From positions 868,001 through 932,000 of the forward strand of contig CDROCS010000152.1 of NCBI GenBank assembly GCA_977020255.1: a stretch of 64,000 nucleotides of DNA. The letters run 5' to 3'. Below the pieces are notes generated by a model. That model did not search any database. It saw only the letters and a list, made by a program, of their open reading frames with translations, and was not told the origin of the DNA. The position numbers and the translations under genes are program-made. The stretch comes from Obrimoposthia wandeli. Lineage: Eukaryota. This document shows, piece after piece, positions 1-64,000 of the stretch. The stretch's first letter is position 1; every line of letters starts with the position of its first letter.

Positions 1-60
1 TTTTAAAGAACACTATGTTGTTTGGTTTGTCAAAAAAACTCACATTTTTTTCTGGCGCTC

Positions 61-286
61 GGACCCACTAGGGTCCTTTATTAAACTAAGGATCCCATCC
101 AAAATTTGGATAAAAGTGGTATCGTGTGCAGCAAAAAGTCGAGTCGTATCTACAAGGGGTAGTACCATCACATCTCACAGTTGGACATACACAGAGTTTG
201 TTATTAGGTGGCCCCACAGGGCTATGACCCGCTGTTAAATATGTAAGTAAATTTGGATAAAGGTGGTATCGTGTGTAGCAAAAAGT
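61..286. repeat. 38-bp imperfect direct repeat (102-139 / 249-286) next to a short hairpin (61-76)
   Basis: aaatttggataaa(a/g)gtggtatcgtgtg(c/t)agcaaaaagt occurs twice with 2 mismatches; GGACCC-acta-GGGTCC stem. Confidence 0.8.
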
Positions 287-609
287 AATATGTTTGGAAG
301 AAATAGAAGAATATATACAATACTATTTTTCATATTCGTGTTCAGCAGGACAATATCTATCCTTTGGGACGTACCTCTGACACCCTTAGATACTCGTTTT
401 TCGGTAGTAAAGTTAGGAGTAGAAAGTTACATAGTTTAATTTTTTTGTTGTAAATAGAAAATAAGAATTTATATTTTGATCAAAAATCTTTTATTTTATT
501 TCAAAAGGTAATTATTTATATTTAACTTTTTAAATTATATTAATAATTTTTAAACTCCTTTATAAGAATTTCAGAAAAAAAGAAAAGAAAATAGGAATCC
601 AGTTCCAGC

Positions 610-2092
610 AGTTCCAGCAGACCGTATGAAGATTGGTGGACCGATAAACATGGAATGATAAAAAACGAGAAAAATGCAATGTGTGTGTTATACGGCAGCA
701 CAGTAGTTTGCAGAACAATTTCGGTTAAACGTCATTGTGAAACTAATCACTCATTCTTTCTATCTAAATGTAATTCAGAACAAAAAGAATGTATTTAAAA
801 AGAACAAATTATAAACAGAAATTTGCAATTGGCTTCATTCGCCGCTAGATACATCAAAAAGTGTCAATTACAACCAATGGAGCCTCCTCAATGATAGGCC
901 GACAAGCTGGTTTTGCATCGCTTTTCTAAGAACACATTGAGCATCCAATTATTAATTTTAACTGCATTATTTATCAACATCTTCTATGCGCGAAATCTGG
1001 ATTAACATTTGAAGATATTTTAAGTGTTATAACCAACAACAAAATATTATAGCAGCCTGAGCTTTAAATAAGAGGCAATTTGAGTTGCTCTTAAAAGAAG
1101 TTGGTCCAAACTACCGTGGGCTACTATTGTGCAATAATGTATGTTGACTTAGTCGCGATCTTGTGTTACAACGTTTTGTAGAATGTTCTGACAAAATTGT
1201 AATGTTCGTCAATGATTAAAAAAACTGAATTTCCTCAAATTTTAGACACGAACTGGATCACAATATTAATGTTTTTGACAGATATTTGCAACCACTTAAA
1301 TGAATTAAATATTAAGGCAAGGGAAACTCAATTGGTGTAATGTTCGATATTATTAAAGGATTTAAGGATAAGCGAGTAATATTTATGCGTGATATTGACA
1401 ATAATACTTTTAAGTATTTTCCTTTGCTACGAAGTCATTTCCAAAATAGTCCATTCATGAAGATTTTGATAATCATAATATAATTTTACATAGTCAAGTC
1501 GTAAGTGCCATACAGAAAGTTTCACGCAGAGATTAAAATATTTCAAAATATTTGAACCGCTAATTAGTTTTATTGAATGATATGGAAATGGAGTTAGCAG
1601 AGTTTCAATCTAGCTTTATTTAGGAACAGAAATTTATGGTTTAAAGGTTAGAAATAGAAAACAGTGACAGAAAAAGGTCACATGAAGAAGAATACGAAAA
1701 TATTGATAATACTTTATTGAAGACATTGAATTAACTCCTAGACATATTTGAAGTAATGAAGAAACTTGCTTTTGCAATTTTATTAATATTTACGTCCACG
1801 TATATCTGTGCAAGTTTGTTTACAATAATGAATCCCATAAAATCAGATGTACGTAACATACTTTCTGATGAAGCCGATGAAGCTTGTATTTCTTTAAAAA
1901 CGACTAATTTCAATCTATATATTGACGCATTATCAACAACAACAAAAAATAAATAATATATCAGTTAATAATATGTATATAATATCAATAAATGTAAAGG
2001 TATCTATAGATTTTTCATTAAAGCACGCATGTATTGCCATTGCTCATAAAAATATTATTGGCACACAGTCCGAAAAAGATTCGCCATCCCTG
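610..2092 (+). mobile_element. Decayed hAT transposon (Charlie/SPIN/GTF2IRD2-like transposase)
   Basis: BED-finger remnant (..CVLYGSTVVCRTISVKRHCETNH), LSRDLVLQRF (cf. WLSRG), FLTDICNHLNELN, and C-terminal dimerization motif FTSTYICASLF..KSDVRN (ORF 1756-1956). TIR-like end ttcgccatccctg at 2092. Many stops and frameshifts. Confidence 0.85.
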
Positions 2093-3112
2093 GTATAGTT
2101 CTAAAATATTTAATAAAAATTTTGAAAATTTAGTCGAATTTTAAAAAGCTAAAACTTTTACAATTTATTTAATTAATTACTTGGAAATTTTATTGAAAAG
2201 GATGGCGTTAAATTTTTGAAACATATTAGTTACAATAGACAATCATATAGACCCTCCCACACAGGCCTAAGCATCATGTAGCTTTCAAAATTATCCCAAA
2301 AAAGACTGGTATACAACTCACAAAAAGAATTAAGATAAAGTTTCCCGAATTTGATTTTTTGTAACGATTCATTTAATTGAAATAATTTGTGATCATTTTT
2401 CATTAATTTTCATTATTATTGAAATTCCACTCATTTTTAACTGTTAAATCAATTTAAATCTATTAATTGTAATTTCTTTCAATATAACAATAACAAAAAA
2501 TACAATAATATTTTTATTATTTTCTAAAAAATCTACTCAAAAGAACTTCCTATTTTATATTATTCATCAAAATATTTTCTGAATAATAGTCTTCGGCTAC
2601 TTCTTGAATTTTCCAACATTGTTACAGTTCTTGAAATTCATTAATTTATTGTTGTAGAGATTCGATGATTAATTTCAAATATCTCATCACTCTATTTATT
2701 ATTTGAGAAATTCTTAACCAATTTGTAGTTATCAACGTTGATTCTAAGAAGACCAGATTCGATGTTTGTAACTATTGCTTACTGGCATTTCCAAACCTAA
2801 ATATATACCTTCTCAGATTTATGGAAAAGTTGATAACAGTTAGTTTTAACATTATGCATTCATTGATTTCTGAAATGTTCATTCAGAATCTGATTGTATC
2901 TACTAAAAGCCATTGGAAGTTTTTTAAATATATTCTTCGCTGTACTATCACACTAAATAACAAACTTTTACATGTCACTAAACAAACAAAATTTACTGCT
3001 ACAGACTGCACTGACTCACAAAATCAAACTTAGAGACTGAAAATCATATAATTTATGGCTCTTTATATAGCCATACCCACACACCCTATTTCAACAGCTT
3101 GTACACAAGCAC

Positions 3113-3168
3113 TTAAAGTGGACTTTCGGCCTTAATTGGCCAATCCCTTCTCGCCAGCAACAATGGTG
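3113..3168 (-). CDS. Possible terminal protocadherin exon 8 (APLLLARRDWPIKAESPL*)
   Basis: Phase-1 acceptor gtgattcag|CA is compatible with the donor at 5365. Short and only moderately GC-rich; could be chance. Confidence 0.2.
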
Positions 3169-4489
3169 CTGAATCACGTTATAAAACGAACGTAAAGTAC
3201 ATTTCCTAATTTTGCTTTCAAACAATATATAACAATATATGTGAAGTAAAATCTTAAAATAAATCTTCGCTTGCAATTAGGTTGGAAATTATCAAAATTA
3301 GACACTGCAATCGGATATGATGGCAATTTGAAACTAAAACGTGCCTTATTTCTTCATCAAGAAATCTAGTCTGACCTTATACAATCTCAATAATTATTCC
3401 TATCAAGCAAAGTTTCTATAAATAGTTCAATTAAAAAGTTTTCGAAGTTAGAAAACTACTAGAAAATCCATGTACTTAAAGTGCTTGTACCAACCCGTTT
3501 TATTGTTTTAAACGTATGCAGTGTTTTGTGTCAAACTAAATATATCAAATAACCCTTTGAAGTTCACTAAATTAATTGTAAACGAAGCCCAATATAATCT
3601 TTTAAGTTTAAATGCAAAATATAAATTTATATGAAACAATCTAATCTCAGAAAGATTTTCTTGAAATCAACTTTCTAATTTACATACATAATTTTCAATC
3701 TATGACAAAATTTAACTTTTTACTTTCCGTTGAAAAGAATTTAAGAAATCTATAGTCAGATTTCTGAGATAGAAACTTAAAATAATTCATTTAAAAGAGT
3801 AAAATAAATTTAATTTTATGACAATTTTAGAATTATAATATCCATATCTACTCAACAAAACTTTAGCTTTATTTACCTTCACAAACAAATTTAGAACTTA
3901 TTAGGCATGTATTTGGGTTTTTAGTTTATTAGTAGGTCATTTGTCAAGATTATTTAAATATCATTATTTACATGACATTAATTTTGACATTTTAACTTTG
4001 ATACAGTTTGTGTTGTCAATTTAGAGTTACAGAGAATTTTTCAAGTATGGGTATTTTGATAAAGATTTCATTTCGAGAATATATGAAATTTGAGTTTATT
4101 TTGTAGATATCCGGATTGGCCGTGTTCCTCAAAGAATTAATAAAGAAATTGACAATTATTTATCTGGATGTGGTTTTCTAGCATTATAGCATTATAGCAT
4201 TATATGGACAAAGAGTTTAAAAGGTACAACACAATTTCGCCACTAGAAAATATCATTGCAAAAACCTATATATACTTATATTTTGCTAGAAAACTACATC
4301 CGGATATTAAAATGTAAATTTCTTCATTAGATATGTTCAAAAAATAAGGATCAGGTTAGCACAATCATTTTAAGCATAGGGAATTTCTAGTGGTTTAATA
4401 AATTCTGAGACATAAATTAAATATATTAACCCAAAACTCAAATAAAATGACATGAATTCTTGATAATCTACTTTTGAATTTTTGGTGAT

Positions 4490-5160
4490 TTTCGTAATTA
4501 GATATTGAACACATTTTTATCATCTATCAGGAAGAAGTTGGCCGACCGTTTGAAAAACTTCAAAAGGTTCTGAGTCAAACCAGGCATTGAGATCTTCAGT
4601 TACTTTATTAGAATTTTGTAAATTTCTTTGACATATTGAAGTTTTTATAGGATAAAACAAATATAAATCAAAGCGGACTGAGTGCGTTGTATACGGAGGA
4701 TGATGAAGTTTAAACTGAAAAAAATATCCATTAGTAAGAACCATTTGAAATCCTAAAGATGGATATATTTATGCTTTTGCAGTTAAGAGTTCACCTTCTT
4801 CTTCAACTACTATTTCCAATTGCTCTATCGTCGTCCCAACAAATCTAAACCCTCATCCATTGTGATGCAATGACTCAGAACGTAACTATGTTGATATAAC
4901 AACTCGTCGTTATTTTTATTGTTCATTGACTTATGAGAAAAACCCATATTGTCTAAATACATTTTACACATTTCTAAAAGCTTTCTTCACACCGTTCAAT
5001 AACATTGATCAATCCAAATCTTGAATATTCTTGAAAAATATGTGGCATAACCATTTCCTAGTTCCTCATTTGACTCTTTCATAATTTCAGTGGTAGTCAA
5101 CTTTCTCATTGAGCAATAACAAATGAGTTTTCTGATATCTGAATTCCACTTTAAAAATAT
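4490..5160 (-). mobile_element. Decayed mariner transposase fragment
   Basis: CITMDEG (cf. IVTGDEK) and HHPPYTTHSVRFDLYLF (cf. HPPYSPDLAPSDYHLF), then LNAWFDSEPFEVFQ..LPDR; ORF 4520-4744. Confidence 0.8.
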
Positions 5161-5350
5161 TGACAATATCGAATTAATGATTTAACGTTTTAATAAGTTG
5201 TCTTTCAAAATAAAGATTTATTGGGAAGATAATTTTACAGGGATTCTAATCTTGTTTGAATTTGTACTTTTGGTATATTTAAAATGCTATCAGCTATTTT
5301 CTAGGCCTATAGTGCGCACTTTTATGATTTAATGAAAAATTTGGACATTT

Positions 5351-5580
5351 TTAAGTTATGTTACCTACTAGTGAAATACACAAGCTAGACTTTTGAAATG
5401 TTTCAGGAGACATACTTGTACGAGGAATGACTTCAATGTGGGGAGCAAGCGTCGTGAGGTCAGTGACGAGAAGACGGCTCTCGGCACTCTCTCCATGACC
5501 TGAATCTGAGTTTGATACGGCAGTTGTGGAGCCCTCCACCGTGGGACTGCAGTTAGCAGCATTGCCAATGCCTACAGTGC
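5351..5580 (-). CDS. Protocadherin cytoplasmic exon 7
   Basis: Acceptor ccccttacag|GC (phase 1); contains DSGHGES, like the delta-protocadherin DSGHGDS motif. Ends at TAA 5351-5353 or splices at GTAG|gtaaca (last exon base 5365). Confidence 0.8.
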
Positions 5581-8500
5581 CTGTAAGGGGTCCATTGAAT
5601 GTTGAAATTCAAACCTCAAATTCCAAATACCACAAATATCGACGTATCGGGAGGATTCTACATTTATATACCTACATCATAATATCGTTCGGTTCAGATT
5701 GTCCGAGAAAGTGGTTTTCCGATTTTTCTGTAACCATTCGAAGCGTCAGATTTGGAACAAATAAAAGCGATTATGTGTATATCTGTCCATTCTTTGATGG
5801 TAGAGTGGTACAGTATAATATAATGTAAATGAACATGATTATCCACAAAGAAATATTGCTCAAAACATGCGATAATTATGCATCAGTCATCTAGTCGGGT
5901 AAAAATTTAAAGAAAAATCGAACGGAACAATTTTTTTATAATATTTCACTAGAAACTTAATATTCTGACTGGGTGCTAAATTTATGCAGTAAAATTAAAA
6001 TGAATTAAAATTTGGCAAAAAAATATTTTATACAGTTTTTTTTTGCGTTTTCCTTATTTTAACTTAATTTAAATTTTATACTGTTATGTAACGTAATTTT
6101 GCCAAATAGTGCAAAATCATTTTGTTATTTCGTTTCTGCGTTACGTTACTAATAACTTTTAAATCACTTCTAAATAGTATTTCTAAAATAAAAATTCAAA
6201 TTTTATTGCTTCTTTACAATATACAAAAATATCAATTAATGTTTATATTTATACAATAAAATTATTTTAAATTTATAAAACTTTGTTATAATTTTTATCA
6301 GTTTATCTACATTGAGTTAAAAGTTAATGTACAAACTATATATTAATTAATTAAATTATTTGAAAAAACTTTATTTCAATTTATATAATTAGGATAATGA
6401 TTAAGTTTAATAATTTTTCTTATAATAATATGAATTAAATTATAAAATAGTTCATTATAAAATAAATATCAGAAATAATTATTAAAATTTAGCTTACACT
6501 GCTTATTTTTATAAATTATAGTTAAGATTATATTACGTAGAAAACAAATTATAATAAATTAATTAATAAAACGTAATCATATGTTTATATATAAACTACA
6601 GTTTATGTATTTACAACAATAATATTTATTTGAATTCTTATTAAACTCTATTTGTAATTTTAAAAGGTTCGAACAAATTAATAAAAATAAAAGTAGTACA
6701 TTAATATCTTTTCATTTAATGCAAATAATAAAAATTATACAGAAGTTCTTATTACTGTTATTAAGATAATTTTATTGAATGAATATATTATACAGAAGTT
6801 CTTATTACTGTTATTAAGATAATTTTATTGAATGAATATATTTAATTGACCATTTCGAGTCAAAAATATTCCCTGTTAGTTAAAAAACACGGATAAACTG
6901 ATAAATTCGTTTAGTAATATTTAATAGTATTATAGGTTCTACCGTAAAAAAACTGTGGTTTGGAATTCTTTGGAAAATTTCTTATAATTTGTTAACTAAT
7001 TTCATATGAAATATTCAGTAATCAATTATATTTTCTAAGTTATACACAATACAGTGTACAAAAGACGATTTTTATGATTGCATCCCTTAGTCGTTTCAAA
7101 AGACTGTTTATGCTTGAGACAAGTTCAGTTTTTATGAAAAAAATTCAAGAAAGAAGAAAGAGAAAGTTCTGAAATGAAAGAAGGTAGCCGATAGAGGAAA
7201 GTGAAAAGCACAATGACAATGTTGATCTGGTTAAAGCTCTGATTGACTAAAATATTGCCCAACCCAACACAATGCAGATTTTAATAACTGAATAGCAAAT
7301 GGTACTACACAAAATGGGTCACACGCCAACTTTCTGACATAGAGGAGGTTCGAAGGGTCGATAGATGTGAGAACCTGCTCGAAGCATTATCACCGAGACT
7401 TTGTCGTTTTAATCTAATCGCAATTGTTGAGAAATGATACTTGATAGGACATTTTGAGCCAAGAAATACGATTGGTTGTTGGTTGACACCCGGTGGCGAC
7501 AATGCCAATTCTTCAGCTTGAGAAGATAATGCAAGACCCAATCAGCCGAGAACTACCTTGGCGTGTCTACAAGAAAAGAACATCTACCTCATTAAACATC
7601 CAACTTATTCTCCAGACTGAAATTTAAGTGGTCGGTATTTCTTTCGAAGACTTGAACCGAAATAAAAGGCCTTTAATAGTGTCAAAGAAGACATTGGTGA
7701 GTAATTGTATACTGACAAAAGAAGGATATCAGATTTGAAAGATTGGCAAAAAGAAGCGTTGTTTATTTTTGAAAAATAAATAAATTCTTGAAACCATTTT
7801 ATGGTACCGTTGGTAAAATATGCATAATATGGGGTTAGTTATATTTTTAATAATACATTTTAATATTTATCAATTTATAACTGTTTTTATTAGATACATA
7901 ATGGTTTTTTTAATCATGTCTGGCATTAAAATCCTACATATTCGCCGTACAGGGAAAATAAAATGCAAAGCAAATGTGCACACGTTCCTAAAATTGATGT
8001 AAGTCTAAATTATCACAAAGATCATTCAATTTGGTATAGATTCTTCTGGTCAGATTTTTTAATCAGAATTGGCTGGCCAATCTAGGACATTTGTTACCAG
8101 TAGAATCAAACCAACCTTTACTATATAAGGCTATGTCAGCTGGTGCATTGTCTCGTAGAAATAAGTTTGTGAAACCTTTGACAAAAATTAGCAAATACCT
8201 GAGCCCAGTGTTTTGATTTCAATTGTTTTTTCTGTTTGTATATCGTGAATATAGTTTTGAATCCATAGAGGCCATCAATATTAAACCGTTTCTCTTCAAA
8301 AATACCATAGTGTTTAACTTATCGACATTCATATTTTTTTCATTGAGTAAATCATCGGTTGTCATAACAGGAGTATACTTGAAATCCGGGCAATTTTAAT
8401 AAAATTAAAAAAGATTTTGTAATACAAATTTCATTGCTAAATACAAGGCAAATATATTATAACAAACAAAATAAAGTAATCCAGTTAATGTAGAAGACTT

Positions 8501-11500
8501 TCTACACCATGATTTTTTAACTTTTTTCAAGGCATCAACAATACCAGGCATCATGTTTGTAATCACTTCCTTGTCAATCTGGCCCAAGCAACGTTTTGTG
8601 CGTTGCTTAAGTTGCCGATGAGTTTCAGCCTTCCATCCATTCTAAAGCACCTTATATTTAATCAATCCCCAGAAATCCTCTATTGGTCTTAGTTGCCAAA
8701 CATTAGGAGGGTTGTTTTCTTTAACCACCACTTTGATTTCAAACTCTGCAAAAGTGTACATTGTCAGTCGTGTATAACACGCACATGCAAAATCAGGCAA
8801 AAACTAATAATGATCATCACTGTGGTATTGTTGAATTAACGGAATCAGCCTCTCAGTTATGCAGCTTTTGAATAAAATTTGTTATTGACTGCAAATCCTG
8901 ATCTTTGAAAGAAAAGCTCAAAGATTTCTTGTTTACTGATGGCCACCTAAACAAGCACCTTATTTTAATATTTTTAGTGTCAGAAAATCTGAGATTTTCA
9001 GGAGCATCACCATGAGCAGTAGCATAGTAATAATAACCAGGTAATTTATAAAATCTGAGTGTAAAATACGACTCGTCATCCATTATAATAGAGGGGGATT
9101 CATCTTTTATTAGCTGCAAAAAAAGGTTTCGAGGTTCTTACTTTGTGAACTTCTCTCTGGTTTTAAGTGGTATATGGACAATTTTTTTTTTGAATGCATA
9201 TACTTCTTTGCATATTTTTTTTACATAAGTAATATGAAATTCATACTTGGATGCTAATTCGCGCATTGACAAACAGCCTGACTGTATCTCTTTCAACAGA
9301 TTCTTGACTTTTCTATCATTCATCTTCTCACCTACTTTGCCCGATCTTTGTGCCCTCTCAGATAAATTTCATTCTTTGAAGCGGTTAAGCACATCGTAGA
9401 CAGTTTGTCTTGAAATCCCGAGTTCTTTGACGTAGACAGCAACTGTATTGAATGATTCATCAGGATGAGATACGTGGTAATGTATTATTACATATCTTTG
9501 TTGTTAATTTAAATTCACCATTTTACGCGATAAATCGATAAGTTGATTAAAATGATTCGTTAAAACAAAAGTTTTTTTAATATTTATAATTTTTAACGTG
9601 TCTCTCAAATTTCAAGATGATCTATCAAACTGTCAGATTTTTAACCCGATATATAGATTTCAAGTAAACATCCGTTAATAAAATATCCCATTTCTTAATA
9701 CACTTTATTATAAATTTAATAAACTACGTCAAGTAGCCATACACAAATGTCGTAATATAGTCCTATTTATGTTATTGAATGGGAACGTGATATAAATGCT
9801 TTTACCTTATCCAATAAGCATTAATAAATCAAAGGTTTTAAAAATCTGAATAAAAATTTAATAAAAATGTATTATTTGGTATTTTAATGTCGCAAAACTA
9901 TATAAATAGAATAGTGAAAACAGTAAAAATAACTTATATTATATAAACGATCTTTTTACTCTATTATAGAGAAATGCCAAGTTGAAACTAATTTGTTCAG
10001 ATTTTAATGTTGTTTTTATCGATTTTTTTTCATTCTCCTGATATTACAGTTTTAGTTCTACAATGTTGTAAATATCGTCTATATCGTATCTTTACAGAAT
10101 TTCAATATTACAGTTTGTAACATTGTTAGATTAAAGAAAATTTCATAAGATAAATGAAATAATTATTTATATTAAAAAAATTAAACCTCAAAATCAAAGG
10201 TCAAAATGATTTTAAATAGAAAACTAAAAATAAACATAAATTGATGTTAGAATAAAATATAGAATAAAAATAATTTAGGACCTTGGAGAGGTCGTGGAAA
10301 AATGTGTGTGGAATGAGTAGAACAGTGCGAGAAGGAGTCGAGGAAGATAAATCTAGTGGGGGAGGATGAATGGATTTCGGAAAGGAAGTTGAAAAGTATT
10401 CAAATAGGAAGAAGAGGAATCCATCAGTTTCCGAAAAAGAACTCAGACCCCATTATTTAGAATCTATTAGTTTGCGAAGAAGCACTCAGACAGGAATACT
10501 TCGAGACGCAGCCGCAATTTTCCATCTTCAGAGGCCGCGAGAAGTGAGAGGTGAGTAACTTTGATATATAAAAAGAAATTAAATCTCAATTATTGCAGAA
10601 AAATATCAGAATAGCAGAAAAATTAGGAACTACAGATATTCAAATTAGCAAATTCGGAACTACAGATTTTCAAATTAGCAAATTCGGAACTACAGATATT
10701 CAAGTTAATAATTGTGGAACTACATATATTCAAATTAGAAACTTCTGAACTACAGATATACATATTAGCAAATTCGGAACTACAGATATTCAAATAAGTA
10801 AATTCGAAACTACGGATATTTAAATTGAACTGATGAGCAAAAACACTACTTACACAAAGTACATTTTTGAGTAAAGACGAATTGAATTTTAAGTACATTT
10901 TGAATAAAACACGATTTGAAAAGTTAAATACGGTTCAAGTAAAATATATTGAATTTTAAGTACATTTTGAGTAAAACGATGTTATTGAATTAGTCGGCAA
11001 TAACATATTAAATTAAAGAGTTAGATAAACTGGTAGAAAGGCACGGAGAATAATTTGAAGTGTGATTATAGCAGGATGCGTATAAAGGTATACACATAAA
11101 AAGTATCAATTATATTGTGTATTCTGTAATTAGTTTAGGAAGTTTTAAGTGTGCTAAGTTAAATATAGTTATTTTAGCAAAATCGATAGAAGATTCATTC
11201 CGAGTTAAATTCTTTGTGAAATTCGTGTGCTCCCTAACATATAGATTAGCCGAGGGACAACCAACGAGACAATATTCCACGTGCTGACAGTTTCAGAGGA
11301 GTATTGTCTACGTCGATTGGTACCGGCTATGTTTCATCGATATTAGGTTTTGGTGTTGCCAGACCATTCCGACATAAAAGCTAACTCAGTTGATAAACTA
11401 TCCACCCTGCGTTACATTACACCAAACTAGCTTTGGGGCCCTACTAGCTATTCTGTGAACACACCACAAAACAATAAGACACAAAACCTTCAGATTGAGA

Positions 11501-14500
11501 CTAGAATTAAGTAGGACACGAACAGGTAGGCCACATCCATCTGTAAGCCCTGTCGCTACAGAACTCACGTGGGGGCCTCCATACGAGGATCCAATTGAAG
11601 AGTTTTCAATAGAAACTCCATCAACATTAATATTTTAACAAATAATAATTTTAAAATCTTTTTTATTTATTACTTTTAAAAAAGTCATAATATAATATAA
11701 TACACATACTAATCTTTTGTAGATCCCCATTTATCAACAAGAAATCTATGGGGCATACTACTCAGTGGTTTCAAGGACCCTGAGGAATATATGACCCGTT
11801 TTCAATTATAATGGTTATTTAAGCTGATTTATCTTTATATTGATGATTATTTCCATATACCATGAAACATAAAATTTCCCATAAATTTTAGATTTGGCTA
11901 AAACCCAACTATTGGATATAAAGACTTCTTACAGGTGTGACATTTTTCTTTAGGATTTTAACTTAATATAGCTTTTAATTGATTTCCAGTAACATGTATA
12001 CGTAAATGACCAAACCTATCGAACATTCCTCAAATCAAGATGGTACCACCTTCTTTTCAACATCTGGCTCGCTTGAAAATATCGTCTGACTAATGACGTC
12101 AATAAGAACGGTACTTATCTGGCCCATTTAACGTGAACCATTTGCATCGCACCAAAGAATTAAAAACTTCAAATGATCTTCAGCAAACTTTAGATGATTT
12201 TCTGTTATGAATGGTTATTACTGGCTTAAACTTAGGATCTAATAATTGTACTAAGTTCGAATTATCATATATATGCTTAACCTTAAAGATTTTCAATATT
12301 CACTTTAATTTTTCAATGTTGACATTATAATTTAGGGATTTATCTCTTTTTGAAAACATTTGTGGTCTTATAGGACAAATTTTGGATCCATACGTCAGAG
12401 GAAGTTTTAAATAATTATTGATTGTTACATGACTTTTATAATCTTGGAATTCTTGATTAAACATCGACTCATTACTCTTCCGGAGGTTAGATTTGTGTCG
12501 TAGTCATTTTAAAGTACATTTAAGAATCTCTTCTGATCATATTTTAACATTATGATAACTTAAATTAGGGAAATATTAAAATGTAGAAATATTTATGTAA
12601 CACTTACTTTAAGCGAAAAATATTAAATTGGAAATATCTTGCGATAGAAACAAAAATAATAATAGATTGGTCAATAACATGAGGGTCAATTGAAAGGGAT
12701 TAAAATATCAACAGTGACCCAAATATTTATGTTGCATACTGTATTAAACTCTTAAAAAGTGCATACTTGTATTACTCTTATGATAAGTTATATAGCTGAA
12801 ATATCATATGATCCGAGTCCCAACTGTTTAATAGATTACTCTCCAAGATGTTTATATATATTTTAAATTTTAAATTCTCTTCAACGATTACAAGACTCTG
12901 ATAACCAGAGACGAATATAGCTCACTAGATCATTTCTGTTTGTTTTTTTAAATATCACTACAACTACTAGTTTTCCTTTCTGTATATCTCACCGTATCGG
13001 GTTCATTTTATTTCAATACATTCACTTTATGAAATTATGATGCTTTGTAAGGGTTGGAGCCTTATAAATATAAAATTCATCCAATGCTTTGAAGAGGTAT
13101 GAAACAAAATTATGTGGAAATCAAAATATTTAAAATGTTCTCTAGCAACTTGTCTGACTGACTTTTATCTATTCGAAACATCATTGATTATTATTCTTTA
13201 ATCTGTAGTATCTAATTCATATTTTTGTCAGGTAAAGTGAAAAGCCTATCCATGCTGTGAACCTAAGTCTAGATATGGTCACATGGGAAATATTTATCAT
13301 TTTCGATATTGTGAATAGATTTTTTCCATATCTGGCATATCTTTTAATTTTCTTTCAACGTTTAAATATGTTTCATACAGCATATTTACATCTAATATCT
13401 ATTAAAAAGCCAATGCGAATAAAAAATGCTAACGCTAAAATTAAATTAAATTTATTGTAATAATTTTAAAAATATTTTTAACACTTCTAAAAAACACAAT
13501 TGTTATAAACCTGACTTTTTTTAAAAATGTACGTGTAAAGATAATCATAGTTTTGATTTCAATGTAAAAGTATATCTGAATTATTCATTTATCATAAGGA
13601 AACATTATGTAGTGTTAGTGCGCGCTTTGTGAACAAAAAAATACCCCAATAATTTATAAAACCTAAATTTTTAGACTAAATAAGTAAAGTTCTCCATAAT
13701 TTCACTCTACATTCTTTATTATATAGCTAAAATAAAAGTGTTTAATGCCTCAATTAAAAACTACTATATCACCTGTTGCCAAGTGATGTTGGCGGTGGTG
13801 GTTGCTAATAGTGACAGATGAGTCCAGGTACGATTGTGGAATCCGGTCAGCCATGTGGGATAATTGGACTCCCTGAATAGGAGGGGCAATGCAGTCATGA
13901 GTATGACCAATAAGCTGTTTCCAGAAGTCACATCCTTTCAAACTAAATGCGTGAATTGTATTTAATTATACTCAATATTCACGCGAATTTCAATAGAAAG
14001 TGAATTAACATTATGAACAGTATTTATATTAAAATATACTAACAAAACTAACACCAACAGTTATTATATCACTAAAATAGATATTTCTCATAAAATTAGA
14101 TTTTCAGCGTTCTTTGTAAGTATCATTGTACGGTCGTAATCACTCACGGCTTCGTACCTGCTTGATGCAGCACTTTGTTAACATATGAAACAGATAAACC
14201 AACTTCTTGGCTTACCCTACGTTGAGATGTGTGGGGATCATCTGCGAAAGCAGCAACAGCTCCCTTCGATGATCGTCCACAGTTTTACGTGGAAGCACTG
14301 ACAAAGTTAGTAAAATCGATATCTCCAGTCCAACAAAGTCCCCACAGGTGGTGGTTGCATGTTAAACTTATCACTAAACATTCATCCGGTTTCTTCTCGA
14401 TCAAAATTTATTGTGAAATAAACAACTGAGACGATTCCTTCAATATTTAAATTATGGAATTTTATACTCTAATTAAATTGTTTCAACAATAAAACTTATT

Positions 14501-17500
14501 CCTAATAATGTGCTATTAAAACAATTTCTATAAAATCCTCAAAATATGGCGAAGTATAATATAATTTCATAAACGTAAGATTTTGCTTAATATTTCAGTA
14601 GTAAATCAGGTGCTTATTTCAAACAGACTATGACTGAAGTCAGGGAATATACAATTGAATATCGAGTCAAAACTAGTTTCTAATTATATACTTCATTAAG
14701 TTATTAAAAAAAGTATTTAAATATAAGTTATAACATTTTTTTAAATAAATACATTTTACAAACAATAATTTGAACTTTATAATAATTCAAAAAGAATTAA
14801 TATCATTAACTTGAGATTTATTTATAAGAAAATAATAGTATAAATTATTTTAAATACATACTTACATAAAGAAGAAAATAATTCTTTCAAAACCAGTTTC
14901 GTTTGAAATTTTGAAATAATTCATTTTATCGTTTAGTACAACATTTCACATTTTTACATATATATGGGAGTTATAAATTACCAAATTTATTAGTGTTAAA
15001 TTTTGTTAATATTAAGCGGTTCCCAGTTGATATTTGCTCAAACTTCGAAGAATCGCAATTTTAGGTGAAGAGATAATATCGAATTGTTTTTAGTTTTACA
15101 TGAAGATTTTGTCTTAAATTGATAAATTTGAGTTAAAATTCATGTATTCACACATAAAACAGAAGATTTGCATACATGTGAAATTAATTATTTGTCAACT
15201 GACTTTAGACCTTTACACAATTTTGTTTATATTTTCAGATGTTGAGAAATTCTGATACAAAAAATTCATTAGAAAAATTGAAGTTGAAATGTTACAGAAA
15301 TAGTATAAATTATGAGGCTTTGGAAAATAATATCTATTCGCAAGATTGGATGTGATTAATCCATATTGACTAAAACTAGTGAGAAAAATTATCTAATTAG
15401 TGTTTAAATGTAATAAACCAATGCACGGTTAACGTTGTGTGTTTGTATCTAAAAAGATTTAATTGAAAGGATTTTTTGTTGAAAGTACATCAAAAATTCA
15501 ATGTTTTAAATTTAAACTTATTCACTTGAAAATTTCAAAACAGGAATTCAAAGAAACGTTAATTGAGTGAAATTATGGGCCGAATTTACTACTCAATTAA
15601 GTAGTAATCAACATATATTTAATTTCTCCGTTGTATTAAAATAAAGTGTGGATGATTTCCATTTTTTCAAAATTTATTAGTAACCGTGTAGTTATATTTG
15701 ACTGTTCATGTCGATTTCAATATGAAACGAGAAATATTCATTATATTGTAAGTTAAGCCGTTATGAAATAAGATTCCTTTCAAAAAATAGAGCGGTGATA
15801 TTAGCATTTATTTTAACGAAAACTTTGGATGTAGTACACCCATTTATTTTGTTTATGTAAATATATAATCTATCAATTTATGATATAGTTATAAAGCTTA
15901 TAGCCTAGGTCAAGCAAGTCGAATCATTCAAGGCAAATGCATTCTTAAATATGTAAAAGTGTTGTTCAGAACAATTTTTTTAAAAATTAAGCTTTACTCG
16001 ATATACCATTGCCACCAGAATTGATGATATAACTGGAACTTTAAGGAGTCAACTAAAATCAATAATTCCAACATTTGAGAACTATTCCTTTGCAATCAAC
16101 GAAAGTACTGAAGTACATGATAGCACTCAGCTGGCTGTGTATATGTACGATTAAATATGATCAACTTTAAAAAACAGAAAAAATCAGATTAACATGCTCA
16201 ATCATTTTTAAAAAATACAGTTTAACTAATTCAACCAAATTTTAAAGATTTGGTTAATGAAAACCGTTGCAAGATTCTTCCAAAATAAAATTATATAATT
16301 TTGTTACATGCATTTTTATTTGAAAAACCAGTTTTGCCACTTTATTTGTACTTTTGATCATGGTTGTACTTTGTCATGTAATTTAGTACTACAATGTTAA
16401 TAATAAAAGAATTTTGTTGTTGTTATATTGGGGCCTGCAGCATGATGTTTAATACTTAATGTAATTTTTGGTGGTAAACGAGTTTGACATGCTTGGTTTA
16501 GACTTACATAGATTTGTCTAGATACAATTATACTTTGTCAACAGGAGTAAAATTTAACAGATTTTTATCCCATTTTCCAATCCATAAATCTAAACGATAA
16601 TAAATAGTAGTATATAACCACTTTCCTGTGGGTGGCTTTTTTATCTGTACTTATGCTTTCTAGCGTGAGAGTAACTAATCAGGAGCAGTTTCGAATGAGT
16701 GGGTGGGTGTAAACATGAAACAGGCAGCTACAGAGGGAGAGAGAGCAACTCGGATTCATAATCCCAAATTTTCTGACAATCGTTGATATGCATTCTCTTC
16801 ATTTGGAATGGGCGGACATATTGTGGAAATAATTTGGAGTACTTATCCGCCACACAAATGGACACGAAACTATAAGTAGAATATTTAGAAAATCTCTGCA
16901 ATACCGATTACAGATTATTTCTAGGGCAACGAGCCTGAATGTTAAAAAGAAAACTGGATTATTCAACTTTCAAAACGTTCTTATTCATAGAGTGGAGGTC
17001 AACGTGGCCTATGTATATTTTATTATGAGTCGAGGATAAACATAAAGAAACTGAAAAATATGTGAATCATAAATACAGGGTGTGTCAAAATGTCACCGAT
17101 GAACATTCGAAACAATTTATTAGCTTCCACAAAATGTTTATAGACATGTTGTCACCCAGGCAATTTGCAACCCGTCCTTTTGTCACAAATATTCATTATT
17201 AGTACTTCAAAATTAGTTAAAAAAATTGCAATATTATATTTCACCCTATTGTTGAAAAATTAAAAAAATTTAAAGTGAATTTGTTTAAATGTTATAATTA
17301 AATCTCATTCAAATGTAGTCAGCCCTAATAATGGTGTTCATAAAATGTTCGTGAAAAGGGAGAATTGATACTGTTTTTTTAAGTAACGTAAATATAAAAG
17401 TACAAATAATAAATATTTGGTGGGAAAGGGCTAGGAGGCAAATGACCAATGGCGCAACAACGGGCCTGTTCCCCAATGCATTAATTATTATATATTAGTA

Positions 17501-20500
17501 TTAGAAACCATAAATAAACAATGATAATACATGTTACTATCTTATTTTCAAAATGACCTCCAATGGCCTGATTTTTTGACCTGTCAGCATTATGCTGTCA
17601 TTGCATTGGCCGTAGTGTCTTGGAGCCCCTCTCGTATATAAGAGACGGAGAGGCTCGAGGCTTTGAAAGGGTGAAAAAAGTGTTACTGTGATTTTAGTTG
17701 AAAAGGAGTTTTTATGTGAAGAGAAAGGTGTTTATGGGATTTTAGTTCGAATAAAGAAGATTGGCAGGTTTTTTGTGGGTTTGTTATGACAACCCCAAAT
17801 CTATACATTGCTTAATTCTTACACGTAGGGATGCACAAATCTGTTGGCATAGCTCTTTTGGGAAACCTCCAAGATCAGCCTTTTCATATGGTATTTGTTT
17901 TCAATTATGTCCCTATAGACCTGCTCAGTTACAATTCCTACATAATGCGAATGGACGCCATTTTGCCGCCTCCACGTAAAGAATATTTGTCCACAAAACC
18001 CACATTATGATATTCTTATTTAGAAAAAGAAGCTTCATCGGTGAATTTCGATACATCTTGTATATGAACTGATGTGTTTTATGAGTTATAAAAAACTGTA
18101 ACAAAGTAAAACATTTCTTCCATGAACGCTTACTCGCAGGAGTGCACTTATTACACAGGACCACATCTTAAACAACATTTAGAGCAATGTTTCACAAAAA
18201 TCTGGGCTATGTTTAATAAAAAAAATTAATGCAAAAGTTAAAAGTACACAAATAATTAAATTATCAAAAAATATGTTGTATACTATTTAGTATTTGCATA
18301 CACACGTATGCCTCATAAATACGTTGCCTTCCACTCGAATGTTTCTCGAAGTATTAAAACATTATTGACTTCATTTGGTAATCAAAGAGAGAAATTACTC
18401 ATTATAAATTCCAATATATATTATTATTACAAAATATTTTTGATAATTAAATATAACAAGTAAATTAAAAAACATTAAATGAGTTTAAATAATTGAGTCA
18501 TCACCACCTATATTAATATATTAAAGTTTATTCATTTGTAAAATTATTTATAAGGATAATATTTATGACTAACAAAATAACTAGCCCAACTGATAAACAC
18601 AGATTAATTTGAAATATATACCATTTAAATAATTTTATTTCCTAAGACTTTTATCGGTTTGTGTGGTTTTAAAGAAAAATTCATTTTAAATGACTTGTTC
18701 CACGTATGTTGTTTAAATCTAGTAACAACTAAGCTAATGTCTAAACTTATATAAAATATGGGAAATATTTGTAATTTTGAACATTTGTTTTAAAATTAAC
18801 CTACAAGAATCATACTAAAATTTGCCATATTTTAATACCTTGTTTTCTAAGTAATTGTAACGTTTACGGCCCTCCTATAAATTTGTTAGATTAGGAAAAA
18901 TTGAAAACTAAAGGAAATGTGTGATTATTTATAATAGAAAATTAACATCCAAGTGAAGGTTATAAATGACGAAATAAAATCAATTGACTTATCGGAGGAA
19001 TCGAGTGGAGCTATCAACGGCAACACACTTAACAGTGAGAAACAACACAAAAAATAATCACTGATAAAATTTAAACCAAATAATTGAATTTGAGTATCTA
19101 AGTATTCGTGAAAAGTTATTTTAAAGTGCTATCGATTTTAAAAGTAGTATTGATCAAAATAAAGTATTAAATCAAAGTGTATTATAGTAAGTGTTTTAGT
19201 CGAATCCTATTTTAATTGAGTTGTATTAAAGTCTTAAGTAAGGCATAAATAATTGAATTATATTGAGGTTCTAAGTAAAGCCTTTAAGTGGTTTGTACTA
19301 AATTAGATTCAAAGATTAAGATAAAGCATATCCAAAATGAATATAGTAAACGTAAAGTATTGTCCTACTTCGTATGAGTTAGTAAACCATATAGTTCGTT
19401 GGTAGTGACTAATATATTTAGTTGGAATATATCCCACCTGTGGTTAAAGTAATATAAGTTTCGAATAAAAACTGCGAAATCCCATTTTGGTTTTAGCTAT
19501 CATCGGGTAATATTCAAAACAACTAACCTGTAGGTCAGCTGAAAGCTGTTAGATTTATGCACTTAACATACAATACAATCAACTAAGTTCTCTGAAGATT
19601 ACAACATATATTTAAGCTACAGTGGGAGATTCTTTGATATAAGAATACAATAAAAACTTAATAAATAAAAAAGTACTCACTTTAGCAAATAATCAGACCA
19701 CAACAAATAACCATAGATATCGCATACCAATACTATAGAAATACAAAGTTTAGGAAGAGAAAAACTCATTTGTGTACAAGTTCACACTCTATTCACAAAT
19801 TAATTAATCCTTCCCGGTAAGGAAACAATTCCAGATACTTAATTCACATATTTTATCTAATCAATTTTTAAAATTTCACTGTATTTAAAATTAAATTAAA
19901 AAGTACCGCATATTTCTGATATAACGAAATTCAACCGACCCTTGAAAAAGATTCGTTATAACTGAAATCCATTATATCCGAAATGAAGAAATATCAATTG
20001 AAGTCATCTTTGTTGAATTAAAGTTTATATATATCTTGATTCATTATTATAATACTTGAATACAAAATGCTAACCGCATCCAATTTGAAAATTATTTCAT
20101 AAGCACACTAGGAAAAAATAAATGTTTTCTAGTTTTAAAGATGTCAGTAGAGCTATAATGAGTGAGGAAATGAAGATATGAGATAGTCAGTCATTTGTGT
20201 TTAATCATTCTTTATCTTTGTTTTAATTGACTTAACGAAATCAATGACACGTGTATGAACTTACTGATTATTGAGTCTTTCATAAGGAAGACTGTCTAAG
20301 TTACTTTCGTTATATCCGAAATCCATTGTATTAGTTAGTTACAACAGTGAAATCTGGAACTCTACGAAACAATTCTTTTTAAAAAATTCCCTTAAACACA
20401 GAATTTTTAAATAATCACAGTACAAAGCTACACAATCAAAGTCAAACTGTGCCTTGATTCATCAAAAGATTGTCAGACATGATGGCGTTAATTAGCAATA

Positions 20501-23500
20501 ATATTGAAATACAATTTACAATAAAAGTACATAATTGTTATATTTGATAATAAGATTTTAATGGATAAATTATTTCCAATTAATTCATTAGTAAACATTT
20601 CCGTCTTCAGTAATAACAGCAACAATAATGATCAGTAAAAATTTTGTTTTAAACAGTAAATGCAATAACAATGATCATATATATGATCAGCAATAATTTC
20701 TGCTTTCTGTAATAACAATAATAATTATGGTCAGCAATAATTCTTCTTTTTTGTAACAATTTAATAATTCGTCTTAGAAATTATATCAAATCCCTATATG
20801 TTAAACAAATTTATATGAATATTTCTGTCGCACGAACACACACACGCAAATCGGCACTACTACACAGATCGAAGCAGTAAAATAACAGGTGTGTATGTGG
20901 TGCACTTAAAATTGGGCAGGCAGAAAAATCGATAGAGGATGCTAGAATTCTTTCTGTGTTATCTCCTATTTAGCAGACAATTTTCGCAGACAAAGAAGTA
21001 TTAAAAAAAAAAATTAAAAACAGCCCATCAATATCTTAAAAAATCGTTGTTCGACTGAGGGCACTTCGATAAATTAATTTAAACTATATATTTCAATTCC
21101 CAACATAATTATTCATATTACATTTGAGCAAAATGATACATTTCAAACTGCACAAATAATCACAAATATAAGTATGTTGTAAATGACGGGGTGGTGCGCA
21201 GTTATGAGTATTATAGGTTAGTGTTTGCTATAATCGTCATGTCATTCATGACTCAGTTAGTCTTGTGTAACAATGCAGACGTTAAGAAGGAGTACATATG
21301 AACTGAAGAAGATGCAGTGTGAAATACGATTTAATTGAATTGTGGATTAGATCACAAATTATTAACAGTTTTTTTATTTCTTTTTGATGTAAATGATTCG
21401 GTTTTTAGTTTTTGGTTAATTCTAATTAAAACTAAAATTGGTGTTTTTCTCATTATTTTTATTTTTGTCAAAAAAAATTACATAATTTATTTATTTCTGA
21501 TCATTTTTGATTTATAATTAAAAAAATATCTAACTCAGGAATAATTTTAAGGTTGGATTTTCATAAATCATACTGAAATAAAGCTGCCATATTAGAGTTA
21601 AATTTAAACGAACATTAAAAAATAGCAAATATTAAAATTACTATCCTTTAAAAATGTTAAGCAAATAAATAACAATAGTTTAAGTTTTGAATAAAGTTTA
21701 TACCAAAATACTTATTAAAATGTTATGTAGTGACCCACAATAGAGAATAATAGTTTTAAAATATTAATTAATTTTGTGTAAAAGTCACCTTTTTACGAAT
21801 AAATTTTTAAAGAAAGACCTTAGATCAAAATCTAAACTACACATAAATTAATAATGAAATATCGATTTATTTCATGTATGTTCGAAAGTTTTTCAACTTT
21901 CGTATTAAGAAAGATCCACAAAAATGTGAATTTTGTTTATTAAAACGTTAATTAATTAAACTTTAAAGATGAATTACTAGACATCTAAAAGTCTCAAATA
22001 AATGAACATAACATCCTTTTAAATCATAAAGTATTTATATTTGAAAAATGTACGGTTCATCAAAATCCCACCTTTGGGTAAAAAGTTCTATAATATAAGA
22101 AAGTACATAAAACTTTACAATACTAACAAGCAAACACACCTACTAACGGATTACCCGATGGAACCTAAGTGGGCAAATTATCTAAATTATCAAACCCCAT
22201 TTAGATTAATTCAAAAGCCCCGACAGGAAGACCCGGGCTCTACATGAATATTTTGGGAATATAAAAACCCTGTTTTTGGGAGATAGACAATAAAATTTTA
22301 CTGGACATCGTGACTGGCCTCCTACAAAAAATTCGACAGGTCATTATTTTTTATCTTTTTATTTTTGTTATTTTTATTCTTAAATATGTTAACGTTTTAA
22401 AAAATATTGAAATTTTGATTTGAGAACTATTTTATGGCAATACAATAATTTGGAATCTACTTGGATTATAGCAGATACCAAATGTTTTTCTATTGATGGA
22501 ATTATCTCACACATTTGGAAATATTTGCAAAATGGCAGTTACTGAACGGTTTCAATGGAAGAGTCCAACTGATTATGTAGCACAATTATTGCTTGTGTCA
22601 TGTGCTTCCGGTGTTGTAGGGGAAGCTATTATTGTTGGTGGAGTGATTCACATTTATGATAAAGATAAATCAAAAGTAGATCGAGAATTTATATATGAGA
22701 AGAATAAATAATCGATAATAATGTGTTTGGTTTGGCATGGGTTCAGCTACAGCCATATCTGTAAAACTCGCACATGTGTGTGTATGTCTGTATGCAAGAA
22801 GTAATGCGTGCCCAATCGATTGTTGTCCCATTTCATTTCAAAGTTATTTCAATGGAAAACGACGATTCATGATTGATTTAATGATCCCAACCCCCCTGTA
22901 ATTATACCCCAGTTCAAGTGGTGTCACCAGATTTGCAGAAATATAGTTGGTTTTTAGAAAGTGAATTGTTCAAATTAAAATTTAAAAAACACTGGCACTA
23001 TGAGCTCAACATCAGTAGAAACCTGGAAGAACAATGCGGAATTACATATCAGAAATTTAAGCGAAGCTGAACTGGAGATTGTTCAAGTTATTCAACGAGA
23101 TTTTGAGCTGAAAGCAGCAAAAAAAGTACGGATTCGTCGTCATAAACGTTAATCAAAGGATGCGGACGAACAAATAACGGTTTTAGCAACTTATGATTTC
23201 AACAAGAGTTTCTGTGTTATCTGTTTTAGACGGTTTTGGCCTTTGATTATTCCTAAACGATAATGTTATTCTTGCCAGCATTACATGTGCCGTAAAGGAA
23301 GTTGCTTTAAAAAAACAGAGTTTACATTTGTATGCTTTGTCAGAAAGAAAGGTTAGTTCTAAATAAACAATTTAATATAAACAAAAATAAATAATTGAAT
23401 AATGAATAAAACACATACAACACAATATAAACAGATTTCAATATTGATTTTTTTTGTCTTCAAAATTGTTCTAACCATAAATTCACTGTATTAAATAAAT

Positions 23501-26500
23501 ATTATTTAATACACGTTTTGGAATGTGATGTACTATCACTATTCGGACGCGCATAGACGGTGCCATAACGTTGTTTTTTCTTAATATTATTGTAAATTGA
23601 TTGTTTATATTGAAATTAAGAATTATATAATATAAAAAATGTTCATATATTACTAAATGTTATTGAAAAGTACTGAAACCTGAAAAAGGAAGCTAATATT
23701 ACAAATAAATATTTTCGCAATTATTGCTCTAGTAGTAATCGCTTCTTCTTGCGGTATCCAAACAAAAATAAAATTAGGAATATATGCTTTATTTTAACCC
23801 CTATTTATGGCAGTTCAGAAGTACTAATAAGTTTGAAATATACGCATTACCAAGAATATTTGATATTATCATAAAAGTACAACCGAACGTTGGTACATGT
23901 TGCAAACTTATAACATGTGAAAACTAAAAAAAATTCTTATACAATAGTGAATAATTCATCAAAAGATGTGTTTGTCTGTGAATTTATGTTACCATACGAA
24001 AAGTATCAACAAAAAAATTCGGGTAAAAATACAACACATTTCATTTTATATATTCATGATTCGTGATATGAATATATTTTTGTTTCTAACAAAGAATTTA
24101 TTTGAAATTTAAAATACATCTTTAACTACCTAATACAAAAAAAAAATTTTTGCTAAAATTTAGACAAATTTTGTTTATTTATAATTTTACTATTTTGATG
24201 CTCGTAGATTAACATGAATATGATATATTTTTAATTATTTTATGAAATTAAATGGATATTAACTGCTTAGTAAAGTAAGGAACACACAGTTTCTTTAAAA
24301 TAAACTTTTTAATTAAAAGGAGTATTATAAATGCTTTCTAAGATTCTTAAATTAAATGGAGGATCAGTTGTTGAAGCTTTAGAATTGTTTACTGATAAAT
24401 ATGACTTAGAGGGTCATTCTTGTTGGAGTTCCTAATTATTGAATAAAAATAAGGAATTAAAAGCTGAGATACATATAAGGTTTATTGCGGCTGGAGCAGA
24501 TGTTATTACAACACTCAGTTAGCAGGCAGACTCTAAAAACTTGTCCAAAAAACTTTAATATATCAATATCGGAAGCTAATGAACTGATGGCGGAGTTTGT
24601 GATCATCTGTCCGAATATTTGAAGAAATGAAATAGAATCAAGCAATTATTCCGTCACATATTCTATCAAAACTCAACGCAATTTCCTTCATCTACTACAA
24701 CATCTTCATTAATTGATGTGAAATCTACCTCCAAAGTCGAACTGAAAATCACGTTAATCGTAACTCTACTTCTCTGTGTTTGCTGAATAATATTAACTAT
24801 TTTTAAATTTCGAACAATGACACTTATAACTTTTGCACGAAAACGGCTACGACGAAAACCGCGACAAACAATTAACACTGATCCAGAGAACCTACGAAAA
24901 ATGATTAACAGTCTACCCAAACTGATATCGGATGATCATCGACAAATCAACTTCAAAGAAAAGGTTGTAACTCTTCCTACTATTCATGAACTTGATATTA
25001 ACATTTAATTTTTGTTTCCTCTTAGGAGAGCCAATTTTTTTTATTGTTAGTTTCTGACAGCTGTATGCAACCTCTTTATTTTTTTTTAGTTCTTAATCTG
25101 CTTGATTCTTTATATTGATAACGTATATTTGAATTCAAAACTGACATCATTCCCCTGACATTTTGGGAGATAGACACAATAAAATTTTACTAGACATCGT
25201 GACTGGCCTCCTACAAAAAATTCGACAGGTCATTATTTTTATTCTTAAAAATGTTAACGTTTTTAAAAATATTGAAACTCTCTAAATTGTTGGCCGCCTG
25301 GTCATTTTTTGTATTTAATAAAGTTATATACAAATTATATTTTCTTTTTATATTTAAATTAAGCCCAACATTAGTAAATGAATTTAAGCCCATATGCATT
25401 GGCTACTGATTAACTATTTCTAATCTACGACGCATTGAAACGTTTCTTATTAAGCCGCTATTAAATTTTAAACTTGAGATGAATATGAATTAGACATAAT
25501 AGATTCAAAATACAATATACATTCGAATAAACAATTTTACAAGAATTTAGTATTTTTATAATGATAAAGTTAAGCTGTTCATTTTGTAAAATTCAACACG
25601 GAATGTAACTTCAAAAACTCTTGAAATAAAATAAAAATATTGTACATATTTATGAATCAGCCTATTTTTACGAAAGTATGTTCAAAAACATTTAACTTTG
25701 AATACACTACTCTTCAAAGTTCGTTCTTGTTCAGACAGTTCTCTTTACTTCATTGGTTTCAAACTAAAGCTTTCTTTAGCCTATACTTCGATTTGTGTTT
25801 TTTGTTTGAAAATGCACTGTAGAGCAGTCAAAATGTTGAGGTTAAATATACAACGTAGGATCCTTTACTGGTGGTTCCCAACTGTGAGTTCTATTGGTAG
25901 TAACCTACCCCTTTAATTGTACTTATTTGAATGTTTTTTGAACTTATTTATAAAGTACTTTCAGTACAAATTGATTTATTAGGCAAAATACATAACACAA
26001 TATAATCAATACAAGAAATGTGTATCAAAACTTGTGGAATAAAATGTCATCAAAAAATTTAATGAACAAACTTCTAATTTATTTCCTTAGAATATTTCAA
26101 TAAAAATTATGTCAAACATTTTACAATCACTTAGATCCTAATATGGCTCTCGGTATGTTAGCCTAGTAGTTATTAACTCAACTAATGCAAATTTTACACC
26201 ATTATTGCGTTACTTGACATTGAACGTAAAATATGACGAGCTCGCATAGCGAAGCCGATTAGTCCAAACAAGAGCCATTCTAAAATGTTCTAAAATTTGT
26301 ACGCGTTGTATAGAGAATTTTATTGATACTATTTAAAAACGTCAGTAATAAATATGCGACCAACATAATGAAATGCATAGGGAAATAATATGCATTTGAT
26401 AATAATCGATTTCATTTCAAATCGGATTTTTACTGCCTTTTTACTCATGAATTCGACAATTGATGTAACTGAATGAATTCAGAATATCATTTTCAGTTGT

Positions 26501-29500
26501 GTACTGGACAAACCCCACAAGGTCATAATATCGTCCCTATCAACCCATAATGATCACTACAATGACCATTAATTTAATTGCCTTCATTAATTTACCTTCA
26601 GACATAAATTAAATTCGTAACTAACTCTAGCTTTGTTACTGCAAACTTAGCAACATATCATAACCACACAAACAAAAGCTTTACTGAAGATTGTAGTTTA
26701 TCTGTACCCTTTTACGGTGTTTGAAATCCTCAATACTACGGTTTGTGAACTCGAAATTAGGGCATGAAACAAACCGATTAGCTACGACTATTGTGTTTTT
26801 TTTATGTTTACCTCTTCTAGTTTCTTCGACAAGGATTCATTTGTTCACAAATGTCAGATGCCAGAAAGTGTTCATTAATTATTCAAGACCTGGCTGAACT
26901 CACAATGCACGAAATACATGATACATTTAAAACAAAGGAAGCCGTCACTGTACGCCAGACACACAAAACAGACCTTCTTCCCTGAATATAGTTTATTTAC
27001 ATGTTCCCAGGAGGACGTGATAGACAAAAAACTAATCAGTATAAAGTTCAAAATTAAGATACAAAGATTTCATTTTTGTTATTCAAAGGTACTTTACAAA
27101 TCAGCATTTTTGAGTAGTTAACTTAAGCATTGAAGCTGAAACAAGGACATCTGAATTTTTACACACTTTCTAACTTCTAAAGGTAAACTATTGTGAAGCA
27201 TTTATGCAAACACCTAAAAACACGGTCTTCTTTCTTCGATTAAGATTTTTCAATTGTCACTCTTCTATTATCGCCATTTTTCAAACTATTTGATCTTGGT
27301 ATATTGATAAATTCGAGAAATACTTACTCAATAATTTACTATATCAAAATGTATATTTTCAGCAAGACAACCCTCCTCCATATGTATTTAGGAAAAGTCG
27401 TTATTGATTTTTGTAGAGAATACCGAAAAATATTTTTATAAAATCCTAATGGTGCCATAAACACACTATACACGTCTAAATGTTTATTTGTATATTTGTA
27501 TTTTAAATTAATTTTATAAGAACTTGTCATATGGTCATTTCTTTTTGTAAATTGTTTATTTTTTAAAATATTAAATGTTTAGTTCACTGTTTTGAAAAGT
27601 TTAATGATGCAAATTAATCAATTCAGTATATTTTTAAAAGTAGAAAATTAAAGGGATATTTAATGTAATGAAATTATGCATTTTGCTTAATTTTGTGATC
27701 TTTTTCTAGAATGAGAAAGAGTAGCAATTATAAGATATTTTAACACAGTTATTTGGCGTATTTCATATTTATAGATTAGTTAATATAACTTCATGATTTA
27801 CTATGCAAATATTTTAATAGATATCCGATACACCTATTGTAACTTAGTAAGTTACAATAAGCCAATTAGTAAGTTAAAATCACTTAAACGTGATTGTCAC
27901 AGATTGTTACAAATTGTAATTTCAAATGATTTAAGTGATTTTAACTTATTTTTATTTAAACTTATTTAACAGTTTAATGTTATTTTATACATTTTAACTG
28001 TTTTAAACTTTAAATTTTACAGTTAAACGTGATTTAATTATATAATGATTTAACTGTTTTTTAGATATAAATTTTAAAAATGAAGTAAAAATAAATAGAA
28101 ATGCTATATTTATAATACATAGTTATAAAATGGATTCTTTCTTCATGCATCGCGGAAAGAATTTTTTTATGACTGTAATGAGAAGAAACATCTTGGTTTG
28201 AGGAATCAATCAGTACGCCAGCGATGCTTTCGCGGATTTTAAATATTTTTTCCTCCGATGAAGCTTGCAGCATACCAGCAGTCCGTGTAAGTTTCTTCCT
28301 CACATCACTTTTCACTTTAGAAAAAACCGTTTCAATAGGGTTTAAAAAGGGACTATAAGGGGGTAAATTTACAATTTTGTGGAGCGATGAGGTAGTGAGT
28401 GTCCGATTGTGGATACTGGCATTGTATTTGAAATATATTCGATATATTTGAAAGGTTTTCATACATTTTTAATATACCTAATCTAACTTAGTAAGTTCTT
28501 TTTAACTTACTAAGTTTCTAACAAATTGTGCCTCTCGGTGGGTTTTGATTGGATTGTTATTATTTTCAAATCCACGTATGTATGTGATATTTTATTTTTA
28601 CCTGTATTTTAATCTAATAACCTATTTTTAATTTAGTAACTTGGCCAAAATCTCAGTTTTACCCAATCAGTGACAGGCTATGTGATTCTATTCAAATATC
28701 AAATGCAGGTATTAATTTAGTAACTTATCTAATTTAATTTACTAATTTACAATAGGTGTACAACTTAATTATAGCTAGCTGAATTTAAATAAATACACTG
28801 CTTATCTAGTAAATTTATCAATTTATGTACATATTCCATACATTGCATGACGCTAACATTGTTTATGAAATTTCATATAACTTTTAAAAATTTTATAAAC
28901 CAGTTTACAGTTACTCTTTTACGAATAATTGAAATACGTTCTACTTAAGTCTATAAGTATTTGAAACCTTTACGAAATGTTTCTTGGAGTACTAAATAAT
29001 TGAGTAATCAAATAGAGAAATCACTCATTAAGAATGGCAATATTCTTGATCATTACTGTATATATTTTTAAAATTATATATTTTTGAAAAGATTCCAAGC
29101 TGCATATTATATATCTCAGGCATTCCCCGATAGATGGCTTCTAAAGACAGTAGCCATTTTGATACGTAGAACAGTCGTCTATGTACATAGTAAAAAGTCA
29201 TATTCTTGAATATTCTTCACCATGATTGCTGTCAGTATGATTAATAAAATCTGAAAGAAGTCTGAATTTGTCTTGGCAGATGAGGTTTACCAGAAAAAAG
29301 GAGAGTAATAAATCGTCTTAAAAATAATCTTAATCCTTATGAACCACATAGTATACAAACTCATCATATGCTTGCTCATATCATCAGTCATCTTACGAGT
29401 TTAATAGGATAATATTTGGTTTGATTGTGACTTTTCATTAGAGTGGAAATATTTTAGTTAAGATATGGAATGTGTCCATTTTTGACAGATTATAAATGTA

Positions 29501-32500
29501 AATTCTATTGAAGGTGATTATGAAATGAAGATGCGAATTCAATAATAACTAACCTGAATAATTTTTTTATGATACATATTTTCTTGGAGAATTTATTTGA
29601 ATTTGAACAACTCGTTTCCATTTATTTTATAACTGATAAAATGAATTCAGAACTAATAATGTTAGGCCTTTATATTTTTGATCATTAATTAAGTAACATA
29701 TTTTTCATTTGAAATATTTCTTATAAAAGTGAGACTCAGTTGAAAGAAGATTTCTGAAAATTTGTCATTTATAGCAACCAGGAAGCTAAAAATATCCAGC
29801 TATTATTAAAATGACAATTTAAATAAACTTGGCCTACGGCGTTTTTATTCTGAAGGTTTTATTTAAAAGTTATTTGTTATATTAAGAAAGCAGTTTTCTG
29901 TGTGAAAATATAATTAGTCTGAAGTCAACAAACGAGTCTGAGATTTGAATAGTTTCAGATTCTCACTGAAAAGCAATAAGATCGTATTGCAATTCTGTAG
30001 CGAAAAATAAAAATTTGCAGTTTTATTTTAATAAGTTTTGCATTGATTGATTAGTAAATTATTTTAATTCCTAAATGTACGGTCGTGGTAGGAAGTTGGA
30101 ATTCTTTATTATAAATAATTGAAGCATACACCCATCTTAACAACAGCGTGGGAATAAAAAATGTCACGATTATGATAGATTACAAACAAATGTTCAGTGT
30201 GTTTTTCATATTTCCTTAGCAAAAAATTTATTTGGGAAGATTTGTGAAATGCTTTGAAGAAAAAATCATTTTACTTTACTCTTTTCTAATTAATTCTATA
30301 TTATATTTAAAATCATGGGATTTGATATTTAAAATAATAATAGTTTAAAACAAAATTATATGTGTATAGACAAATAAAAATACATAAGTCAGTACTGCAC
30401 TATTTTTGCATATAATCTAAATGGGATTACTAAAAAAGTAAAATTACGAAATTATTACAACATTTTGAAAGAATTTTCTTTGGACAATAAACCAACAACT
30501 GGAAGACCCATAGTAATATGCGACTGTGATTAGAGAGACCATTAAATCGGAAAACTACTTATCGATGATTGAAATAATATTATTCCATATTTCAAGCGAC
30601 AGAAAAAACATATAGAATACTCTTTTTACTAGATTTTGTTTGTCATACACCAGAATATTTTTAGAAAAACAATTCAGATAATTGGATGAAGATTTGATTG
30701 GTTATTGCCTGCTCAATTCCTAGGCCTAAAAATTAACCAATAAATGAAAATAATAAAAAAAAACTAACTAGTAAAAAAGAAAAAACCGACCAAAAAATAA
30801 TAAAAAAAATTATAATTCCCAATTTACAGAACTAAAAAAATAATAAAACCAACTTCATAAGAATAACTTCATAAAGAGAAAAGTGAATCAATATCAGAAA
30901 AAATAATTTACATGATTTAAATCGAAATCGAAAATATTGATCCATTTACTTTTTATTCCGATGATCGTTACACAGTTGATGGTATCAAGTATTTGGAGGA
31001 GGCATATCAAAAAGAAAATTTTACTAATAGCTGAATATTATATTATTAATATTATTAATAAATATGTATCTGTTTCTCGGTTATAACAATTTATAAACTT
31101 TCCAGATAAAATCATCATTTATTAATTCTATTTATACTTTTCTTGATAAATAATAAAATATGATCTATAATAAATAAGTAAAGTACGTAGCTATTAATAA
31201 AATTAACAAACTGAAATATTAAATAGAGACTGTTTAAGAATATCATGTGAACATTTTCTCCAAATTTAAAATCTTTCCAAAATTAAATTTTGTATATATT
31301 TAGGAATTATTTTACTTTAAATATATACTTAATACATTTAAGAATATATTTTGTATAAATACCAACTTATTTTAAGAAAAGCCTTCAGGTGTATAATATT
31401 TTACCATTATCTATATATTTGCTAAATTTTCTTCAATTCCCAGCGCCCAAGTTGAAAGCATTACCTTGTAAGACGTTTGAGTTCGATATGTGGTCTCTGA
31501 CAGATCCTTGCATGTACTCTCTATTTAAAACTGGTTAGGGGAGATTGGGTTCGGTCACCAGGCTTGGATAACAACAAAAAACTAACGTAGTTATCGTTGC
31601 TGAAATGGGAGACCACACAGCCGCCCCGGTCGGGACTGAGGTCATGGAAAGCAGATCGAGTCAGGGAGTCGAGATTCTGGTGGCTGTGGTTGTGGTTTGT
31701 GTAGTATTGGCACTTGTTAACCAATGTCATATCTGCCTGGAGCGGGTCGTGGTTGGTCAGTGCGTAATGACGCAGTTTGTGTCGACGCAGCTTGTTACTG
31801 CCGTTGGAGCTGTCCAGTCGATCTTGTGAGCCTGAAACACCAATCGTACAAAATAGTTAGAATACATACAAGTTAATTTAACAGTGATTTTTAACGAATG
31901 TAAACAAATTAAAAAAGGCTACTTTTTTATATCAAAACACCAACTTTGAAATAAGGCATGTATTTGAGATCTGAGAATGTTATTGAATAAATTTAAGCAA
32001 AAATATGAATATATAGCATAATTGAAACCACGAAATTTGTTTTTTTAGACAAACGAAAAAGTATTCCCAAAATTCCAAACTGTAATTATTCAGATCTAGA
32101 AACGGACAATTGATAAGGAAATATTAAATCAATTGGCTATATTTATAGTCCTGGTCAAGAACATAATAGGGCAAGTTATCAAAAAAGTGAAAGTTAATTA
32201 ACCCTAAAAAGCGAAAGTTAATTCCAGGTGACCTGGGCGGACTATATTAGTCAGATAGCCGAGATATCACGTCAGCAGCGGATCTAGTGGAGGCAGCCAT
32301 TTCCAGAAACGAGGTAGCGTACAATCAGCCACCAACGAAAGAGAAGATAGACGAGTCAGAGAGTCATCAACGACAGAGAAATGAAAGGGAGAAGCAGATA
32401 AAATTATCCTATAAAATCTACAGTAATTAAGAAACAAGTCACAAGTTGAAATCAAAAACAGCAATTTATCTGACAACGAAAATTTACATTAAATTCACCT

Positions 32501-35500
32501 CGCTGATACTAATTCAAGATGACCCACAAACAGTCAAATGAATTTTCATATCGACTTAGGAAAGACGGATCCAGATTTCACCATAAAGAAACAAAACGTT
32601 AGATCAATCTTCATTTCACAACTAAATTTTCTTAATTACATCTTATAACTAAATAACATACCAACCGGCTATGGACCCACGACCTTTAAGTTTATCTACA
32701 ATCTTATACCCCTAACGATCTTATCTTTCTATAAATAAACTATACCCAACTCCCTAACAATGACTATATTTTACTGGAGTAACACACATCGTTTTCGGAC
32801 GTGTGTACTAACATATATTTGGAATTTGTGTAATAGTATATAGTATGTATTTATGGCACCTTATTGTAATAAATTGCATCTGAACTATTGACGCCATTGT
32901 ATTTTGTAACCTGACGTTGCTCCACAACCAATTAACCACCAGATTGAGAATACCTAGTGTAGGTCTTAATACGCAAGTATTATATCATTGAGAACTAGAG
33001 GCTTCCTTACAAAGTGAAATAACTGTAGTTCTAACACAATGATAAAACTTTACAAATAAAATATAAAGAAACACAAATATCAAATTTCATTTTGCATTGC
33101 TTAATTCTTAAGTAAACATTTTGTCAGAAATTAGAACTATTTGTTTAACAGTAAAAGTAATTTTCAATTCATTTCTTAATATCAAACATCAATTTGCTTA
33201 TAATCAATTAATTTGTTCTGAAGTTAATATATTCTATTTGTGTCAACAGATAATTGATCTAACATAAACGTTTACATTTAATCTCATTTTATAATTCATA
33301 TTCTTTCTAATTATTCAGCTATTTCATACAGTACAGAAAAAAATACCCCACTAAAATGTCTTCGTTTATTCCATTTGCACTTTCAGTTATACATATTGCA
33401 GAAAAAATTGTTTAAACTCAAAATATGGATTTGACTTTCAAATTTTTTAAATATAATTTTTTATCAATTAAATTATATACAATGGTAGTAGATTTTTTTT
33501 CTAATTGTATTATATCGCTAATCAAATTACATTAGTTATTGAGTGGTACCAGATTTTTATTTTTAAATTGTACATTATCAGTATTAATACGATTTAATTA
33601 TATGTTTTATTTGCCAATTACTTGTTTTCTTTTCAAACGCCACATCTAAGAAGAGAAGTTGTCAAACTGGAAATCACAAATATATATTCATATTTTAAAA
33701 ATATCTGTAAGCAACAATGTTAAAATATTAGATCTCAAAAAGGATTATTAGAGACATAAATAAAAAAGATTAAATTGATACAATACTATTGTTTAAAAAT
33801 TACGTTGCTAAGGGTTTCATAATGTAAGCAGTTAAAACATATTTTAAGTGAAATAAATCTACCTATTGAATTCACTTTGATGTTAAGCAAAGTTGAGATA
33901 ATTTATTAACCCTCAAAAATTCTAAGCATAAAATAATAATCAAGAAATACTCATAAAATAATTAAAATAAAATAAAAAATTCGATTTTAAAAATGTACTT
34001 ACATTTGTTACAATTTTAACTTAAACAAATCAATAAACAGCTAAATGTCATGTAAATATAATTAAAAATAATTGGTATGGCGAACCAACATTTTATAAAC
34101 CACTTTTTTAGGATAAATGGTAAATTTTAAAATATTATAAAAATCTGTCATTTCCACCTTCGATAACTTTTTGTAAACTTTGATGAGATTATTTTCCCGT
34201 TGGTGTTGAAAGTCTTTGTTGTAATGAAAAATCGTAGTCTATGAAATTTCGTAAGATTTTAACTACGACAATTGAAAGTTTTCCCTACCTTTTTCACCCG
34301 TGGATCATAAATTATATCCAAAAAATCTGTGAAATTCTAAAATTTTACGGAACCTTTATTATTAAAATAAAAGGCTAGAATAGTTACCAGATAAAAAAGG
34401 TATTTATTAAACATGAATGGTAATCAATGACTTCCTTGTATTTGATGCTTTTTGAACAAATTTAAATCATTTATAAATTGTAAAATATTTTTCATTTAAT
34501 TTCATCATTATTGAGATCATATAATATTTTATGTGCCTTTGTTGTGCTTTTTAGAGTTCGATAAAAACCAATTTAGAATTGAACTTTATGAAGTATATCA
34601 CTGGACAAAAATTGTAAAACCATCTGTAATTTAACGAATTAGCTTTTATAAAATGTATAGCTGTTCGATTGTTATACCCATTTTAACCCTTAGGGGCAGA
34701 TTGGTATCACCTGACGTATTAAAACACTAAAATATATTCCTAATATACTACTTTTATTTATAAGTAATAGATTTACGTATAATTTAAGTTTACTTAGAAA
34801 TTATAAATTACAACATCTGACGCACAAATTTAAAAATAAGATTAACTTGATAAATAGTGTACTTAAATTACTTTTAATTCAAAAAATGTTAGTAGTTCCA
34901 ACTTTGTTTTAAAGTCCATAGAAATTACAACTAACGAAGACTAGTGTTAACTTAAACTATCCCTATATACCTATAGTTGACGCCAGATGTTTTGAAACAA
35001 AATGACAGATTTACGAGAAAAAATTTATCTGATGATTACAGCTTTTAACTTATTTATTAAGTATATATGTTATTTTTTTAGTTTTTTTATTGTATCCCCT
35101 GCGTTGAACTACATCTAAAAATTTAACCACATAATTATTTTATATTACTCTTTTTTAATAAAAAAATTGTCCTATCTTTTCTGTTGCATACTTAATTTTT
35201 TTATAATAATTATTCTTTATTTAAGATATATGGTTCGTAGTAAACGATATCCTTAGTCATCTTTCAAATATTCTCTATGATGTTAATATTGGGACTATGA
35301 CTTGGACACAATTTATATTGAGTTCTGAAAACTAATTTTTACCCATTTTACTTTCATGTGGTCTCGCATTATCTTGTTGAAAGATAAATTCAGATTAAAT
35401 TGAGTATCACATAATTCTTTAATAAGTCTAGATATGTGTGACCGTTTATTGATCAATTTATGTTTCGATGTGAAAAGAGTTCCATAGTAAGCTAAATACC

Positions 35501-38500
35501 AAAAACCGTAATATATGTTGTACCTTTAAATGGCTGTTGGTCCCGGATTTCATCATGCATGCGTTATGCCGTCTTTGACCCGTCAATTGAGAAACTTGCT
35601 TTGTCTGGAAAACCACTTATATATATTGTGTCTGTATTTTACTTAAAATGATTTTACATTTAATACTTCCATATTTGAATAGTGAAACGTTGAATAATTC
35701 AGATATATTTGTGTTAATTTGTTTTAATTAGTTCGTTTCTGAATTCATTTATTTTTTCTGTGTTATTTCTTCTTGTTACGATATATTTTATACCTTCTAA
35801 CGTTCTTACAACACAATGGTTATTTCTGTAACATTTTCGTAAGATTAATATAGTTTCATGATTCTTAAATGGTTTTGATTTAAGTTTACTTTTTATTGGA
35901 TGATTATTAAACCTTCAAAGTATTTGTTTTTTTAAATATACTTAAATTTTTAAAATAAAAATATTACAATTAGATATATACTAAGTTAAATTAAAAAAAA
36001 CTATTTAACATTTTTTAGTCTATTTTTTGAGTAACAATTCTTACAAATGGTAGGTTAGAAGCATATATATATAAAGAAATATTATGTTTCAGCATTTTAA
36101 AGAAATGTGCTCATAAGAATATGTGTTACCAGTAGAGAAATTCTTGTATATACTTGTATACATGTATATATATATAAATTCAAGAAAAAGGCTTTCGTTA
36201 AAATCTTTTAGGAAAACAAAATTTTAAAGACAAAATTTATAAATATGAAATGGTCAATTTTATTTCACAAAAACTGATTTTATAACGACCAATAGCTGCC
36301 AACTCCACAGATGGGCGTGTGTGTAGTTTGTACTGATTTGATTAGCCGAGTTTCAAAAACGATGTGACTGTTAAAAAATCAGTCTAATGTGAATGTGAAT
36401 ATGTAATAAATCTTAATAAAACAAATTCGGCAAAATATTGCTAAAAAACGTAAAGAAAGCCCATGAATGAAGTCAATGATGAATTGGTGAGACTAAAAAA
36501 CCATTAGGTATGTTGTATCAAACTTTATCCCTTCAATCAAAATCACTACAATGTCTTTCCTTTCGCCTTCTCAGCTTCTTTTTGTTGCTAGAATCTGCAA
36601 ATTAAGCAATTAATAAAGTTACATTAGACGTCCGAAATATTTCCACACGGTCTATGACGACAAAATGAGAATATGATGATCGAAAACGAGAGGCAGAGAT
36701 ATGTACATAATGAGCCAGGGAGAGGATGAGAAGGAAACAGCCAAGTTACAGACAAAGTGCTGAGGGAGTGGCTATAAAAACGTGGAGAAGGTGTTAATAA
36801 GGTGAGATAGAGCGGCTATGTGAAGGTGTGGTCAGTGCGATGAAGTCCGTCACTATTTGATTTCTAAGTCCGAAGCAACAGAAACCAGTGAAATCTGATT
36901 GATCTGGTGAGACTGACTGACTCCACTCAAGGGAATACCAGCCGCGAGTCTTCTGTATTCTCTTCCGTCTCGCATTCTCACGTTTACCCAAGTATGTACT
37001 AATGTCATACACACAACCCAAACACCGAGAAGTTGTCGAAGAAAATTTAAGAGTTTTCTCGACTCACTTTTTCCATTAGTGTTAATTAAAGCCACATTTA
37101 AAATCCACTAAAGGTTTTTGTTCTTCCTAAAAATAACTCTAGTTCAGGTAGCTGTAGAGATTAATTAAATTCACCGATTTGCTATTAAGAAATTTCCAAT
37201 GGGGACATTTTGGCATATTTGTATACAATTCATTTGGAACTTCAAACGTTAACAAATGTTTAATAAAGCAAATTAACTTCCTATCATTGATTCAACATAT
37301 TTTGGACAACCGAAATTTACCAACTTCAATACGAGTGTCCATGTGTGCTTCTGTTAGGTCACATCGGAATTCATACACTAAATTTATATTGTAAATGAAG
37401 TGATTTAGTTAAAATATTTGCTTCTTCCCATACATTTTCCAGCAAATCATGAATATATTGAGGTTTAATTTTTACTTTCCTTCAATGTTTAAAAACATTA
37501 ATTCGGTCAAAACAGATTTATCAATTATATATGAAGATAATTACTTTTTGAATTGACTTGTAAAACATGTATCTTTCTACACATTCTATAGTATAATATA
37601 AATTAGGAATTAAAAAAAATACAAAAAATATATGCTGAATCAGTCAATCACATTTACTATAGAAATCTATAACAAGGAGGAAGGCGAAAGAAAATAAGCA
37701 CACATATGTTGATCTATCGCGAAATACTAATTGAATCCAGACAAAATTCTGTATAATTTTCCATTATTATGAAATTGTTCTTCAGCCGATTTAATTAGCT
37801 AGACATCAATAACAATGCACAATTTCAGTCAATATATTCACATTGTTTCGATTTGTCTGGTCTAAGTTGCATTAGACATGAAAAATTGTGAGATAAAAAG
37901 TTTCAAATTAACTGTGTCATTGGACAATGGGTTCAATTAACTTTGAAATGTAAACATAAATTTGAAAACCAATGCGTAATTAGTATCATTAGTCTTTTTT
38001 TTAATCATTTAAATGGGAATTTATTTTCGATATTTATGAATTATTACAAAATTAATGTGAAATTATTGTTAGAAAATTCGGATTATAGCTCTTTGGGATA
38101 AATGGAAATAAAGCTAACGAATAATCTAATCTCCAAATTTTCTGAACAAATATTTAGAAATCTACTGGAGAAGACTCGAATTGAAGTTATTTCAAAAAGC
38201 AAATTTCAAAACCTATGCGTGTCAAAAATATTAATACTTACTTATTTTCTTGGTTCTCTTCTAATTAGAAATATGATAACAGGATGCGTGACTAATTTTC
38301 TTAACTTTCCAAGAACCTAACTTTTTGTTCAGCATATATTTTCTCAGAATTTACATTATTAGGTAATTATAATTTAGAAAATAAAATGGATACAATTCTT
38401 TTTTTACAAAATTAGTTTCTTATTTTAATGATATTCCTAATATACTCCACTTTGTTCAACTCATAAATGAGAATCAACAGTAAAAAAGAGAGATAAATAC

Positions 38501-41500
38501 GAAAACTTAAGCTTTTTAGTGTACATAATGTTATATTAATTATTATAAAGTAGCTATAACCAAATTTATGATTTAAGATATGTATTCGGATGTCATACAT
38601 AATAAATCCTTCCAGGGGTGACAAACGAATCAGTGAAGGTTGTTGCAGCAGTTGTCAAAACATAGATAGAACTGCTGGATGGAGGAAGTAGTACTAATAT
38701 AGGTAGGGAAACAAAAGTGGTGGAAGTTAAAGGTGCCATAAAAAATCATATAGTTATGCTTGCAGATTAAAAAACTGAGCAAGAAAAGAGGTCCTTTGGC
38801 AGGATTACATAATTATGTGTTGGCGAAGGTGGTTTTACCAGAACAGCCAATGGGTTTGGAGAAGGAAAAGGAATGGTAAGACCAAATTTTCTTTCAGTTT
38901 CTCGGGTTTTAATCCAAGTCTGGCGGATATTGGGCTCTTTTGTTCGGTTTTCAGTCGATATGATTTATTGGGGTTATATGTTGATTGTTGATTATTACGG
39001 TAGGGCTATATAGATAATTAACACTAAATGCTGAATTACAACAATTCAGATCTAAACCGAGCTAGAGGCCAAAGAATCTCAATGCACGTTAAAGTGATTT
39101 GTTGTTGCACACATGTGTGTTTGTAAAGTTGTCTGGGTTATGACATGGCTAAACAAGTTTTCATTATGCAGTGCTATCCAAAAATCGTGTTTGTATTAAT
39201 AGAATAAATAAGAAAATGATATTTTATGTGTGATTTTCAAATAACAACAATTTGATTTCATAGAAATACTCATCTCTTATAGATGAAAATAAACTTACTA
39301 AGAGTACTGAGATTTTTCGATTAAAGCCATATCAGCAATGTGTAATAAAATGTCTGTAATTTCATTTTTAGAACGTTCCAGTAAAAAAATCTTTTTTATG
39401 TAGGTTAAGATAATTTTATATTATTTAATGTTATTATTTTGGTTCTCATTAAAACGCTTAGCCTAATGTTTTAACTTTTAATCAAGTAAAATATATAACT
39501 CTTTTTGTTAACATCCTTAATCCTATTTAAATATTAGTTTTATTCTGGATTGGTGACGGTGAAATAGTGATACAGCTAGAATATTTATTTGGTTTAACCC
39601 TATATAGAAATTTACATGATTTTTTATATGATTGCCTTATAAAACATCAAAGAATTAAACTCTTCTTATCAGTATCAATACGTATGCTCCTATATAGTGG
39701 ACTAAAATTAATCTTCCATATTATGTAATATAATGTTTCATTCATTATTAAAATGTGTTTCAGATAAAAAAATGGTTTATTTTTAATTAGTTTTACTTTA
39801 TAATTTAATTGTATCATTATATTCAAAGAATCATGACTTAGATATTGTTGCATCGAAGTTTGAAATATTTGTACTAAATCTTTTTTAGATGTCATCGGTT
39901 TTCTGGCAACATTTTTTATCCATATCAACGTATTTCATATATGTTCTAATTGGAAAACTATATGTATTTGAAGGAGTAAGTGAATATTGATTAATTTCCA
40001 TCCGACCAAGTAAATCAAAACAGAAAACCACATTTTGCTCTCTTTTGATTGAATATAATTTGATTCTAAAACTTAATGACAGATTTTTAGATATACTTAA
40101 TTTTTACGCATTCTGCAAAAATTAGCGAACAATTTTTTTCATAAAAATGATACCACAACCATTAAATTAAATTAAAGAGAAAATTCCCGATCTGAAAAAA
40201 CTCTAAAAAAATTGGTTAAAAAATAAAATATTTTTAACTTATTTAATTTAGCGTTTTATAAATTTTGATTTTATTTTATAAACTTATATATAAATTTTAA
40301 AAGAAATGTTAAAGAAAACCATCATTTCAAGAGATAATTCGACAAAACAAATTCTAATAACTAACACAATATTTAATTGCTGCCACTTTCTGATAATACA
40401 CGAACTCGTTTGTAAAGAACTTCGACATCCATTTCATCACTCGAAACGATTTCGACATTATCTTCGTGTGTGGATTGGTGCTAATGTGGATTTATCAAAA
40501 GACAATCCATTATCAATTCTTTTAGTTTTGTTTAAGCTGTTGTATAATTTTCGGTAATTACCTATCAATAATTTCAGTTCATGTTGAAACTTCTCAGCTC
40601 GGTCATCAGTATGATTATGCATACTAAAATGTTTACCTGAGTATTGGTTGCCAATTGAAGCTCTTCGTCCTTTCGTCATTTTCTCTGCTATTTTCCTTCG
40701 GATCGAGTGTAACACACGTAAGTTCTTCTTCGCTAAGAACTTTATCCACCACCGGCAATTGAAACATAATCGAATCCGTCTCCGTTTATTTGATTTGCTA
40801 AAGTTATGATGTTGGGATATTCGGTTTTGTTTTTGATACATTACAGTCAAAGGGTTCTCCAACAACTTTTCAGAGTTGATAGTTTTAAATGAGATAGTGT
40901 CAACTTAGCATGATTGATTCAATCATTAATCAAAAATTTCTTTCACACATCCATGTTAATGTTTTATCAGGTATCATTTTATTTAAAATATACTGGAATG
41001 TTTGCTTTATGTAGTGGATCTTATTTGGTGATTATTCCTTGGTCGATGGTTGAGTCAGCGAAAGGTTTTATATGGCAAATAACAATAACAAAAATCATTT
41101 GTCTGGTTCAAAATCGGATGACCCGGTGCATTGGCCATAATGATCAGAGCTTTATATCCAAGAATGGAATCACTGAGATAGGGTGTAAATTCTGAACACC
41201 TTTGAGACCATTCAGTAAAAGAGCATTTGTCGCTCAGGATTTTTTGTTTGCCATCCAGTAAAATGGCAATCTTTACTAGCTCGATTTACAGGCAAAGGTT
41301 TCAGCATATGGTACTTATCACCGCTTTATACTAAAGTAAAAAGAGGAACCTGCTGCTTCTTCTGGTTCAGAACAAAACAGAGACTGTTGTAGCATTTGTG
41401 CTTGATTAATATATCTTTAAATTGTAAAATGAATTAACAACCTGATTGCTAGTACTAATTAAGTACGATAAATACTATTTAAATCATGGCTTTTCAATAC

Positions 41501-44500
41501 TTTTTTGTCTTTTGTGTTTATTTTTGAGGCTATATTGAAAATCAGTCATTGGAATTTTATGATCACCTTCAAATGTAGGTTTATGGCATAGCTTCATGTA
41601 TCCATAAGTATAAGTAAGATCGTTGAGATGTTGTGTATACTTCCAGATATACCTATATCTCCGTATATATTGCAATAGTGTCAAACGGCTAAAACCGCAT
41701 ATACAAAACAATTTCATCTGTGTTTAAATCATTCACAATTCGTCTGTTTTTTGTAAATGATTTAAAATGATGCAAAGTTAATTGAATAAATGCTGTTTTT
41801 AAGTAAAGCACTTTTTTAAAAAAATCCTGCAAAACTATCTGAGTAAGTATTAAAATACAAATAGACTCTGCTTGAATACGATCCAAAAATATTTAAATCG
41901 GTCGCATCTAATTGAATGGGGATGTGTAGCAGTAGGATATAAAAGTGTGTTTCTAGCACAATTGCCTAACATTTACTTTGGAATTTGAACGCACCATATC
42001 TCCAATAACAATATCATTCTCTTGTTCTGTGGATCTGATTACCTTATGCAATTAGTTTTAGAGTCCTCAGGTGGTGGGAAGTTAGTTTTAAAAAATAGTG
42101 TATTACCAGCAAACTTGCTTATCTTTTTGTAAAACCGATTTAAAAAACGATTTTTTGTTTTAATCATATTCTATATGGTAGAGAATCCCACAAAGTAGGT
42201 AACTGGGCGTGTTTGCTATAGAAACCTTGTTTTAAAAAGGTTGTGTTTAAGCACATCTGGCCATTGTTGCGAAAGTCACTTCAAATTCAATAATACAGTA
42301 ATTACAAGGTTATCAGATTTGACAATTAAGGCTTTTCCCATTAACTTCGGGTAATTCGCAAATTTCATACATACTGTTGGAATTTGAGATAATTAATTTT
42401 AACGAATAAAACAAGATTTTTCGAATAAAAAACTACTGAATGTAATTAACTGCTGAGTTAACTACAATGGTTGATTTTTTTGATAAAATAATAAACAAAC
42501 CCATCAGATTTATATTCAAATTAAAGAAAAGTGCCAGCACAAGCGAATATTTAATAGAGCTCCATTGGCTTCGATCAATACTATAATTGAATTAAAGATC
42601 CTACATATTATCAAAAAATGAATTCACGAAAGACCAAATTTTTATATGATCTTCTCGAGCCTGGTGCAGTGAAAATGTATATGCATCTTACGAGCAACGA
42701 TGATGACAGCATATTAGCTAGGAAATTCTGATTATTTAAAAAGAAGATAATAACTAATTTAGAAAATAAGAAGCACTTTTGAGTATTAAATCATTTATCC
42801 ATTAGATAGTAGTTATATAAAATATATTATTGTTATTTTACCTCAAACAAATAAATTTGCAATTATTTCTTCAACCGTTATAAAACTCTCCGATGGTCCA
42901 ATTACAAAATCCAACGTTACTAAAATTATGGAATTATTGACACGTCTTACAATAAATAATCTTTAACACTTCTGAGATTTTCTCAGAAATTAAAATAAAA
43001 AAGATATATAGTTCAATGAAACGTACAATTTTACAGCATTGTTGAGAAATCTGGCAAAACAGCTGAGGAAAGAAAAGTATATAGCCAAAGAGAACGAAAT
43101 TATTCGTATAATTAACTGTCACGCACAGTTGCCCATTTACTTGGTCAAATAGAATACGGCTAGAATCAGGGATACTGAATTTATACATTTCAGTTTGATA
43201 AACCCCAAAAATTCTTAAATACATAAAACTTTGATTATAACTTTTAGAATTAAATATGTGAACTCTAAGACTAAATAAATGAATAAGGCAGGGTTTAGGA
43301 AAACAACTTTATTAAATCTATTAAAAAACCCAAATTTTCAACTTTTATTTATTATTACTATTGAAAGTACCAGTGCCAGTGAAATTTGGTTGAGATTCAC
43401 TGTATTACTCTCGTATTAATTTTTACTCTAACTATTGTCGTCAATCTCCCCAAACACTAAGTCATTTCGTGTTACTTTTATCTTAAATTGTCTATTCTTT
43501 AACCAAGTATATAATTCTGAAATGTCAGTCACAAAAAGTTAAAACTTTTCTAGACCTGTTGTTTTTATCGCTATTGATTTGGTGCATTGTGCATTTTTGC
43601 GAAATGAGATGGAGCAATAACAGGTATGTGATACCCTTAAATGTCCGGGGCCGCACGCACGCTACAATGGCAGTATCAGCGAGTATTTAATCCTAGATAG
43701 AAATGGCCGGGTAACCTGCTGAAACACTGTCGTATCAGGAACTATGGATTGCAATTTTTACATATTAATAAGGAATCTTTAGTAAGTGAAAGACATTAGC
43801 TTGCGCTGATTACGTCCCTGCCCTTTGTAAACACCGCCCGTCGCTACTACCGATTTGAGGGATTTATTTACCTTCGCAATTTGATTAAGTTCAAAGTTCA
43901 CTTTTCTGAAGTTGTTCATAATTTTAGTTACATATTCAGTAGATAGACTTGGCCTAGTGATTTCAATGTGCATATATAACCTGTATCTTTTCAGTCATTT
44001 TCATAGACACATATTGCTGTGTTTCTATGAATTGTAAACCAATTTGTAATTTGTAAAATTAAATATTTATATATTTTTCTAAAGTTTTATCTATTCACAA
44101 ATTATTATTTGTTGGTGGTGAAATGATATGTAATATTAACTTTTGAATATTTTTTAAACCATAACGCACTCCAAATTTTCGTACATAATTCTACATTAAA
44201 ATAGCATCTTGTTGAACAAGAAATTTCTTCAAAAACGCTTATTCTATATAAAACGTTCATCTTTCCAAAACTTAAGGTTATCCCCATACTGTAAATAGCT
44301 ATGATTGACCATTGACTGGGTCGACAACATACAACACACCAGGACCGGGAAGTCACCGTAGGCTTGGTACAGATAATTAAGTAGTTGTGCAACTCAATAA
44401 ATAAAACAAAAATTGAAAAAGTTTCTAATTATGTGCTGTTTTGGGAACAAAGCAAATAAAAAAGATTTAATTCGAACGAAATGTAGAATATTTATTTTAA

Positions 44501-47500
44501 AAAGCATCTTCCTGGGCTAAACCAGCAGAGAAGGAAGCTTGACTATGATGATAAATCTGTTAACCTAATATCATTGACATGACATTATTTGAATTTTCTG
44601 TCCCATGCTCGAGATGAGTATCCCCCAGTGTCCATAAGGGATTTGTGTATCTTACTCTTGACCTGAGAGAAGACCATTTCAAATGAATTGAGAAAGGAAT
44701 GTATATAGGAAGATACTTGATTTCGTAAATGTTGGAATTGTAAGGATTCAATTGCAGATACGTGCATCATCATGTACCAATGTACAATACCTGTCAATGA
44801 ATTTCACTAGGTTCTCTCCGACAAACTCATTTTGGTTCTGTCGAGATTGAACCATTTCTGTTGTAACAATTTAAATATATGTGGTTTGATGTACCTGTAA
44901 ATGATATTCTTCAACGTGAGCATGCTTCTCACGCCCAATTGCTCTGTGAGTTTTATTTAATCTTCTTCGATTTCATATGAATTTATAATAACTTTTTTGA
45001 AATCACTGCTCATTATTAGAAGTACAATATTAATAAAATTAATAATATATTACTGTAAACACCTGTTCATATTTTTGACATAGGAATAGTCCTGCCGGAC
45101 TCTGACGATAATACGTCTTCTAATATGATTCTTCTTGCATCTTGAAAAATATGTAAAATTACAATTCAACTTTTCCTATGTTTTGCGAATTAAAGGTTTT
45201 TATTGGTTATGTTCTGTGTCTCCTATTCATTCAGGTATCAATTGCACCCAACAAGCTATATCTATCTTACGATCTAAAACCTAATTTATTTTACTATTGT
45301 AACCGTTTGAATTTCAGATTGTAATACACTCCAAAGCGCTTCAAACATAATTTTAAGTTCCATTGGTTAAAAAGTCCACATTTATTGTTAAAAAATGCGG
45401 TATTGTTTGGCATTTGACTTATAAACGACGGAAAGTTTTTTGTTGTAGAATTGACGCTTTACTGCAACATACTTAATAAACTAAAACTTACGATTTTTGA
45501 ATTTGTACAAAAGTAGGACGAATATTGAAACTGCCGAAATGATAAAAAATCCCAACAAGGAAAATCCGAAAAGTCTATGCGACGAAAGGTATTCATACAT
45601 CAAAGACCAAGTCGAGGTGGAATCATTTGTTACTCTGATCAATAGGGGAACTTTTGTAGTCAATGCATTAATTCCACAGTCTTTGATGTCAACTTCGAGG
45701 GAGTAATTGCCGATGTCGTAAAAGTTCAATTCTCGTTTCAACTGTAGCCAGCCGGAATGGGAATTAACCAAAAACATATCTGCAGCAGAATTGAGAACAG
45801 AAAACCGCACGGTTGCATTGACACCATTGTCGTAGTCGATGGCTTTTATGTGCAGAATATTTTGCAGCCTCGAATACTGATTGTAGTTGAAACTCAGATT
45901 GAGACGATGTTCGTATAGAGGTAGCAGACATACTGGATAATTGTCATTGACGTCAAGAATCAATATCGATAATTTGACGATTATAACTAGAGGTTCTCTG
46001 CCACAGTCTGAAACTACGATTTCGATTTGGTATTTGTCTTGTTTCTCTCGATCAAACGAGGTCAGAGCAACCAATTGTTTGTCGAAGAGCGAAAAATCAC
46101 GATAACTGAAACGCAGCTTTGCCTTGGTTTGTCCGGAATTTCCGCTGTCCGCGTCTGTGATGTTGAGAATATCGATGACGGAGCCAATGAGATTGTTCTC
46201 GATGATATGGAGAGTTCGCGGACCATTGTAGAGAGGATAGTTGTCGTTAGTGTCTATGATATTGAAGCTGACAGTCAGACTAGCAGTGTGTGACGGGGTT
46301 CCGCAGTCTTTTGCAGCAATTACCACAAGACACTGGGGACCTTTCTCGTAATCAAGCGGATGCAGCAGGAACAGTTTGCCAGAGAGCAAGTGAATTGTGA
46401 AGACGGGCTGACTGGAGGAGACAATGGCATACTCCACTTTGCCGTTTAGTCCGCTGTCTCGATCTGTAGCTGAGAAGCTGTAGAGCGCGCTGCTGTAATT
46501 GGGCACAGAAGATTCGTTGATAGAAAAATGGAGTGGAGCTGCCTCGAAAATGGGACTGTTATCGTTCTCGTCTAGGATCTGTACCTGGATTGCCAGTGTA
46601 GATGAGAGCGCCAGAGGATTGGAGGCGGTGTCGTCAGTGCAGGTCAGTGTGAGGTTGTAGTGAGACAGTGTCTCACGGTCGAAGGAGGTCAACGCTATGA
46701 GCTTGTAGGTGAGCTTGTCACTGATGTACTTGCTGGACTCCTGCATCCTGAAGTGATCTCTGAAACTCCTGTAACCCTGCAGTTGACAGGACACATTGCT
46801 GTGTTCGTCTACATCGTGGACATTGTAGGTGGCTATGGTTTGAGGGTGTCTAGAGTTCTCTGGCAGATCTGGCAGCTCAGGTCCGGTGATGCTAGGACCA
46901 TTATCGTTGAGGTCAGTGACTGTGACGGGGATTTGGACGGAGCTAGATCGCTTGTTGTTGCCGGCGTCAGTGACTACCACTGTCAACTGGTGTAGGGAGA
47001 TGTGCTCGCGATCTGCTGGGCTGGTGAGCAGAAGATCGCCAGTGCCGGAATGGATGGAAAAGATACGGGAGGAGGGACTCGTGAGCAGGGAGAATGACAG
47101 CTGGCTGTTGAGACCATCGTCACAGTCGGCAGCGACGACGGTAGTGAGGTAGAGGGGTACATTTGTGTTCTCGGGAATGGTGATTGGACGGGACGCGTTG
47201 ACATGAATGATTGGAGTGCAATCGTTGACGTCCAGCACCTGGATGGAAAGAGGATTACTGAAAACTTAGAAAGGCGAGAATAAATGGATAATCAACGAAA
47301 AACATTTACTTATTTCAGTAAACGTGATACCACACAAGTTAAACCGCATCAGTTTAAACCATTTTATTTAATAATGAAACTTTAAATGAAATTCATACTT
47401 CACAATTGTACTACACAATGTCCCAACCACCAACTCACCCGCATCACAAAACTTCAATAACTTGCACTAACACATTTCACAACTGATTATTTATAGCCAA

Positions 47501-50500
47501 GAAAACATCGATGATGTTTTTAATCACGATCAACAATGATAAATTTATCAATAAACAAATACGTGTACAAAAACTAGAAACTGATCCATTTAAATGAACT
47601 AAAAATTAATCATTATAATATCGAAATTTTAAAATACAATATTAGAACTCTTCTACCAGCCCAATGCATTTTGTCTTCATGTATATTTACAGTTTATTCT
47701 TGAAATAATAAACATCGATTTATCGAAACCCCACTTAACAAAATAATTTCTGTCATTTGAATTTCGTTATATCGATTTTCTGCATATTGATTTTTTTAAT
47801 ATATATACCTCTTCTTTATAGATACAACATATCTTTCAACAGAAAATGTAAAGTTCACTTGCATTAAAATGATTAATGTAATTACATACTTGAGGTATTT
47901 ATCAATGAAGTGTATTATAAATCATGTGAATTTCTTGGATGATATAAGTTAAAAATCACCTTAATGTTTAAGATAATCACCTGTATGGAAACAGTTAGTG
48001 TGCTGGTGAGGGCCTTGAGCTCTGCACAGTCTTCGGCGAACACGATTAATGAGTGGATGACTTGTCGTTCTCGGTCGAGAGGCTGCAGGAGCGTCAGGAT
48101 GATGGTCTTGTTGGCACTGGCTTCATCGGTGCAGCCGTCCGGAGGTAACCGTGTCAGCTTGAAAAAGGGACTGTGACTATGGCTGTACTTTATCCAGGCA
48201 TTCTGGCGCCAGTCAGCGTCGTCGGCAGCCAGCGGGAGCACGAGCCGGGTTCCCACCGCAGCGTCTTCCGGCAGACGAATCGGTGTCCGGAGTCGGTCGG
48301 GAAATCGGGGAGCATTGTCGTTGAGGTCATTGACGATGATCTTCAGAACGTAAACCAGGTTGAAGTCTTGTACTGGGTTCAACGCCAACACGGTGTAGAA
48401 GAAGCACTGGAATGGTGCCATCAGTTGGCAGTGGCACGACTTGATACTGGCATGGGGAACCAGCTGTGGATGACAGAGACGGTCCCGGTCGAATTGTGAG
48501 GTCAAGGTCAGGTACTGGTGCATTATGGAATGCTGCTGAATCTTCATAAATCGTGAGGCCAGCTGATTAGAGGGTAAAAATGAGAGCAGTCCCGATTGAG
48601 GAGGGACCGCATTGTTTGGATCTGTTGGGTTTATAAACCAGTAATTTTATTATAACACATCGCAACATAAAATTATCCGTAAATGCAAATAAACGTCTAG
48701 GGATAGTTTGTATCCTGATTAAGACAATTAAAAAAAAATTATATCTGTAAAAACATTTTTATACGTTTTTATAATCACTATGCATATAAACTATTTAAAG
48801 ATTCATTGAAATCCAGTTTGAAACTCGTTCTTTTGTATAACGGGAACGTTTTGTTTTCCATTCCTATCGTCCATGCTGAAGGTTTTACTGATTTCAAAGT
48901 TATAGAGCTTCTTCTAAGGATATAGAATGAATAAACGTAATAAAGTTGTTATTTATATGAGTGAGACAGAGGAGAAAGAAATACGCCCATTAAATTTGTG
49001 TTTATATCTCAAAATTCTGATGAGATAGAATATTTTCGCAATAAGCTAAATCATTTAGACTAGCAATAGACAATTTCGTTAAAGGAGAAAATAAAAAAAG
49101 ATTATTTGTTAAACTGAAATTCATACAAATTGGTCTCCTATATATTATAAATTATATAAAAATATAAATTAATATGATTTGTCAAATTGTAACTTATAGA
49201 ATTATTGGAAAGTTTGGGCATCTTCAGTCAAAAATGTATTTTTATTTGAAATGATGATTATTTCAATTATTAAATAGTAATCATAATGATTAAAGAAATG
49301 AAACCTTTCTTTACAGAAATCATTTTGATAAAAAGAACTCGTTATGATACAATTTTAATTTTTTTTAATAGTTAAAATACAGAATATATCGTGTGTAGAT
49401 CAAATCAACAGCTTAAGGGATTAAATAATATATTTTACTCTTTTTTCAGTTTTTACTTCTTTCTTCAACTTTATCACTTATGATTTACTTTTTATTCACA
49501 ACAATATTTATCCAACAAAATAATTTTAAGAATACAACTGTCAACATAAATCATCAAAACCATCGTGTATCATTTTTCAATTGTCATAGAACAGTTTCAT
49601 GCAGTGTACATAAATTTAACCAATGTGGAAAACTGTTACACATTTGCTTAGTTTATTTCTTCTTTATCAATAGATCTATAAAGAAGATGAACATTATTAC
49701 TTTGGCCCGGCCAAAATTCCATGCAAACTCAAATACAGTATATACTCTGTTTCATCCCAAGTTTCATAATAAACCCCCAGATAGACTCCAGATTTAAACT
49801 TATGCTTAACCCTGTCAAATACAAATATTTAACTGATTTAAACATGAGTTTATACGGTGTTTTTGTAGGGTCATTAACTCATTTAATATTGAACCCTTCA
49901 TATGACGTAACCTTGGTATTGGGACCTCTTTATTTTGTGATTTTATTTTCGTAGAGCCAAAGAGACTTAATCTTTAAGAGAAATGTGACTAACTGGTGTC
50001 GTTTATTTTTTTCTTTAAATCTGAAACTTTCTGATGTATTTATCAAACATTCGAAAAAATATTAAAGAATATTAAACTATATTTTATCATTATTAATGGT
50101 AAAATAAATTCAGATATTTTGAGAAAAAATTAATTTAACAAAACATGTATAAATAAGAAAATAAAATAATTACATTTTTGCATATATTCATAAATCTTTC
50201 ATTAAACATCACAGAATTGTACGACAAATAAAATTATAAAATGTAAGAAAAAATAATTTCATCATATACTTCTGTGTCACACCAGCTGCCTCTCCAGTTA
50301 ATTTTATATAATGTAAATTTTGACACCTTTTAAAATGATCAAACCAACCTTTGTTTGGCTGAAAAGATTCACCATTTGATGATTCACCTTCGTATTGTGC
50401 TAAGCTTTTATAGAAATATAATGTCTTCATGGTAAAAATGTTAGAAGACTGAGCTATACTTTTCTGGTTTTGATCTTCAATCCAAATAGATAGTAGTTTT

Positions 50501-51511
50501 TCGTTTTTTTCTATCAAACACGATTTCAAATTCTTTAATTATTTTTAATTTCGTTTTCAAATTACAAATCTTCATCTCGTTAGTTACTTTCTTCAATTTC
50601 TATATCAGAGGTTTTTTTATTTATTCGCACTAATACTATTTGTATGTTATAATCTTTGAGCTTTAAAATATCTTTAGAAATTTAGAAATTAACTATTGTA
50701 AGTCTCGTGTATTGAAACTAATATAAAAGAAAATGTTTAAAGTTTTGATTCTCTCAAAAAAATAACGAAAGAAAAATTGAATATTTTTTAAAATCTTTTA
50801 AATTCGCGCTGTTCGAAATTTTTTCGCGCAAAACGATTTTTTGGGTGGTAAATACTAAACTGCGCTTAACTGTTCGAGCAACTACTGTATACCCATGGCC
50901 TAATATTTGAACACTTTAAAATATTATATTTCCTAACATTATTCGATAAGAATTTTTAATTTTTTAAATTCTCGATTGAATTCCTTGCATATTTTTATAT
51001 TAATAAAATATTTATCATTTCTTTATACGTTCTTCATGTATCCATCAGACTTCTTGCAACAGTTTTTTTAAACTTAAACATCATGACTTAAAGGTACAAT
51101 ATGTATAGATTCGTTTCAATAATTAAAAAATATTATTCAAACAAAGTTGACTTTGATTAATAGTTGTACATTTGTAAATAATTTTAAATATATATACGGT
51201 TAAATAAAGTGTCAACAATTTCGGCCATGGACCCTTTATGGGCAGGATAATTCACAAGAAACTGATAACCTACCCAACTGTTGTTGTTGCTGCTGTTGGG
51301 GGAAATGCTCGTCTTGGAATAGCTGGATGATGTACTCCAGCTTCAGATCCTTAACAAGATTACCCAAGTTGAAGGGTGGCGTGATCTCCTCGTCCATGCA
51401 GTAGGTGAAGTTGTGGGAGAGATGGGAATATTGACTACTGCTGCTGCTGGCGATGAAGATGTACGAGGAGGCCACAAGACTCAGCCAGAAGACGGTCCAC
51501 AACTCACACAT
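5351..51511 (-). CDS. Protocadherin gene (7 EC repeats, delta-like), spliced CDS span: join 51274-51511, 47981-48621, 45492-47238, 31587-31831, 31465-31520, 13773-13942, 5351-5580
   Basis: All seven segments have GT/AG ends with matching phases (1,0,1,0,2,1). Summed length is 3327 nt = 1109 codons with no internal stop. Cadherin motifs PEN/E, DxD, DRE/DYE and DxNDNxP recur; a TM helix follows EC7. Confidence 0.85.
6734..6839. repeat. Perfect 53-bp tandem duplication
   Basis: attatacagaagttcttattactgttattaagataattttattgaatgaatat x2 (6734-6786, 6787-6839). Confidence 0.95.
7060..7790 (+). mobile_element. Decayed, internally deleted mariner element
   Basis: WVTRQLSD..RRVDRCENLL (cf. WVPRxLT) and EDNARPNQ..KHPTYSPD motifs. 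Confidence 0.75.
8040..8390 (-). mobile_element. Tc1/Tc3-like transposase remnant
   Basis: FEEKRFNIDGLYGF (cf. FSDEKKFNLDGPDG) and FLRDNAPAD..KGWF. Confidence 0.6.
8400..9650 (-). mobile_element. ITm-superfamily DD37E transposon, near full length but pseudogenized
   Basis: ATG at 9521, HTH region (GISRQTVYDVLNRF), IMDDESYF, FLPDFA, then 37 residues to the E of NPPNVWQLRPIEDFWG. Stops and frameshifts are present. Confidence 0.85.
10245..11580 (+). mobile_element. LTR-like segment with internal minisatellite and PBS-like end
   Basis: Starts TGTTAG; purine-rich promoter-like block; strong donor GAG|gtgagt near 10550; ends ..ctaca/ctca followed by TGGGGGCCTCC (PBS-like). No TSD or partner LTR found. 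Confidence 0.45.
10621..10830. repeat. 30-bp minisatellite, 7 copies
   Basis: Consensus aattcggaactacagatattcaaattagca, contiguous, each copy with a few substitutions. Confidence 0.95.
11720..12500 (-). mobile_element. Tc1/Tc3-like transposase remnant
   Basis: Minus-strand ENHLKFAEDH, FTLNGPDKY, GGTILI*GMF, and a C-terminal block resembling NLWG.L...VY..LV.SMP.R; heavily decayed. Confidence 0.65.
13773..13942 (-). CDS. Protocadherin cytoplasmic exon 6
   Basis: GC-rich island; acceptor gcatttag|T (phase 2); LKGCDFWKQLIGHTHDCIAPP...HHLAT; donor ACAG|gtgata (phase 1). Confidence 0.75.
14110..14400 (-). mobile_element. Tc1/mariner-superfamily N-terminal HTH remnant
   Basis: KFNMQPPPVGTLLDWRYRF and PTSQRRVSQEVGLSVSYVNKVLH resemble the paired HTH of maT/DD41D-type transposases. 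Confidence 0.6.
15911..16495 (+). mobile_element. Internally deleted hAT (Charlie-like) element
   Basis: RIDDITGTLRSQLK..FENYSFAINESTEVHDSTQLAV (cf. LDESTD..DTAQLA). Imperfect TIRs caagcaagtcgaa / gtttgacatgcttg; TSD not conserved. Confidence 0.65.
17780..18000 (-). mobile_element. Tc1/mariner-superfamily C-terminal remnant
   Basis: GIVTEQVYRDIIENKYHMKRLILE resembles LWG.LK..VY....I..LK..I. Confidence 0.45.
18856..19603 (+). mobile_element. Solo-LTR-like segment (BEL/Pao-style)
   Basis: TGTAAC...GATTACA termini, AATAAA, internal gtaagt and ctaacctgtag splice-like signals. Flanks do not form a TSD. Confidence 0.45.
22274..22412 (+). repeat. Direct repeat copy 1 (pairs with 25161-25277)
   Basis: ttttgggagatagac..aaaattttact(g/a)gacatcgtgactggcctcctacaaaaaattcgacaggtcattattttt..atgttaacgtttt..aaatattgaaa; the core differs by one base between copies. 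Confidence 0.92.
23000..23351 (+). pseudogene. MyRIP/melanophilin-like Rab-effector N-terminal exon (Rab-binding, FYVE-type zinc finger), pseudogenized
   Basis: MSST..LHIRNLSEAELEIVQVIQRDFELK..FCVICFRRFWPLIIPKR*CYSCQHYMCRK..FVC aligns with LDLSGLTDDE..QVVQRDFNLR..CxxC..F.FL...RQCxxC...C motifs. TAA at 23150 and 23261; ends in donor AAAG|gttagt. Confidence 0.82.
24331..24622 (+). pseudogene. Homocysteine S-methyltransferase N-terminal fragment, pseudogenized
   Basis: MLSKILKLNGG..EGHSCWSS*LL..EIHIRFIAAGADVITTLS*QA..ISEANELM matches the family pattern ILDGG..D.LWSA..L..H..F..AGAD.I.TNTYQA. Stops at 24433 and 24520; frameshift in the A-run at 24547-24552. Confidence 0.8.
24631..25008 (+). pseudogene. 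C-terminal fragment of an unidentified single-pass membrane protein
   Basis: One frame gives an S/T-rich stalk (QNSTQFPSSTTTSS), a hydrophobic helix ITLIVTLLLCVC*IILTIF broken by TGA at 24784, and a basic tail ARKRLRRKPR running to TAA at 25008. Confidence 0.5.
25161..25277 (+). repeat. Direct repeat copy 2 (pairs with 22274-22412)
   Basis: Same sequence as copy 1, lacking a T-rich expansion. Confidence 0.92.
27831..28758 (-). mobile_element. Non-autonomous Tc1-like element with TIRs and TA TSD
   Basis: TA|CACCTATTGTAA(c/a)TTAGTAA at the left and its inverse ..TTACAATAGGTG|TA at the right; internal ORF 28061-28462 carries LPPYSPFLNPIETVFSKVK. Confidence 0.85.
31465..31520 (-). CDS. Protocadherin cytoplasmic exon 5 (56 nt)
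   Basis: Follows a 66-nt intron with a CTAAC branch point and ttttaaatag acceptor; RVHARICQRPHIELKRLT; donor AAG|gtaatg. Supplies exactly the phase 0 to 2 link needed between exons 4 and 6. Confidence 0.72.
31587..31831 (-). CDS. Protocadherin cytoplasmic exon 4
   Basis: GC-rich island; acceptor gtgtttcag|GC (phase 1); open frame SQDRLDSSNGSNKLRRHKLRHY...SNDNY; donor TAC|gttagt (phase 0); 245 nt. Confidence 0.8.
32230..33010 (+). mobile_element. LTR-like fragment
   Basis: Purine-rich block with TATAAAA, AATAAA, ends ..CCTTACA; no coding motif; left boundary unclear. Confidence 0.35.
36533..36594 (-). CDS. Candidate alternative short-tail protocadherin exon (HSSNKKKLRRRKERHCSDFD*)
   Basis: Acceptor ttgcttaatttgcag|AT in phase 1, compatible with the exon-3 donor; peptide resembles the start of exon 4. 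Confidence 0.35.
36650..37095 (+). mobile_element. LTR-like fragment
   Basis: GC-elevated island with TATAAAA at 36773, ATTAAA and a terminal ..GCCACA; no TSD found. Confidence 0.35.
39647..39928 (-). mobile_element. Tc1 HTH remnant
   Basis: VARKPMTSKKDLVQ..LIKNKPF resembles the Tc1 pattern V.KNPRTT.KDL...RKKPLL. Confidence 0.5.
40880..41900 (-). mobile_element. Tigger/pogo transposase remnant (DDE_1)
   Basis: LNTDEIVLY, EGDHKIPM, KALIIMANAPGHP (cf. LL.DNAPGHP), STIDQGII (cf. QPMDQGII). Confidence 0.75.
42490..42720 (+). mobile_element. L2/CR1-type LINE 3' fragment (second copy of 57875-58060)
   Basis: ccatcaga(t/a)ttatattcaaattaaagaaaagtgccag..gcaacgatgatgac is shared with the 57.9-kb copy. 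Confidence 0.7.
43605..43855 (+). rRNA. 18S rRNA fragment (3' region), pseudogenic insertion
   Basis: gagcaataacagg..gtgat.ccctta.atgtccggggccgcacgc.cgctacaatggcag..cttgcgctgattacgtccctgccctttgta(a)acaccgcccgtcgctactaccgatt. About 250 bp only, with substitutions at normally invariant positions. Confidence 0.95.
44560..44990 (-). mobile_element. Tc1 (DD34E-like) transposase remnant
   Basis: HDDARIC, YEIKYLPIY, FLNSFEMVFSQVKSKI across frameshifts; similar to the 28-kb element. Confidence 0.65.
45492..47238 (-). CDS. Protocadherin coding exon 3: EC3-EC7 and transmembrane helix
   Basis: 585-aa track ORF with five cadherin repeats and TM LFGFSLLGFFIISAVSIFVLLLY. Acceptor ttccatccag|GTG; consensus donor AATC|gtaagt (phase 1) just after the TM. 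Confidence 0.96.
47981..48621 (-). CDS. Protocadherin coding exon 2: rest of EC1 and EC2
   Basis: Acceptor cccaacag|AT (phase 1), in frame with track ORF 47915-48547 (DRDRLC, DLNDNAPRF, LPED, LDRE); donor ATACAG|gtgatt (phase 0). Confidence 0.92.
50209..50887 (-). mobile_element. Tigger 5' fragment with TIR and CENP-B-type HTH
   Basis: TA|CAGTAGTTGCTCGAACAGTTAAGCGC terminus at 50887; ORF EKLLSIWIEDQNQK..FQPNKGWFDHFKRCQNLHYIKLTGEAA. Confidence 0.85.
51274..51511 (-). CDS. Protocadherin coding exon 1: signal peptide and start of EC1
   Basis: ATG at 51511; MCELWTVFWLSLVASSYIFIA hydrophobic leader; EEITPPFNLGNL is a typical EC1 start; phase-1 donor TTGG|gtaggt. Confidence 0.88.
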
Positions 51512-51830
51512 TTACAGGTGACCATACAGAAAGTTGAACAGCTCGTCTGTTCAAAAACATACGCAGTTAACCTCTCAAATAAACAAAACATAAGCATATT
51601 CCCTAGATATGGCGTTGGATTATTTTCCATGCTACATATACTAATATATATTTTCCACAAATCAACAAATCAAAAGTACTTAACAGGTGCGTCGTAAGGT
51701 TGTTATTATTGGAACTGCGGAATTAATCATGTAAAAAAGAGTCGATAATGCCTACTGCCGCCAGTCTCGATTCTTTCTCCGATACAAGCTCATTGGTCAC
51801 TGATGTCAAGTACAACTAAGTACACGAAAG

Positions 51831-51848
51831 TGCAAATACTATTTGCAT
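51831..51848. promoter_or_regulatory. Palindrome containing an octamer (POU-type) site upstream of the protocadherin ATG
   Basis: TGCAAATA-C-TATTTGCA perfect inverted repeat with ATTTGCAT at 51841-51848, about 320 bp upstream of the ATG. Function not shown. Confidence 0.3.
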
Positions 51849-52249
51849 TTCTATAACTACAGCGCATTTACTACAAATGACGGAAACTAAGCATATTCAT
51901 TGTAAGAGGCAATCTTTTTTGCTCATGTCTAATTTAATTTTAACGCTGGTTGTGAGGCTTATGCACAAAGGCTTTATTATCTATTTCATACTATGTTGAC
52001 CTTTCTCTAAATTTCCGTGTATAATCCGCGGGATATTAAAAAAAGACGATTATTTTCAAAAGTAATTGAAATGCACTAAACATAGAAATGTATTCAAAAA
52101 ATATATTAAAATAGTTAATAAAAAATTAATTTATTCAAGTTCAACACTCTTCTCTAAAATTATCCAACATTTAAAAAATGACTCAGGCAATACATCAAAC
52201 ATTAGAACATTAATCCACCAATATATTATCAACATTGGCATAAATAACA

Positions 52250-53210
52250 CAACCCTTTTTAAATCCGTTGATAGCACGTTTGCTAAATATTGAGTTAATA
52301 TAATTTACACAATCATCTAACAAATTATTCAATACTTGGCTATTTTCATATTGCCTGTTTTTATATTGGAACAATGCCCATTTACCAACCACTTCTCCAT
52401 TTCCTTTTTTATTTAAGACACTTGTTAACCGAAAAATCCAGTGATTGAAGCAATTTCGTCATACCACCTAGATTTAGAGCAATATAAGATAATACCTGCT
52501 CCTTGTCATTCACAGACTATCAAATGTGCTGGCGCAAAATCTAAAATTAAAACAGATTTGGGTTTGAAAACGATGCAGATCACATGTTCTTAACCTCTCA
52601 TATCCATTTCTCTGACATCTTCAATTACCCAACACTTTACATTTGGATCGACGACTATTCCTAGTGGTTAATTCTTTTGGAATAGTCTACCGCTCAAACA
52701 TTATCATGTTGGGAAGTTTATTCCCGTCTGCAGGGGCACAAATAAAACAGCAAAATTGTTTATTTTGATTGCGTTGAGATTTTAACATAATTTTTGCCAA
52801 TGACTCAATAGTATAATTAGTAAGTATGTAGAAGTTCACAGGCATCTCATGCATACGTTCTCGTTTTCATAAATGTTACAAGATTCAAACTTTTTTCCAG
52901 TGATCCGATCGTTTCTGGTCGGTTGTTGTCACTGCACGTAGTGGGAGTGTTATTTCGTTGCATTAAATTAGAGCACCACTATGTCAGTTAAAACTATAAT
53001 AAGTCAATTCTTTGATAATAACGTGAGCTTTTAACACTCTTTCTAGTTGTGGCCGCCTTGGGTCAACTCCTCGCTGTGGCGGATTTGGAGGATTTCGAAC
53101 CTTTAACAGATATTTCTGGATTCTCCCTTGTTTGAGGCTTTTTGTCATTGACGCCATTAAACCTTGAAAATGTTGTGATACCACAAACCTTGGCATATTC
53201 AACTATCTTC
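52250..53210 (-). mobile_element. pogo-type transposase remnant
   Basis: RGVDPRRPQLERVLKAHV (cf. RWP.LE..L..WV) and GGMTKLLQSLDFSVNKCLK (cf. GGLT..LQPLDVSVNK.FK). Confidence 0.7.
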
Positions 53211-53419
53211 AGTTTCTCTTCGACCGTACACGAACTTCATATTTCAAGATTAATAAAAAATATTTTAAAACTAATTTGAAATAAAACGTAATAATTAGTA
53301 TATGCCCTATTGAAAGGATTTGTTCATTTTTTTTAAAAGAAAGGTCTAATTTAACAAAATGTGTGTCTATTTTAACAACAAATGTACAAATGTAAGAATA
53401 GAATGAATTTACAATTACA

Positions 53420-54206
53420 AGTCCTTCAAAAAGAATCACCATCCGCGGCTACATATCTTGTTTATCATAGATGCCGTTAGCGAAGAAGCGTTCATTTTTA
53501 CTCTTCAAACAGTCATTTATAGAATCAACCACTCCATTGCGATTTGTGAAATTTGAGCCTGGGGAGTGTGCTTACAGTGTAGAGAAGGGATAATAATCCC
53601 TAGGAGCAAAGTCAGGAGAATACGAAGGATGGGGCATAAAAGGAAAGTTTATTTGTTGCAACATCTTAGAAGTGGTTCTGGCATTACGATGACGAGCATT
53701 GTCCTGTAATAGCTACATGCCATGATTTTCTGAATTTAGAGATCGTGTTATCTATGCTTGAATTCTGTTCTTCAACCCATCTACAAGATAAGTAATTTAT
53801 GCCGATCTTCTTTATGTGGTCCTATGTCGTATACTGACTTCTACTCATATCAGCTGCTATTTTCACGCTACTTGCTGTAGGAGAGATTTTTCCATTAATC
53901 CTTTATTCCAGTATCGATATATTCACCTAAACTCGGTCTTCCACTTCTTTCTTTCTCATCGAAATCAAAAATTTCCTTCGTTAAACTGTACAATCCATCG
54001 TCTACAAGTTCTTTATTTCAGTGTCTTGTCCACCTGTTTTGTTTATTTCCCTACTCAATTGTGCTCCATTCAGCTTCCTCGTTCCGCAGTAAAACATGAT
54101 CATTCTAACATTTTATTTCATTTCTATTTTTACAAATAGACGTTCCTCTTACTATATGAGAGTGAAACAACGACTGAAAATTAATGAATACATCAATCAA
54201 TACCTG
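53420..54206 (-). mobile_element. Internally deleted mariner (DD34D)
   Basis: TA|CAGGTATTGATTGATG terminus; CRRWIVQFNEGNFDFDEKERSGRP; LLQDNARHR..PHPSYSPDFAPRD with a 34-residue D-D spacing. Confidence 0.85.
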
Positions 54207-55135
54207 TATCCATAGATTGTATACACCAAAGACAACAGTTAAAAAATGTTAATGAGCTCAGCTGTATGTTGTGTTGAAAATGGTTTTTTTGTGATTCGAG
54301 GATGGTGACACACAAGCAATTAATAAATCAGTATAGACTATATGAAGCTTAGAAGACCAGAGAAGCATCTTTAAGACAATGAAACATTTGATTCGAAAGA
54401 TGCTGCCAGTGCAATTCGTTGAGAGTAATGTCATTTTTTCCTCGACGCTCTTCATTTATCACCATTTATATGAAATTTATAATACGTAAATTATATTGTT
54501 TGGACAGTATAAATCTCATATACTTTCAAACAATGTCTCGTATTGTATCAACATTTAAAAAAATCATAATCCCATCAAAAATATGTTGTTTCAAGCCTGA
54601 TAAAATTTTATGAAAGCACATAGATAGATACTGGTTAAATATTATACTCTCTCAAGGCTTTTCGGTGCGGGCTAAAACTAAGTCTGTATTATGACAACTA
54701 CAACAAAAACTTATCGAATTATCGAAAATATTGCAAATTATAAATTATTTTGAGTGAAGTAGTTCTTAAATTTTTTAAAGAATATAAATTAAAATTAATT
54801 TAGAAAGAAATTGCGAAAAAAATTAAATAATTTCAATAAATAATGCAATATAATAAATATAATATGTAAAAAACAAATAAATAAATGCACTAAATAATCT
54901 TTTAATATTTAAATTAAAATTGTTTTAATACTTTTAACGTTTTTATATGAATGTTATAAAAGTGTTTAATTGTATATTGTAATTTAACAATTTTATTTAC
55001 ATTTTCCATGATTAAACTAAATATAATTGGAAATATATAATTCAAGTATCTAGTTATTAATTAAATTAGCAAATTAAAATAGTAAATAGAAAACGTTTAA
55101 AGAATGTCATGTTATTTATTTTAATATACATACAT

Positions 55136-56366
55136 TCCTAGCCTACCATAGAAACAATATAGATACAATCCTTAATTTTTTCATATAACTACATAATTAT
55201 ATATAGGTAAAAACTATATACTTTATTTTAATGTGTTACTTTTGTTTATATTTTTAGTGGCCCATTTTCAGATTTATGATAAATCAAGTGGAATACAGGA
55301 GTGTTATCAAGTTCTTTTGTTTTGCAAGGACTAAACGCAACTGAAATAAATAATGATTCTCCATGTTATGCTACTGTGAAAACGTGGGTCAAGTATTTTA
55401 AAAATGGTCTCACTTCTGTGTTTGATGATGAAAGAACGGGAAGACCTCAAGAGATTCCAGATCAAGTTAAGGAAAAATTAATTAAGATCGTGAATGATGA
55501 ACGCAGAATCTCTTTCAAAATGCTGTCCATTCGTCTTAATACCAGTGTGGGAAGCCTTCACACAATGGGGAAAGATGTGGGTATTCGAAACCTGTGTTCT
55601 AGATTTGTGCCCAAGTTTTTGACTGGCGAAATGATGAATCGTCGATTGGAGTGCTGTGTAGAAAATTTGCAACTTTGTGAACAGTGGGGTGACCGTTTCC
55701 TAAGTAGTATTGTAACAACTGATTACACAAAGCTTTCTATGTACTCGCCCGAATCTCGTCGTGAATCCAAGGAATGGAAGTTTCCAAATGAGAAGCCGTC
55801 AAACAAAATGAGATCGGGAACCATTCATCGAAAAGAAACAATGCTGACAATGTTTTGGGACACAAAGGGTGTTATAAAACTAGATTTCACTGAGAAAGAC
55901 AGCACTATCAATGCAGCATACTACAGTAATCTTGTAACAACTACTAGACAGAACAGACTCAAATCACGAAACACACCTTTATGGCTATTGCAGGATAATG
56001 CGCCAGTGCACACTGCAAACCTCGCAGGACAGACAATTCTGGAGATGGCTTTTCTCTACTGAATCATCTACCCTATAGCCCAGACCTCGCACCTAATGAC
56101 TTCTACATGTTCCGGCATCTTAAGAAGCATTTGACAGCATAGATGATTTGATCAACAATGTTCGTGATTTTTTCAATAAATGTAAGCCTGGTTTCTTTGA
56201 AAAAGCTTTTCGGGAGCTAATCATACGCTGGAAAAAATTTGTTGACAAAAATGGATCATATGTCGATAAAGAGACTATATATAGTTACATGTTGTTGTAA
56301 AATAAAAATATATTTGGTTACTTTCTTTTTTCTACGGTAGGCTAGGGACTTATTGAATGTACCACG
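55136..56366 (+). mobile_element. Mariner element, near full length, frameshifted
   Basis: 253-aa ORF 55301-56062 (FDDERTGRP, RFVPKFL, IVTTD, WLLQDNAPVH) continuing after a frameshift into HLPYSPDLAPNDFYMF. Right TIR ..ggtaggctagggacttattgaatgtaccacg|TA; partial left TIR cctagcctaccatagaaa. Confidence 0.92.
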
Positions 56367-57349
56367 TACTTTTAAATTTTGTTAAAGACCTTTTACAAAT
56401 TTTAGATTATCTAAAGAAAATTAAAAAAAAGTATTTCATATTTTAACTACATTTTTATATTCTGATTAGTTAACTTAATATTTATTAATATTTATTATAG
56501 TATTTCATATTTTAAAAATTTACACCTATTAGCGTTTAAATATTTTTTTAATTGGGCTATAAAAATTTAATTTGCACAATGACAAAAGAAAAAATTCGAT
56601 ATTAATTAGGCGTATTCATATTAGGTGAGAATAATTTTGCATTTAGTTTTCATTATTTAATTTATATAATTAATTAATTTCAGTTAACTTTCATTTTATT
56701 TTAATTGAAAACCAACAACGAATAGTTTTATAACTTGTTGAACATTTTTCAATGTAAGTGCAAGCGGCCAGTTCTATATTAGACGTATAAGTTCTTGGCT
56801 TGCGAATAGCCAAACATTCTCTTGGGGAAATAGTTAATTTTACAATTCTGAATCAGTCACACAAAGTAGTATTTTGTTTCTTAATGCGCTATTAAAATTT
56901 CTTTTGATTTTTGAGATCTCATATTGGGTTGTATCAAAATGATAATTTATAAAATCATACAAATATGAAAAATTATAAAAGATATAATCATTAATTATGA
57001 AATGTACTTTAATGTATAGTGTGATTCAGCAAATGCTTAATTACAGTATGTGGGTTCGATAAGAGGTCTATGTTTATGAATCTACTATATTGTGATTTGT
57101 TAGTTGCATGTATGTTTAGCCAAGTGACCGTTATTGAAGTTATAATTGCACAAGCGTCGTATTAAAATAATTATACCATCTTGACAGTGATTAATCACTA
57201 TGTGCGAAGTATTATAAATAAATTAAAGAAGCATAATGTTTGGTCTAAGTGATTCTGAAATTTTAAAGAGAATAAGATGAAGGTCTTAAGTTATTTTCAA
57301 ATATGTAATTCATCTACGAAATAATGATATTTTTGTATTGAAAGTTGTC

Positions 57350-58060
57350 AGATCCATTTTCAAAAAATCAATGCTAAATTGTACAATGAATTGCATCTTC
57401 AATTATATTTTTGATTTATACTTCGTCACTGTAAGTAATTATTAAGAACTCTAATATTCATTTCCGCCTTTATGCTGATGACACACAACTTTATCTTGAT
57501 TTGACTCTAATGACTATGAAATCATCTTTCGAAATGGAAATTATTATTAATGCATGAAAGAAAGACGATTGAAGATGAATTTAAATGTAAACCATCTAAA
57601 AGTAAAAAGAAGTTTCACACATGTCAATGGAAATATTGTTCATTTAAAAGTACAATAAATAACATTGACTATGTTCTCGATGAAAATATTGCACTAAAAT
57701 GTCAAATTAAAAAAGTAATAAGAACACGTAACAAACATATCAAAAATATTTATCAAATAAGAACATATTTTACTACTGAGGTAACTACGATGCTAACGAG
57801 ACCTGATTTTCAAACTTTTTATTGTTTAATATTCCAGCTTATCAATTAAATCACTTGCAAAAGTTTTAAACAAAGCCATCAGAATTATATTCAAATTAAA
57901 GAAAAGTGCCAGTGCAAGTGAACATTTAGGTAAGGTTAATTGGCTACCAGTCAATGCCAGAATTGGAGTCAATTTCAAAAATATGTATATGGTCTTCTCG
58001 GGCATGGAGCAGTGAACATGTGTATGCATAGAAGCAACGATGATGACTGCAGATTGGTTA
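57350..58060 (+). mobile_element. L2/CR1-type LINE reverse-transcriptase 3' fragment
   Basis: FRLYADDTQLY (YADD at 57471-57482), NIDYVLDENIALKCQIKKV..IYQIRTYF, RIIFKLKK..EHLGKVNWLPVNARI. Confidence 0.85.
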
Positions 58061-59719
58061 AAAATTATCAAATAACACACAGAGTGATGGAGTATTTGAT
58101 ATTAATGCTCTTCACAACAATTTATGGATGATTATTAGAAACTTTAACAATGTTGAAAAATTCAAGAAGCAGCTGAAGATTTTACTATTTAGAAAATAAT
58201 ACGAAGAATAATGGAAAACAGGAAGCGCATTTGAGTAATAAATCATAGATATTATTGTTATGGCAAATATTTTATAGCTATTGTTATTGATTAGGATAAT
58301 TTTCATTAATGTCAACTAACAATTTACATTAATTTCAGTATATTTCTTTGAGGGTTTTGTTACATGTCTTTGGTATGTTTTACCGGGGTATCCATGTAAC
58401 ACTGCAAATGCTCATATATATTGATAAATTGGTTTGCTTATAATTTAATTTCTACTGAGAAAGTTTCCTATTAATTTAAATGTACCATTATAATACGATA
58501 ACGTGTCCAAGTACGTTCGTACAATTAAACTAAAACATTTACGACTGAATTTCTGTTTGGAAAAGGTCAATTAGCAAATTGCTTAAAGTACCTTCTAGAC
58601 GCCACCCACGGGGCAGTTAGATATTCTCGTTCTACTTCACTTCAGTTTAAATAATAGAAATCATGTTTCTATACAGCACATGGAAGTTTCCATTGTTTGT
58701 TTTTTCTGTACCACAGTTAATGTTTTATGCTCTTCTCGTCGTCCAACTAAATCAACCTACAAGGCAAATTATCGAATGTAGAAATCACACATTTTTCTAT
58801 TTAGAAATGAACTTATTTTCTCCTCAAACAAATTGATTAGCAAAATATTTCTTGCTGATTTTAAAACATGCTTATACATTTATAAATTAAACAAATAAAA
58901 CTTAATTTTTGAAATTGTAGGAAATAAATACTATTAAATACCTAATGAAAATTTCTTGAGAATTATTACCACCTTAGTACATATTTCTATATCTTTTTCA
59001 CACTTTACTTAACACAAAAGTGACTTCATTATGTGGATTTATTTTTATTTTAAATTGTTTTTAAGTACATAAATTTATAACACATTAGCAGCGTAACATT
59101 TGATCAATATTATTATGTATAAGTTCAATATCTCCGGTACTGCCTTTGGGGAGCTATTATACACTGTTTCCCTATTTTTATAACATTTTCAAAATAATAT
59201 GAAGATTTATAATTTCTACTTTTATGAATATCCTTGTTAAAACAAAACTATTTATAAGAACATAAGAAACGTAAATGAAATAAGTTTTTAGTTAGCTTTA
59301 AACAGCAAAATATTTTTTCTATACCTTTCGTAAAATAAAAAATTGCATATTTATATTCTGTATGAGAAAGAATATATAGTTTTAATAATTTTCACACTTA
59401 TATTTGTAGGCATATCGAAGAACATAGGCATCTCATCAATATTGCCTATGTGATTTAGATCGACTTTTACATCATAAATATAACATAACATAAGTCATAA
59501 GCCATAACTTTTTATTTTAACTTTCTAAAATCGATTTACATTAATTCAAAATTATGAAATTCAAACTTTTCTTTATCAATGATTTAAAATTTAAATTTAA
59601 AATCCTTGGTAATAAATTTTCAAACTTTTAAATACTTTTGTCATATGCATTAAAAATAATTAAAATAATTAATAATGCCTTTATTGTCTGGGACATTAAT
59701 AAGAGTCGATCCTAAACAT

Positions 59720-62700
59720 CCTTCCCCCTTTGATCTAACTAGATCAACCTTAACCTAGCCTACCCCGATACAGTTTAAGATCATGCCGGATCATGCGTCA
59801 CCTTCTTTTGTTAGTTGCTTCGGCCACGCTGTCTCTGAGCCTAATAAGAACTCGGGACCTTCCCACCATAATTTATTTTGACTCAGTCGATGAACCTCGG
59901 CTCCTCAACAATATATCCGCTGGGTTTAACTTTGTGGGTACATGTCTCCACTGAGCTATGCTGTTTCCTCCTGTATAGGTCCAACGCGATTAGCAACAAA
60001 TGCATTATAATACCGCCCTGGCTGGCGTATCCACCACGGTACGTTCAGACTGTCGGACCAAAACTTTACTTATTTTAACTTTAAGTCTAACGCACTCGTG
60101 AGTACCTTTGCCAATTTAACACCGACATCCTCAACTAATAACTCTAGACGCGGTATACTTTTTACTTTTACAGGCACCATTTTTGTTTTTGACGCTATGA
60201 AACATACAAATATTTTTTCCGCTTCTTCATTTCTCAAGTAACCTACTGTTCCATACGCCTTCTAAGAAGCGTCTACAAATATATGTATCGAACATTTACT
60301 AGCTACTCCAGCCCATATCCATCTGGGGACTTTAACCTTATTCAGTAACTTTACGTCTTCTACCCAATGGATTATCTCTTCTTTAATGCTCGCTTCCACT
60401 TTCTCATCCCATTACCCTCCTGAAAGCCTTAGCTCCTGCATAATAATCTTTGCCCTTATTACTATCGGACTAGCAAACCCTAATGGGTCAAATACTTTTG
60501 ACAGAAGACTTAGAAATTTCCTCTTTGTAATGGTCGTTAACATCTCTAAATTCGTCGTCATTTCAAAAACGTCCGCCTGCGCGTTCCATGCTACTCCCAA
60601 CGTCTTGATACTTTGCACCGTTTTGCCATCCGCAATATGTAAGACCTTCGCTTGATCTGCTGTGGCGATTTGTTGATTAACTCGGTGGTTGCTACTTAGC
60701 CACATTTTGGCACTCATTCCTGCACCGCCCCACACTTGCAGTAGGTCTCGTTGTAATTGTATCGCCTCCTTGACTGACGGTATTGAATCCAAACTGTCAT
60801 CCATGTATGTGGACTTTAATATCGTCTCGATAGCCCTATCACATACTCCCACGAACGTTTCAGTGTTTATTCGAGTCATTAACTGTGCTAATAATGATGA
60901 CACATTGATCCCAAAAACTACCCGATTAAATTCGTATGTGTCTACTTGTTCGCGGTCTTTCCATAGAAATATCAGCCACGTTTTATCTTTATCTGCCACC
61001 TTTATCTGTAGATACATCTCCGATATATCACAAACTAATGCTACAGCATTTTTCTGAATCTTAATAAGATCGTGACTAAATCTCCTTGCAGCTTCGGCCC
61101 ACAATGAATTAAATCATTCAAACTTGGGCCTCGCACCTCCACCGCTGCATCAAACACTATTTGCACCTTTATCGTATCCTTTTCTCGCTTGACGATCGGA
61201 AAGCGTGGTAACAACCACTTTGTCATTTTTACTTCTTCTTCTGGAACCTTCCTGATATAACCTTTCTGGATAATGGCTCTCGATGACGCCCTGTACTCAG
61301 ATCTCAACCGCGTGTCCTTGTCTAATCTTCTCTCCAAACACTTCTGCCGTTGGTTCGCCATTTCACCATCCCATCTAACATTAACGTTCTCATTTTTCCA
61401 CCGGAGGCTGACTTCATACCTTCCTTCTACTTCTTTTGTTCCGAGTCGTTTTTCTTTTAATACCTTTTCGTTGTTATAACTTAACTTGCTTTGGAGATTT
61501 GGTACGGCTTCTACTTCCCAGAATTTTCCTATATTAAATTCCTCTGTTTCGATCTGGGTTCCAAAATAGGTGTGGGCCAAATTCGTGTGTTGTCTACCTC
61601 TATTAGCTTCTCGTACCTGACCAATACAAGTCCATCCCAACAGTGTCAATCTTGCTATCAGTGCACCTGATCCTCCTCTCACTTCTCTAAGGGCACTCTG
61701 CAATTCGAGGTTGTCCGCACCCAGTAATAATTCAACTTTTCTCTTTACATTTACCGCTATAAATTTTATACCCTCCATATGCCTCCACATTTTTTGCTTC
61801 TACTGACAAATTTATTACCTCTAAGTCCCCGGTAATCTCTGGTACTGTTAATGCGTTGATTAGCTTCACATATCTTTGATCCGTGCTCCCTAATTCTATG
61901 TTAACTTCAGCACAGTCCATCGTTTCCACGATTCCTCCTATAACCCCCACCCGAATATTTTGTTTTTATCCTGACACTTTTAGCGTTCGTGATAAATCCT
62001 TATTAATATATGAGCGTATGCTGGCATCATCTAACAAGGCGTTGACCATCAATTCTTGGCCTCGATGCCGTATCATAACCGGTACGGTTCTTAATGCCAA
62101 TAATGTAGTTTCCTCTCTTGTCCCTCTTGTGAAGTAGGATTGTGGGCACGTCTGATTACTACGCTCTTCATCCACATACTATATCCAATGGTGTTTTTCG
62201 TTGCAATTCCTCATTTTACACAACTTATCCACCTTGCATTGTTTTACGTAATGATTATTTCGCAGACAATTTCTACATAAACTTTCCTTTTCAACCCACT
62301 GGCGTCTCTCTGATACGGATAATCTCTGTAATTCTTCACATTTGTCTGTGTAATGCACCTTCTTACACCTTAGACACTTTATCTTTCTCCCCCTCATTTA
62401 AAATTGTCCATAAATCATTCTATCCTTTGGCTTTACCGCTCCTACGAAGGGTTTTTGCTCTTTCACTATTTTTATATTTTGGTGCTTATTTGCTGCAACT
62501 CGCTATTTCCTCGGCTATTCGCCAACTTTCTTTCGGCCTTTTGTTGTATCCATTCTTCTAAAGATCTTTTACTCTTTCGTTTATCTTCTGCTTCTAACTA
62601 TTCTGACCATGCTACTTTTCCTAACATTGGTACTTTCTGTAGCAATTTTTCACATAGAAAACCACCCCCTAATCCCTCCTCTTTTTCTAGTGCTCGTGCT

Positions 62701-63410
62701 CGTACGGTTACTTCTTGTAATAGTTGGCTATACATATCCAAATCCCGATAGTTGTTCCACCTTATTGACCTGAACGTTTCCACCTTTTCCATCAACTGTC
62801 TATAATTCCTGTCCGTCCTTTTTCATCTTAATGACAATATCTTCAGCGCTTCATCATAGCTTTCTGTTGAGTATCCCAAGCTATCAATTAACCTTAGTGG
62901 TTCTCCGTCTACATATTGCAGTAGATGCAGAATTTTCTCTTTCACTCTGTTAAATGTAGCTCGCCAGTTTTTTTGTATTTCTCCTCTAATTTGTCTTCCA
63001 TCTTCTTCTGCTCGCTAACCCATCTTTCTTCTTTTCTGCTGTCATCCTCTTGAAACGCCGTCTCTATCTTTTTCTCATAGATTTCTGTTAATAACCTATA
63101 CATCTCTTCATATATGTTCTGCTTTATTTTTCTTATCATATTCCAGCAAGAAATTGTTTATCGCAATATTGAAGTCACACCTGGTTGGTTCCTTTTCCTC
63201 AATTTCAGACCCTCCTTTTAGGCGTAGCATGACGTATATCTTGTCATTACTATAAATTATATCTTTCTCATGTACCTTTTCCCCTTCTCTCTGTAGCCAA
63301 AACTGTTCCTCTCTTAGTCCCCCACTCTTCACATCCTCTATCACGTCCACTCCTATATATTTTACTTTTTCCCGTTTATCTCTAGCTTTAATACCCTTCG
63401 TGTATTCCAT
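59720..63410 (-). mobile_element. BEL/Pao LTR retrotransposon, 3'-truncated and decayed (gag-protease-RT-RNaseH; integrase and LTRs not seen)
   Basis: gag-like LLQYVDGEPL; triple Zn-knuckle CLRC..H..C / CRNC..H..C / C..C..HH; protease NALLDDAS; LLGWTCIG; PIVKREK..IVFDA; DISEMYLQI; YMDD; RNase H HIFVDAS*KAYG, SIPRLEL, FWSDS, FVANRV, LWWEGPEFL. Confidence 0.95.
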
Positions 63411-63714
63411 AAGTCAGACTCTATCCCCAACAATCAAAATTTAAGAGGGAGGAAGATGTTTTTCCTCCTTATCATTTTTATTTTGTGTCCCTATGCTCCA
63501 TAACCCTGCTTATCGCTTGGTTGTTCTAGAGCACAGGAACTATAGGAATAAGATTTTTTATTTAATTTCATACTACAAAATCTAACACCAAAATCAAATA
63601 AAAAATTATCACAAAAGGTATCACAACCTCGTAATTGTTTCAAGGATTTGACACTTTCCTGACTGGAACGACTACGATGCTTCTTTTTTTCTCCTCGCTT
63701 TGGTTCTTCATTAT

Positions 63715-63889
63715 CAATCTTTTTCTTTTCTGAAAAAATATGTACGCATCTTGGAATTCACACTTGGCACCTTTGTCAGTATTGATAAAATATGATGAGA
63801 TATAGCCTTGATCAAATTTTAGTACTTCAATAACATCAACGTCTAATAACGTCTAATAAAGTTTTACCATCCTTAACAGTAATAGTACC
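63715..63889 (-). pseudogene. hsp60: Mitochondrial chaperonin HSP60 gene fragment in a chimeric context
   Basis: [50 protein letters not shown] vs HSP60 [54 protein letters not shown]. Frame broken by a 10-bp duplication (63839-63858) and a 1-nt loss. Confidence 0.9.
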
Positions 63890-64000
63890 ATCGAACTTAA
63901 CAACTCCCAGTTCACTGACTACATCAACCATGGTGGAAGCGTTACTTGAATCATCGTCTTCCTCCTCATAATCATCGTCATCATCGGCCTCATTTGTGTC

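What the first reader, a model, noticed from the sequence alone, without database searches (positions are those of the whole stretch)
22274..25277. Direct-repeat-bounded cassette carrying pieces of several unrelated host genes inside a protocadherin intron
Seen: two near-identical 117-139 bp direct repeats enclose about 2.75 kb. Inside, on one strand, are the ATG-bearing start of a MyRIP/melanophilin-like gene (with its splice donor), the ATG-bearing start of a homocysteine S-methyltransferase, and the TM/C-terminus of a third gene, plus unassigned coding-like snippets (22430-22990, 23620-24050). Known: Helitrons and Pack-type DNA transposons capture co-oriented genomic gene fragments. Inferred: a gene-capturing mobile element, possibly an undescribed family because its ends are direct rather than inverted repeats and I found no convincing Helitron hairpin/CTRR.
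Basis: partly seen in the sequence, partly recalled or inferred. Interest (0 to 1): 0.8.

Follow-up and report, generated by a model that had tools for sequence, protein, structure and literature searches.

The report
Decayed LTR retrotransposon carrying host-gene fragments
The "cassette" is one broken, immobile copy of an old Ty3/Gypsy-derived LTR retrotransposon family that long ago picked up the front ends of two host-like genes; it is a known kind of event, not a new class of gene-capturing transposon.

Summary
The direct repeats are real, and so are two of the three gene fragments. The repeats, however, are not the ends of a new element. They are the overlap between a 3'-truncated 5' LTR (21590-22428) and a 5'-truncated 3' LTR (25153-25370) of a ~930-bp LTR, TGTT...AACA. 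This LTR has at least 627 first-look candidate sites in the genome, and 17 of 23 solo copies have perfect 4-bp TSDs. An intact relative on C1097 reads LTR, conserved PBS-like motif, interior, conserved purine-rich tract, LTR, inside a CCAT/CCAT TSD.

Every part of the interior is multi-copy. The Rab-binding-domain (FYVE_2, melanophilin/rabphilin-like) start and the homocysteine S-methyltransferase start are family-wide cargo. They evolve neutrally and have no DNA-level parent gene in the genome. The "third gene" (TM plus tail) is the C-terminus of the element's own env-like ORF, found at 208 or more candidate loci. Just upstream, related copies keep an integrase C-terminus whose nearest relatives are Ty3/Gypsy polyproteins.

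Both junctions of the window copy are unique to this locus. They remove the PBS and the PPT, and there is no TSD, so this copy cannot move. Helitron and Pack-type readings are rejected. The scan earlier noted another LTR-mediated capture in this genome (s1-232356). I rate this a new member of a known kind, of low to moderate interest.

The parts
21590..22428 (+). 5' LTR, lacking its last ~95 bp; its first dinucleotide is TA instead of the family's TG
   Evidence: 86-93% identical over ~840 bp to about 25 dispersed copies. The family LTR is ~930 bp, TGTTAGAG...GCCCAACA, and 17 of 23 solo copies have perfect 4-bp TSDs.
22268..22428 (+). Left 'direct repeat' of the finding: LTR positions ~680-840
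   Evidence: It is 93-96% identical to the same segment of other LTR copies.
22423..22431 (+). 5' deletion junction. About 240 bp are missing: the LTR tail, the PBS-like motif and the leader. The join lies at a short GAAnT(A) microhomology.
   Evidence: Base-level comparison with C1097 and C1717. Among the scored hits (40 of 92 candidates), only this locus spans the junction.
22532..22711 (+). ORF1-like segment. It is an intact 96-aa ORF in C1097 and has one stop here. No detectable relatives.
   Evidence: About 26 copies genome-wide.
23000..23353 (+). Captured host-like gene start: Rab-binding domain (FYVE_2, melanophilin/MyRIP/rabphilin type), with two in-frame TAA stops. It ends at a GTTAGT donor-like site.
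   Evidence: (52.6 bits here; 73.6 bits and an open 133-138-aa ORF in C1097 and C2314).
23582..23701 (+). 112-120-bp unit that is tandemly amplified in other copies
   Evidence: C1067, C288.
23690..24047 (+). Start of the element's own env-like ORF3 region. In related copies it follows the integrase C-terminus directly and begins with a signal-peptide-like hydrophobic stretch.
   Evidence: At least 197 candidate loci.
24048..24603 (+). HMT-bearing insert that replaces the middle of the env-like ORF. The homocysteine S-methyltransferase N-terminus runs from the ATG at 24331 to about 24600, with three stops in the frame as translated here.
   Evidence: open 82-aa ORF in at least 7 other copies, Pfam positions ~3-77; HMT-subfamily copies match the env-like ORF only from residue ~89-100 onward.
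24604..25152 (+). C-terminal part of the env-like ORF (S/T-rich stretch, TM segment, cytoplasmic tail ending at 25008) plus 3' untranslated interior.
   Evidence: At least 147 candidate DNA loci and at least 208 candidate protein-level loci with open frames up to ~400 aa.
25150..25158 (+). 3' deletion junction. About 730 bp are missing: the PPT region and the first ~680 bp of the 3' LTR.
   Evidence: Among the scored hits (40 of 83 candidates), only this locus spans the junction.
25153..25370 (+). 3' LTR remnant (the last ~250 LTR positions, with internal 24-bp and 14-bp deletions), ending ...AAGCCCAACA. It contains the right 'direct repeat'.

Best explanation
Window 21590-25370 is a dead, internally deleted copy of a non-autonomous LTR retrotransposon family derived from a Ty3/Gypsy-type, env-carrying retroelement. 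Shown: the family has ~930-bp LTRs (TG...CA), 4-bp target-site duplications, a conserved PBS-like motif and a conserved polypurine-like tract. Shown: its interior keeps only the integrase C-terminus (in some subfamilies) and the two ends of an env-like ORF. Inferred: during the family's history, reverse transcription incorporated host transcripts into the interior, most likely by template switching onto co-packaged host RNAs. One was the 5' part of a Rab-effector (FYVE_2) gene, sitting where gag-pol should be. The other was the 5' part of a homocysteine S-methyltransferase gene, sitting inside the env-like ORF. Shown: the cargo-bearing forms were then copied to a few dozen sites, presumably in trans by another element's proteins, and have decayed neutrally since. 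Shown: at this locus two deletions removed both LTR/interior junctions, the PBS side and the PPT side. Inferred: since this copy has no PBS, no PPT, no TSD and no shared junctions, it can no longer move.
For: LTR identity: the left repeat is the tail of an ~840-bp element present at many loci. Boundaries are sharp, TGTTAGAG...GCCCAACA, and 17 of 23 solo copies have perfect 4-bp TSDs. There are at least 627 first-look candidate sites. Full element: C1097 has LTR-interior-LTR inside a CCAT/CCAT TSD. The PBS-like TTGGTGCCTCCAGAGAG sits 3-4 nt after the LTR in 7-9 copies, and GGCGGGGTGAGATA abuts the 3' LTR in 14 copies. Family-wide interior. Retroelement ancestry: the integrase C-terminus (GPY/F-type) lies directly upstream of block 23690-24047 at 107 or more candidate loci. 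Its best relatives are polyproteins with RVP, RVT_1, RT_RNaseH, Integrase_H2C2 and rve, and none has Peptidase_A17. Env-like ORF. Cargo. Cargo is modular among copies: FYVE-only in C3863 and C5515, HMT-only in C265 and C2871, both in the window, C1097, C2314, C1002 and C3150. Neutral decay: dN/dS 0.68-0.94 in the true frames against 0.46-1.11 in shifted-frame controls. Locus-specific junctions.
Against: No autonomous copy with this LTR was found. All ~75 scored loci with this integrase C-terminus have open frames of 343 aa or less. The RT/IN next to the C3229 copy belongs to an unrelated family. The tRNA that would match the PBS-like motif was not identified. No parent gene was found for either cargo fragment: HMT genes reach only 36-42% amino-acid identity, and the paralogue on C574 reaches 37.5% for FYVE_2, so the capture mechanism is inferred. 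The FYVE_2 fragment ends at a donor-like GT at a conserved exon boundary, which fits a fully spliced mRNA source poorly. The window copy has no TSD (GCCA versus TTAG), so its two LTR remnants may come from two different insertions joined by recombination. Public reads did not bridge the junctions.
Confidence: 0.88

Rival explanations
1. One reading: a Helitron or Pack-type (TIR) DNA transposon, or an undescribed class with short direct terminal repeats, that captured genomic gene fragments.
For: Co-oriented fragments of unrelated genes. One fragment keeps a donor-like GT at an exon boundary, as genomic-DNA capture would. The interior is mosaic among copies.
Against: The termini are TG...CA with 4-bp TSDs, not 5'-TC/3'-CTRR inserted at AT without a TSD. 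There are no TIRs at the cassette ends. The repeats extend to 930-bp LTRs with PBS-like and PPT-like motifs and an integrase remnant. The short-repeat junctions occur only at this locus.
Confidence: 0.02
2. The local structure is a recombinant of two separate family insertions, for example ectopic recombination or gene conversion between two elements, or a solo or partial LTR next to a 5'-truncated element. It would then not be a single element that suffered two deletions.
For: The outer flanks do not form a TSD: GCCA versus TTAG. The two LTR remnants are no more similar to each other (~4-9% substitutions) than to unrelated copies. A second LTR-end-like motif lies 15 bp past the 3' end.
Against: LTR and interior are co-linear and co-oriented exactly as in intact copies. 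Both breakpoints are simple deletions relative to C1097, and the 5' one has microhomology. The family identity of every part is unchanged either way.
Confidence: 0.3
3. E is a Ginger-type or other cut-and-paste DNA transposon (TGT...ACA termini, 4-bp TSD), and the cassette is DNA trapped between two independent insertions.
For: E has TGTT...AACA ends, a weak ~20-bp terminal inverted similarity and a 4-bp TSD, as Ginger1 elements do (this comparison is from my own knowledge and was not tested).
Against: E flanks the same interior in direct orientation at many independent loci, with one TSD around the whole unit. Conserved PBS-like and PPT-like motifs sit at the inner LTR edges. A retroelement integrase C-terminus and an env-like ORF lie inside.
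Confidence: 0.02
4. An assembly artefact: repeat-induced mis-joins created the truncated LTR/interior junctions.
For: The junctions are unique in the genome. The family is high-copy. No listed public contig bridges them.
Against: The junction sequences are clean. The 5' one shows microhomology typical of real deletions. The flanking sequence is contiguous in a large contig. The Logan unitigs are simply too short to test this.
Confidence: 0.05

Closest known systems
Bs1 of maize and other gene-transducing LTR retrotransposons of plants (maize, rice, sorghum)
   Same: A non-autonomous LTR retroelement whose interior carries sense-oriented fragments of more than one unrelated host gene, amplified as part of the element. 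Bs1 carries three (PMC13317346). In maize, 425 intact LTR elements carry gene fragments from at least 189 captures (PMC2774510).
   Different: The host is an animal. The parent genes are no longer recognisable at DNA level. There is no evidence of a fused, expressed or selected chimeric ORF: dN/dS is neutral. In the maize survey no single element carried fragments of more than one gene, so double cargo is uncommon but not new.
Envelope-carrying Ty3/Gypsy elements (errantivirus-like) of invertebrates
   Same: Pol relatives are Ty3/Gypsy type. An ORF with a signal-peptide-like start, an S/T-rich and N-glycosylation-rich middle, and a TM plus tail lies between the integrase and the PPT. Such elements are widespread in metazoans (PMC13524379).
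   Different: Only remnants survive here. The env-like ORF matched no Pfam family, so its kinship to glycoprotein F-type or B-type envelopes is untested. No intact gag-pol-env copy was found.
LARD/TRIM-type non-autonomous LTR derivatives
   Same: LTRs, PBS-like and PPT-like motifs and a TSD, but no gag-pol. Mobilisation must be in trans. Solo LTRs are abundant.
   Different: The interior is not anonymous: it holds retroelement remnants plus host-gene fragments. The size (3.8-6.5 kb) is LARD-like rather than TRIM-like.
Helitrons and Pack-MULE/Pack-CACTA elements
   Same: They amplify co-oriented fragments of unrelated genes.
   Different: All structural hallmarks differ: termini, TSD, repeat orientation and enzymology. 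See the membership test.

Membership tests
LTR retrotransposon (class I, LTR order) | Long direct terminal repeats ending 5'-TG...CA-3' | tested here: met
   The ~930-bp LTR reads TGTTAGAG...GCCCAACA in 23 aligned copies. It flanks the interior directly in C1097 and others. In the window copy both LTRs are truncated.
LTR retrotransposon (class I, LTR order) | Short target-site duplication around solo LTRs and around complete elements | tested here: met
   17 of 23 solo LTRs have perfect 4-bp TSDs. The complete C1097 element has CCAT/CCAT. The window copy itself does not: GCCA versus TTAG.
LTR retrotransposon (class I, LTR order) | Primer-binding site next to the 5' LTR | tested here: inconclusive
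   A conserved TGG-initiated motif, TGGTGCCTCCAGAGAG, starts 4 nt after the LTR in 7-9 copies. No matching tRNA was identified, and the window has no tRNA genes. The motif is deleted in the window copy.
LTR retrotransposon (class I, LTR order) | Polypurine tract abutting the 3' LTR | tested here: met
   GGCGGGGTGAGATA lies directly before TGTTAGAG in 14 copies. It is deleted in the window copy.
Ty3/Gypsy (Metaviridae-like) lineage | Pol with PR-RT-RH-IN order and Gypsy-type domains | tested here: inconclusive
   Only the integrase C-terminus survives in this family. Its best relatives are polyproteins with RVP/gag-asp protease, RVT_1, RT_RNaseH, Integrase_H2C2 and rve, and none has Peptidase_A17. 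No RT of the family itself was recovered.
Gene-transducing LTR element (Bs1-like) | Host-gene-derived sequence inside the element, shared by family members | tested here: met
   FYVE_2 reaches up to 73.6 bits in 13 element copies. S-methyl_trans scores above the curated cut-off in 13 or more copies. Atlas look-alikes are melanophilin and rabphilin.
Gene-transducing LTR element (Bs1-like) | Identifiable parent genes showing the direction and mode of capture (spliced or unspliced) | tested here: not met
   There is no DNA-level parent: all 26 candidates for block A are element copies or the short C1056 match. HMT genes reach 36-42% amino-acid identity. The FYVE_2 paralogue on C574 reaches 37.5%.
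Helitron | 5'-TC and 3'-CTRR termini, a 3' subterminal hairpin, insertion at AT without a TSD, and Rep/Hel in autonomous copies | tested here: not met
   Termini are TG/CA with 4-bp TSDs of varied sequence. The associated protein remnants are an integrase and an env-like ORF, not Rep/Hel.
Pack-type TIR DNA transposon (Pack-MULE, Pack-CACTA, hAT) | Terminal inverted repeats bounding the cargo, with a superfamily-specific TSD | tested here: not met
   The cassette ends have no inverted repeats; only weak AT-rich pairs of 71-78% were found. The bounding repeats are direct and are LTRs.

The most novel reading that the evidence does not exclude
The captured Rab-binding domain ORF was once used by the retroelement itself, for example to hook its particles or its env-like protein onto Rab27/Rab3-type vesicle traffic. 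It is still an uninterrupted 133-138-aa ORF in C1097 and C2314, and it gives the best FYVE_2 matches in the whole genome. A related reading: both cargo pieces are 5' ends of genes because reverse transcriptase ran off the capped ends of co-packaged host mRNAs, which would make the family a natural record of forced copy-choice at mRNA 5' ends in an invertebrate.
Probability: 0.06. Interest if true: 0.55.

Novelty: new member of a known kind. Interest (0 to 1): 0.25.

Why it matters
It removes a false lead: there is no new transposon class with short direct-repeat ends here. It documents an animal LTR-retrotransposon family carrying two independent host-gene fragments. That situation is well described in plants (Bs1; maize, rice and sorghum surveys) but less often in invertebrates. 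For annotation, the FYVE_2 and HMT starts here, and at a few dozen other loci, should be masked as TE cargo and not called as genes or pseudogenes of host loci.

Tried and rejected
1. The RT/IN upstream of the C3229 copy looked like the autonomous partner. Rejected: that stretch is a different family (7743 candidates) whose copies all end at L082:6334, and no E-type 5' LTR lies in the 16 kb upstream.

2. I searched for intact pol at loci with the family's integrase C-terminus. All ~75 scored loci have open frames of 343 aa or less.

3. I looked for HMT parent genes among the fetched multi-exon and intronless HMT loci. There is no DNA similarity and only 36-42% protein identity. Several of these loci look bacterial.

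4. C574 as the FYVE_2 parent: only 37.5% identity, so it is a paralogue at best.

5. The search for homologous proteins found nothing for the FYVE_2 ORF or for ORF1.

6. Read support for the junctions: the public runs are short unitigs from one sample and none bridges the junctions, so this is inconclusive.

7. Selection on the cargo ORFs: dN/dS cannot be told apart from the frame-shifted controls.

8. Rfam scan for ribozymes or other RNAs in 21300-25600: no match at E up to 0.1.

Full report
OBSERVATION. The two direct repeats exist at 22273-22412 and 25162-25277. A 48-nt core is identical in both and is expected 0 times by chance. They enclose about 2.75 kb carrying coding-like pieces on the + strand.

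THE REPEAT IS PART OF AN LTR. The 152-bp repeat has at least 627 first-look candidate sites in the window's 1.35-Gb assembly, and all 40 scored sites are 90-96% identical. Mapping 29 of those loci back onto the window shows that the left repeat is only the last ~155 bp of an ~840-bp shared element, 21590-22428 at 86-93% identity. The right repeat aligns to the same tail plus about 95 further bp, up to 25370.

An alignment of 23 copies with flanks gives sharp ends, 5'-TGTTAGAGTTAAATTT...TTAAATTAAGCCCAACA-3', and a length of about 930 bp. Perfect 4-bp target-site duplications of varied sequence flank 17 of the 23 copies. These are solo LTRs.

THE CANONICAL ELEMENT. In many loci the window's interior (22424-25152) lies between two complete copies of this LTR in direct orientation. 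The best-preserved example is C1097 (L063):
- 5' LTR at 1030-1892.
- The motif TGGTGCCTCCAGAGAG, starting 4 nt after that LTR.
- A ~150-bp leader.
- The interior.
- A purine-rich GGCGGGGTGAGATA directly abutting the 3' LTR.
- 3' LTR at 6635-7553.
- The whole unit inside a CCAT/CCAT duplication.

The PBS-like motif is conserved in 7-9 copies and the PPT-like tract in 14 copies. The two LTRs of the C1097 copy differ by 7.2% substitutions, so the family is old. LTR-interior-LTR-interior tandem arrays occur on C3863 and C5515.

THE INTERIOR IS FAMILY-WIDE AND MODULAR. Block 22416-23400 has 26 candidate loci, 23400-24300 has at least 197, and 24300-25160 has at least 147. Sub-blocks 23690-24047 and 24604-25152 are the abundant core.

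In copies on C3229 and C265, a typical integrase C-terminal region lies directly upstream of block 23690-24047. It reads FQTGDKILIH...GPYEIIKVIE...VHVNICKPYY and is open for about 95 aa in C265. It is present at 107 or more candidate loci. Its nearest relatives among 1.84 billion representative proteins are long polyproteins with RVP/gag-asp protease, RVT_1, RT_RNaseH, Integrase_H2C2 and rve. None has the BEL/Pao protease, and one carries a viral fusion glycoprotein. The ancestry is therefore Ty3/Gypsy-like, which fits the 4-bp TSD.

Downstream of the integrase end, the reading frame opens with a hydrophobic, signal-peptide-like stretch. In C3229 it continues through an S/T-rich segment with N-x-S/T sites into a TM segment and a short tail that stops just before the PPT region. 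That 170-aa C-terminal portion is found at 208 or more candidate loci, mostly over its full length, with open frames up to about 400 aa. The HMT-bearing copies (window, C1097, C2871, C2741, C2314, C3150, C240, C1002, C265 and others) match it only from residue ~89-100 onward.

Env-carrying Ty3/Gypsy elements are widespread in invertebrates (PMC13524379). The env assignment here rests on position and on sequence features only, because no Pfam family matched.

THE CARGO. The segment 23000-23353 translates in one frame, with two TAA stops, to a Rab-binding domain. FYVE_2 scores 52.6 bits here, and 73.6 bits in C1097 and 72.9 bits in C2314, where the ORF is uninterrupted at 133-138 aa. Language-model look-alikes are melanophilin and rabphilin-3A.

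The element copies are the best FYVE_2 matches in the entire genome. The only non-element hit, C574, is 37.5% identical. Its exon ends at GTGAGT at exactly the position where the cargo's coding similarity ends at GTTAGT.

The segment from 24331 to about 24600 is the N-terminus of a homocysteine S-methyltransferase domain (Pfam positions ~3-77). It is an open 82-aa ORF in at least seven other copies. None of the genome's HMT genes that I could fetch is a DNA-level parent, and they reach only 36-42% amino-acid identity. A 96-aa ORF1 (window 22532-22711, broken here) has no detectable relatives.

Cargo content differs among copies. C3863 and C5515 have FYVE only. C265 and C2871 have HMT only, and C265 still has the integrase remnant. 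The window, C1097, C2314, C1002 and C3150 have both. So the two acquisitions were separate events.

Pairwise dN/dS across 8-14 copies is 0.93 for ORF1, 0.68 for FYVE, 0.94 for HMT and 0.92 for the tail. The shifted-frame controls range from 0.46 to 1.11, so there is no sign of purifying selection.

THE WINDOW COPY. Relative to C1097 and C1717, the window lacks two stretches.
- About 240 bp between LTR position ~840 and the end of the leader. This removes the last ~95 bp of the LTR, the PBS-like motif and the leader. The join lies at a short GAAnT(A) microhomology.
- About 730 bp between the end of the interior and LTR position ~680. This removes the PPT region and most of the 3' LTR.

Searches with 76-nt and 83-nt probes across each junction find only this locus spanning them. 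Every other scored hit matches one side only. The outer flanks, GCCA and TTAG, are not a duplication. The two LTR remnants are no closer to each other than to unrelated copies.

Two histories remain possible: one element suffered two deletions, or two insertions recombined. I give the second about 0.3. Either way, the short-direct-repeat form never transposed and cannot do so now.

MECHANISM. The following are shown: the LTR-retrotransposon architecture, family-wide cargo, Gypsy-type integrase ancestry, neutral decay and locus-specific deletions. The following are inferred:
- The cargo entered by reverse-transcriptase template switching onto co-packaged host transcripts, or by read-through transduction. 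These are the mechanisms described for Bs1 and other plant elements (PMC13317346).
- Cargo-bearing copies were mobilised in trans.

Both cargo pieces start at the gene's 5' end, which would fit reverse transcriptase running to the end of a host RNA and then being forced to switch back. The donor-like GT at the end of the FYVE_2 piece argues for an unspliced or intron-terminated transcript as the source. Without parent genes this cannot be settled.

No autonomous master was found. All ~75 scored loci with the family's integrase C-terminus have open frames of 343 aa or less. The next tier, at 40-45% identity, is a different family with open frames up to 3380 aa. The RT/IN next to the C3229 copy belongs to an unrelated family with 7743 candidates.

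REJECTED READINGS. A Helitron is excluded by the TG/CA termini and the 4-bp TSDs. A Pack-type TIR element is excluded because the cassette has no TIRs. A Ginger-like DNA transposon is excluded by the direct orientation of the repeats, the PBS-like and PPT-like motifs and the single TSD around the whole unit. An assembly artefact cannot be excluded with the available short unitigs, but the clean, microhomology-bearing junction makes it unlikely.

CONTEXT. The nearest cadherin-domain exons are at 45484-48547 on the minus strand. Between them and around them lie other TE remnants: DDE_3, a mariner-like transposase and a BEL/Pao element. 'Inside a protocadherin intron' is plausible but unverified.

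NOVELTY. Gene-fragment capture by LTR retrotransposons is established. Bs1 carries three host genes. In maize, 425 LTR elements carry fragments from at least 189 captures, although none there carried more than one gene (PMC2774510, PMC13317346). Incorporation of host genes into TE consensus sequences has also been surveyed (PMC3597677). This finding is therefore a new member of a known kind. It is mildly interesting as an animal example with two cargos and an env-like remnant, but the window copy itself is ordinary dead TE sequence.

Noticed in passing
L082:1-6334 (C3229:20600-26933): An unrelated, extremely abundant LTR-type family (7743 first-look candidates) with RVT_1 and rve. Downstream of the integrase it has a 175-aa ORF with an RNase_T exonuclease domain (L082:5561-6085), which lies within the stretch shared by most long copies. 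This may be a family-wide extra ORF or another capture.
   Followed up: partly
window 23582-23701; C1067:453893-454611; C288:1771198-1771406: A 112-120-bp unit that is single-copy in the window element is tandemly amplified (up to five or more units, 97-98% identical) in other copies of the family.
   Followed up: no
C6637:25409-27062: Three tandem copies, with a 663-bp period, of the block holding the family's integrase C-terminus.
   Followed up: no
window 21682-21963: In the Logan unitigs, the summed word depth over this part of the LTR is roughly 20-30 times that of LTR segment 22246-22386. This LTR part may be shared with a much more abundant repeat, or the LTR may be chimeric.
   Followed up: no
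window 25381-25394: Ten bases past the 3' LTR end, AATTTAAGCCCATA repeats the LTR-end motif AAATTAAGCCCAACA. It may be the remnant of an older LTR end at the target site.
   Followed up: no
window 28064-28462(-), 55301-56059(+), 60415-61104(-), 45484-48547(-): The wider window holds a DDE_3 transposase fragment, a mariner-like Transposase_1 ORF, a BEL/Pao remnant (Peptidase_A17 plus RVT_1), and cadherin-domain exons (5 cadherin repeats in a 585-aa ORF).
   Followed up: partly
G000 contigs C253, C2749, C2834, C506 and others: The assembly contains intronless 1150-1238-aa MetH-type and ~337-aa HMT ORFs, some on megabase-scale contigs. These look bacterial (symbiont or contaminant contigs) and can mislead searches for parent genes.
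   Followed up: no
C1056:267485-267920: The only non-family-like match to the ORF1 region (window 22429-22783), at 74-79% identity. It may be a diverged copy or the parent of that segment. It could not be fetched.
   Followed up: no
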